This document shows, piece by piece, positions 1 through 64,000 of a stretch of 64,000 bases of DNA (its first letter is position 1; each line of letters opens with the position of its first letter). The notes below the pieces were generated by a model. The model was not told where the DNA came from, searched no databases, and was given only the letters and a program-made list of their open reading frames with translations. Source of the stretch: Lophium mytilinum (Eukaryota); assembly GCA_010093605.1 (NCBI GenBank), contig MU004186.1, positions 1,902,616 to 1,966,615 of the forward strand. Direction: 5' to 3'. A program made the translations under genes and the position numbers.

Positions 1-745
1 GGGACAGAGGAGTGCGGTGGTGACTTCTGTTGCGATGGTGGTCGCGAAGACGATGACGGGGTATTGGAATACCGCGATCCAGGTTCTCTAGATTCGAGAT
101 GTCAGAAAGAATGATGTGGCTGGGTTTAGGAGGAATTTTACCTTAAGCCAGAGAGCGCTGCTCTTACTTCGTTGTGACTTGTTTCGGAGGCTGCTTGGGT
201 TGCCTCGACACCCGATCTCTACGCATAAATCGCCAATTGTTGTAGTTGGAGCTGAGAGCGGATCCGGTATGATATAGTTGACGCAAAGCAGGAAGATTGA
301 GGCAAGGGCGATGGTTTCGCACAGTTTTGCAAATGGCTCTATGTAGGGAGCGGCAGTGTAGGACGCGATACAAGCAAGACCGAAGATGGAGAAAATGGCA
401 GGAATCCAGATGATCCGTATAATCCTGAGGTTCATACATTTAGATCTAGATCTGCATACATAAACAGCTTGAATACTCACAGCTTCTGTTCGGCAGGGTT
501 GGTGTAGTAACGTATATGGAGCCCGGTGAGAAACAACGTGATAAGAATAGTCGCTCCGGTGGTGGCGGCAGCCACGATGAGGATGATGCGTTGGAAGGTG
601 AAACCATCGGAAAACGGTACTTTGCTTGCTGCAGCGACGTGAGTAGGTTACACTTCAAAATTTGCATCATTCTACGAGTCTTACTCGCGAGCTTTGGTAC
701 AATACAGCCTGACTGTGACCGGAGAGATGGGATATGATAGTGCAT
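1..745 (-). CDS. TMEM184/organic solute transporter OST-alpha (DUF300) family membrane protein; multi-exon, 3' end runs off the window
   Basis: Spliced translation gives ...GFTFQRIILIVAAATTGATILITLFLTGLHIRYYTNPAEQKL/IIRIIWIPAIFSIFGLACIASYTAAPYIEPFAKLCETIALASIFLLCVNYI.../RTWIAVFQYPVIVFATTIATEVT, matching the family pattern. GT..AG introns are visible (e.g. 88-141; donor GTGAGT at 480). The start ATG at 745 is inferred. Confidence 0.8.
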
Positions 746-1569
746 GGCGTCGAACAATACACAAAAATTTGGGTAATTTTCACAAGTATTTTACAGGAGA
801 TGTGACGTCGGAAGGGATGAGGATGTAGAGATAAACAAGAACAAGATAGCGGGTTGAGCATCCATCTTATAGGCCTCGGGGTAGCAATAGAGGAACAAGG
901 TTCCTTGCGGCGGCGTGTGGATCCTCATCATTCGACAAGCTACTGCACATTGAAACAGGAGTGATGTCTTGTTCAAGAACAAGACCTGAGGCTGTGGGCG
1001 TTCGGAGCTATTGATGCTGGTGTTGCGGCTCGTGGATTGTAGCCCAAATCATGTGCTCGCAGCGAGGTGCCGGTTTGGGCTTAGGCCATTGTAGCACTAG
1101 GACCACTAGGACTCAATAACGTCCAATAGCCTGAAGGTTGAGGATCTCCGGTACGGCTGTGCTAGCCTCCGCCCCCAAATCCTGGGGCCGACTATCTCGG
1201 CGACTTATGTGTATTTCCCTGATATTCGGCGCGGCTTCGGGTTTCGCGCTGCTCAGCTTCCAGGTTCTTGGAAATGAGACTTTACACTTCCAATCATGAC
1301 CAGTGCCACTGATCGATGCCGCTGCTTCTTTTATCCTTCAATCAGCACGCTAGGGTAGCTATAGTTCAAGCTTATGCAGCCAATTTCCACCTCACGATTG
1401 GCTTGCAACACCGGCTAGTATTGTTCTCGCGCCACTTGACCTTTCTTGGAGCAGGGCTGATACTCAAAAGCGGAAGTCTTTACTGAGGTTCGGTGCAACA
1501 AAGCATCTTAATCTTCCTCACGAGATCACCTGATTATCTCTCACTGGATTGCTGTATGGCCATGCTGTC

Positions 1570-3278
1570 TTATTGTGACAGAAAGGTTTGTCTAAACCCG
1601 GTCGTCGGGTCTGAAAATGTGTACGAATCAGCCCCTTCACTCACCCTCTCATTCTGCCTAGGCTGATAGAAACCAAGGGGAGGTAACTTAGTAAACCGCT
1701 TGCAGAATTCGAACCCAAACTCGTCTGAAATCCGGCAAAGTACTCCACTGACCCAAGACAACTCGTGTGGCTCAGTCTGCCCTGAAAGCATAAACACTAA
1801 TACACTAGTATCGACGTCAGTCACTGGTCGACAACGAAGAGATTTGGGTGAAACGCTTACCATCCTCGTAGCGGCCCGAGTAGCCTGAGCAACTGTCTTC
1901 TTGGGTACTGTGGTTGTGTGAAGTTCTCTGTGCTACGGGCTATCTCTCTTGCTACAGTAAGAGTAGTCATCCCTTCGTGGGGTAGGGCGATTGCGTTGCT
2001 GGCATCAGGCCTGCGATTGAGCGGCCAAGGGCCAAAAGCAGAGGGAGTTACTGAGTTGTCTTGCAATCGCATGACCAGTCCCAGAACCCACAACATAGTG
2101 AGATGATATTGTTGAATTTCTTCTGCGCGCTTGATATCGGTATAGTAGAAGACCCTGTCCAAGCATCTGGGCCGGTTGAGGTTGCTCACAAGACTGCTTC
2201 GGGGCATAGAAATTGTTTCCGCAACGACATCCGGGTAGGTAGATTCCCAGTTGAAACGCCACTCGAGGAGGCTCTTAAACGTGTCAATCAGCTTCTGCCT
2301 AACATTTTCTCGCAGAGCTTGCTCCTCATTTGGGCCAACGGGATTACGCGCTGCGATTGGGCCGTTCCGCTCCAGGCGGTCCATGTCTTCAGCGAGACCA
2401 GGGATATTGGCAGAAACGTCCAGAAGGAAATGCTCCGTCGTCTTCGGGGTTGGCTGCATCGCCCAGGGGATCGTCTTCCACTCTTCTCTCTCTAGAAAGG
2501 TTCTTTTCCTAGTAACGAAGGCCTGTCCGATAAGTGTTCGTCGGAAGAAGAGGAAGTAATCGTGATCTGGAGCTAATTGATGTCTTCGCGGACCTCGAAC
2601 TTCCATCAGCCTTCCAATGCCACCAGCATGCTCCACCCAGCCGACATCGCTAGTATTCATGATCATCTCGTAGTAGTACAATGCTAGCGCTGAAAGCATG
2701 ACCTGTTGACTTAGTGACGCCTCTTCCGGCTTGCAGATCTCAAGAGCCAATCGATGAACTGCTTGACCATAGAGTCGACGGCCTTGGCAGAGGAGTTCCT
2801 CGTTGCTGCCATGCATCCGGCCAAAGTAAGTGGTGGCAAGGCTGCTCACAGCGGTGTAGCCGAGCTTTGCCGAGTCGGTAGAAGCCACGGCGGAGTCCCA
2901 GACATGAGAGGTGAGCGGCGAGTTTTGGTTGTTGCCGAAGAGTGTTCGAGTCAAGTAGGCGAGACATATCTCGTCCTGGAATGGTGACAGTGTGGGCTGC
3001 TTGCTGATGGCCAACTGCACGTTGGGAGTCTGGCTGTCTTTCGGCGATATCGAAGTCACGTCTCCGCTCGATTTCTCCCTCGTGCGACTGCCGGCTTTGG
3101 ACGACGCAGGAGTGGCGAAGCGGCTGCCTTCATCAACGAATGTCAGGTCTTTGGGGTAGCCCTCACATGGAAATCCACTGTTTTGGCACCGTGTGCACAC
3201 GGGTTTGCTCTCGTCGCACTTCACCCGTCGCCGGCGACACGTCTTGCAGCCCCTAGAACGACCGCCCCTCCCAACCAT
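1570..3278 (-). CDS. Zn(II)2Cys6 (GAL4-like) transcription factor with fungal-specific TF domain
   Basis: N-terminal CKTCRRRRVKCDESKPVCTRCQNSGFPC binuclear cluster and WVEHAGGIGRLMEVRGP motif. The 1857-3278 ORF ends at a GTAAGC donor (about 1860); the last exon ends at the stop at 1570. Confidence 0.9.
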
Positions 3279-4591
3279 AGCGTAGGGCTAGTCTCGGAGG
3301 TTGCAAAAGCGGGGATCAGTGAAGGAAGCCACGGCGATGCGACCAGCTTTGCGACAAGCTTTCGGATAAGCCTTCTTCACGCGAATTGATCGTCGTAAGA
3401 TGTTAAGAAGGGCTCGCAAATTGCCACAAATGCGGGTGGCGGCGCAGCTCTTGATCAGCGTGTTCCATCTGCCTTGATGTTGTGGACTTAATCCTGCATG
3501 ACGTATTCATGCCTCACCTCGCCGACCGAAGCTGTCGGGAACGGCGCATTATTGCCTAGGGCTGTTCAAATCTAAGTAGGGCTTATGTATGCCGTTGACT
3601 TACAGCCTATAGCCACGTCCGCGATTAGCTTACCATGGAAACATTGGGTAACAGGGCCTTTGGTCCCTGGGAAGGCTATTGCAGCCTATCTTATCAATTG
3701 GATACCGCGTCTTTCGGCGAAAGCCACCCGCAGGCCATCCGTCGAGCGTGGCCATGGACTGTCGAGTACTCGCCAAGGTGGTCTCGAGAATATACCATTG
3801 GAGCTCCAAGCCTCGTTTCGAATGTGGCCACCCCAGTTCGGCGTTTAAAGGAGCCCCTATCAGAGGTAAGCTTTTGGCACCTGTAAATTGCGAAGTAAGC
3901 CCTATTGCTGAACAAGATAGGCACAGCCTAGCTACCACACAAGGGTTTCCTAGTTGATAGGTGGTTGATGTGTACTAAAAGTAAGTGTAGTTGACGCCCG
4001 TCGTCGCCGCTGGAAGGCGGAGCAGTGAACACACGCCAATCGCGTAATCTCGAGAAACGCTCCGGATTCAGTTAGACGAGAATGCAATACAACGTCTGCA
4101 CCGAAATGGTAGATGGAAAAGTGACAGTCTTTGCTAAAGATTTGGCTGCACATCTCGCCAACCCTCATGAGCTGATCACCGCCGACTCAGCCTCATGCAT
4201 CGAGTGTCTGTTACGTTGCTGGTATTTTCGGATCGACATCGATTTGAAACGAAGTTTGGACGAAATCAAGGGTTGGTGGATGTTGGCCTTTCAAGGTCTT
4301 GAGTCAAGCTATTACATCCATGCCATTTATCCTACTTTAGCTGTCACTCTGCGATAATGCGCGCCAGAATGGTGCTTTTCCTTTGAGGAACCCTCCTAAG
4401 ACGTGGCATCATTGGTTCGCCTAAAGTACACTAGCATACACGGGACTTATACAAGTAATACCAAGAGTGCTTCCTTGCTTCCTCTAAAGATACCAGATGT
4501 CAGCTACAATAGCGCTGAAACGTATCGCTTGTAAGGCTACAGAGCTCCACTGTCTAGTCGCTCCATTCCCCTAGGTTTCCCCTTTAACTTG

Positions 4592-4721
4592 TGTTGAAAG
4601 GAATACTAAGTTAATTAATTAACCTAGGTAGAGGGGGAATAGAGCTATCTATATATCTAACCCTAAGCCTAATTTCTCTTATATTAGAATACTAGTTAGC
4701 CTAAGCTAACTACTTCTAATA
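4592..4721 (-). repeat. Copia 3' LTR (130 bp)
   Basis: Direct repeat of 20215-20344; the differences are almost all C>T/G>A transitions. Confidence 0.95.
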
Positions 4722-5776
4722 CTTCTATATAATAATATAAGAGAATATAAAGGCGTCTAGATATAGCTAAGATACTTCTATAGATAAGAAACCCTATTCT
4801 ATACCCCTATCTACCTAGTAATTCCCTTTAATAGTATAGTATATAGCTAGCTATATTACTTTCTCTTATAATATATTTATCTTTTAATAATATGCCTTCT
4901 TCTCTATAGAAAGATCTATATCTTTATCTTTAGCCTTTTAAATAACTACTTTTTCTATCTTATTCTAAGCCTTTTAATATATAGTTTAGAATTTATATCT
5001 AGGTTTAAATAGTATAGAGAAGATTACTTTAATAGAATTCTTTTTAACTTCTAGGTACTTATAGTAATAGAAAAACTCTATATTCTTTATAGTCTAGAAT
5101 ACCTAGTAGAATTCTATAGAAGAGTTAGAAGAAATAGAAATAGAATTATTAGTATTATTAAGTATATATCTATAAGAATAGATATAGAAGAAAACTAGAA
5201 TAAAAGGTTAATATTCTTTTCTCTTCTAAATTCTCTTAATCTTAGTATAGAGAATATATATAGGCCTTACTATTTCCTTAGAAACTAGAGATATATATCT
5301 ATTTAAGCTAGAAGTAAAGATTTAAGAAGAATTAACTAAGTAGAAGAAAATAGTCTAGGTTTTAACGCTAATATATCTAGTATAGGGAGGGGAATCTAGA
5401 TAATAAGAACTAGAAGAAGGTAGAGAAGATAGAGAAGAACTAGAAGTAGAGAAAGGTATAGAAGTAGAAAAAGTAGTAGAAGAAGAGTAAGAAGAAGCCC
5501 TAAAAGAAAATAAAAAAGAAAAGAAAAAAGATAAAACTTTAGAAATAATAATAGAAGATAAATTAGATTAAACTAGAACTAGAGTAGAAACCTTATCTTT
5601 AAAACTAGATTTCTTAGAAAGTTTTTATACTTCTCTTCTTCTAAAAGTATTAGATCTAGTTTTAATCTTAGAAGAATTTAAAGAAAAAGTAGCTCTTTAA
5701 GAAGATAGAGCTTTAGATAATCTAGAAGTATTATAAGGTTTATATTATACCTATCTTCTATTACTATAGGCCTAGA

Positions 5777-5996
5777 TATTATAGCTATAATATAATTTCT
5801 ATTATAATACGTTTCTAATATATATAATAGCGTTATATGCCCTCTAGTATATAATTACTATTACATAACTAGGCTTAGCGCCAGCCTTGCCTACCTCTTA
5901 GCTAGCGCTCCGCGCCCTTCTTTCTCTCTTATAGCTACTTTATTTATATATACTAATATTAGGTCTTCTCTTATAATCCGCTATTACACTATAATA
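5777..5996 (+). repeat. Gypsy 5' LTR (220 bp)
   Basis: Colinear, indel-free direct repeat of 13772-13991; termini TATTA...TAATA are consistent with RIPped TG...CA. Confidence 0.95.
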
Positions 5997-6160
5997 TAAA
6001 GTAGCTATCCTTCTAGCTTCTAGAAGTTTCTAGAAGTACTTTCTTTTCTATCTACCTATATACCTACCTAGCTAATTTAATAGGCTAAAATTTTAATATA
6101 TAAATCTAATACTCTCTATATTAATATAGAGAGACTTAAAAGAAGGCTCTATAGCTTTAT

Positions 6161-6385
6161 AGTAAGAACTCTATATACCCTGCCTACTATAGTTAGCGCG
6201 CAGGCTCTATAAATCTACTTACTATTATATATAACTAACTAATCTAATATAAAGCGTAGTTACTTTCTACTAATAGAGTAAGAACTATATATACCCCGTT
6301 AGTAATAGGCTAGCGCATAGGCTCTATATACCTACTTACTACTATTACGCGCAACTAACTAGTCTATACGTAGTTATTCTATTTT
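6161..6385 (+). repeat. Diverged tandem duplication (period about 116 bp) in the Gypsy 5' leader
   Basis: AGTAAGAACT...ATATACCC...TAGCGC..AGGCTCTATA...CTACTTACTA...AACTAACTA...CGTAGTTA recurs at 6161 and 6277. Confidence 0.7.
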
Positions 6386-6579
6386 TATTTACTAATTAAA
6401 GGCAGCTACTAAGTATAGTACTAGCCGCCTAGAAAAGTATATCTACTTTTAAGCTTTTATAGAGGACCTACACCCTCTACTCTATACTAACCTTTTTCTT
6501 CTTATTAGATAGTTAATAAATACTTACTAGTAAAGATATAAATAACACCTCTAAAACTAGCTATACTAAGCTATAGTAG

Positions 6580-9500
6580 AAAAACTTTAACTCTATATAG
6601 TATAGCTATACTAAGCGCGCAGCCTATAGGTTTACCTTCTAGCGGTAAAGCTAATAAGTGTCTAGTTATTCTTACTTATACTTCTGCCCTCCCTTTTAAC
6701 TTATAAGCTACTTAATCTACTCTTATATCTAACTCTTAAGAGGCGTATAAGCTTAATTACTAAGAAAAGAAAGCCGCCTATAAAATAGGCGGCGGAGGAG
6801 TATTATAATACTAACTAACTATAACCCTAGAAGCTCTTACTACGCGCGCTAAGAAATTTAGTAATCTAGAACTAGATATTTACCTTCTACTAAACTAATT
6901 TAGTACTAACCTACTATAAAGCTAAGCCTATTATAACCTTACTAACTCTACTAAGTAGAATACTAATAATAAGGCCTACGCAGATTAAGGCGAAGATAAA
7001 GAGAACTTTAAGTTATTCGCTAAAATATCTATACCTTAAGCCGTCTAATTTACTAAACCCCTAGTTAACCTAACTACTCTATTCTTCTTCTAAATTCTAA
7101 TTATTTTAAAGGACTAGGTTATTACCTCTACTACTAATACTATTATAATTTTAAATATCTACCCTACCTAAGAATAGCCTAATATAGCTAACGCAGGCGT
7201 AAGTTCCGCTAGAACTAGCGGCCAACTATCTAATTATTAATAGTTACTCCTTATAGATAATAATAATGGTATAGTCTTTACTATTAACTAAGCTAGAAAT
7301 AGCTAATCTATTAATATTACTATTAATAACGCAGAAGAGCTTTATAATATAGCTTAAGATAAATATATTAGTATTTATACTACACTACTTAACTACTACT
7401 AAGAACTAGGCAAGTTATATAAAGATATTAGAAATATAATAGTAGCTATTTAATAGAAAGATAATAAGATTATATAACTTTAAGAATAGAATACAGGTAT
7501 AATAAATAAGGTTAAACTTAAAAACCTTTACAACTAATACGTAAAGCTCTATTACCAGGTAGCTAAAATATATACTAACGCTACTAACTTTACTAATAAA
7601 CGCGATCGCCTTACTAAGTAGCTCGCTAATAAGAATAAGAAGAATAACGCTTAGGCTATTCTTATTACTAAGCTTAGTATTAAGATTAAAGGCCTTACTA
7701 CTAAGATAGCTAAGGTTACCTTTTACTGTAATTAATACTAATAGTAGTGTAATACCTTCCGCGCCTAAGATATAGAATATAAGAAGAAGTATAATTAAGC
7801 TATATAGCAGCAACCCTAAATACACTTCTAATAAGATAACGCTACTATCTAGGGCGACTACAGCTACCTCTCTAATAAAGGCGATAATAATAACCTACCT
7901 AACTATAACTACTTTACCTAGCCTAACTTCTTATATAATCTAAACGCCTAAATTACTATAAACTTATATTAGCTATATACTAAGTTTTATAACCTATAGA
8001 AGTTTAAAGAATATAATAACTAGTTTAAATATAAGTTATAAAAAGCTTACGCCTACGCTATCTTCTATAATAAGCCTTAAGACTTCCGCAATAAATAAGC
8101 TAAGCTTAAGTATATTAGATTATACTGCATAGAATTCGCTAATAGCGTAGTATATAATTACACCTAATAGGACCGCCCTATAAATAATAACTTTAAAATA
8201 GTTAAAGAGATATTTAAGATAATAGACTCTTACTTTATAATTAAAGATAAGGCTATAGCTATAAATAATAAGCTTTATAGCTAGCAGGCGTATATAAAGT
8301 ATAATAAGAAATAGTCTATTTTTCTTCTTTAATTCTAGGAAATAATTTCTATAGATAATAATAGAGAGATAGACTTTATTAACTAAAAGGGATAGCTTAA
8401 GCGCCTTATTACCCCTAAACTCTAGACTTAGATCTTTAGCGCTGCTAATAACTACGCGTTCTAGCTAGAACTAGTTGCCGCTATTAACTGCGCAGTATTA
8501 TATCTTGCTAGTAAGCGTAAACGCGCCTGTAAATAGTATTATACTAATAGCCTATTATAGAATAATAGTAATAAATTAGAATATACTAATAAGCTATTTA
8601 CTAAGAAGTCTAATTATAGCTTCTAGAACTTTAACTGTAACTCTAAGATATACTTATTACGCTTTATTATAGATAATAGCTTATGCTACTAAGACTATAA
8701 TAGTAATACCCGCCGTATTTATCTCCCTCCTGCGGTAACTAAAGTACTTAGTAAATAGAATAAGAACGTCTACTATAACTACCTTAAGATAGAATACTAT
8801 ATATTAGATCGCGACTATTTCTATATAAAAAACGCCCCTCCCTCTAAAGAGATAGTCTAATAATACCTTATCTATTTCTAAAAAGGGCTTAATCTAAAGC
8901 TCTCTATAATTTACTATATAGATAATTCCGCATTTAATATTAAGCTTAGTAATACCCTTACTACTATTAACTATAATAGCAGCAATAATAACACCGCGCA
9001 AGGAAACTCCTTAGATAGTAAGGATTTTCCTTAGACTCTAACTATAGTTACAGTTAGAGTCTAGTAGATATTTATCTTAGTATATTAGTTGCCCGCATTT
9101 ATAAACTAGAGTAACTACCCTCTAAGCTAGATAAACTTAAGCTCTCTATCTATGCTATTAATTCCTCTAAAGAAGTTATATAAGGAAAATAGCTTAACTT
9201 TAAATATAGAATCTATACTTCTACTACCGGCGTTATTAATAGCAGGTGCTTAATAGATATAGGCTACTTATACCTAGCTTTTATATTATAGATATTTATA
9301 AAAGCCTATAAGCTTATAATAGTTCTAATTATAAAGCTAATACTACTATACCTTACTAACGGCCGGTTAACACTTATAGTTACGTATAAAGCTTAAATTA
9401 TGCTATTACTTAAATTCTATATTAAATACCTATAGTGCTACGTTACTAATCTTTAGAGCTATAATATTATTCTTAGTATACTCTAGTTTAAGTGCTATAA

Positions 9501-12500
9501 GCCGCGTTCTATATAGGGAGAATATATACTAGATTTTAATTCTAACTACTATATAAGCTACTATCTATATATAGACGGCTGCCAACGCGTCTAGAGTAAT
9601 AGCCGCGACTAAGATATTACCTATAAAGGAAAGAAGCTATATAATAGCGCCTTATATAAAATTATTAATTATTACTATAAGCTTAGCCTTAATCTAGATA
9701 AAGCTAATAACTTTCTTACTAAATATTATAAGCTTACCTATAAAGGTAAGAAAGACGCTATTATTAGACTATAAGATAAAGACTTTAATAAACTTTACTA
9801 TCTTAATAAGAATAAGGCTATTTATACTATAGCTAATAATTCTACCCTCTATAGGCTTACTAAGCTTAATAATACCTTAGCTAAGAAATAAGCCGCGTTT
9901 ATAACTAATCTATTTATAATTAATCTAGCCAACTATAGAAAGTTCTTTAATAAGATAAATAGGCCTTCTATTACTAATATAGAAATTAAGTAGCTTCTTC
10001 TATATTAGCTTTACTATCTCTATAACACCTAGAACCCCTAAGTAGCTAATATATTACCCCCTTACTATAATATAGATTATACTATTAACCTTATACCTAA
10101 TAGTAAGCCGCCCGCATAAAAGGTCTATAGCCTCTCTAGAGACTAAGCTACTATAGTAAAAGCGTTTATTAATAAGATACGCTCTAAAGGCTTTATCTAA
10201 CTAAGCTTATTCTTCTTTACTACCCTAATACTTATTATTAAGAAACCTGGAGGCGGTCTTTATATCTATATAGACTATAGAGGACTAAATAATATTATAA
10301 TTAAAAGCTATAATATACTACCTTTTATTAAGAATACGCTTATACTATTAGCTAAAGCTAAATACTATACTAAGCTAGATATTATTAGCGCATTTAACGC
10401 CCTATATATTAAGAAAGAAGATAAGTATAAAATAGCTTTTCTAATATAATAGGGTCTATTTAAGTTTATAGTCCTTCTATTTAGCTTATATAACGCCCTA
10501 AGCTTATTTTAAGTATATATTAATAATACGCTATATAAAGATCTAGACCGCTACTATATAGCCTATATAAATAACGTGCTTATCTTTAGTAATAGCCTAG
10601 AGGAATATAAGAAGTATATTATCTCTATAGTTACTAGATTAAAAGACGCGGGACTCTTTCTTAATATTTATAAGTTAGAATTTACTATTTAAGAAGTTAA
10701 GTACTTAAAAGTTATTATAAAAGTTAATAGCGTCCGTATAGACCCTTATAAAGTTTAAATAGTACTTAATTAGCCTACTCTAAGAAATCTTAAAGATATT
10801 TAAGCCTTTTTAGGTTTCTATAACTTCTACTATTACTTTATTACTAGATACTCTAAGTTTATAGTACCTCTCTCTACGCTTACATTATCCGCTAGAAAAT
10901 TATTTAAATTCCCCTAGAAAGATAATAGTAATAAGGCACGCGCGTTTACCCGCATTAAGAAATGTTTTTAGAACGCCCCCTAGCTAGCGCTATAGAACCT
11001 AGACTATAAGATATAGGTTAAATATAATTTCTTAGATTATATAGTAGCGGCCGTGCTATTATAGGTTTAACTAGATAGTACTCTATAGCCTATCGCCTTT
11101 ATATTATAATGGATAACTCTATAGTAAATTAACTATACTATCTATAATAAAGAACTTCTTACTATTATTCTAGTATTTAAAGACTAGCGCCTAGAGCTTA
11201 CCGGCTAGGGGTAGAAATATAGTAGTTCTATTAATATTATCTCTAATTATAAGAATCTTTAGATATTTATAATAACTAAATAACTTAACTATTATTAAGC
11301 TTAATAGGCTAAGTTCTTAGTAGAATTTAACTTTAAAATTATATATAAGCCCGGTAAGCTTAATAATAAGCTAGATCTTCTTATTTAATAACCCGGCGAT
11401 AAGCCCTCTAAAGGTAACGCTTGCTATAAATATTAGAAGTAAGTTATACTTAAGCCTACTAACTATAAGCCTAATATATACTACGCTATTAACCTAGCTT
11501 ATATTCTTATAGATAACGCCCCTAAGTATACTATTATAGACCTAGCCTCTATAATATATAACCTTAGTAAGTTTAACTAGCTAGAGAATAATAAAGTCTA
11601 ACTAGTAGTTACACGCACGCGCTAAATAAGATTACGCCTAGAGCCGCGCGTAGATAAGATAAAGAATTCTACGCCGGAGTCCTCTATAGGAGATAAGATA
11701 AATAATTCTTCTAAGTAAAAATATAGTTCTAATGCTAAGCTATATAATGCGTTAAAACCCGTTCTTACTAGCAACTAGATCTCGCGCTGTATTAAGAAAG
11801 CCTTTTAGGCTAACCCTATTATATAAGCAGTTAAATACGCTAAGCAGTATAATAAGTAATAACTACTAGCTTAATTCTATTATAACTATTATCTATAGAT
11901 TAAACTTAGTAACTATAATATAATTAATAACTTTCTCTATATTTATAGAAAACTATATATACTAGCTATACTAAAATTATATACTATAATTATCTATTCT
12001 ATATATAAACCTAAGCTAGTAGGTTATATAGAAATAACCTCTATATACGCTAGGCTAAGTAACTACTACTACTAGCCTCTTATAACCTCTAACGTTAATT
12101 AGTATATAGGCGCTTATATAACCTATCGCCGCTTAAAGTACTCTAGAGAAGGTAAATAAGGCCTTCTTTACCTACTACTAATTCCGCATTACTACTAGCA
12201 TAATATCTTAGTAGACTTTATTAGACCGCTGCCTATCTATAAATAATAGGGCAGGAAATACAAGCATATTATAGTTATAGTTAATTAACTATCTAAAAAG
12301 AGAAAGTTTATTCCGCTTAATTCTATAGAAGTTAAGCTAGTTATCTAAGTATTTATTAAATAGATTTAGTGTAAGAAAGGCTATCTATATACTATTATAT
12401 TTAATTAAGGCGCCTAGTTTATATTATACTTCTAGAAACGCCTCTACACCTATATTAGTACCTTACCTAAGTTATTCTTATTATTTTACCCTAAAATAGA

Positions 12501-13400
12501 TAGCTAGACTAAGATTACTAATATAGTACTTAAGTAATACCTGCGCGCCTATATTAATTATAAATAAGATAACTAGATAGACCTTCTACCTATTACTAAA
12601 TTTAAGGCTAACTACGCTAAAATAATAATAGGCGTATTACTATTTATAGTAACTAAAGGCTATAATCTACGCTTAGAATTAGAACTAGTAGATAACTCTA
12701 TTAAACTAAAGAGCCCCTAGAAATTACTTTAAGAGAAAGCTAACGCCCTAGCTAAATAAATTAATTAACTTTAACTCTTCTTATGTAATAAGCTTATCTA
12801 GGTCTAAGCATATTAAGCTTACTACGCGAACCTTAAGCGCAAGCCCGCACCTAAGTTTAAAGTAGGTAATAAAGTAATACTAGACGCCTATAATATTAAA
12901 ATACAGCGTCTAAATAAATTACTTAACTATAAATAGCTAGGACTATATAAAATTACACGCGTTATTAATAATAGCGCCTATAAGCTTACACTACTATAAA
13001 CTATAAAGGGGCTATTTAATATTTTTTATCTATAGCTACTCTATAGAGTTACCTATAAGCCGCTTAAAGGCTAGATATATAATAAATCTAGCCCTATTAA
13101 GGTTAATAAAGAAGGCTTTAAATAGTAGGACGTTAATAATATTATTAACTTATAAATTAATAAGGCTATAATTAATTCTACTATAGGTAAGAAGGGCCTT
13201 CTATAATATAAAATCTAATATACCGGTTACCCTAACTAGAATACTAAACCTAAGTAGGAATTATATAAAAGCACGTTTAACTACCGCGATATTATAATAG
13301 ATTACTATTATTAATACCCTTACGCTGCTGGCCCTTATAAGTCCTTTAAGAAACCTAAGTACTAGAAACCCCTACTAGCTATAATTATATTAAGACTATA
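6580..13400 (+). pseudogene. RIP-degraded Gypsy gag-pol (zinc knuckle, protease, RT, RNase H, integrase, chromodomain); boundaries approximate
   Basis: De-RIPped motifs: CCHC-like knuckle about 8770-8820; LMDTGCS about 9250; YTKLDIVSAF, PFGLCNAP and YMDDVLIFS at 10360-10590; CDSSDY and NYAIYDKELLAI at 11020-11170; WHDISVDFIGPLP about 12195; chromodomain-like WDVDDIVDS...LQYKIRYTGY...W at 13121-13320. Confidence 0.9.
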
Positions 13401-13758
13401 GAAGTAGACGCTTAAACTAGATATTACTAAAGCTAACTAGCGCTAGCTAGCTAAGTAATTACTAACCCCGTTAAAAGATGCTAACCTAGTAGACTACTAG
13501 GTAATAGGTAATATAAAGGTTTATAAGTTTAACTTCTATACTAATTTATATTACGCCTACACGGCACCTATAGTTTATAATACTATATAAACTATAGCTT
13601 ATAATACTAAATAAAAAGACTAAAGGGTTATAGAGGATTATAGCTAGACTATATAATTAATAGAAGGACTAATTAGAAAGAAGTACTTGCGCATAGTAAG
13701 TATAAAATAGAAAGACTAAAGTATAATACTAGAAGGAGCTCTTTATATAGTTCCTTTT

Positions 13759-13768
13759 AGAGGGGGGG
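13759..13768 (+). promoter_or_regulatory. Gypsy polypurine tract
   Basis: AGAGGGGGGG three bases before the 3' LTR start. Confidence 0.85.
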
Positions 13769-13771
13769 TAG

Positions 13772-13991
13772 TATTATAGCTATAATATAACCTCTATTAT
13801 AATATATTTCTAATATATATAATAGCGTTATATGCCCTCTAGTATATAATTACTGTTATATAACTAGGCTTAGCGCCAGCCTCGCCTACCTCTTAGCCGG
13901 CGCTCCGCGCCCTTCTCTCTCTCTTATAGCTACTTTATCTATATATACTAATATTAGGTCTTCTCTTATAATCCGCTATTATACTATAATA
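13772..13991 (+). repeat. Gypsy 3' LTR (220 bp)
   Basis: Direct repeat of 5777-5996, followed by the CTAGA duplication. Confidence 0.95.
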
Positions 13992-14657
13992 CTAGAGATA
14001 GTTAAGAAGACTCTAATTATAGTTAGAAGTAGGCTTATAATTAGGTAAAATATTAAGAGAGAAAGAAAGAGCTAGTACTAGAGGAGTTAATATAGCTATA
14101 GTAAAGAAGGTAGAAATAATTAGTATAGCTAGAGAGTTATCTAGAAGGTCTAGAAGGCTATTAGAAATAGTAGGGCTTAGAGAAGTAGGTAATAGTAGCG
14201 GAAAATTATCTAAAGTAGGCTAAAAAGAGAAGTAAAAAAACTCTTAAGAAGTCTATATTAGAGAGCTTAGTAGTACTAATATTTTAGTATACTTTTTATT
14301 AAGATTAGTTAAGAATTAAAAGAGTTATAATTTTTTAAAAGTTAGAAAAATTTAACTTAGTAGTTTTAGGTACTAAATTTAAATTCTAGTATAACTTTAA
14401 GAATTTAGAGAAGTAGAAATTATTAAGTAGTAGAAGTTCTAATATACCTAGCACTTAGTTATTAATAGGTAGTATCTTAGTATACTTAGTAGAAATTTTC
14501 TTAATAAAAATTTATATATAGAAAATATAATTCTAAGACTAATTTTTAGTAGCTTAGTATAAATTATATAGAAAAGTTAAATATTACTCTAATTAGGCTA
14601 AGAATTTAAATGTGCGTAGCTAGAGTATTAACTTTCCCCCTTATCTAGAAAGAAAGT

Positions 14658-17600
14658 TTATTTAAGTTCTAGAGCTTATCTAAAGAGTAAGAAATAGTTC
14701 TTTAGAAGTGCCTTTATAAGGCTATTAGCTATCTATTAGTTAGTTAGAATAAATTTAAGGTCTATAGTATTATTAGTAACTTTTTCCTAAATATAGTAGT
14801 ATTAGATAGTAATATACTTTAATCTAGAGTAGAACTGCGGGTTCTTTACTAGTATAATAGCTTCTTAGTTATTACTATAGATAATAGTAGCCGCTAAAAC
14901 TTCTTCTATAGCTAGTAATTTTTAGAGAAGAGAGCGTAGCTATATAGCTTTCTTAGTAGCTTAAGTTTCTTCTATATATTCTACTTTATATAAAGAAAGA
15001 GTAATAATAGTTTACTATTTAGATAACTAACTAATAACTCTACTTCTAATACTAAAAATATATCTAGCTATAGACTAATATATAGCTTAATTACTAGCCT
15101 AATTAGAATTAGTATATTTAATAAGTAGCTAAAGTAGTCCCTTATATATAAGCTTAAGATTAAGAGTTCCTCTTAGATAGTATATAATATATTTTACAGC
15201 TTTAATATATACTATAGTAGGGTTTATAAGGTATTAGCTATATATAGATACTAAAAATATAATATTAAATTAAGTTCTAAGTATAGTATATATAAGAGAG
15301 CTAATTACTTTTATATACTAGAATTAATTAGCTTCTAATATAGTATAGCCGTCCTTAGCTAGATCTATATTACTAGTTTCTATTAGAGTAGCTATAGGCT
15401 TTCTATTAGTAAGGTTAAATTTCTAAAGGACTTTAGAGAGGTACCCCCTTTAGCTAAGTACTAAGCTATAATTCTATTAGTTATATATAATTAATATGCC
15501 TAGGTAGTAGCTATATACGCCTAGATCTAATATTTTAAAGCGCTTACTAAGAGCATTTTTAATAATCTTAATATTAGATTTAGATAGACCTATAATAAGT
15601 AGATTATTAATATATACTATAATAAAGTTATAACCCTTTAAAAAGACTTTTAAGTTAGAATCTAGTAGAGAGAAGCCTAAGCCTTTAAGAAAAGTAGTAA
15701 GTATATAATACTAGATTCTAGGTAATTATTTTAATCTATAGAGAGCTTTCTTTAGGTAGTAGACTTTATATATATTATCTTCTATACTATAGAGTTACTT
15801 AATATAGATTTCTTCTTTAATATTACTATATAAGAAGGCGGTTTTAATATCTATTTACTTAATTTCTAGGTCTAGGGTAGCGGCTATTATAAAGATTATT
15901 TTATAGCTTATAGGTTTAACTATAGAAGTAAAGGTTTTATTATAATTTATACCTTCTTTTTACTTAAATCCGTAGATAATCTATTAGGCTTTATATTATA
16001 TAACTTTACTATTAGGTCTACGCTTAAGTTTATATACCTATTTACTATAGAGAATTTATTAGTATAGTAGAGTATTAACTAGATTCTAGGTACTATTAGT
16101 AATTAGTAATACTATTTCTTTTTCTATAGCCTTCTTCTATTCTTACTATATAGAGTTAGACTATATCTAGCTAATTATTTTTAGTTTAAATAGTTCTTCT
16201 ATAGCTATACTAATAAGTATAAAGAGCCTATATAGGTTTTATAGTACGTTCTTAGTCTATAAACCTTTATTTTTATAGTTTAAGATATATAGTACTAGAT
16301 AGTTTAAAAGAACTTTAGCTAGTAGCTTATAGAGAATATCTAAGATAAAGATTCTAAATAGTTCTATTATAGATTTAACTAGGTTTCTAGGCCTATAATA
16401 GTCTAGCTTACGTTTAATTATAGAATTTAGCTAGAGAGGTAGCTACCTAGGCGCTTACCTAGGTAGCTACTATAGTAGTGCGGCCGGCCTTAGTTATAGA
16501 GGTGCCTACCTTAGTTATAGAGGCGCCTATTTAGGTAGTAGCTATAGAGGTAGTTATATAGGTACTTATTTTCTAGGCTAAGGTAAAGATCTTACTTCTA
16601 GGCTTAGTAGTTAGCTATAGTTAGGTTAAATAGTTAATTTAGAGCCTTAATAATTAGAGTTATTTATATTATTTTAGTTAACTAATATATTATAGAGGGA
16701 ATCTAGTAAGTATTCTCTAGCTAGTAACTAGTACTATATAGTAGGCCGTCTTTTTACTTTAGAAGGTATAATAGTAAGTATTATATCTTTCTCTATTAGT
16801 TTAGTAGAAGGTTTAAGTTCTTCTATATTACTTATTAGTAATTAAGCGCGTTTTTATTATTTAGATAGTAGAGGAACTATATAAGATTCCCCCCCTTCTT
16901 CTATTATTTAATTATCTAGAAAGGTAATATATAGTAGATATTCTATAAAGATAATATTTTTTACTATAATAATATAGTTATTTTAGTTTAGTAGGTAGTA
17001 GTTTTATTCTCTAGAATATTCTACTAAAATATAGTTCTTTAAGCGGGAAAATTCTAATTTCTTTTACTTAGCTTCTACTTTAAGAATATAGCATCTACTA
17101 CCTATTACTTATAACTAGTTAAGATAAGAAATATTACCTATCTATACTTTATAAGAAGTAGTAGATATTACTAAGCTAGAGCTTTAATTTCTAATTATAA
17201 CAGCAGCTTATAATACCTTAGGCTAGTATATTTTTAAAAGGCTAGATTATATAAGTATAGAGTTTATTTTACTAAGTAGTATATAGTTAATTACTTTAGC
17301 TATACTATTTAACTAATACTAGTCTTATCTAGTTATTTTAAGAAGAATACCTCTATCTTTATAGAAGTTCTAAACTAGTCTAGATATATTTTTACTAGCT
17401 TAATCTATTTATATCTAATAAATCCGCCGTTTATAGGTTTTATATATATTAGCTAGAAGCTTTAAGTAGAAGAAAAATTCGCTTCTTATTCTTAGTAGCT
17501 ATACCTAGAGTATCTAGGTTTTATTATAGATAAAGGTAACCTAATACCTATATCTATTATATACTATTTTAAAGGGTCTAGATATATTAGTATAGATAAA

Positions 17601-19274
17601 TTTAAGAGGGAATTCTTCTTATTTATTATACTAATTATAAGGTTCTACTTTTATTCTTTCTTAGATATATAGTTTATATAAGTATTCTTTTAGTACTAGT
17701 TTTATTCTAGTAGATATTATTTTTAGTTTCTAGATTACTTAATTACCTAGGTAGCCTAACTATTTATACTAGATTTAATTATTTTAATTACTAATTTAGT
17801 ATATAGCTATACTAATCTATATTAGCTATTAAAGGTTTAGAATATAGACTCTATTATATTTAGGTACTAGAAAAGTATTATCTTTTTAGGTAATATTAGC
17901 CCTATTAGAATTAAAAGAGACACTAGTTTTAATCTAAAGGAGCTAGAAGATAGAAACTAGATTATATTCTAGTATTAGAATATAGAGAGTATCTTTAAGA
18001 AGTAATACTATCTTCTTTTTATTACTATAGTATTTAAGCCTAATAGTTCTAATAGATTTAGGTTAGAGGTAAGATTCTCTAATACCCTTAAGACCTAGTT
18101 CTAAATAGCTGCATAGTATAGATAGTATAAATATATTATAGAAGCTAGAGTAGTATATAGAATAATCTATATCTAGTAGCTAGATATTTTATAGACTAGT
18201 AGTAGATTCTTTTACTATAGTTATAATATATAAAATCCCTTCTAGAAATTAGAAAGCTAGAGTAGTAGTATAAGCAGTTCTATTATTATTCTTAGCCTTT
18301 TTATTACTAGAGGATCTATCTTTATTCTATTATTATTTCCGGGTTTTAAATGTAAGGCGTTATTTTAGATATAGCTTAAAATAGTTTTCTATAGTATAAT
18401 ATATCTTACTATAGTAGAAGTATTTCTTAAAGTTAGTTTTCTTATATCTTTTAGGTGCTCTAGCACTCTTTAAATAGAATTTAGCAGCTACTATAGCTAT
18501 ATTATTACTCTTATAGTTCTTTTAAAGTTTCTCTTTATAGACGGCGGCTTAGATAGTAGTTCTAAAAGTAACTAGTTCTTCTAGAATAATACTATTTTTA
18601 TCTTAGAGTAGGATAAGTATTTATTTTTAGCTAAACGCTATTTTAAATATGCGCTAGCTAGGCCTAAGTCCCTTAAGAAATTATATTAAAAGATAGACCT
18701 TATCTTGCGTAAAGTATAGGTCTAATATATATATTTTAGTAAATACTTCTTATAGTTTCTCTATATAGTTCTTAATTTCTTTATAGTTAGTAAAAGTAAT
18801 AGTAGTAAACTTCTTTCTAAGTAATATAAATTCCGCGCTTCTAGTAGGGCGGAAGTAGTAGTTAAGTATTACTAGAATATTATAGGCGGTATTAACTCTA
18901 GTAATTTTATTTTATATATTAGTTCTATATTAGTTCTAGATTAAAAAGTATACTTTTTTTTATTTATCTTTCTATATATCTAGTAAGGGCTAGAAAGTAA
19001 TTATTACTTATTTAAGATTCTCTTTAAAGAGTTATAACTTATTTATATATACTATTTATTATACTACTATTAGATTTATACCTAATTCTACTAGAGGGTT
19101 TACTCTTATTACTAATGCCGGTCTATACTAGTAGCGGTATAGTAGAGACCTATAACTATTTATTATAATCTAGTTATAGATTTTCTTTTTCTATATATTC
19201 TATCTATTAGAAGACTCTAGCTTCTTAATTCTATTTACTCTAGCTATAGCTATAATACTATCTTTAGTAGATAT
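14658..19274 (-). pseudogene. RIP-degraded Copia gag-pol polyprotein
   Basis: Begins with gag-like (M)STEDG...IEKLESSDGWNTWKKKI near 19274 and ends ...QIADGLTKALPK...LGLE* at 14658; integrase, RT and RNase H motifs lie between. Confidence 0.9.
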
Positions 19275-20200
19275 AGTAGAGAGATAGAAAGAGTATATAG
19301 CTTATAGTAGAGTTAAAAGAAATTTAAAGAATAGATATAGATAGGTTAGAAACTAGTAACTAGTTTATTAGTAATAGAGGTAATTATAGTAGAGAAAAAG
19401 ATATAGGCGTATTAATAGCTAATCTAGTAGATAAAGGGGTTTTAATAGAGAGCCTCTAAATATTAGTACTACTAGTAGTAGAGAGAAAGTTAGTAGTTAT
19501 ATAGCCTTTAAAGATAACTTTATCTAGTCTCTTTTTATAGATATAGTTAGTATTATTAATATTATCTTTAAGAAAAAGAGTATTATAGTTATTAAAGATT
19601 TTAGATAATCTAGAAAATTAAGTTTAATTAAGTATTTAATAGATATAAGTATAAGTAGGTTTAAGAGAACGCTTATATAGATTATATCTTATCTAAGAAG
19701 TAAATAACTTAAAAGTAGATTACTAAAGAGTTAATATCTTTATATTAAGAAAGAAAGGTTACCTTTTTAATACTTTATTACTAAGTAAGCGGCTAGTAAT
19801 ATAAGTAGAGAGTTAAAAGCGGCTTATATACTAATTTAGAATTAATATTATAAAAGTAGATATAGTTTCTTCTAGAGTTACTAGTTTCTACTAGTATTAA
19901 TAGTAAAACTATCTCTTTACCTAATTTTTAATTTTAAAATAAGGTAGCTAGAAGGTAGTTAGGTTCTAACTACCTTCTTTTTTCTAGTTTAGATTTTAGT
20001 ATAGAGCTAGAAGAATCTAAATAAAACTTATTAGTAATTAAAGTAGTTAGTAGCTTAAAGCTAGCCTAGCCTTCTATTTATTTCTATCTAAAAGGGGGCT
20101 GCGCAGTAGAGATAAATATTATTTATTATTTTACCCCTTTAATAAGGTTTTAGTAAAGCGGGTTTTTAGTATATTAGATAGTACTTAGCTTATTATAAAC

Positions 20201-20214
20201 CTGGGCTTATAACC
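20201..20214 (-). promoter_or_regulatory. Copia primer-binding site, internal tRNA-iMet (half-tRNA) type
   Basis: Minus strand GGTTATAAGCCCAG (RIP form of GGTTATGAGCCCAG) directly follows the 5' LTR and resembles the Drosophila copia PBS GGTTATGGGCCCAG. Confidence 0.8.
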
Positions 20215-20344
20215 TCTTAAAAGGAATACTAAGTTAATTAATTAACCTAGGTAGAGGGGGAATAGGGCTATCTATATATCTAACCCTAAGCCTAATTTCT
20301 CTTATATTGGAATACTAGTCAGCCTAAGCTAACTACTTCCAACA
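20215..20344 (-). repeat. Copia 5' LTR (130 bp)
   Basis: Direct repeat of 4592-4721, followed by the ACTTG duplication. Confidence 0.95.
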
Positions 20345-20722
20345 ACTTGCATATCTTCCAACAGAGACTCAACCGCCGTGCAGGCGAAGATTATTTAGTG
20401 TTCGCCCACGCACTTCCAGGCCCCTATACCAAGCCATTGGTAACCCAGTTGGTAATTTGGGCCAATGACTTGGTGTCCAGCACTCGGTTTTCGAAACCGA
20501 ACACTACAATGCAGCATTGCCAAGCAAGATTCGCTTAACCATACCCTTCTCATAACCACGGGCGGCTAGGTACCCTGCAAGAGGCGTACCGATCTATATC
20601 AGTATCTGGAGGCAGTACATTTAAAAAGTTCCTTAAAGCAGAGCTTCTCGTCGAGGTAGACGGTAGTTCTGTCCTACAGGCGAGCACCACGACTCTACAT
20701 CATAGAGTAATCCGACATCGCC

Positions 20723-21292
20723 ATGGGTTTCGGTAGACTATTCCACCGTTCAAGCAAAAGCAAAGCAGGTAGCAACACTCCCTTGTTCATCATGCGTATG
20801 CCGATCAAAACTGACCACCATCCAGCCACCTCCCTAATCACCGCTCCTCCAGCCTCGCCCCCACCGACCAGTAACTACGCAGCCCCCACGCCAGCCCCAA
20901 TTCCCACTCCACCGCCCGCGCGACCATCACCAAACGCCGGCCTATGCTGGCGCTGCTCCTCGCCCAACCGGATCGGCACTTCGCGGATGGACCCCGACAA
21001 CCCCAACAGCCGCCGCCCGTACCGCAAATGCTCAAATCGGGACTGCGACAGCTTCAACGGGTTCGCCGACCAGCGCGGCGTCCATCCGGATCACATGCCT
21101 TGCGATTGCGGCGTACCATCTAGAGTGGTGGCGAAGAAGAACCGGAATGAGTGGGGAAAGAGAGAGTTGTTCTACACGTGCGCGAATGGGACTTGTGATA
21201 CGCATTTGGGCGATGTTAGGGGGCAGAGTAGGAGGGTACTGGAGTTTACTGATGATCAGATCGATCAGATGGTGAGGCGGGGACAGGTTTAG
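20723..21292 (+). CDS. 189-aa protein with a Pro-rich linker and two GRF-type-like zinc fingers
   Basis: Intronless ORF with context CGCCATGG; CWRC...NSRRPYRKCSNRDCDSF and CDCGVPSR...GKRELFYTCANGTC resemble zf-GRF. Confidence 0.75.
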   Translation: MGFGRLFHRSSKSKAGSNTPLFIMRMPIKTDHHPATSLITAPPASPPPTSNYAAPTPAPIPTPPPARPSPNAGLCWRCSSPNRIGTSRMDPDNPNSRRPYRKCSNRDCDSFNGFADQRGVHPDHMPCDCGVPSRVVAKKNRNEWGKRELFYTCANGTCDTHLGDVRGQSRRVLEFTDDQIDQMVRRGQV

Positions 21293-22024
21293 GGGACATG
21301 TACTGCGAATATGTCTTTGTTTTCTTGAGTAGTAAGGAGGGAGGCGCGTTCTCTTTCCTAGGTCTCTTCTCTAGTCTTTTTCCTATATTTTTCCTGTCTC
21401 TATTCTATAATAGCTCGAGTTTCCTCGTTCCATAACGATCTCATGTCGCTCTATTCCAAACCACTTCGATGATGTTGATGTTGCTTGCGATGAAGAGAAT
21501 GGACGATGATCTTTTGCCTGACGTGGTTGATGTCATGGATAAACTAGTCATCGAGATTGAGGACATAAGAAACAGACGAAGAAGGCGAAGTAGAAGATAA
21601 AAAGCCAGAAAAGCGTAGTAGCACCAACCATTATCAATACACGCGAAAAGACTCTTCTCATGAGGTACCAACTATCATTCATGATCCCAGAACCTATGTA
21701 CGCCATTACCGATGCAAGCACTATTTACTACTAGCCCAACCCGCCAAAACCCATCAGTCATCTCATTCGTGCCATCTCAGCCCGCCACGTCCACCCTCCT
21801 CTCCAACCCACCCCAAGGACGCCGCGGCGCTGGCGAAGGATAATTCAGCTACCTCTACAAGCAACATAGCGGACACCCCGCTCGTTCTATCCACATCCCA
21901 ACGGGTAGCGAAAGCGCACCAGAACCAATGCATTTTAGGAAAGAAAAAGAACGTGAGAAGTGACAGAATACAGGCGAGAGGTCAGAAAGGAAGCCAATCC
22001 GAGTTCCAAACAAGCGCCGCTCCC

Positions 22025-27200
<5,176 letters not shown>

Positions 27201-28339
27201 GAAGAGAGGCAGCCAGCCTGGGAGCTTATGAAGCTCCGAGGGCGGCAGGACGATGCAATGAGAGGGAACGCGTGACGCCGAGACAACAGGCAGAGGGCTG
27301 TATGGCAGAGGGCGTGCGGAGGGCGTCGCGCACAGGGGAGTCGGCCGTGAAGGTGTTCCTGGGGTTGAGATGGTGGTGAAAAAGCGCAGCTGGTTACATG
27401 CCGCCTGGCCGCCGTCAGCCCTGCCCAAGTTCGCCAAAATCACCAACCACAGGCCGCCCGGTGATCCGCGCAAGGCTGCCAACAACAAGGCGACTTTGCC
27501 AGGCACGCAGTAGGGTGAATGTGCGTGACTCCGTGCGGCGAGACAGCTGCAGCCTGCTTGACTGCTGGCGGACAGCTTGCTGCACTGTTTGCTTGCGCAT
27601 TTACAGCTTCACCAAGGCGACAGTGAGCGGCAAGACAAAGTCCGCCACCGCCACGTCCGGGCACAGTGTAATCTAGATAGCACGTATCGGGCACGCGTTT
27701 TCGCGTTTCGGGTGGACGTGGTTGGTACAGCCAATATTCACGTGTACCTCCCGGTGGTGCTGTATTTGGACCTCGCTAGAAAGCAACCTCAGGGCTCCGA
27801 ACCTACGTGCGCAGATGAGCTTCTCTGCGAGGGGTGAATAGTCTCTATAATATATGTTTGCAGCTTTTTGACATCCACATCAGCATTAGTTAGCATCAGT
27901 TGGAGTATCAGCATTAGCATCCAGCAGTATCAGATTGCCATCCAGCGGCACCAATAAGGTTGCCTAACAGGGAGCTAGAGGGGAGCAAATTGGGAATACG
28001 GCGATGTTCGTTTCTACATAGTCGCGAACGTGCTATGATAGTAGTGAAGAAGACGCGGAACAGATACAAGGCCCGAGACCCTGGTACTCTTCAGCACCTC
28101 GTCTCGTCAGCCGAGACATATCCCACGGCCATCCAAGTCCACCAATATGCGATGCAGCCATAGAGCGGCAATAGTGCTTAAGCACGGTAGGGCCCGGCCG
28201 CAGCCAGGATTGCTGGCAGAGAACTCCCACCTCACCGAAGACAGGAGCAGGCCTGTCTCCACCAAGATTCTGATAGTACAAGATATGAGCGAGTGCAAGA
28301 ACTGTAGTAAGAACTTATCCCTAGGCCAGTTAGCATGCA

Positions 28340-30175
28340 TCATTTTGAATGGCCGCCACTGTTGAGCCATGCAAAAGCCGATGCACCACCCACAGGGTTC
28401 GCCGATCGCGGCTTTGGAAGGGCCATCTGGTTATCCTTCGACGCCAACGACGCTTTTTCACCCGATACCGATCTCTTCAGCTGTGGATCATTAACATCGC
28501 TGCCGGATGTGGTGCTCGTTCGCCGACGCCCATCGTCAAAGAAGCGCGACTGCCCAGTGACTGGTGATGGAGAGTGGATGTTGCTGGTCGAGGCTGTACG
28601 AGCTCCAGGTTTTATCGGTTTCAGCACCTTGATACCGGTATCCTTGCGCTGATAAGTGGAGGCCGTACTCTTGCTCGCATTAGCCCAGTCCATTGAGTTG
28701 GTCTTCTCACTGTCGCGTCTCCAGTTGCTCCAGATTGCTGGCGAGGCACCAGAGCGGAGAGCACTGCCGGTTGACTGGCTGAAGTCATCACTTTCCTTGG
28801 ACTCGGTCCGCGCCGTGACAACTCCAATCAAAGGTCGTTGGTCAAGGCTTCTGCGCCCAGTAGAGGCACCGTCATCTGAATCGACAGTGCTGGCAGCACC
28901 GTTTGATCTTGCCAATGGTGGAGCGGCGTGCTGATTCGTGGACGCGTGATGTTCAAGAAGCGCCGGAGGCTCCATTTCAGCAGAAGACATGGCCTCTTCT
29001 ACTTCCTTGGCATGCTTCGGGTAGTCGGGCGTCGCACTAGACACATAGAGCGATTTGAAAGTACGCTCGTCTTCTGGCCGTACCAGGGGAATTTGTAGTT
29101 TACTACCCTCATCGTCAAACAGCGTAAGTCTATTGGAGGAGAGAAGAACGTCGGCATTGTGGCAACGGAGCATGTCGCTGCCAAAAAAGATTTGGATGGG
29201 CTTCCCATCACCCTTTTCGTGACTTTCGAAAACAGTGAAAGTGACGGTCAGAGACGGGACTTGAGGCGCCGGGCTACTTGACCGAGATGATGCTGTGAAC
29301 GGGGCAGCTTCGGGCAGGTAGACAACGAGCTTGATCTTGCGTGTCCCGTCTTCATGTTCAGTGATCCGTTCGCCAAAACCCAGACGATTAATCAAACGCC
29401 TATCTATCGACGAGGCGTATGAGCCACTACACACGGCAGCGTAGAGGAGAGTGTCGTGTTTGAAATTCGTATCGAGCCAGCAGCGGATGATTGCTGGCAC
29501 TGTTCCGAGCACAAATAGGCCTGGCGCAAGTCCAGGAGGGTCCAACGGCGATATGCCAGAATTACCAAGACCGTATCCAGTGTCCAGGCCAAGGCTGTTT
29601 GCACGTCCAGAAGTTGCAGAGTACACCGAGTGGCCAGTTGAGCTTTGTCGACCATCAGACTTATGCGAGTAGCTCCTCTCAGTCATGGGATGGCCACCCA
29701 TTCCACTGCCTGTGCGAGGTATCAGGTCCAGAGAAGACCGCGAGGCATGTGCCCAATGGCCCTGGTTTGCAGTCTCATCGAATCGAACGCTTGCTGCGCG
29801 AGACGATGCGCCCATGCGTCGCGGCTCATCGTCAGCATCAAGCTGAAGGCTCCCGATAATGTTGCTCCGATCGTCATCGAAATTCGAGAATGCTTCCGGA
29901 GGAGGATGTTGCAACGGACCTGGAGTTGTGATTAGAGACTCTGTAGCTCATATAGAGGATATAGACCAACCTTGCTGAGGGGTGCCACTCAGGACGGAAG
30001 GGAATGGCGAAGATGTCCCCCAAACCGACTTGACTCTGGCATCCTCGTCTTGCCGTCGCTCGACACGCGATAGACGTTCACTGAGGTCTACTTGATTTTG
30101 TTGGACGCGAATCATATCGTTCTGCATGCGCCAGATATCGTCTCGGGGGGTGAATGAGGCACTCTGAGGATCCAT
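28340..30175 (-). CDS. Fungal protein with an N-terminal coiled coil and a central retropepsin-like fold lacking the catalytic Asp
   Basis: Two exons (intron about 29920-29970, GTTGGT..CTAAT..CCAG). Exon 1 reads MDPQSASFTPRDDIWRMQNDMIRVQQNQVDLSERLSRVERRQ; the central region has LLYAAVCSGSYASSIDRRLI and IFFGSDMLRCHNADV. The gene call is solid; the fold assignment is inference. Confidence 0.8.
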
Positions 30176-31318
30176 CACAAAAACTACGCATTACTCAGTG
30201 GGTACGAGCCACTGATGCCTCGAAATCAGTTTTGAACGGGCCTCGCCCTTCACACCACCGTCGCCAGAGCCCAGCAACGGCAGGGCCGTCGACTACCACA
30301 GTATCCAAGCCCCGTGGTCCACCAACTTTGCAACAAAATCGTGTATTTCGACCGCCGAGCGGGGCGACGTGCGGGTGGGAGCGGTGTAGAGCCTGGTGGA
30401 GAGCGCGGTGGTCGTGTCGCTTGCGGAGCTTGATTGCGGTGGCGGAGGTCTTTGTAGGCAACGAGTGAGCTTGAGCGGGACGTAGAGGTGGTCGTTTGGA
30501 GAGCTTCACAGATAGGCGGATGTAGATTCGGCGACTGGAGGCCTTGGAACTTGCAAAAGGATAGCAATCAGACAAATGGTAAGTCGTGGTGATTGCGGCG
30601 GGCGAGGGGACGGGGAGGGTGTTTGCGGAGGGGGGTGGAGCAGGTCCTGGATGGGGCAAGCGGTGTGGTATTCCCGTTCAAAGAGGATCTAGGCGAGGAA
30701 ACATTCGTCAAATCATCAGGACGACATAGGAGTGATATGTGAAACAGCGAGGTTGATGCATCCCGTCCACTTCATAGACGTAGTCCAATCTAGCTTAGCT
30801 GCAGATCCTCCAGATCCACCCCGTGGATTCAAGGCTGCGGCCAGACCACCCGTTCGGTCGTATCAATGTATAAACACTGATTTGTATATATTCATCAATT
30901 CTATAAACTACATTAGATAGCCCTTACAGCTATTAACTTCTTCCGTCGTTCCGGTTCCTCTCCCTTGCTTGAGGTTATCAATTTCACCAGTAGCTTCCTT
31001 TGTTCGAACAAGGAGTCCACCACACCGTGTCAGCATGTTTGGAAATGGATATACATGTACTATATAGAACCATCTCAGTCCGTTCCTTTCACTCACGAAG
31101 TATAAAACGCCAAGTCACACGTAAAAGACACCACATGTAGTCCTTGCGAGCTTCTATCTTAACCCTAGCCTGGTGAACGAAGCTTCTACTCTACCGCAGC
31201 TCATGTCTAAGCTATTTCATACGCTCTACTTTGTCCCGAAAGCAAAGTTCAGATTCGCGCTATTAGTATCCGAATTTCCGAGATATCGGGTATAGCATCC
31301 CACATATCGTCCCAGGAC

Positions 31319-32397
31319 TCATACGCCTACCGAGGACTTCTCGAATGCATCCCATGCCGCAGGGTCATTCCACATTGGGAGGAGAAATGGAAGACGTGCC
31401 GGAACTTGATCCGGCCAATGCACAGAAATCAGCTCCATCAGCTCGTCGAAAAGAATCCGATATCCCAGTGGATTAAAATGAAGACCTAACAGATCTGATG
31501 TTAGCTAACTTTTCACCTCTATGCTACGCTCGACTTACCATCATGGAGAAAGTCGGTCAACACAGAGTTTTCCGGCAGGTGCAAGCCGCCGGGAATGTCA
31601 GGATCCTCGATCTTCCAGCCAGTCGTCGACATGAAAGCGGTCCACAGGTCTAGCACTGGGATACCAAGCTCCTTACCGAGTTCACAGACAGCCTGGGCAT
31701 AGCTTCTTGTAGTGACGGCAGTCCTGGAGCATTTCTCAAAGCCCCTAGCAATGTCTCCCGGCAGCATCAGGTGCTCATTGACCGGTGGCGGCGCTACGAG
31801 GATGATTCTTGCGTTGTGAGCTTTTACAGAGTCGTGGGTGACGATCTTGGCTAGATTCTCCTTGTATGTAGCAAGCGGGACATGTTGACCATTCCGAGAT
31901 TCTGCTAGGGAAGCATCATTTGCTCCAAAGAATACCATCTGTCCGATTGGTTAGTGCTCCTGGAGATGGGCGTTGGTTTGGCACGGTACCAGAAACCGAA
32001 CTCGAGCCTGTTCTGGAGTTGGGATGATAGAGGTCAACACCTTCAGCGCCTGGTCGGTGTTGTAACCACTACCGTCGAATCAGCACCTCGTGCAGCCTTT
32101 CCTCAGGCTGGCCCTTCATACCTCAGCCCTCGGTTCACGACATCGAGACGTCGGATGTAGGCTGCTACATTAGCCGGGCCGCATGCAAGGCATCAATGAT
32201 CGCTACCGCAACCGGATGCTTCGAGTCACGTACCATCTTGCAACGCAGGAGCAAATCCAAAGCCGCGGTCTTGATTCCCGGATTGCTGAGTGATGGAGTC
32301 GCCGAACAAAAGGAACTGGTCGTGCTTGATAGCCTGCATGAGTGCATATTAGTTGTGAACCTGAATGTCACGAGCGAGTGAGTCCTGGCCGTACCAT
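31319..32397 (-). CDS. IAH1: SGNH/GDSL hydrolase, isoamyl-acetate-hydrolysing esterase IAH1-like
   Basis: Spliced blocks FLLFGDSITQ, RRLDVVNRG, VFFGANDA and LHDGLHF. The first coding exon is only ATG (32395-32397), followed by a GTACGG..CTAAT..GCAG intron. Confidence 0.88.
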
Positions 32398-33052
32398 CGC
32401 TCTTGCCTCAGCAGTGTGTATGGCTAGAAGCGGGTGGCACACTATTTAAGTGACAGCAGCAACTTGACGCTCGAGGCGGGTTTTGCGGCAATCGACGTGT
32501 ATAGCCGCACTAGCTGCACCGCGGGGGAGTCGAATAAAGTAACCCGGGGCTAGCAGAGCGACGTTTGACAGCTTGGACCCTGCATCGGCCTTCACAAGTG
32601 ACGCCAGTCACTGGCCCTCGTAAGCCCACCGAGGTCACAAGGAGCACGATCCCAAGGGCGAAACTCCTCCACCACTCTTGGCGGGGCCGCTTTGAAGGAT
32701 ACTGAACTTGTCCTAGCTATCTCAGCTTCCATCTAGACTCTCGTCCTAGTGCCTTTCTGCAGCCACTCGGCCCACGTATCTGCTTTTCGTCGTCAACAGC
32801 GTGGTGGCTTGAGCATGTTTGCCGGTACGTGTATCTCTTGGCAATCCTCAGAAGGTACCGTGGATCTGAAACCTGTGAGCCACCGTATTCTCACGAGTCC
32901 ACACAGCCCCGTGCTGCCCCGTATCCGGATGATCAAGGCAACATGGTATTGAAGACGCGTTTTCACAGCCTTTCTCTTCCCCACTACCGCCTCGTTGCGT
33001 CCGCTAACGGCTACTTATCTACAGCTGCTAAGGTGGCTCCCAAATACCAACG

Positions 33053-35993
33053 ATGCCCAGATCCGTAGCCTCCTTCCACAGCATCCGGCATAGGGCTCAC
33101 GATGATGAAGACGAAGGAGATGGCGTGGACTCTCTGGAGCGAGAAGACACCATCAGTAGCACGACTCCCACCTCTCCCACGATATCTCGTCGATTCCGAT
33201 CCAGCCGACCGTCAGAGCTCGACTTGCGAAGCAACACCCCGAACGAGCGGTCAGCCCTGCTTGGAAACAGCCAAAACCTTTCCCGATCATATGCCAGCAT
33301 GCCAGCCTCGATACCTGGCACACCGCGGCCTCATATTATCCGGCACGCGAGTCTGAGACTTCGCCAACACAGCCGTTCCGGGTCCTTCAGTACACGACTG
33401 GTGAACGCTCTAGGTTCAGAACGGCGAGAAGCACTAGGTAAGCAAGGGACGGGGTACTGGGCTGGGCGATAGCTTGGTTCATACAGAGTAGTACTCGCTG
33501 ACTCTTTGCAGAAAACAGTATACACAAGACCGTGTCTTTCTGGCAAGACGACCGTGTCTGGTACGACCAGTTCACATCCACCGACTGGGTCCATGATAGC
33601 ATAGCAGACGCTTACCGCGTCAAGGCCTTACGAAGTAGGAAAGACATCCGAGGACGAATAGCAGCCTGGTTTGATGGGGCACAAGGGTGGATATTGGTCG
33701 CGATCATTGGCTGTATTACTGCCTGTCTGGCGTATATAGTCAACGTGACGGAAAGCTTGTTGTTCGACTACAAGTCCGGATACTGCACGACGAAATGGCT
33801 CGATAGCAAGAAAGACTGTTGCTCAGGGGCAAGCTCATGTGAAGAATGGAGTCACTGGGCAAAGGTATTCCACACGGACGGGCAGGAGCATGAGGGGACA
33901 CAGTTTGTGGCTTTCGTAATCGGTGTGATGGCTCTTGCTATAGCGTCTTGCGTATTGACGTTAACTACGAAGACCGTCATCCCCTCGGCCGTATCCCTCT
34001 CAACTCTTGATGAAAATCTCGCCGCAGACATTCTGGACCCTGATCACGATCAGGATGAAGAGGGAAGAAAACGAAGTCTCAGCCCTGCTCAGGCATATAC
34101 AGAGTCCCAATTACGGCCACCCATGGTCTACTACTCCGCCGCTGGGAGTGGTGTTGCAGAAGTCAAAGTCATCCTTAGCGGATTCGTTCTCCACGGCTAC
34201 CTTGGACTTCGAACCCTTGTCATCAAGACACTAGGACTTATTCTCAGTGTAGCATCAGGACTCAGTCTTGGAAAAGAAGGACCATACGTTCACATCGCTA
34301 CGTGTGTAGGAAATATTGCCTGTCGACTGTTCCCTAAGTACAGAGACAATGATGGAAAACGCAGAGAGGTCCTTAGTGCGAGCGCAGCTAGCGGAGTTGC
34401 CGTAGCTTTCGGTGCTCCAATTGGAGGGGTGTTGTTCAGTTTAGAGGAAGTCAGCTACTATTTTCCCCCAAAGACTCTTTTCAGAACTTTCTTCTGTTGT
34501 ATCGTAAGTCATATGAACTTTCCTGAACAAGGGCATGTACTGACACACGCACAGGCCGCAGCGCTTTCTTTGAAATTCTTGAATCCTTACGGGACGAACA
34601 AGATCGTCTTATTCGAGGTTCGATATCTGACAGACTGGAAGTTTTTCGAGATGGTCGCTTTTGTCCTGCTGGGTGTCTTGGGTGGCATCCTCGGAGCTTT
34701 GTTCATTAAAGCTTCAGGTCTCTGGGCGAGGACCTTCCGTCGCTTCAAGGTCATCAAGCGGTGGCCAATGTTGGAGGTCATGTTAGTCGCCTTGATCACG
34801 GGTCTTATCAGCTTCTGGAACCGCTACACAAATATGCCGGTCACCGAGCTCATGTTCGAGCTTGCCAGTCCCTGTGATACTTTCACGAGCAGTGGCACCG
34901 GCCTCTGTCCCACGAAAGAGCAAATTCCGGCCGTTATCTGGTATCTCTCAATCGCTTTCGTCATCAAAGCATTCTTAACCGTCGTCACATTCGGCATCAA
35001 AGTACCCGCTGGAATATATGTACCATCTATGGTTGTCGGTGGTATCTTGGGTCGAATAGTTGGTCATATTGTTCAATATCTTGCGTTGAACTACTCTCAT
35101 ACCGGACTTTTCGGGGACTGCAAAGCGGACGACAATCCAGAATCGTGTGTTGTGCCTGGAGTTTACGCAATGGTGGCTGCTGGAGCGACGATGACTGGCG
35201 TTACGAGACTTTCCGTTACGCTGGCCGTCATTCTCTTCGAACTCACGGGCAGCTTGGACCACGTCCTACCGTTCTCGATAGGCATATTGGTAGCTAAGTG
35301 GACGGCGGATGCTATCGAGCCCCTGAGCATTTATGTAAGTATGTCGTTTTTTGAAGGTGTTCCAGTGCTAATCTCTAATCTTATCAGGATATGTTAACCA
35401 ATATGAACTCATACCCATTCCTAGACAACAAAGTGCGTCCAGTCTTCACCACCGACCTTGGCGACATAACCCCTCGAGTGCGCGAAGAACGTATCATCGA
35501 CATCTCCGATTCTCCCCTCGTCCCCGCCAAAGACCTCCGACAAAAGCAACAATATCTACACATGGCCGGCGAGCTCGATGGCGGCCTACCTATCGTCCGC
35601 GACCAGATCCTCGTTGGCCTCATACCAGCACCGGATCTTGAGTTTGCGCTAGATAAGCTAGACAACGAAGATAACAGCCTCTGCCTCATGTCGACGCAGG
35701 TACATTGGAACACCAACGACGAAGACGAGCCGGAACAAGACCCGACGGACTTCACGCCATATATCGATCCGGCGCCTGTGGCGCTGGACATCCATTCCCC
35801 GATGGATCTGGTATATGAGTGCTTTGTGAAATTGGGCTTGCGATATATTTGTGTGGTGAGAGATGGGCGGTACGCTGGTTTGGTGAGTCTTTTCCCTTTA
35901 TATCAGTTGGAAGTCTAGTACTAATCATTATGGCAGGTCCACAAGAAAGCATTTGTGAAATACATCAAAGAACTAGAAGCTGGGGGGCATTAG
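33053..35993 (+). CDS. CLC-family chloride channel / Cl-/H+ antiporter with C-terminal CBS domains (Gef1-like family)
   Basis: GSGVAEVK, GKEGP, FGAPIGGVLFSLEE and PAGIYVPSM motifs; CBS region at 35391-35882; final exon VHKKAFVKYIKELEAGGH* ends at 35993. Confidence 0.95.
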
Positions 35994-37460
35994 AGCACTC
36001 CATACAACATCGTTTGCGTCGCGTAGCATTTGGCATACATCTAAGCTGCGCTCGAGCGTGGAAAGGAGGTTTATTTGAGCGAAGTGATGGTTTGTGATAC
36101 CAAGGGCATTTGAGTTTCGTAGCACTGCACTGTTAGGCGTTTTGGCGAGGTCGTTACCTGGGTTTGGCCTTTTTCGCATTTGGAGGGGAGAGCAGATAGA
36201 TGGAGCATCTAACACAGACATATACGCATTGTGCTCGTAGATGACCACGCATAGCAGTTTCCGTACGTCAAAATAGACTTGGTTGCGTGAGGTAGCAGTG
36301 AGGGTTCCTGGTCTTAGGAACACGAAGCCATGTCTTGCGGATCTGCAGTCGGGCGTATAGCTAGTTCATCTGACGTATACCTGAAGATGGGAGGCCGTAG
36401 TCACGGAAAAGTCGGTGGTTTCGCCTTGATGTAACGTCGTTAACCCAAAAGACGGTCACATGTCTGGCACATCGGTTGCTTACATAACGATTCTATGTCT
36501 TGGCAGTAAAGTCCAAACGCGAATTCGAGGTTTCAACACCTCCAACCAGATAGCTCAACAACAACACCTCGTAACTCAGATCTGAGACCGGGAAGCGATT
36601 TGCCCAGTCAAATAATATTTTTGAGGAAGTTATAGAGTGTTAAACCTCTCGTGTCATTGATATAGCGGTGGGTGTGCAGGACTCCACACTTTTTGTGGCA
36701 CTATTTAGCGTGCCAAGACTACCAAGACTTGCCTATCAGAGACACTTCACGTGATCCTAGCGATGAAACTGACAGCTCCTTGGCCCCGCCGGATCCCCGC
36801 CGAAACAAAATTCAGGGCGCCTATTTCACAGCCACCGAGATCAGGCCTCCGGCACATCGTTATTAATATCCTACTGCTAACCTCTTGGTGCTTAGTGTGC
36901 GATCTGCCGCCGAAGAATCTCAGCATTGTGTGATCACTGCAGACCAGCGACATGGAGACGGTGAGTGTGGAAGGGAGTAGGTCTTACGAGTGGCGAAGAC
37001 GATACAGCAGTCTGATCCAACCCGTTAGAAATAAGGGAAACCATCGAGAGTGATCAAGATGCCATATGTAAGCGTAAGCGGCTTGCAGGTTCGGCGATCT
37101 CTCTGCTACCGCGGAGGTATGCTGGGTGGCGGAGCCTCATGTCGCAGCCACCCTACAGTTATAATTGGGCTCTCGAGGTAGGCGGAGGCATGAGCAAAAG
37201 GTGCCTAACGTAGGATGTCGATCCTTCGAGGCTAAGACTGGCCCTGACAGGAGTGGGAAAGATTAAGGCATAACCACAGAGGATCCTCCTTGTCATCCCA
37301 GTTGTTCTTCATTCTTTCATCTTGCTGTCTCGGATTTCCAGCGATCAGGCTCTCGTTGTAACTGCATATTGATACCATTTCTATCGTTTTGGGAGGAGTA
37401 TGAGCGCACGATAGACCATTTATCACATATCATCACATTCAGCAAACAAGATTCTCCACG

Positions 37461-38372
37461 ATGCGAGCGCTTTCTTCTCTCCTGGTCCTCGGGTCAATAG
37501 TAGGAGTCTGTCTAGGCCAATTCCAGTTTCTCAACCCGGACGGAAACCAAGACGACTTCTCGCAAACCTTCTCCAATGGAGACGTCATCGACATCAAGTG
37601 GAATAAGACATGGAAAGGCGTCGGCGCCGCCCTCAAAACCGCAGACTTGTGGATAACCTGGTTCGACGAGTCCTCCTTCTCCCAACTGCTAGAATGTACG
37701 TTTCCCACACCCACTTCCACAACCCATCGCAAACCCTAATCCTAACCCTCCCCAGCAAACGTCAACTTCAAATCCGACGGCGAACTAAAATGGACCGCCA
37801 ACCTCTCCGACGCAACTCTCAAGCACACCCCCCGCTACGTCTTCCGCTTGAAACCCCACACCAGCCCCCCGCTCTACAGTGACATCCAAAACGAATCCCC
37901 CTCGCGCGGCTTCAACCTCATCCCCTCCACCCAGCCCCTCTCCACCTCCGTTTCCTCATCCTCCCACTCCGCGACCGCGACCTCCTCCGCGACCGCCTCC
38001 ACCTCCGCCTCCACCGCCGCCGCCTCCTCAGACAGCAGCAGCCCGACCCTCTCCAGCGGCGCCATCGCCGGCATAGCAGTCGGCGGCGTCGCCGTCATCG
38101 CCCTTTTCGCTTTCGGAACATGGTTTCTACTTCGATATCGCCGCAACACGGCCGTCGCGAATCCGCAGCGGTATGAAGCGGACAGCGCCCCTGCGCGGAT
38201 CGAGGCGGGCGATACGGCGTACGCGGGGGCGTACAAGCCGCCCGTGTTTGCGGGGACGTATCAACCCCTGCCGCCGGCGCCGGTGGAGGCGGATGGGTAT
38301 GCGGTGGGCCAGCCGGCGGCGGAGTTGTATGGGGACGGGGGTGGGGGAAGTGGGCATTATGGGCAGCGTTGA
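37461..38372 (+). CDS. Type I cell-surface protein (signal peptide, extracellular domain, Ser/Thr/Ala stalk, one TM, short Tyr/Pro tail); Mid2/Wsc-like architecture
   Basis: Signal MRALSSLLVLGSIVGVCLG; intron 37696-37755 (GTACGT..CTAAC..CCAG) joins two ORFs in frame; TM segment LSSGAIAGIAVGGVAVIALFAFGTWFLL followed by RYRR. Confidence 0.85.
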
Positions 38373-38893
38373 GAGGGGTTAATCGCAGTTGGTCGTTTTT
38401 CTTGTGCTTTTTTCTTTTCTTCGGGTTGAAATGCATTTCGTGGCGCTGGGAGCATTTGAGCGTTTTGGCGTTATGGGGATATTGCGTGTTTCGGCATGAA
38501 GATATCAATGAGGCGTATTGGCTGATTGAACGGAAGGGGGTTAGTTGCGTAAAAGACTGCCTAGATGTTATCAATAAAGCAGCAGAGTCAAGTCCAATCC
38601 AGTTTAGCAATCAAGGAATGGAACACGAATGAGACAGTAGTCACAAACTCATCAGTAAAGGTAGACAGCACTCGTTGATTCAGATCAAAGTGGGTTCAAT
38701 TGATCGTCTGACTTGGATATCCGCATCGTGTCCCGCTGCCCAGCAAAAATTCAATCAAGCTCCCCAATATCTCCGCTTCCCACACCCATGTCACTCCCTC
38801 CATACAGCCTCCATCTCAGATGTCGATGTCGTTGTTGAAGGAAAGTGGGAAGGGTCGATGTGGTGGGTTGTGTTGGTAGGTTGGCCGAGTCGT

Positions 38894-39004
38894 TTACATG
38901 ACGACGCACCAGCAGCTCTCGTCGCAGCCGCAGCAGTCACAGCTCTCGCCGCAGGAGGTCTTGATCGGCTTGGGCTTGATGATGGAGGAGACTGAGCCAG
39001 GCAT
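38894..39004 (-). CDS. 36-aa Cys-rich CAAX peptide MPGSVSSIIKPKPIKTSCGESCDCCGCDESCWCVVM (candidate a-factor-like pheromone precursor or prenylated metallothionein-like peptide)
   Basis: ATG in the strong fungal context TTCACAATG; nearly all codons end in C or G; ends CVVM-TAA; 5'-UTR intron 39025-39130 (GTATGT, GCTGAC branch, TTCTAG). It is below the ORF-track length cutoff. Confidence 0.8.
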   Translation of the reverse strand: MPGSVSSIIKPKPIKTSCGESCDCCGCDESCWCVVM

Positions 39005-39878
39005 TGTGAAGGTTTGGTTGAGGTCTAGAAGCGGACAGTCAGCCTCTCAGTTACTAGCTATCGACTCCTCTTATCGACTCCAGCGTGCCCAACGCAAAGC
39101 AACAGAGCAAGAAAGCGGTGTGAGACATACAATGTGTTTGTTCGTAAAGTAGTTAATCGTAGCTTTCGCTGTGCAGTAAAGTGGCTGAAAAGGTCGTGTG
39201 TGTGTATGTATGATCAAGGAAACAAGAAACCTCCTCCTCAGCAAGGGGCCAGCACCCTTATCTACTCCCCCCCTCCCTCCCCAGCCAGCTCCTACCCTCA
39301 GCCCTCCTGCAATGTGCCACCATTACGCATCCCTACTCAGCCGGCCAACCAACCCAACCAGTTAGCCACGTAGCCCATCAGCCCCATTACCCGCCAGCAC
39401 CTTCCCTTCCCTTCTCCGCTCTCCACTTCACTCCCCCCCACCGGGCCCAATCGATACCTCCAATTCGCCCCTTCACCTGCTTCCAGGCAAGCCGCCGTGT
39501 CAGACCCCGACCGCTCACTGGCAACACGAGTGCGCGAGCGCAACGCAGCGTCCCGGTCCCACTAGCACCCCAAACTAGCAAGGCGAAGCCTGCGCAAGCA
39601 ACGATAAGCTTTGCATCCCGGCATTTGATTGGCGGGCCGCGCGATCCAAGCTTTGCTAAGCCCGCCCAAGCTTTGACGGGGCGGGGGGACGGTGCTACGA
39701 GGGTGTGATTACGCGGCAGGGCGGGTAGCAGACAGCCACCGTTACTACAGAGTTGCAGGGTGTGAGGGATTAAAGGTTGTTGTGCCATTCTGCATTGTAC
39801 GGGAATAAAGAGTAAGTAATTATAGAATGCGGTTGGCCTGAGAAGGGATGGGGATGTTCCAGGGGAGCAGAGACAGTA

Positions 39879-40067
39879 CTATGGTATCCGGCGTATCTTT
39901 TGTATGTGGGGACTAAGGCAACGTCAGCAGCAGGGGATTAAAACACAGACCAATACAAGGGTTCTCACCAATCGACTCTTCAGCATTTACCTTACCGCGC
40001 AGCCGTGCGCTTACCGAGATGAAAACGCCACAGTCTCCACATATAAAAGATACGCCGGATACCATAG
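39879..40067. mobile_element. MITE, 189 bp, 36-bp terminal inverted repeats, TA flanks
   Basis: CTATGGTATCCGGCGTATCTTTTGTATGTGGGGACT (39879-39914) matches the reverse complement of 40032-40067 at 34/36 positions; TA at 39877-39878 and 40068-40069. Confidence 0.85.
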
Positions 40068-40069
40068 TA

Positions 40070-41353
40070 TAGTCTCCCCCCCTATACGGGCTGCCCACGT
40101 CTGTGCACATCCGTGCATTAAATATTCTAGCAACCCTGTAAGCTTTATATATATTTCCTTAGCTAGAAATACTTATAGATGCCTAAGCATCTAAAATAAC
40201 AGTTTCTACCCCTAATTACTACCTTACTTATAATAAACGCCTATAGATTATTACTCTCTATAATATAGGCCTTACGCTTAGCTAAATTAAGTAGTAGCTA
40301 GGTATTAAAAAGAGTACTATTTACCGCACGCTTTAAAGCCTTAATGCTATAGGCCCCCTTACACTAATAAAATTAAGAGAACGCCGGCTAATTCTTAATA
40401 TACTAACGCGCCACCGTTTAATTCTCTATGCTATAACTAACACTATATAATAGAGGAAGCCTTAAAGAGTAATAGCTAATAAGCTAGGCATTTAAGTATA
40501 TAATAAGGTACTTAATACCGCCTTTTATAAGGAAGGCTACTACTAGAGAAAGGTAAGAAGAAAGCTTTAGCTTAATTAAAAGTATAAAGATGCCCGGTTA
40601 AAATAGGCCTAAGAGTATCTAGAATAGATAGAAAGTAACTAGAACTAGGTCTACTAGACTAATAAGATATTCTTTTATCTAGATTAGGGGGATTATTATA
40701 TTATAAGAGGGCTAGAAGAGAAGCTTTACCCGGACTACCTTATACTAAAGTTTTAAGGCTATTTACTCTAGATAGTTTAGGGTACCATTTCTTCTAAAGT
40801 AAAGGGCCCCTTAGTATTCTTTAAGAAGAATTAGAGTAGTATTAATAACTAAGTATACTAAGAGAAGATTCTCCCCTATATTCTAGAGTATTAAAAGGGG
40901 TATAAGTAGTATATTCTTAGTAAAGAAAATATACTTCTAATAGAAGATAGGGTACTAGCTTATAAGGCTATTACTATAAGAGAAGAATAGGGGTAGTATA
41001 GCCTATATAAAATATAGTTTTCTACTAATTTACTAGATTTAAACCCTATTAAGAATCTCTAGAATAAGCTAAAGAATGCTATTACTTAAAGGAAGCTAAA
41101 GAATTAAGATAAATTAAGGCAGGTGCTGCAGGAAGAATAGGCTAAGATTAATCTAAATTAGATTTAATTGCTTATATATTTAATAAATAATAGGTGCTAA
41201 GCCGTTATCTTAGCTTAGGGGGGGCATATAAAATGGTAATGTAGTAATTTAGCATTAATTTGTATGTAAGATTGTATGGTAAACTATGCTGGCCCCTGCA
41301 CGGTGCATTGGCCGGCTTACGGACGTGGGCAGCCCGTACAGGGGGGGAGACTG
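40070..41353 (+). mobile_element. Tc1-like (DD34E) DNA transposon, 1284 bp, RIP-inactivated
   Basis: 32-bp TIR (C/T)AGTCTCCCCCCCT(G/A)TACGGGCTGCCCACGTC at both ends; TA flanks at 40068-40069 and 41354-41355. Confidence 0.95.
40196..41239 (+). pseudogene. RIP-degraded Tc1 transposase (348 codons)
   Basis: De-RIPped HTH (LTRDERLQI), WTDE, MEDGAPAH, and SPDLNPIENLW with 34 codons between the second D and the E; C-terminus AVISAQGGHTKW*. Confidence 0.92.
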
Positions 41354-42211
41354 TAATTGGTAGTCAGCCCCAGCAAGACCTGCACGCGGCTTGCGTAATT
41401 GTGCAGAAACTTGATCTTTGGGCCTGGGGGTGGTTATGCACGGCACCTAACGCCGTGACCGTACCTGCTTGCTTTTTTTGCTGGCGGGTTGGAGATCGAG
41501 AGGGAGCTTTGAGACGATCTCGTTTCATACATAGCTATGATGTAGGTGCATGGTATCAACACCGCTTGTTACTGGGTTCTAGACCGCTTTGCTATGCATT
41601 CCGCGGCGCGCTATGCAACCACTCGACACGGCCCAGCCACACACCGGTGAAACACCAAACGCTTCCTTCCTCGGTGATTGAGATCCGCATCCCTGTCCAG
41701 CTGAGAGCCACCGCTAAATCGCTCGATGGCGACTCTTTGTGCTGCAGCGCGCTCAAAGCGTGTGTAAGGCTGAGCTCACCGCTGTCACCTATACGACGTC
41801 CGCGGCATGGTAACTCACAGGCCGTTGTAAACCCTCGTATACACAGGCCGAGGGGATTCCTTCGCCGAACTTTCAAAGGAACACGCAGATGGTGCGAGGC
41901 TGATCCGACGCTCATCTCTGTCTGCCTCACTATAACCCTCGCCGCACTAGCTGCGTGTAACATCAGAGTAGTACTACAAATACGAACATGATTAGAACAG
42001 ACGAGACATTTCAGCAGCAAAAGAATATCATTCTTCTATTGCATATGTATATACCACAACATGCTACCCCAAGATCGCGCCTCGGAATGCAAGTTTCGTG
42101 AACCTCATGACAACGCCTATGCTGCGCTTTCTATCTCCGAATCTAGCAGTGATCAGTGACCATATGATACCTACACAACCCTTTTCACATCTCAACCACA
42201 AGCCTCAGCCC

Positions 42212-45200
42212 TCAGTAGATCCCTTGCGTACGATACTGGAACGTGTCGTACCTGCATTTTCCTTGTCAGCTGAGCCAATACCACAGCGCACCGATAGATA
42301 AGGGGGAGGGTAAAACTTACAGCCTCGTATAATAACTCCCCACACTCTTCGCCACCAACTCATCCACGAACCCTTCAGCCTCCTCCTTACTAAGATGCAG
42401 CATCATCCGCGCCCTCAACGCATTACTCGCCTGCGCCACACCCGCCGCAAAACACGGCATCTTGCTCTGCCTCCCCATCATATCAACCAGCATGACCAGC
42501 CTCTCCGCATCTTTCCGCAGCGCTTGAAACGCGCGCTTGCACAGCGTCTTGAAATCCTCAAACGCAGGCGCCCCCACGCCGCCTAGCACGTCGACGTACT
42601 CCTGCGTGAGCTTGAAGGGCGCGGCTTCGAAACCCATGCTGCCCGGCGAGTTCGACAGCATGAAGCCGAAGTCGATGTGGATGATGTGGCCGACGTTGTC
42701 GATGAGGATGTTGCCGTTGTGGCGGTCTTTGAGCTGCAGGACGTAGCAGATCATGCTGTAGGCGGCGAGGGAGCGAGCGAAGGCGTCCACACCGGCGGCG
42801 TAGCCTTCGCTTTCGACGTCGCCAAAGGTCTTGGCGAAATGGTCGCGGAGGGTGGCGATGCGCTTTCGGGGGTTGGTGCCTGCGGCGATGCTGGCGAGGG
42901 TTAAGCTGCGTTTCAGGGAGTGGAGGGAAACGCCGTTGGTGATGGTCTCGATGAGGCCAGAAGATTCGCCCGTAACGAGAATGCGCATGCGTTTGACCCA
43001 GACAGGGATCTTGGAGTCTTGCCAGATCTTGGAGCAGACTTGGATGAGTTGGCATGCGAATGCTTCTTGCCGCAAATCGGCGCCCGTCTTGACAATGACA
43101 CTGATGAGATCCCAATTCTTCATCCAGCCGTATGGTGATGACCTTCTTATCCGCTCTTTCTTGGCTGACCATTCTTCACCAAAGGTCGCTGCACTTGGGT
43201 CGTCGCGGTCACCCTTTCTTTGCATGCCTCCTGTCTTGAGATCGTTCTCCATTCGTGCGGCACCAGCTCCAGAGCTCGATCCTGGGTCGGGCGCTGCCTC
43301 CATACCATCCTCGAGCTCTTCAGGTTCAGCCGTAACAGCCGTGGGACTTGCGCTAGCCATGATGCTGTCAAACGTCGGAGTGCTTGAATCATCTACGTAA
43401 AAGTTCTGCTCCTCAAGACTTTGCATGCTAGCAATGATCTTAGCTTTGATAGCAGCAACTTCTGTCTTTGGTCTTTTGGAGCCACTGGACTCGAGTTGAG
43501 CTAACATCTGGGCTGCTGTTCGCATGTGTGTCGCTAACGCCGAAAAGTCCGGCTGGTCAGCGCCTTGGGCTCTGTTGGTCATGCCGAGTGTCATCTTGCG
43601 AAGTCCTTGAGGGCCTGGGCTGTTTGTTCTGCTCATGTCCATGTCCGAGGTCCTGGGGGTAGATATAGTAGCCATTGAGGACATGGTGTTTGCTCCACTA
43701 GACGACCTGGGGGCAGGTATTTTATTGACGAGGCTGCTGCTAGCCATCGCGACTCTAGATAGCCCCAGAGATATTTCTTCTTCAGCGGGGTCTTTGATGA
43801 GTTCAGTGCTACCAAGATCTCCTGTAGCAGGTTCGAAGACACTGTCTGCCCCTGGTGCGGGCGATTTTTCTTGCAGCGTATATCGTGAAGCATCTGTGAG
43901 ATCAAACAGCCGGCGCTTCGTCGTTCCCTTCTCAAGCATAAGCTTGCCGAGGAGTTGCTGATTTGATTCAGTTTCTGGGTCGAAGTCGAAATCTTCTCGA
44001 AGCACCTCAACCATCAACAAGTAGGGGACTCGCTCAGCGCTGTTCAAACTTGTGGCCTCAGCTGGATTCAAGCGAACTATCCGGTGGTGCCGGCTTCGTG
44101 CCGCGGCCCCATCCTCCAGGACTGCAGGACATATCACAGGTATATCGACTTCGGCGGGTAAATCTTGCGCAATGAGGGCCAACTCTGCTCTCAACGCACT
44201 CAGACGTGCAGGCTTTGGTACAACGACCAAACGATTCGAAATGTCCTCCAGAGCACTGAGAAACTGAGTCTCGCTGCGGAAGTAGTTCGATCTCAAAAGC
44301 CGCACCTTCTGAGCTCGCGGTAAAGCTGTGGGAGTAAGAGGCCGAGCAATATGCGAGTGTCGTCTATGTACGAGGTCTGGTCTTGGGACTAGTCCAGCTG
44401 TGGCAGGAGGTGTTGGGATAGGAGAAACCCCCGGACTCCTGAAATCTGGGAGCGAGGAAGAGCTTAGTCGGGCCTCGTTCGTCATTGTGGTGAGCAGTGA
44501 CGGCCTGTGTTGTGAAGATGCTGGTCTACTAGCGGTCCTTGTGGCCTTTCGTCTCAAATCTTTGGGAGACAAGGGTTCCTTCAATCGAGGTAGCGGAGAC
44601 TTCGCTGGCTTTTGGTCTTCTGGATCCGAATGTCCTGGTTGGACTCTCTGTCTCCTTGGCCTCGGTGAGCCAGCAACCGTATGACTCCTTCCAAGCTTCT
44701 GTGTCTGCACATTGTCCGATATTATATCCTCCACGGGCCTTGGCTTGCGGGCCTGAGCTAGTGCAAGCGGTCCGGCATGTCGAGGTAGCCAAGGTGCGGC
44801 GACGCTCGTGAGCACCAAGCTCGACAATAGCGTGACAGGCAGAACATTCTCCTTGATTTTCTCCCTTCGTTGCGGCTCTGCGGATCCAAAGACAATCCGC
44901 TGCACCTTATTATATAGCCTTCTACAAGTCTTGAACGAATTCGAATTCGGATCGCCGGAGAGGTCATGTAGGTACGTTTGGAAGAGCCAGAAAGTCTTGC
45001 AACAAAGGATTAGCAAGCATTGATCTAAAGACGGTGTGGATTTTGGAGGCGTTTCGACAACATACAAGCAGTGCACTGTTCACAGACTCCTCGCATAGGT
45101 CTATTATAAATTCCTCCAAGGCCATGGACTCATTCTCGACGCTAATAAGGAGGTGGCATAGTCTTCGACATGTGAGCATTGGCCGCCTGGCTTCGAAAAC

Positions 45201-45469
45201 GGAACATACTGCGGAAGGAAGAACTCAATCTCCTCGTATGCAAACTGGCGGAGCTTCGAACAAAGCACGTAGTGAATGCCGACATGATCTGCGTATCGTC
45301 TGCATGCAAGGTGCTGTCAGCATACATTTTTGTGTGGCAGTGCCTGGGGTTTCATGGTCGGCGGTGGACCAGGTGTCTTCTTGACTTACGAGAGGTACGC
45401 TACAGAGAGCGAAGGATCATTATTAAAGTGATCCGACTCTATGAAGCGCTCTAGCAGGTTCCAACTCAT
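42212..45469 (-). CDS. PIK1: Phosphatidylinositol 4-kinase Pik1 (PI4KB type)
   Basis: Start MSWNLLERFIESDHFN; LNSAERVPYLLMVEVL, VKTGADLRQEAFACQLI, LQLKDRHNGNILID, HIDFGF; last exon YDTFQYRTQGIY*. Confidence 0.95.
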
Positions 45470-46035
45470 CTGGAACGGATCATTGGGAAAGATTGGAGGG
45501 AAGAGGACGGGCGCATTGTGGTATCGAATGCAGAACGAGGGCCGGAGAATGCGCGGAGCTTGGCGGTCAGGGCGGCTCGAAGACTCGGGGCGGGATTATG
45601 GTGCAGCACAATACCTCTTTCACCGGAACACACAAAGCACAGTTTCGCTTCAAGTAGGCTTGGCACTAATCTAGATACAAGTGCCAAACTCATCTATTCT
45701 GTAGCACGATATCTCCAGAGCACTACTACAATTTTCCCCAATCTAATAATAGACCGCATCAAGTACGGGAATAAAGAGCACGATATTGACCGTCGCAGTA
45801 GAGACGCACCGCATATAAAGTGACTCTAGAGAACACGTATATCTATAAAATCTTCAGCTTGACGACCATAGAAAGAAGTCGATTTCAAGAGGGGCTTCCA
45901 TGGTTAGTTAAGAAATCTACTGTCACGTGATATCTGGTTTCCATTAATCAGAACGGAGACCCTGATAATATTCTAGATAATGCGATATCTACAAACCTCC
46001 TGGACCCACTTCTGCACCACTAAGCAGCCACCAAA

Positions 46036-47008
46036 CTACTTGTTGTTCGTAGTCGCCGCGTTGTAATAATGAATCGTCTCGTCCGCACACCCACTCGGCG
46101 TGTTATAGAGATACGCACCCAGATTGATGTACAAATGCTGCGACTCACACACGTACCAAGCGATCAAGTTCGGACGGTCGATGCCTGCCACCTGCCAGGT
46201 GAGACCGTCGCCCGACCAGCCGAACGTGCCGTACGTGTTCTTCTCCGTAGAGAAGGTGACAGAGACGGATTCTACGGGGATTCGGAAGAGTCAGGATCTC
46301 GTATAATTGAATAGATGCTAGTACAGAACGTACGATTATTGTTGTAAGTCTCCTCACTAACTACAGCGTACAAATACTCCGCTGTGGCTCCTGGTGCGCT
46401 GATGAGCTGCACTAACTGATCATCCACAACTTGGAACTGGCCTGCGGTAGTGTAGTCGCCCATGACAGCTTGGCTTGCCGAGTATAATGGGTCGGATTGG
46501 AGATACTTGTGGAAGTTGGGAGCCTCTACTGCGCGAATCCAATAGTAGCCGCTCTGAAGAGTGGTGCCTGGACCCGTGCCAGAAGCACCTCCTCCACCAG
46601 TGGTTGGAGTGGCGCTAATCATAGTGGAAGCCGAGGACGTCTGAAGAGTTGTGGGAGCGGCGGAGGTTGCGACGTTTCCAGCGCCCGGTTGACATTGGTA
46701 GTAGTCTTGATGGTTGTTGATTAGTGAAGGAAGGAGAGTCGGTTGCTATGCATACAATCGCTATCTTTAGTCAGTATCTAGGCTTTCTTTGAGTTCGAGC
46801 ATTTACGAACTTTACAACCACACATCCATAACCTGAGACACACGTCGTTGCGGACCCTGAATACGTTTTCCCACCGCCTAAAAAGTCAGCTCAGACCAAG
46901 CAAGCCCTGGCAATATCGCGTACATTGCCCGTACGCCGCCACCGAGTCGGCTAATGCCACATTTGCAAGTAAGGCTATAGAGGCTGCAAAGAGAATAGAG
47001 TGAAACAT
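46036..47008 (-). CDS. Secreted protein: signal peptide, CBM1 cellulose-binding module, Thr/Gly linker, uncharacterised C-terminal domain
   Basis: Spliced MFHSILFAASIALLANVALADSVAAYGQCGGKTYSGSATTCVSGYGCVVVNDYYYQCQP (CBM1 consensus; requires a 5-nt exon at 46756-46760), then SGYYWIRAVEAPNFHKYLQ...HYYNAATTNNK*. Confidence 0.88.
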
Positions 47009-47947
47009 TGAGGCAAGTGGTACAAGAAAAAGACGAAGGTCGTGGGGAGCAAAAAATAAGCGTAGAGTAGGCCAGTATGGACTCGGCAGACATAGTAGTT
47101 ATATAGCATTGCCAGTATGGAATATTTCATACATCCAATGTGACCTGGAATGGTGATCAAGGACCGGCTAGTGGTGTAGCATGCCCGTCGGTCCGCCTGC
47201 CGGGTTGCAGAGTTATTAATTAATCGCAGGAACGACAAGCGAGGGCAAAAAAGACCGTAAAAGTGCGAACCGAGACCATAGGTGATTCCTTTCAACAAAA
47301 GTGGATTGCAATTAGCAAACGTTGAAAATGTCGTTGTATATCTTGATTGTAAGTGATATGAAAAGCTGTATAGAAGGGTGATGTTGTTCACCGCGAAGGA
47401 GGGCTCGTGCTGAGTTAATTGAACGGGAACCGATGCGACTACTCGGTAGAGACGTTTGCATGTCGCGTATACGATTGATTCAACCTGCCATGAGGTCGTC
47501 TCAAGAGTGGAAAGGATTGCACATCTCTATATCTAGGCCCTTGGGAGAGATGAACTGAGGGAGAATTGGGCGGTGGGCCACATTGAACAACTAATTATAT
47601 ATCAGCCGTTCAAATCCGCGCACATGGCGAGGTCCCTCTGTATGAACAGCAATTGAATTCTATTCAAAGTACAAAGGCGTCCGCCGTTAACTCACAAATG
47701 ACCGTCCGTGGCGGATTTTCATCAGCAGAAGAGGCCTTGAGAAAACCACCTCTCCGCAAAGATAAACACTGCTTCATTTGATGCCGGGGTAGTTCGGTAA
47801 GAAGGTTCAGGCATGAGGAGTCGTTAAGCAAAGTTCCAAACGATAGAGTCAAAACACAGGTGACCCAAGCGAGTGCTTCGACTAGGTCCGGTGTTGTTAT
47901 TAAGCTGCTGTCCCTCGTCGATAGATGCCATCAGGAGGAAACCCATC

Positions 47948-49060
47948 TCATAAATTTAGTCTAGGATAGGTAACTTCCTCCTTTGGGGCGTCCTCTTCCT
48001 TGGGGGCGCTGTGGTGGTGGGGTGGAGTGTGATAAGGCTGTGGTGCTGATCCAGGGGGGTTGAGTTCAGGTGAAGTGAAATTAGGCGGTGGCGTTTGGAA
48101 CCAGGTCTCGTTCAACTTATCCACTTCCTCTTCTCCATTGGCAATAACCATCTGTAGCAGCTGGGCTCTTTGATGTTGGCCCTCGCAAACGCTCCTTTCT
48201 AATCCGGTCTTGTGTTCATGATAATCACACCAATTTTCCCATGGTGCCACCTTCTCATGAGAAAATCGAGAAGGAAGCCTTGCAGAAATGGTCTTGATGA
48301 TTTCCTCTAGAAAGTCGCGAGGAAAACTAGACAAGGAAGTCCCGTAGACCGTGAAATTATACTCGTATGCAAACCACGAGGTAATGTGCTTCAGGAGAAG
48401 GCTCTGTTCATGCAGTCTGTCGTATGCCTTGAGAACCATTGAGTCGTCCGGCACCCATTTTGCTAGAGACATGCTCAACGCGCAAGCTTGCCATGCCTTC
48501 ATGATACACTGCCGTAATTCAGGCACATCGTACTTCTCCGCAAAGGAATAGTCATCGATAGCGCCGTGTATCCACTTATCAAGCATGTCTAAGTCGCCGT
48601 CGTAAGAAGTGGATGAATCTAATCGCGGGGCCGGGGAGTCCATTTTTGCTGGGGTGTTGACCTCTTTGTGCTCGTTTTCTTGATTTTCCCCTTTCTCATC
48701 GTCCTCGTTGCTCTCGGCCAGTGGAGCTGGAGCAGGCTCATAATCCCCGGTGTACAGCCAGATCAATACTCGCTTGAAAGTATCCGGAGGGGTATCCTTC
48801 AACACCATTCCTCCTTTGTATACTGTGGGGCTGAATGCTGACTTGAGTGCTTTGTTGAAGTACTCGATGTGCAGGCATAATATCTCCAAGTGGACACAAA
48901 AGGGAGTTGCATCGGGACCGGCTTTTATCAAGGTCGTACGGGTATCGGAGAAGTCGCTAATTAGCTTATTAGCTATGAGAAAACGGGCGTGACGCTTGAT
49001 CACAGCTCACAAGAGCTGCGAACGCCTTTTCTTCGAAGCCGGTGGTAGTGTTGACGCCAT
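47948..49060 (-). CDS. BTB/POZ domain protein
   Basis: PFCVHLEILCLHIEYFNKALKSAF, LKDTPPDTFKRVLIWLYTG, FAEKYDVPEL, and CDYHEH; short first exon MASTLPPASKKRRSQLL with a GTGAGC donor. Confidence 0.85.
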
Positions 49061-50107
49061 CGTCAAATTTGGCATTGGGTGTACAGTAAATCCTTCAAAC
49101 CCCCAGAATACTGATTTAATGATGGAAAGGCGCAGGCCGACTGTGAGATCGAAGCTGAGGCTCTTATGTAGAAGTGTTGATATGGACAGGCGAAGCACGA
49201 CAGTTTTGGCTCTGTCTGTGCACGTCCCTTCGCCAACTTGACATGCTACTTCTATTTATGGCTCCATGTCCAACAACGTCTAGGGTTGCCAAAATTATGT
49301 CAGAACCGTCGCTTTACTAACTTCCAATAAAGGAGCAGAAGGAATCTTACAGTGTTAGGCAAATGTACCTCGATATAGAACTTCCAGTGCACGTTTTGCC
49401 GCACTGCCACTTCTTCAATAATATGTTCCGGGCAGCCTGCCAAGTTCCCCATCTCCTGTCAACAGTTACGGAGCTGGATGCAGGACACCCCTCGGATGCA
49501 TCGCCATACTGACCTTTGGGGCGCGGGTCTCCTCAGAGCAGTTCACTGATACACGTTGACGCATCAACGCATCGTACTTTCTAACACACTCTTCTAAAAC
49601 TTGACATCGCAGTAGGGTGTTGTAATCTGCCTGCTATGCTGACTGAGATTCCTTCAGCAATTCCAGAGCGTTCAGTTGTAAGTACAGTCAGCGCAATTGC
49701 ACTCGAGAACCGAGCGATCAGTTCAAGTGAATTCAGCCGCAAAACAAGTTACCTACAACTGTCAAGGCGTTTTGCAAGATACGATGTCACAATCTCGCCT
49801 TCCACGAGGGAATGGCCGCTCCCGGAATTCCGCGTTCTTACTCTGAACAACCGTTGTGTTGGTACGTCCGTACCGCGCGCGGAACTTCACAGGACTCACA
49901 GCAAGGGAGACTAAATTAAGACATTCCAACACGCTTCCCTCACTCAGCCTCTTAGCATTCTCCCTTTCTAGAGTTCCTTTCCTGGTACATCGGTCTTTCA
50001 TTCATACTATTAAACACTCTCATCCCTCCAATATATTTCCATACTCTTCCGCAACATTCACCTTGGCTTTCCAGGCATAGTATATTGACGGCTCGCCTTC
50101 ACATACG

Positions 50108-51256
50108 ATGGCCTGCGCCCCCATGCAGAGATGGATTGCAGCTCTGCTCATCCTCGGCATCGTCCTCCTCCTGAGTTTTCAGTTCCACAACACAGATAGA
50201 ATCCACCAACTCGCAGACTCCATGCACCTCCCCGGCGGCCGCAAGTTCGCCTTCGCGACTTTCCTCGCCCCAAGACATCCCGGCGAACCCGAGCGGGAGC
50301 TTGAAGACACCGACACGGACTCTTACTTCGAGAGCGCACGCGTGATGGCCTACCGGCTCCTGCATTCCCCAAGCGCAAGAAGCAGCGCCAAGATCGACTT
50401 CATAGCGCTCGTGACGAGCGAAGTCACTCAGGCCAAGAAAGACAGGTTAGCGAGAGACGGCGCGACGGTCGTTGTAGTCGACCGGCTGGTATCTGAGTGG
50501 ATCACGCCAAAGGAGGGCCGCTGGCAAGACGTCCTGAGCAAGCTGCGACTGTGGACGATGACACAGTACGACAAGATCGCCTTCATCGACGCCGACCACC
50601 TCATCACGCAGCCGCTCGACGGCGTCTTCGACGACCCCGCCGTGGCGATCCAGTACACTGCGGTTAATGCGTCTGTTATGGACGCAGCGCCGCTTCCAGA
50701 CACGTACGTTTTCGCGGCTAGACCTGAGGTCGGGAACTACGGCCATGATAATCCGCCGAATGAGGGCGACTATCTCAACTCCGGGTTCTTCGTATTGAAG
50801 CCCGACATGCAGATGTTTGAGTACTTTGAAGAGCTCATGCTTCCTAAACATGAAGGGCTTTTTAGGACGGTGTTCCCGGAGCAGGATATGTTGAACTACG
50901 TGTTTCGACGCGAGGGGAAGATGCCGTGGGGCTCGGTACGTATTCTCTCCCAGCAATTCCATCAGAGTGCCAGTCGTTGGATTGGCGCTTGAAACACAGA
51001 AATGAGGCATACGCGGGGCCTCTGTTGCACCCCTCAAGTTTTTCTTTCTTCGAGAATATCCGCTAACTGTACCCGTCTTTAGCTATGGCAAGGCTGGAAT
51101 AGGAACTTCCCCAACGAAGACGACTTCCGCTACGGCGTGCACAGCTACCACGACAAGTTCTGGGACGCCGGGAGCGATCACGTCTTGAGTACAATATGGC
51201 ACAGCCAAAGAAAGGAAATGGAAGATTACTGGGCAAACAATGAGAAGAAGGCGTGA
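50108..51256 (+). CDS. Glycosyltransferase family 8, type II membrane protein
   Basis: N-terminal anchor; SKLRLWTMTQYDKIAFIDAD (DXD), YLNSGFFV, PEQDMLNY; intron about 50936-51082, then WNRNFPNEDD...HDKFW to TGA at 51256. Confidence 0.9.
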
Positions 51257-53838
51257 TTGAGGTTAGTCCCGGTAGCGGGAACGATGCTCCTGACGTCGAG
51301 CTCTCCGCCCAATCCGACAGCCCGGGTCCTTGAGGTCGCTTTCTCGTTGGCACAAGCGTTAGTTATGTCTTGGTGCTCGGTGCAGCGGACAGTCGATTCG
51401 CTTAAGCAGCTATAGAGTTCGAGGCGTTGCACTAGGGACGCGAACGCTCTGGGGCATCCTGCAGGACGGTAGACTCGGATTCACCAACGCGAGGTAGATA
51501 GTATTGGGGTCCCTGGACCTTAGGGTCATCCATGGAAACCAGTCTGCCGGATCATCCGGATCGTTGTGTCGGGTTTTAGGGCTGAACATGTGAAAAGCAT
51601 GACATTGCAGCATTCACTGGAATCTTGGGACGGGATCTTTTTCTGAAGATTGGAAGCGACGAAAGCTAACGTATGTATCCAGTTGCGAAATATATTACTT
51701 ACATTCATCTATCGAACTTAAATCAGCGCTTGCACCATCAAACTGACATCCACGAACGCAGAGAGCTGAAAGCAATAGTGCCTACGGTCCAATATCGTCA
51801 CCCACTGTGCTCGGCTGCACTGTGGCTGTTCTAGAAAGGGAGTCGGAGCGAAGCTAGGCCTCGAGGCGGATAGCAAACCTCCCAGCACACGGGAAGGAAG
51901 GGGCAAAAGCGAGACATGGGCAAGGGGCGATGAGACACGGTGTCAAAGGAACAAGCGAAACCTTGCTTGCTGGTGTGCTGGTGTTTTACATTCCTGAGGA
52001 GCGACCGGCAGACTGCTTGCGCAATCCTCAGAGCTAGGGCTGCTATCAGATGCGACTATCCCTTGGACGGTCTGACAGCCAGGCACGCCCGCCCTCGTGC
52101 TTCATCGGACACGACGATCTTCCGCGGCTGCGCAGATCGCTGCCGACGGCTCTCCTCACGATGTTCGCAGAAAAGCTGCGACTTGCGCGTCGAGGGCAGG
52201 TGCGCTGAGCAGGCGGGAGCAAAGTTCTCACGCCGTGGGCACGGGATGACTCGTGACGCAAAGTCAGGTCCAGGGGAACGCTCCGTTTGGTGGTTAGTGG
52301 CGGGAAGTCCCTATTACGCACCCACAGTTTGACCAGAGGCCGAAGCGCGTTCGGCCGGCGCTCGCGGCAGGCGGGAAGGCGGTTGACTCGCAGAAAAGGA
52401 GGGCTCCAATCTCGGCGCGATGATTGATGGTTGCATGGTGGTCGGCGTCGTGTGTGGGCTTCTCGAAGGGTGATGGAAGGCGTGAAAGCTGCAGGGCGAG
52501 CCAATCTCGGGCCAGCTGCCGGCATAGACGGCGGGAAAAGGCGTGTGACTGCGGAGGGTTGGCGTCGAGAAGAATGCACGCTGACGTGCGGTTTGGGTGC
52601 GGCTATGCGGGCTAGTTGTATGAGGAGGCAACGAGGAGGCATCGTGGGCTGCCCCATTGGATCGCTGATAGCATCATGGCACGGCGCGAGTCGTCGCATG
52701 GCCGCCACGTGCAGCCGCAAACGGCGCATTGCGTTGCTGCTGAGGGCCGGCGCTGAGTGGCTCGCAGCAGAGGGACCGAAGTCAAAAAGTCAGAGGGTCG
52801 GCCCCTGCTCACGGATGGCGAACGAACACGATCGGCCCGTGAGGTGTCGTGGAGGATGGGCCCGCGGGCTGACTCGCCGCCTCCACCTGGCCGCATATGC
52901 AGTGCAGAGAGACGAGGCGAAGTGGCGACGATCGCTGGACAGACGGCGACAAGCAGAGGCACAAGCAGAGGCACCGGAAGAGGACGGGGAAGAGGACGAG
53001 GAAGAAGCAGAAGATGAGGCATTCGCAAGACGGTCGCGATAGACAGTGGATTCAGCGGGACAGCGCCCGAAGCATCATGGCGCCCCACAATGCTCCAAAC
53101 GAGACGCCTGACCCCGAGGGGACGTCCTGAGGCTGTGGTCGCACAAGGAACACCATGCCGTGACTCGCAATGCTCCCTGCCACCACCACGAGCCATGCCC
53201 GAATCGACGGCCGCACCCCGACTGCCCGGCCGCGAAACCTTCAGTTCCCCTGGCCGCAAAACCGCCCTACTGCTACCCTCCGCAACCCTTCCATCCCATC
53301 CCTGGCCGGCTCTCCCGGGCCCCCGAGCGGTCTGTCCTTCTACCGCGGTGTCGACGTCGTGCCGTGGCGCTTCGGCAGCATGGGCTCAGCATGGGCGCTC
53401 ATCATCTCTCCCAGGGCATTCCCAGCTGTGTGCAGGCACGCTCTGCAGGCTTCCTCCACGCTCAAAGCCAAGGGCCGCACCATGCGCTGGGCAGATTCTG
53501 CATCCTTCCATCCATCCCTCCACCATCCTGACCACCCTGACCATCCCATACCTGCCCGGCGACCGAGCGCGCTTTTAGACCCTGCCTTCCCTGACCCGCT
53601 GTGAAGACTCCCTCCACCGCAATCCCCGCAGCGACTGACTATCAGACCCAACGCCGTCTCCTGTGCCCTGCGCCGTCTCTGCTCTGCGACCTCTGCACCC
53701 GCTTGCCGAACCGTGTCCAGGGCTCCCAGCACTCCTAGCACCCACTGCAATACGACCTCGTTCGCCACTCCAGGTTTCGATGCTGAAACACTGCTGAGAT
53801 CTTGCAAAAGCCTGCTGTTGCCGTTGCCATACCGTCCC

Positions 53839-56800
53839 ATGTCGGCTCGGCCCACTCCAACCACCGCATTCAAACCCACTCCACCACATCGCAAGCACGA
53901 CTACTCCCACGAAATCGAGTCCAACCTCCAAGAGCTCGGCCTCCTGGGCTCCACGTCGCGCAAGAAGGCCTACAGGAAGCCCAAGGGCGTCGAGTTCCGG
54001 ACACCGGTGGTCCACGACAGTACGGCTCCCGCTCCCGTTCCCGCTACCTCCTGCTTCGTCGTTTGTTCCACGCTTTGACCTGGCTCATATGTTGTCTTAT
54101 TCAGGCCTGCGCCCTCGCTCCCGCCAATCCCAACTCTCCTCCGACACCGCCAAACCCCTCTCCTCGCGCAGCACCTCCTCCCACTCCCCCCATCCGCGTT
54201 CTTCCAGAGGCATGGCCGGCGTCCTCGACATTGAGCGGACGCGCACCCGCCGCGAGAGGACCTTCATTGGCAGTGAGTGCTCTGTCTGCGAAGAGCCTCT
54301 AGAGCACACCCTTCGCGGCGAGCGCATCCTACAGCTCTCATGCGGCCATGTCGCTCACGAGGCATGCTTCTACGAGTACATCCGCGAGTTCGAGTCGCAA
54401 ACATGTCCCACCTGCGAGGCGCCATTGGGCCTAGATACTAGCAGAGGGGGAAATGTCTTGGACCTAGGTGAGTTTATTTGAATAACATGTAGTTTTCCCT
54501 AACATTCGCGTAGAAAAGCTAAGTACCCTGGTTCGCTCAGTGCAACACTCGGATACAAGGGACAATGGCCGGAGCACCCAAGTTACCCCAACTCCCTGGG
54601 ACACACAGACAGTTACTGAGAATCCTCGAACTCGCGACGGGCCAGAACTTCAGAATCGGCCACCACCGCAGCAGCAGCAACAGCATCATGACCCAAGAGG
54701 AGATCACCGCCAAAGGGAGAGTAGCCACAGCCGCGAAAGCCGTGAGCGATCAGAACGAATGGGTTCATCGTCGCGCCAGCACAACCGGAACGACAGCGGA
54801 GCGACAGGAGCCGCATCGTCTGGGGATTACGCCGATACTCACAATCCAACTGGACGAAGACACGATTACGACGTGCAGTCCATGGAAACGAGCCTCAGCA
54901 GCCCCCGCAGCTTGCTCAAGAATCCAATTCCAGCACCCACAGTCACAGTCCGCAGCGAATTCCCAACCCTCAACCGGTCTCGTCAGCAGCAGAGTTTGAC
55001 TTGTCTCATAACCATCGAGGTTGTGGAAGGCAAATGGCGACCAGATCCAGAAGACATGCGCACCGTTCCGCCAGTTCCTTCAATCCACCCAAGCGAGAAT
55101 TACGGGAGGTCAAAATCTCCGGCCCCAAGCCGAGCGCTCGACAGCTTGTACGAGTCTCCTGAAGTTCTGGACGAAGTAACAGAAGATCTGCATTCACGCG
55201 TGGACAATTGGCATGGCCTGGACTTTTCAAGGTATTTGAGTCAGGTGGCTTCTTTAGGAAGTGGTTGACTGACGAATTTCTAGGTTTGGCAAGCTTCGTT
55301 TGCACGGCCACGTCCGGGTTGGCAAGGATCGCCAGTCTTGGCAGGAACTGGAGTGCTACCTTTTCTCCGAGATGCTCATCTGCGTCAAAGAGAAGAAGGT
55401 GGCCCAAGCACCGCATTGGGATGGCGCTGAGTCTGTTAGCAAGAAGACGAAATGCACACTCAAGGGGTCGATTTTGATCAAGAAGCACCTGAAACAAGTC
55501 GAGCACGCTCCTGGTAAGTAGTTCATCAAAGACGAGGGTAAGAGCGGAAACTAATGCAGCATAGATGAGGCTATTTTGACTCTGAGCCTTTCCGTGGCTG
55601 AACTACCTTCTTTCCACCTCCAATTTCAGAACCGCAACCAATTGGAACCATGGAGACGAGCGCTTCTGGATATCAACATGGAACCCTCCGCCAGGGTATC
55701 GGATTACGATCACGATAACTCTGGAACTGACGAGGACGACTACCGCACGAGCAATTCCAAGAACAAGCGAGTTTCGTCTGGGAACTCGTCGTATGGCGCG
55801 GCGAGGTCGACGAACACGGCTCCAACCGAGTACACGAATTCGCGTGTTGGGATGCCAGACATGCGAGCTTCATCGCCAATCCACGTACCTCTCGACATTG
55901 TGGTTGTCATCCCGGTTTCGTCGTCGATGCAAGGTCTTAAAATAAATCTACTCCGCGACGCCCTAAGGTTCATGGTTTCGAATCTGGGCGAGCGTGACAG
56001 AATGGGCCTTGTGACGTTTGGCTCCAGTGGGGGCGGGGTCCCATTAGTTGGCATGACCAGCAAAGCTTGGAATGGCTGGCCGAAGGTATTGGATTCCATA
56101 CGCCCGGTCGGTCAGAAAAGTCTCCGCGCAGATGTGGTGGAGGGCGCCAACGTTGCGATGGATCTGCTCATGCAGCGCAAGTCAACAAATCCGCTTTCTA
56201 GCATTATGCTCATCAGCGACTCGTCAACGTCAGACGCAGAGAGCGTGGACTTTGTGGTGTCGCGAGCCGAAGCCGCCAAGTAAGTGTATTGCTATTCGTT
56301 CATAATGCCTTAGTGCTAACCAGAACAGGGTCGCCATTCACTCCTTTGGGCTTGGCCTCACCCACAAGCCTGACACGATGATCGAGCTGTCAACGCGCAC
56401 CAAGGCGTCGTACACGTACGTCAAAGACTGGATGATGCTGCGCGAGTGTGTAGCGGGCTGCCTGGGGTCGCTGCAGACAACGTCGCATCAGAACGTGAAA
56501 CTAAAGTTACGGCTCCCCGAGGGCTCGCCCGCCAAGTTCGTCAAGATTAGCGGCGCCCTGCAGATCACGAAACGCGCAACAGGCCGCGATGCCGAAGCCT
56601 CATTGGGCGACCTGCGATTCGGCGACAAGCGAGGTAAGCAGCGCTGTCTTTCTAGTTTTGGGGCCAGTGTTTCTAATAACATTTCCAGATATCTTGGTGC
56701 AGCTCGCCATTGCGCCCGACACAGCCTCGCCGGAGCAGCTGCCCCAGGACCCTTGGGAGACGATCGTGTCCGGCCTAGAGGCCCTAGGCGGCCCGCTAGA

Positions 56801-57566
56801 CCAGGACGATCAGCGCAGCCTGAGCGTTGAGGAGGTGCCGTTGATCCAGGCCGATCTCGTCTACGGCGACATTCTTCGCGAGGGCTCCATCTCCCACCTT
56901 CCTAGACCGTCGCTGCTGGCGATCACCATGCTGCCCTCGACATCGAAGAAGAACTCAACAGGACGACCCTCCACGCCGCCTATCCCACCTCATCCGTCCG
57001 TCGTGCAGAGGCGGATGGAACTGCTCACATCGGACATGCTAACCCGCGCTCTGACACTTGTATCGCGAGGGCAACACGAGCGCGCACACCACCTACTTAG
57101 CGAGACCCGCAGTATCCTAAAAGGCCTAGGTAAAGGAGGCCTACCACCGCTGCCACCCCCTGGTGGCCCTCGAGGCAGCAACGGCCCCAGTGCCCCCAGC
57201 AGTGCTGGCCAAGCATCTCCCATGGTGGACGGCGCCGATCGAGGCACAGAACGACCTCGCACACCGTCGCCTCACGCCGAGAACCCCTTTACTCCTGCTG
57301 CTGGCATCGACGCAACGACCATGTACGCTCTCGACGCCGAGCTTGAATCTTCCCTCGAATGGATGAACCACCCGGCTGTCTTTGGCCGCGACTCTCGGAA
57401 AGCCGTACTGCAGGCTATTGGTGTCATCAGCTCCCAGCGGGGCTACACCTTCCGAACGCCCTCGGAATCGCTCTGGGCAGAACGCATCACGGGCGTGAAG
57501 CGACTCTCGGAGCGGTCGCGAGAGTGGCGCGAGGCCGGAGATGAGGCCCTCATGGAAGAGAACTGA
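53839..57566 (+). CDS. RING-H2 / PH / von Willebrand A scaffold protein (Far1/Ste5-like architecture)
   Basis: CSVC...CGHVAHEAC...CPTC RING-H2; PH-like ECYLFSEMLICVKEK...LKGSILIK...WRRAL; vWA PLDIVVVIPVSSSMQGLK...DRMGLVTF. About seven exons; the first intron is inferred at 54020-54104, and an alternative start lies at 54212. Confidence 0.9.
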
Positions 57567-60500
57567 GCGCGGCACAGCACAGCACAGCATGGAATGGCAG
57601 CACATGCCCAAGTTACGACCCTAATGATCCTTGTACATCTGTAGCATACGACTTGGAAAAAAAGCTCTAGGTAAGGTTTTTCTGGAATGGGGTTCAACGG
57701 GGGGTGGGGGGCTCTGCTATCTATCCTTTGCCACATATTTTCATTGTCTACTTTCCCATCTCCAAACCGCCTCCTACTTTGGAGAAATTTCGAGGTGTTA
57801 TCTTTGGGCTTTCTGATGGGGAACTTGGTTTGCACGCAAATGATACCAACACAGTTACAGTTCGATGTCTTTGTTTTTTTTCTTGGGTCCTTTCCTCATC
57901 CTTTCCATTTCTCTACGACCGACAAACACCGGGTGAGAGAGTTGGGAATTGGCGGCTTTTGAGTTATTCTTGCGATCCTGCATTAGAGCGAGAAACAATC
58001 TGTTTTTGGGGATATAAAGATACCAGTAAGGGGGCCCAGCGGCGACTCTCTTCAAAGGTATCTGTTTCTTGTTTCATGCGTTTGGAATCATCTACATTGC
58101 CTATCTCTCTGTCTTGGCTATACACTTTTCCTTTTGTTAACGGGCGTTTCTTCTCATGTCCCTGGAATGCGCATTGGGCAAAGCGGGTAGCGAGCACGAC
58201 ATATGCGCTATGTATCAATCCATCAATCTATCAATTCGAACGTCATCGTATCACTACCCACGTGCGGTGTACGCCTTCGCGTGTATATCATACGATGCCG
58301 CCCCCACCCCACCTCGTGACTATGAAGAGGTCAGCCGAGTCGGCGCTATCGGCGACTGAGCGCGGACAGTGAAACGTTCCAGATCTTTCGATAAAGGCTG
58401 ACTACTGACGGGCGGGAGGGCCCGTGGTGCATTGCACTGCACACAAGCCCTACCGGCGTCCGCGTATCACCTCGTCCGCTATCCGTAGTTTGTGCTACGG
58501 AGGGCCACCACCGGCGCTTGTGCGGCTGCTGTGTGACGGTAAGCGGTTGGCTGCTGCGGGATGAGGAAGGATTAGAGATCGAGGCAGCGGCAGGGATGGA
58601 TGTTTGGGGAGGGGAGGGAGAGGGATGGTATGAGAGCAAGGGTGAGGGCTGTTAGGTATCCGTGATCTTGGAGGCGTGTGCCTGGAAGAGGGAAGAGGTA
58701 AGGTGATGGGTTGGCCAATGAGAGGGGGCGTGGGGTCATATTTGATGCTATATAGTCACGCACGAGGGTTAGTGTTGAAGGATCAGACACGGGGAATTGG
58801 AGTATAATGATGGGGCGAATGCGAGAATCCTATTCATGGACGCTCGTTGATGAAGACGGGATGGCAAGACGGTGCACGAGTTCCAAGGATGAGACGTAGG
58901 ATGAAATTATATTCATGTAGGATGGGATTGAGACGCGATGAAGAAAGTATATTGATGTAACGCTTGCACGGCGATCGATGACATGAGTAAAAAGACGCCA
59001 GTAAGCAAAATGAATACGAGAGCTGTTGGAGTCTGCAAGGAAGGCCGTTGCGGATTCTCGCGGCCCTCGGATCTCCCTGAGGCTCAACAGGAAGCCTGTT
59101 ATTCCAGGGTCCAGCTATATCACGATGTCAGCAGTCTGCCCCGACCACGCGTGGCTTTGGCGGACCTGGCTCCGCGTCCTCCATCATCATAGTACCCGGG
59201 AACTCGCGGCGCCGTTCCGAACTCGGGACTGTGGAGTGCGTGCCTAAGCAGCAGCGGAAATATCGGTTGCATTTAACTTTCTGCTACGGCTGTCTCTGCG
59301 GAGCATAAACCTTGGGAAGGGCATGGTGGTTGGCTAGCCGGCTGCATCTACAAGCGTAGCGCGAGTAGCTCGATCCCGACATGGCGGACCGCGAGCGGTG
59401 TATCCAAGTGCCGCCTGACGATTGCAACCTGATGCATTGACGTGCTATTTTTGCGCAGCGACGTGCGGTGAGGCTTTTGAAACGTGAAAGTCGTGAGGAG
59501 GGGGCGCCGGAAGCGGTAATGAGGAGCATCACAAGCTTAGGGATGGATGAGGAATCTTGTTTTTCTGGGGGATGTGGTGCAGTAGACCACACCCTCATCC
59601 CCCGAGACGGGCAAGCGTCCTCGCTCTGCCCTACAGGCCCTGGCCGGTGGAGGGCGGAGTGGTGGTTGCACTGCATTTGCTTGCTGCAGGCAGCTCGAGC
59701 ACCGAGGAGGGTGCTGCTCGGGGATCGAGGATAGGGCAAACGGCCAATCCCTCGAGTCCTACAGAAGCACCAACAGACACAAGGCCCGGTGGTAGACTTG
59801 GTGCCAATCGATAGTCTCCGGAGGATGGAATTGCCCGAGCAGTGATCGCCCTGACTCTGGACGCATATGCACGTTCGAGCGCGCTCGCCAACCTCCTGCT
59901 GAGGGCGTGCACGCTTCATGCAGCCCCCGCCGTGTGGCTGAGACGTCGCCAAAACGGGGCGTCGTCGAGCCAGGATCTGGTGTCCATTCGGGGGCGTTCC
60001 GTACGACGCGGATTCATTACCGCTGGTGTCGTGTAAAAGGGGTGTACTGCGACGTAAGTGGAAGTGGTGGCCGACCCGCGCGTCTGGCACCAAAAACAAA
60101 GCTTGCAGCGAAGGATTAGAGCTGGATCCGGGCCTCCGATGCGGTTAATTCTCCTGCAACTGGTTTCTAGAGTGTCGGGGAGAGGAGGGTGGCTGGATGG
60201 GTGGCGCGACGGAGCATGGTCTTCTTCAGAGTTGTGAAGGGCTGCCGCGGTATGCCGTCACTGAGTCGATAGTGGCTGGATGGTGGCGGGAGCGAGAAGA
60301 AGCAAAGATGCAGGGCGAGAGGGGTGCTGTTGGCTGCAGCATTTGGGCCTCCTCGCATGCGTTTACCCTGTGGGAGAGCTGGGTATGAAAAGCAATGGCG
60401 GTGCTGGATACTGCACAGGTGGAGAAAAGTAGTTTAGATAGCGAGGAAGTGTACTCGAACTTCTGATACTTGCCTTCTTCATCTCGTTATAGTCTTCGAT

Positions 60501-62718
60501 CGAACATCAATCCTACTAAAGCTGTTGAAGAACCCAAGGCCCACGTAGACGGAGTCACATCCGTGGTTCAACCCTCAGGTACCGACTCCCAACCACCAAT
60601 TGCGTCTCTGCCACATTACCCGTCAGCGTGACAGCCAATGCCGTCTCGAGACGCTGCCAGGAACCACACAGCCCGTCCTGCCGTCGTTACCGCTCCACCG
60701 GGTCCAGAGAAGAAGCAAGTGAGCGCGATGACAGAGATCCGACGTGCTTTACTGCCCTGAGTGGACTACTCTTGTCCGCCACTATCTTTCTTATCCTAAT
60801 CTCTGAACAAAAGAGGTAGCTACAAGAGAAGATTAAGAGCACAGTAGGCTATTTCGAATTCAGACTAGCAGTAGAGGTAGAAGCATGCCATCACATCACT
60901 AAAACACTCACATACACCTCCCTTGCTTGCTTGCGTTTGGGTTGGACCCAAGCATCTAGTTAACGCATACCACCAGCAATAGTCACCAACAGGACAGGGC
61001 ACCTGGCTGCACCCAGGCAGAGAACCCAAAACACCAACCGCCCATGCAGGCTATCGAAATCGGAAACCGAAAGGCCTTGTCGACATGCATCCCAACACGT
61101 CGGACCCACCTTTGCCCACAGGAGACTGAGTGCACAACCATGAGACGTCTCCAAGGCTGTGTTCTCAACCTGCCGCCTATTTTCAATAGCAAGAGCAGCA
61201 CCGTTCCGTCCCGTCCCACCAAACGGTCACGCCGAGTCCAAACACCCGTCTTCCTTGCTCCCGTCGATCAAACGCCATCCTTCGAGTTCATCACTTCCTT
61301 CTTCCAGCCAGCCATCCCAGCCTCCCCAGCCCATGGACGAGGCCCACATCCCTGTCTCCGTACCATGGAAAGCAACTGCAGGTTCCATAAAAGCCATCAC
61401 TTTAACTTCAACTTCAAAACACTTTTATCCACCATCCGATCGCCTCATTCTCTTCGTGCTTTATGACGCAATCATCGTCACACTCCCACAAACTCCCTCG
61501 TCGTTAACCAAGTTAGAACTGCGCCCTCCAGCCGCACAGCATCTCGCATCACCACCATCAGGCACAAACAGAAGCAAAGCGGCCCCACCACCAAAACGGC
61601 CGCCAAACGTGACAACGCCAGGGGTCACTGTGCACCGCAGCACCTTTAATCTCGCCGGCCACAGGCAACCCCCCTCCCTCGTATCCCTGGAGTGTCTGCA
61701 TCGTACGGCCGTTGGACCAGGGCTCTCATGTACCCAAGTACCGAGCTGGGGTGTGCCCATGTCGCCGTCTGCCCAGCCGAGCACCGCACGCCTGACACCT
61801 GCAGTGCAGTGCCGAAGCGGGTGCCGGCATCGGGAATGAATGGTGATGGACGAGCCTGACAAGCGCTGTAGTCATGGTATGTACATAGTAAGATGCTGCC
61901 TTGTGTCATGAGGTGCCTATCGTTGCTTTCTTCATCTACTTCGGGTCAACTACAGTATTACTTTTACATACAACGAACTCACCTCGTACGTCCTCGACTC
62001 CACAAAGCCCCGCTGATTGCCATTCTGTACTATGTGAAAAGTGCGCGTTTGTCTGAAAGGAGCGAAGTGGCCGCCGCGATAGGACACGCCGTTGGAGCTT
62101 GCAATCTGCGAGTGGTAGTGCGACGCGATGGGCAAGGTACAACCAGGCAGACAGACGCTGTCAAGTTAATAGTCAACAGTCGTACTAACCCCTATTCTAG
62201 TTTGACACAAAGCTTAAATCAGATGTCTGAACTGATTAGGCTGCCAGTAGTGTCTACGCACTTGCGCGTCTAGAGCGCCTGCATACTGACAGTTTGTAGG
62301 CGCCGCACATAGACATTAAGACCGTAAAGTCGTTGTACGCTCGCTTAGCTCATCCACGAGACGTTACTCTCTTTCCACGCAAGTACAGGCACACAGACAG
62401 GTACAAGTACAATACACAGGTCTCGCATGACTCTACTCGTCAACAAACCTCATTAAACGCAAGAATGGAGATCATCCCGCTCGCGGATTGTCCCGACAGG
62501 GCTCTTCTCGGGCCCACTTACCACTCCGCGGGATCTCTAACCGACGTGGAGCCCAGCCCAGCCCAATCGCTCTCCATCCTCCCGTCGATGGAGAGACAGC
62601 TAGATCGCTGGAAGCGCCGGAACAGTGCCGGCATAAGGCATGGTGAGTCGCGTCCCTGCGTCTTCTCGCACGAAGGATTCACGTGTTGGACGTGCTCCGT
62701 TGCACGGCGCGCTCTGCC

Positions 62719-64000
62719 TTACCACCCCACGGAGGAAAGGGCTCTCTTGAAATCGCTCGCTGTAGAAATGTCAGATGATGTTTGTGACCCTCTGCAGTCG
62801 ACATCAGGAGTAGCACAAACCGTAGCTAGAGGTTGCGTGGCAGTCTGACAGGTCCTGTTTCTCACGCGCCTGTGGGAGCCTGGATGGAGTTAGTTGCGGA
62901 AATAGAGGATGATGCCAATAGACGCGGGGGCGCGACGTACCACTCTTGAATCTTCTCCTGGCGATTGTGGTTTGAAGGGTGAGTAGAGAGGAATTGGGGG
63001 GGTTCGCCCTTTTGGGCTTGGGCCATGCGTTGCCAGAGGCGTACGGCGGCTTCGGGGTTGTAGCAGCTTTGTGCCATCATTAGGAGGCCGATGTAGTCGG
63101 CTTCTGCCTGTTGTGGCTTTAGTATCAATCACGAGCGTTACTGTTGACGATGGGAGATTGATATACCTCTTGCTTCCTGCCTCCAGGGCGAGCGACCACG
63201 AGGTCTGTAACAAGCCTACTGATACCTTCTGGTACCCCGATCGAGTAGCTTAGTATGATGTTTATCAAAAACAGCGGGAGTGCTTGGCTCATCCGCTCCG
63301 CTGTATGATGCGCAACATTATGCGCAATCTCGTGACCCAGCACCGCCGCAACTCCATCATCATCACCGCATATAGGAAGAATACCAGAAAAGACAAATAC
63401 CTTGCCGCTAAACCCTAATCATTAGCACAAGTCCAACCTCACTCGGCCAAAGCATACTGCTTACCCAGGAATAACAAAAGCATTCACCTCATCACTCTGT
63501 ATAACATGCACCTCCCACTCCTCCCCCTCCAGCCCCGACTGCGGAATCAGCCGCTCCAACACCCGCCTCACTTGTTGCGTCGCCGGATGCCACTCGGGTA
63601 GTATCCGCCCGCTGTATTCCTGCAAGATCTGCTGGTAGCCGGCTTCGCCTTGGGATTTCTCCCACTCGGAGCTTATGCAGTTGAAGCGGCGGCGGCCGGA
63701 TACCTGGACCAGACACCCCCATATCAGAAACAGGCAAATAAGACTTCAGAAATGGAAGAGGCGAGGCGTACCGGTACTGTTTCTAGGTTGAAGACGTAGA
63801 ATCCACCAGCTACAGTCGTCAACCCGCCCACCTCGCGGTAGAAGGTTGGGCGGGCGGCCCAGCGCTGCCATATGTTGCCTGAGCCGCCTTGGAAGCGCTG
63901 GTATTGTGGTCGGGCGGGCCTTTGCTGGCGGTAGAAGCGGTAGCCGGGGTTTTGGGGTTTGGGTTGTAGGAAGGTCTGGCGAGCGAGGGTTGATCGGTAT
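62719..64000 (-). CDS. OMA1: Mitochondrial M48 zinc metallopeptidase OMA1; 5' end runs off the window
   Basis: NAFVIPG/GKVFVFSGILP, VLGHEIAH (HEXXH), EAEADYIGLLMMAQSCYNP, FLSTHPS; last exon ...DFKRALSSVGW* ends at 62719. Confidence 0.92.

What the first reader, a model, noticed from the sequence alone, without database searches (positions are those of the whole stretch)
38894..39130. Hidden spliced micro-gene encoding a Cys-rich CAAX peptide: atypical lipopeptide pheromone or membrane-anchored metallothionein
Seen: the minus strand encodes MPGSVSSIIKPKPIKTSCGESCDCCGCDESCWCVVM*, with 7 Cys in the last 19 residues, an internal CGESC/CDESC repeat, a Lys/Pro patch, strong C/G-ending codon bias, a CACAATG start context and a canonical 106-nt 5'-UTR intron. 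The ORF track misses it. Known: CAAX directs farnesylation, AAX cleavage and methylation; ascomycete a-factor-type precursors are similarly tiny, and Neurospora MFA-1 ends in the same CVVM, but they normally carry only the CAAX Cys. CxC/CC clusters typify metallothioneins and palmitoylation sites. Inference: this is either an unusual Cys-rich a-type pheromone or an undescribed prenylated metal/redox-binding membrane peptide.
Basis: partly seen in the sequence, partly recalled or inferred. Interest (0 to 1): 0.85.

Follow-up and report, generated by a model that had tools for sequence, protein, structure and literature searches.

The report
Cysteine-rich farnesyl-tail micro-gene in Dothideomycetes
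A real, spliced, highly expressed 36-codon gene encodes a cysteine-packed peptide with a lipid-attachment tail; it is conserved across a large class of fungi, has never been described, and is a candidate for that class's missing lipopeptide mating pheromone.

Summary
The 36-aa ORF (38894-39004, minus strand) and the 106-nt GT..AG intron (39025-39130) are in the sequence. A transcriptome contig of the same organism joins 39024|39131 exactly, at 3.7 times the depth of the neighbouring contig. Three other runs hold spliced relatives with 10-13 changes in the 3'UTR but only 0-1 in the CDS, both synonymous. A degenerate DNA scan of metagenomes and a profile search of 1.84 billion proteins recover a compact family. 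Its form is a Ser/Thr-rich leader with a K-P motif, an acidic C-x3-C-x-C-C-G-x2-E-S-C-x-C core, and a C-[VIT]-V-M end. Every named member is a Dothideomycete, annotated as hypothetical or fused into a neighbouring gene model. No metallothionein family, solved structure or paper matches it. The peptide is almost certainly farnesylated. Its role is open. I favour an a-factor-type lipopeptide precursor (about 0.4), because Dothideomycetes keep Ste3 and Ste6 but have no known a-factor. A membrane-tethered metal-thiolate peptide (about 0.3) is the main rival.

The parts
38894..39004 (-). Coding sequence, 36 codons plus TAA stop
   Evidence: Relatives in runs X16, X2 and X3 carry 0-1 changes here, both synonymous third positions (38942, 38954), against 10-13 changes in the 3'UTR (table 3).
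38906..38953 (-). Acidic Cys-rich core, C18 to C33 (CGESCDCCGCDESCWC)
   Evidence: C18, E20, C22, C24, E29, C31 and C33 are invariant in 29 sequences; C25 and G26 are in at least 90%. In the 11 codons not fixed by my search pattern, mean pS is 0.73 against pN 0.13 over 153 pairs.
38897..38908 (-). CaaX box CVVM (farnesylation signal)
   Evidence: Profile hits independent of the pattern end in CVVM (8), CIVM (3), CTVM (2), CAVM (1) and CVVQ (1), out of 20.
39005..39024 (-). Exon 2 part of the 5'UTR, with the CACAATG start context
39025..39130 (-). 5'UTR intron, 106 nt, GTATGT...CTGAC...TAG
   Evidence: Exact joint 39024|39131 in the X1 contig (table 5). The loose end of the X16 contig at 39024 reads as exon-1-like sequence (table 7, compared).
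39131..39198 (-). Exon 1, minimum extent; the 5' end is uncertain
   Evidence: The contig of relative X3 starts at the place matching 39198. The X1 contig runs on to 39700 and 123 nt beyond (table 8).
38680..38893 (-). 3'UTR; contigs end between 38680 and 38729
   Evidence: table 8: X1 ends at 38729, X16 at 38694, X2 at 38680. A separate X1 contig for the convergent neighbour ends at 38661.
39606..39675 (-). Cluster of three CAAAGCTT copies upstream of the gene (candidate promoter element)
   Evidence: 3 of the 6 matches in the 64-kb window lie here. CAAAGCTTGG recurs upstream of family genes in 4 locus groups, and AAAGCTTGG in 5.

Best explanation
The locus is a small two-exon gene. Its roughly 0.4-kb mRNA has a 5'UTR intron and is translated into a 36-aa precursor with three parts: a Ser/Thr-rich leader ending in K-P-K-P, an acidic six-Cys core, and a C-terminal CVVM box. 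Inferred mechanism: protein farnesyltransferase lipidates C33, the -VVM is clipped, and the new C-terminal Cys is carboxymethylated. This is the general CaaX pathway as described in the Srikant et al. passages. The leader is then removed, and the farnesylated Cys-rich core is exported by the Ste6-type ABC transporter. It acts as the Dothideomycete counterpart of the a-factor class of lipopeptide pheromones, or a signal derived from that class, at the Ste3 receptor. Its six other cysteines would be locked by metal or by disulfides. My layered odds: gene real and translated about 0.95; farnesylated about 0.85; a-factor-type exported signal about 0.4. Shown here: the transcript, the splice, purifying selection on the peptide, and the class-wide family. 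Inferred: every modification, the export and the receptor.
For: 1. The transcript is real, abundant and spliced. The X1 contig has depth 318.5 against 86 for the neighbouring contig.
2. Selection acts on the protein. In near relatives the CDS has 0-1 synonymous changes against 10-13 in the 3'UTR. Between distant members only the CDS aligns, over 94-145 nt at 76-84% identity. Mean pS is 0.73 against pN 0.13.
3. The architecture matches what Wilson et al. 2023 (PMC10569646) used to call a-factors. It is a very short ORF with a terminal CaaX drawn from the same set of boxes (CTVM, CVVM, CIVM). It has a Ser/Thr-rich N-terminus (4-7 S/T in 17-22 leader residues in 20 of 29 members, and 12 in the 24-residue leader of P0015). 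The C-terminus is conserved and the N-terminus more variable. It is usually unannotated.
4. An aromatic residue (W or Y) directly precedes the lipidated Cys in 17 of 29 members. The M. grisea precursor quoted in PMC3068285 ends in YCVIM.
5. The leader start MP[AG]S resembles the MPST / MSPST starts of the C. globosum and M. grisea precursors quoted in PMC3068285.
6. All named members are Dothideomycetes, and so are the window's own neighbours. The class keeps single-copy Ste3 (PMC4227064) and Ste6 (PMC6071951). According to PMC10569646, no a-factor had been found outside Sordariomycetes before its own Leotiomycete candidate. My searches found none for Dothideomycetes.
7. Non-Cys core residues (G19, E20, G26, E29, S30) are also nearly fixed. 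That fits a specific macromolecular partner better than generic metal chelation.
8. The conserved upstream CAAAGCTTGG element contains CAAAG. I recall this as the core bound by the mating-type HMG-box protein of Neurospora; I did not check it here.
Against: 1. No described a-factor has six extra conserved cysteines or such an acidic core (net charge -2 to -5). Known ones are hydrophobic (recalled).
2. The Asn-X cleavage site that Srikant et al. required 5-20 residues before the CaaX Cys is absent from the window peptide and present in only 3 of 29 members.
3. The GY motif of Sordariomycete and Leotiomycete candidates is absent.
4. The window shows none of the neighbours typical of Sordariomycete a-factor loci: no cyanate lyase, EBP2 or MYND protein among the 27 of 61 ORFs of at least 140 aa that I scanned.
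5. The core is nearly identical across orders, whereas partner-recognition pheromones usually diverge. Wilson et al. saw similar conservation in Leotiomycetes, found no mating-type-dependent expression, and for those reasons doubted a mating role for their own candidate.
6. There is no Ste12-type TGAAACA in 19 promoters.
7. The profile search returned no named Sordariomycete or Leotiomycete protein among its 21 hits, so homology to known a-factors is not shown.
8. Expression was seen in an unspecified culture transcriptome and in soil metatranscriptomes, not specifically in mating.
Confidence: 0.4

Rival explanations
1. A membrane-tethered metallothionein-like peptide. After farnesylation, and perhaps S-acylation, the peptide stays on the cytosolic face of membranes. 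There the remaining six thiols and four carboxylates hold a Cu(I) or Zn/Cd cluster, buffering or handing over metal at the membrane.
For: The core is 37% Cys (7 of 19) with C-x-C, C-C and C-x3-C spacings, and six Cys are fixed in at least 90% of 29 members. Acid-Cys alternation is chemically suited to soft-metal binding (general chemistry; recalled analogy to phytochelatin). Transcript abundance is high outside any known mating setting. No fold is predicted for the apo peptide (mean pLDDT 50.3), as expected of a metal-dependent fold. The two shortest members (L036, L037, 21 aa) have no leader at all, so the core plus CaaX is the minimal unit.
Against: 0 of 20 members match any Pfam metallothionein family even at E up to 10. 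The profile finds nothing significant in the PDB (best E 0.19). Non-Cys residues are almost as conserved as Cys, unlike typical metallothioneins (recalled). An aromatic W or Y is present in 17 of 29. No consistent Cu- or metal-response motif appears in 19 promoters. The conserved leader has no obvious role in this model. No paper in the searched library links CaaX with a fungal metallothionein.
Confidence: 0.3
2. A multiply lipidated membrane micro-protein with a non-metal role. Farnesyl on C33 plus palmitate on neighbouring Cys would make an anchor of the Ras hypervariable-region type that binds or regulates a specific membrane protein.
For: The C-x-C-a-a-X arrangement places Cys two residues before the farnesylated Cys, as in palmitoylated Ras tails (recalled). 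CVVM is the box of N-Ras (recalled). The near-invariance of non-Cys residues suggests a specific protein partner.
Against: Palmitoylation sites do not need six fixed Cys or fixed Glu residues. A net charge of -2 to -5 is unfavourable at the acidic inner leaflet. No partner is suggested by conserved neighbours, since the flanks of the loci do not align.
Confidence: 0.15
3. The ORF is not translated, and the conserved element is a non-coding RNA or a chance ORF.
For: No ribosome-profiling or peptide evidence was available. The X1 contig carries a long upstream stretch with other ATGs.
Against: Substitutions follow the reading frame: synonymous-only changes in near relatives and pS 0.73 against pN 0.13. 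Start, stop and CaaX are kept across orders while the flanks are unalignable. 33 of 36 codons end in G or C.
Confidence: 0.03

Closest known systems
Sordariomycete a-type pheromone precursors (Neurospora mfa-1, Sordaria ppg2, Magnaporthe MF1-1; the M. grisea and C. globosum sequences are quoted in PMC3068285)
   Same: Tiny ORF. M-P/S-S-T type Ser/Thr-rich start. An aromatic residue before a C-V-[VI]-M box. Abundant small mRNA. Usually missed by annotation.
   Different: Those carry one Cys and a short hydrophobic mature part, with a GY motif and an Asn. They lie beside cyanate lyase, EBP2 and MYND genes. This family has 5-8 Cys and an acidic core, mostly no Asn, and other neighbours. Sequence homology is not shown.
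Putative Leotiomycete a-factor (B. cinerea BCIN_13g03330 family; Wilson et al. 2023, PMC10569646)
   Same: A class-wide conserved small CaaX protein with a Ser/Thr-rich N-terminus. The boxes are CTVM, CVVM and CIVM. It is strongly conserved within families and highly expressed without mating-type dependence.
   Different: It is longer (45-64 aa) and has a GY motif. Its sequences are in a table and PDF supplements that I could not read, so no direct comparison was possible. No named Leotiomycete protein was among my 21 profile hits.
Fungal copper metallothioneins (for example the Neurospora 26-aa CuMT; recalled)
   Same: Very small, about one third Cys, C-x-C motifs, seven Cys.
   Different: Those have no CaaX box, no leader and different Cys spacing. 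No Pfam metallothionein model matches this family.
Hybrid-type precursor HPP1 of Hypocreales (PMC3068285)
   Same: An atypical CaaX pheromone precursor with extra Cys and an internal repeat.
   Different: HPP1 has three copies of (LI)GC(TS)VM and two Kex2 sites. This family has no dibasic site (0 of 29) and only one CaaX.
Heavy-metal-associated isoprenylated plant proteins (HIPPs; recalled)
   Same: Metal-binding cysteines combined with a farnesylation box.
   Different: HIPPs are plant proteins built on an HMA domain. No such domain is found here.

Membership tests
a-factor-class lipopeptide pheromone precursors | Very short ORF (at most 100 aa) ending in CaaX/CpaX (Wilson et al.) | tested here: met
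   36 aa ending in CVVM. In alignment A2 the ends are CVVM 23, CTVM 4 and CIVM 2, of 29. 15 of 20 pattern-independent profile hits end in CaaX.
a-factor-class lipopeptide pheromone precursors | Ser/Thr-rich N-terminal leader | tested here: met
   Window: 5 S/T in a 17-residue leader. 21 of 29 members have 4-12 S/T in leaders of 17-24 residues. Eight members have 0-2, including the five shortest (21-30 aa) with none.
a-factor-class lipopeptide pheromone precursors | GY motif near the C-terminus (Sordariomycetes and 87 Leotiomycetes) | tested here: not met
   No GY in any of 29 members. W or Y directly precedes the CaaX Cys in 17 of 29.
a-factor-class lipopeptide pheromone precursors | Internal Asn-X cleavage site 5-20 residues before the CaaX Cys (yeast filter of Srikant et al.) | tested here: not met
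   The window peptide has no Asn. 3 of 29 members have one in range. This criterion was derived from yeasts.
a-factor-class lipopeptide pheromone precursors | Locus beside cyanate lyase, EBP2 and MYND genes (Sordariomycetes) | tested here: not met
   None found among the 27 window ORFs scanned with Pfam. These were picked from 61 ORFs of at least 140 aa. Synteny is not expected to hold across classes.
a-factor-class lipopeptide pheromone precursors | Farnesylation and methylation, Ste6 export, Ste3 activation, expression biased to MAT1-2 | not testable with these tools
   No genome of the organism is held. The runs give contigs only.
Metallothioneins | Small size and high Cys content in C-x-C / C-C motifs | tested here: met
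   7 Cys in the last 19 residues. Six are fixed in at least 90% of 29 members.
Metallothioneins | Sequence match to a described metallothionein family | tested here: not met
   0 of 20 members hit any metallothionein Pfam model at E up to 10. No metallothionein chain appears in the PDB profile search at E up to 10.
Metallothioneins | Metal-thiolate cluster; metal-induced expression | not testable with these tools
   No consistent metal-response motif in 19 promoters. This is weak evidence either way.
h-type hybrid pheromone precursors (HPP1) | Three copies of (LI)GC(TS)VM and Kex2 sites | tested here: not met
   One CaaX only. No KR, RR or KK in 29 members.

The most novel reading that the evidence does not exclude
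This family is the long-sought a-factor of the Dothideomycetes, and it is a new chemical type of fungal pheromone. It would be a farnesylated, methyl-esterified 16-20-residue acidic peptide whose six other cysteines form a metal-thiolate cluster or three disulfides. That would be a 'knotted' lipopeptide signal shared almost unchanged across orders of a class that includes many crop pathogens.
Probability: 0.3. Interest if true: 0.9.

Novelty: new variant of a known kind. Interest (0 to 1): 0.78.

Why it matters
Filamentous ascomycetes outside the Sordariomycetes keep the a-factor receptor and exporter, but their a-factor genes have resisted discovery. Wilson et al. 2023 state that none had been found before their tentative Leotiomycete candidate. 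Dothideomycetes are one of the largest fungal classes and include major crop pathogens whose sexual cycles drive epidemics and recombination.

This is a concrete, class-wide, highly expressed CaaX micro-gene. It gives that question a testable candidate through deletion and crossing, a Ste3 reporter, and lipopeptide mass spectrometry. If it is not a pheromone, it is still the first example I can find of a conserved fungal micro-protein that joins a metallothionein-like cysteine array to a farnesylation signal. That would be a new way to place thiols or metal at a membrane.

It also exposes a recurrent annotation error. The gene is missing, N-terminally over-extended, or fused to its neighbour in public Dothideomycete genomes.

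Tried and rejected
- Whole genome of the organism: not held. I therefore could not screen for other small CaaX ORFs, Ste3, MAT or paralogues.
I used a degenerate DNA pattern, the profile search that accepts 30 aa or more, and a 58-aa natural family member (only 3 hits).
- The metagenome scan demanded E-[ST..]-C-x-C-V-V-M-stop, so the last eight residues of L001-L058 are biased by the search. Only the profile hits speak to CaaX variation.
- I asked for only 700-nt flanks, and the loci's records are not held, so synteny could not be judged. A possible shared neighbour, a Ser/Thr-rich single-pass membrane protein convergent on the gene in both the window and L020, rests on a low-complexity match (E 0.005) and is not counted.
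- The MAT1-1-4 'metallothionein-like' gene of Pyrenopeziza brassicae was a lead only. It is a Leotiomycete MAT-locus gene, no sequence was available, and the window shows no MAT-locus-type genes.
- HPP1-type hybrid precursor: rejected.
- Pfam, PDB and AlphaFold2 gave nothing.
- The ESM Atlas gave only an unnamed Ascomycota cluster at 0.81, below the useful range. The second Atlas call (26) gave only phylum-level taxa.
- Promoter scans: no Ste12 site and no consistent Cu, Zn or MRE motif. The bacterial promoter/terminator scan is irrelevant for a fungus.
- P0019 in the profile hits is a spurious repeat protein.
- Motif strings and locus tags found no relevant paper.
- Earlier scan notes: nothing relevant.

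Full report
**The observation**

On the minus strand, 38894-39004 reads MPGSVSSIIKPKPIKTSCGESCDCCGCDESCWCVVM followed by a stop. Seven of the last 19 residues are Cys. The CGESC / CDESC repeat, the KPKPIK patch and the CACAATG start context are all there. By my count on the sequence, 33 of 36 codons end in G or C, in a region of 50-55% GC. Upstream lies GTATGT (39130)...CTGAC...TAG (39025), which is 106 nt.

**RNA evidence**

One run search listed 17 runs, and I laid four of them. Run X1 holds two contigs at least 99% identical to the window.
- One contig (989 nt, depth 318.5) covers 38729-39024 and 39131-39700 and runs 123 nt further. It skips exactly 39025-39130, and the skipped ends are GT..AG on the gene's strand.
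- The other contig (depth 86) is the convergent neighbour and ends at 38661.

The join, and the coverage gap between the two convergent 3' ends, show that X1 is cDNA of this organism or a near-identical strain.

Three more runs hold relatives of 38680-39024: two soil metatranscriptomes (X16, X2) and organism B (X3).
- The X16 loose end at 39024 (AATGTGTTTGTTTGTGAAGTAGGC) is the window's exon 1 read from 39131 with two differences, so it has the same splice.
- X2 and X3 show the same kind of join, with diverged bases at the junction.
- In these relatives the 3'UTR differs at 13, 12 and 10 listed places. The 111-nt CDS differs at 1, 1 and 0 places.
- Both CDS changes (38942, 38954) fall on third codon positions of Ser codons.

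The X3 contig begins at the place matching 39198, so exon 1 is at least about 70 nt. Whether the long upstream stretch in the X1 contig is a true leader or an overlapping transcript cannot be told from contigs. X2 also holds seven short contigs that match only the Cys-rich coding part and have other flanks. That was the first sign of a family.

**The family**

The protein tools refuse queries under 40 aa. I therefore scanned the metagenome contigs for a degenerate DNA pattern encoding E-[S/T..]-C-x-C-V-V-M-stop.
- Of the 58 loci returned, 29 carry a clearly related ORF and 29 are chance matches.
- The 28 complete ORFs give 19 distinct peptides of 21-41 aa.
- The part upstream of the pattern was not demanded by the search, yet it is conserved: a leader MP[AG]S-(S/T-rich)-SI[IV]KP[KSQ]P, then C-G-E-S-C-[DEG]-C-C-G-C.
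- Between the window and these loci only the CDS aligns, over 94-145 nt at 76-84% identity. No flanking window ORF finds a match.
- In the 11 codons not fixed by my pattern, mean pS is 0.73 against pN 0.13 over 153 non-independent pairs.

A profile of the alignment, searched against 1.84 billion representative proteins, gave 21 hits at E up to 0.001 and 13 at E up to 1e-10.
- Twenty are family members. One (P0019) is a spurious repeat protein.
- These hits do not depend on my DNA pattern. Their ends are CVVM (8), CIVM (3), CTVM (2), CAVM (1) and CVVQ (1).
- Five are gene models that run on into other sequence.
- Many carry false N-terminal extensions.

In a 29-sequence alignment M1, C18, E20, C22, C24, E29, C31, C33, V35 and M36 are invariant, and C25 and G26 are present in at least 90%.

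A short intron just before the start codon is predicted by a strict script in 11 of 20 loci. By eye, four more have GTAAG / GTTCG...YAG. RNA confirms this only for the window and its near relatives.

**Who has it**

The names attached to the clusters are:
- Plenodomus biglobosus
- Pyrenophora tritici-repentis, P. teres and P. seminiperda
- Ascochyta lentis
- Alternaria arborescens, A. alternata, A. gaisen, A. tenuissima and A. rosae
- Stemphylium lycopersici
- Clathrospora elynae
- Venturia inaequalis
- Phyllosticta citricarpa and P. citribraziliensis

These belong to Pleosporales, Venturiales and Botryosphaeriales, all Dothideomycetes. I checked Venturia and Phyllosticta; the rest is from my own knowledge. 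Every member is labelled hypothetical, or takes its name from a fused neighbour ('gluconate 5-dehydrogenase', 'NAD(P)-binding protein').

The window's own organism is a Dothideomycete. A 535-aa neighbouring ORF is 68% identical to Lepidopterella palustris (Mytilinidiales) and 64-65% identical to Pleosporales. The most divergent member (L037, MGCTEDCHCGNFYESCGCVVM) also sits beside a DnaJ gene whose best named matches are Dothideomycetes. No member from another class was identified. Many hits are unnamed, and unannotated genes cannot appear in a protein library.

**What it is not**

- None of the 20 members of the first alignment matches any Pfam metallothionein model, even at E up to 10.
- The profile finds nothing significant among solved structures (best E 0.19).
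- AlphaFold2 predicts no fold (mean pLDDT 50.3).
- There are no dibasic Kex2 sites and only one CaaX, so it is not an HPP1-type hybrid precursor.
- The window holds one copy.
- Its neighbours are a ClC channel, a GDSL lipase, Pik1 and a UCH/DUSP deubiquitinase. I found no cyanate lyase, EBP2, MYND or mating-locus genes among the 27 of 61 long ORFs that I scanned.

**How it most likely works**

The C-[VIT]-V-M end is a textbook farnesyltransferase signal. X = Met directs farnesyl, and CVVM is the N-Ras box (both recalled). Its conservation in pattern-independent hits makes farnesylation, -aaX removal and carboxymethylation the safest inference, at about 0.85. Beyond that, two readings compete.

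*Reading 1: an a-factor-type precursor.* The case for it is as follows.
- Wilson et al. 2023 (PMC10569646; I read passages, section 21 and the supplement list) state that no a-factor gene had been found in filamentous ascomycetes outside the Sordariomycetes. They nominated a Leotiomycete candidate on exactly the features seen here: a tiny ORF, CTVM/CVVM/CIVM, a Ser/Thr-rich N-terminus, a conserved C-terminus, poor annotation and high expression.
- The Sordariomycete precursors quoted by Schmoll et al. 2010 (PMC3068285, passages) start MPST / MSPST and end aromatic-C-V-I-M. This family starts MP[AG]S, and 17 of 29 members have W or Y before the Cys.
- Dothideomycetes keep single-copy Ste3 (PMC4227064, passages) and Ste6 (PMC6071951, passages).
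- My searches found no published Dothideomycete a-factor.
- The near-fixation of non-Cys residues points to a specific partner such as a receptor.

Against it:
- Six extra cysteines and a net charge of -2 to -5 are unlike any described a-factor.
- The Asn cleavage site of the yeast filter (Srikant et al., bioRxiv 2021.09.28.462209, passages) is present in only 3 of 29 members.
- There is no GY motif.
- There is no Ste12 site in 19 promoters.
- Homology to known a-factors is not shown.

*Reading 2: a membrane-tethered metal-thiolate peptide.* This rests on the Cys density and spacing and on the acid-Cys alternation. It lacks any family link or regulatory hint.

*Reading 3: a multiply acylated membrane micro-protein.* This cannot be excluded.

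I put these readings at about 0.4, 0.3 and 0.15, and a non-coding explanation at about 0.03.

**Promoter observations (a lead only)**

Three CAAAGCTT copies lie within 70 nt at 39606-39675. These are 3 of the 6 matches in the whole window. CAAAGCTTGG recurs in the same orientation 465-670 nt before the ATG in 4 locus groups, and AAAGCTTGG in 5. Two other elements recur at fixed distances: AGCTGAGCCA in 5 groups (near -500 in four of them, at -219 in L020) and GAGGCGGTGCG near -415 in 4 groups. CAAAG is, from memory, the core of the mating-type HMG-box site. I did not test that here.

**Novelty and limits**

No paper in the searchable library contains the peptide's motifs or the public locus tags. 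None links CaaX with a fungal metallothionein. About 1.7 million PubMed Central articles and all subscription-only papers are outside that search.

The Leotiomycete sequences (Table 1 and the PDF supplements of PMC10569646) could not be read. A relationship to that family therefore remains untested. The limits on the organism's genome, the C-terminal search bias and synteny are set out under Tried and rejected.

Noticed in passing
window 39870-40076 and 40068-41355: There are two nested or adjacent inverted-repeat structures just upstream of the micro-gene. One has 50-nt arms (88% complementary) 107 nt apart. The other has 37-nt arms (92%) enclosing a 1.2-kb AT-rich block (GC 31-41%). They look like remnants of terminal-inverted-repeat transposons.
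   Followed up: partly
window 39131-39823 (-): The X1 transcript contig continues about 690 nt upstream of exon 1, whereas the contig of relative X3 starts at the place matching 39198. This is either a long-leader isoform or an overlapping upstream transcript merged in assembly.
   Followed up: no
proteins P0011, P0021, P0018, P0007 (public annotations): In Stemphylium lycopersici, Clathrospora elynae and Alternaria rosae the micro-ORF is fused by gene models to downstream sequence. In the first two the downstream part looks like a short-chain dehydrogenase by eye. The 39-aa Pyrenophora seminiperda peptide is itself named 'gluconate 5-dehydrogenase'. These are annotation errors that hide the family.
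   Followed up: partly
alignment A1 against PDB chain 8bwb_A: The core shares its exact Cys spacing (C-x3-C-x-C-C-G-C-D-x2-C-aromatic-C) with a 16-residue stretch of a disulfide-rich spider peptide. The E-value is 0.38, so this is not significant. It does show that this spacing can support a disulfide knot.
   Followed up: no
L037:2-304 (+) and L037:704-766 (-): The shortest family variant (21 aa, no leader, starts MGC) lies next to the 3' end of a Ydj1-type DnaJ gene that itself ends in a CaaX box, CASQ. This is probably coincidence.
   Followed up: partly
loci L018, L012, L007, L001, L020, L040, L036/L037, upstream of the family gene: Conserved upstream elements AGCTGAGCCA (near -500 in four groups, at -219 in L020) and GAGGCGGTGCG (near -415) recur across divergent loci. 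No known factor is assigned to them.
   Followed up: partly
window 37404-38372 (+): The convergent neighbour encodes a Ser/Thr-rich single-pass membrane protein with no Pfam match. L020 shows a similar protein in the same convergent position, but the match is low-complexity (E 0.005).
   Followed up: partly
window 39054-39128 (-): The intron contains its own 24-codon ATG ORF (MSHTAFLLCCFALGTLESIRGVDS). Splicing removes it, so retention of the intron would put an upstream ORF ahead of the main one.
   Followed up: no
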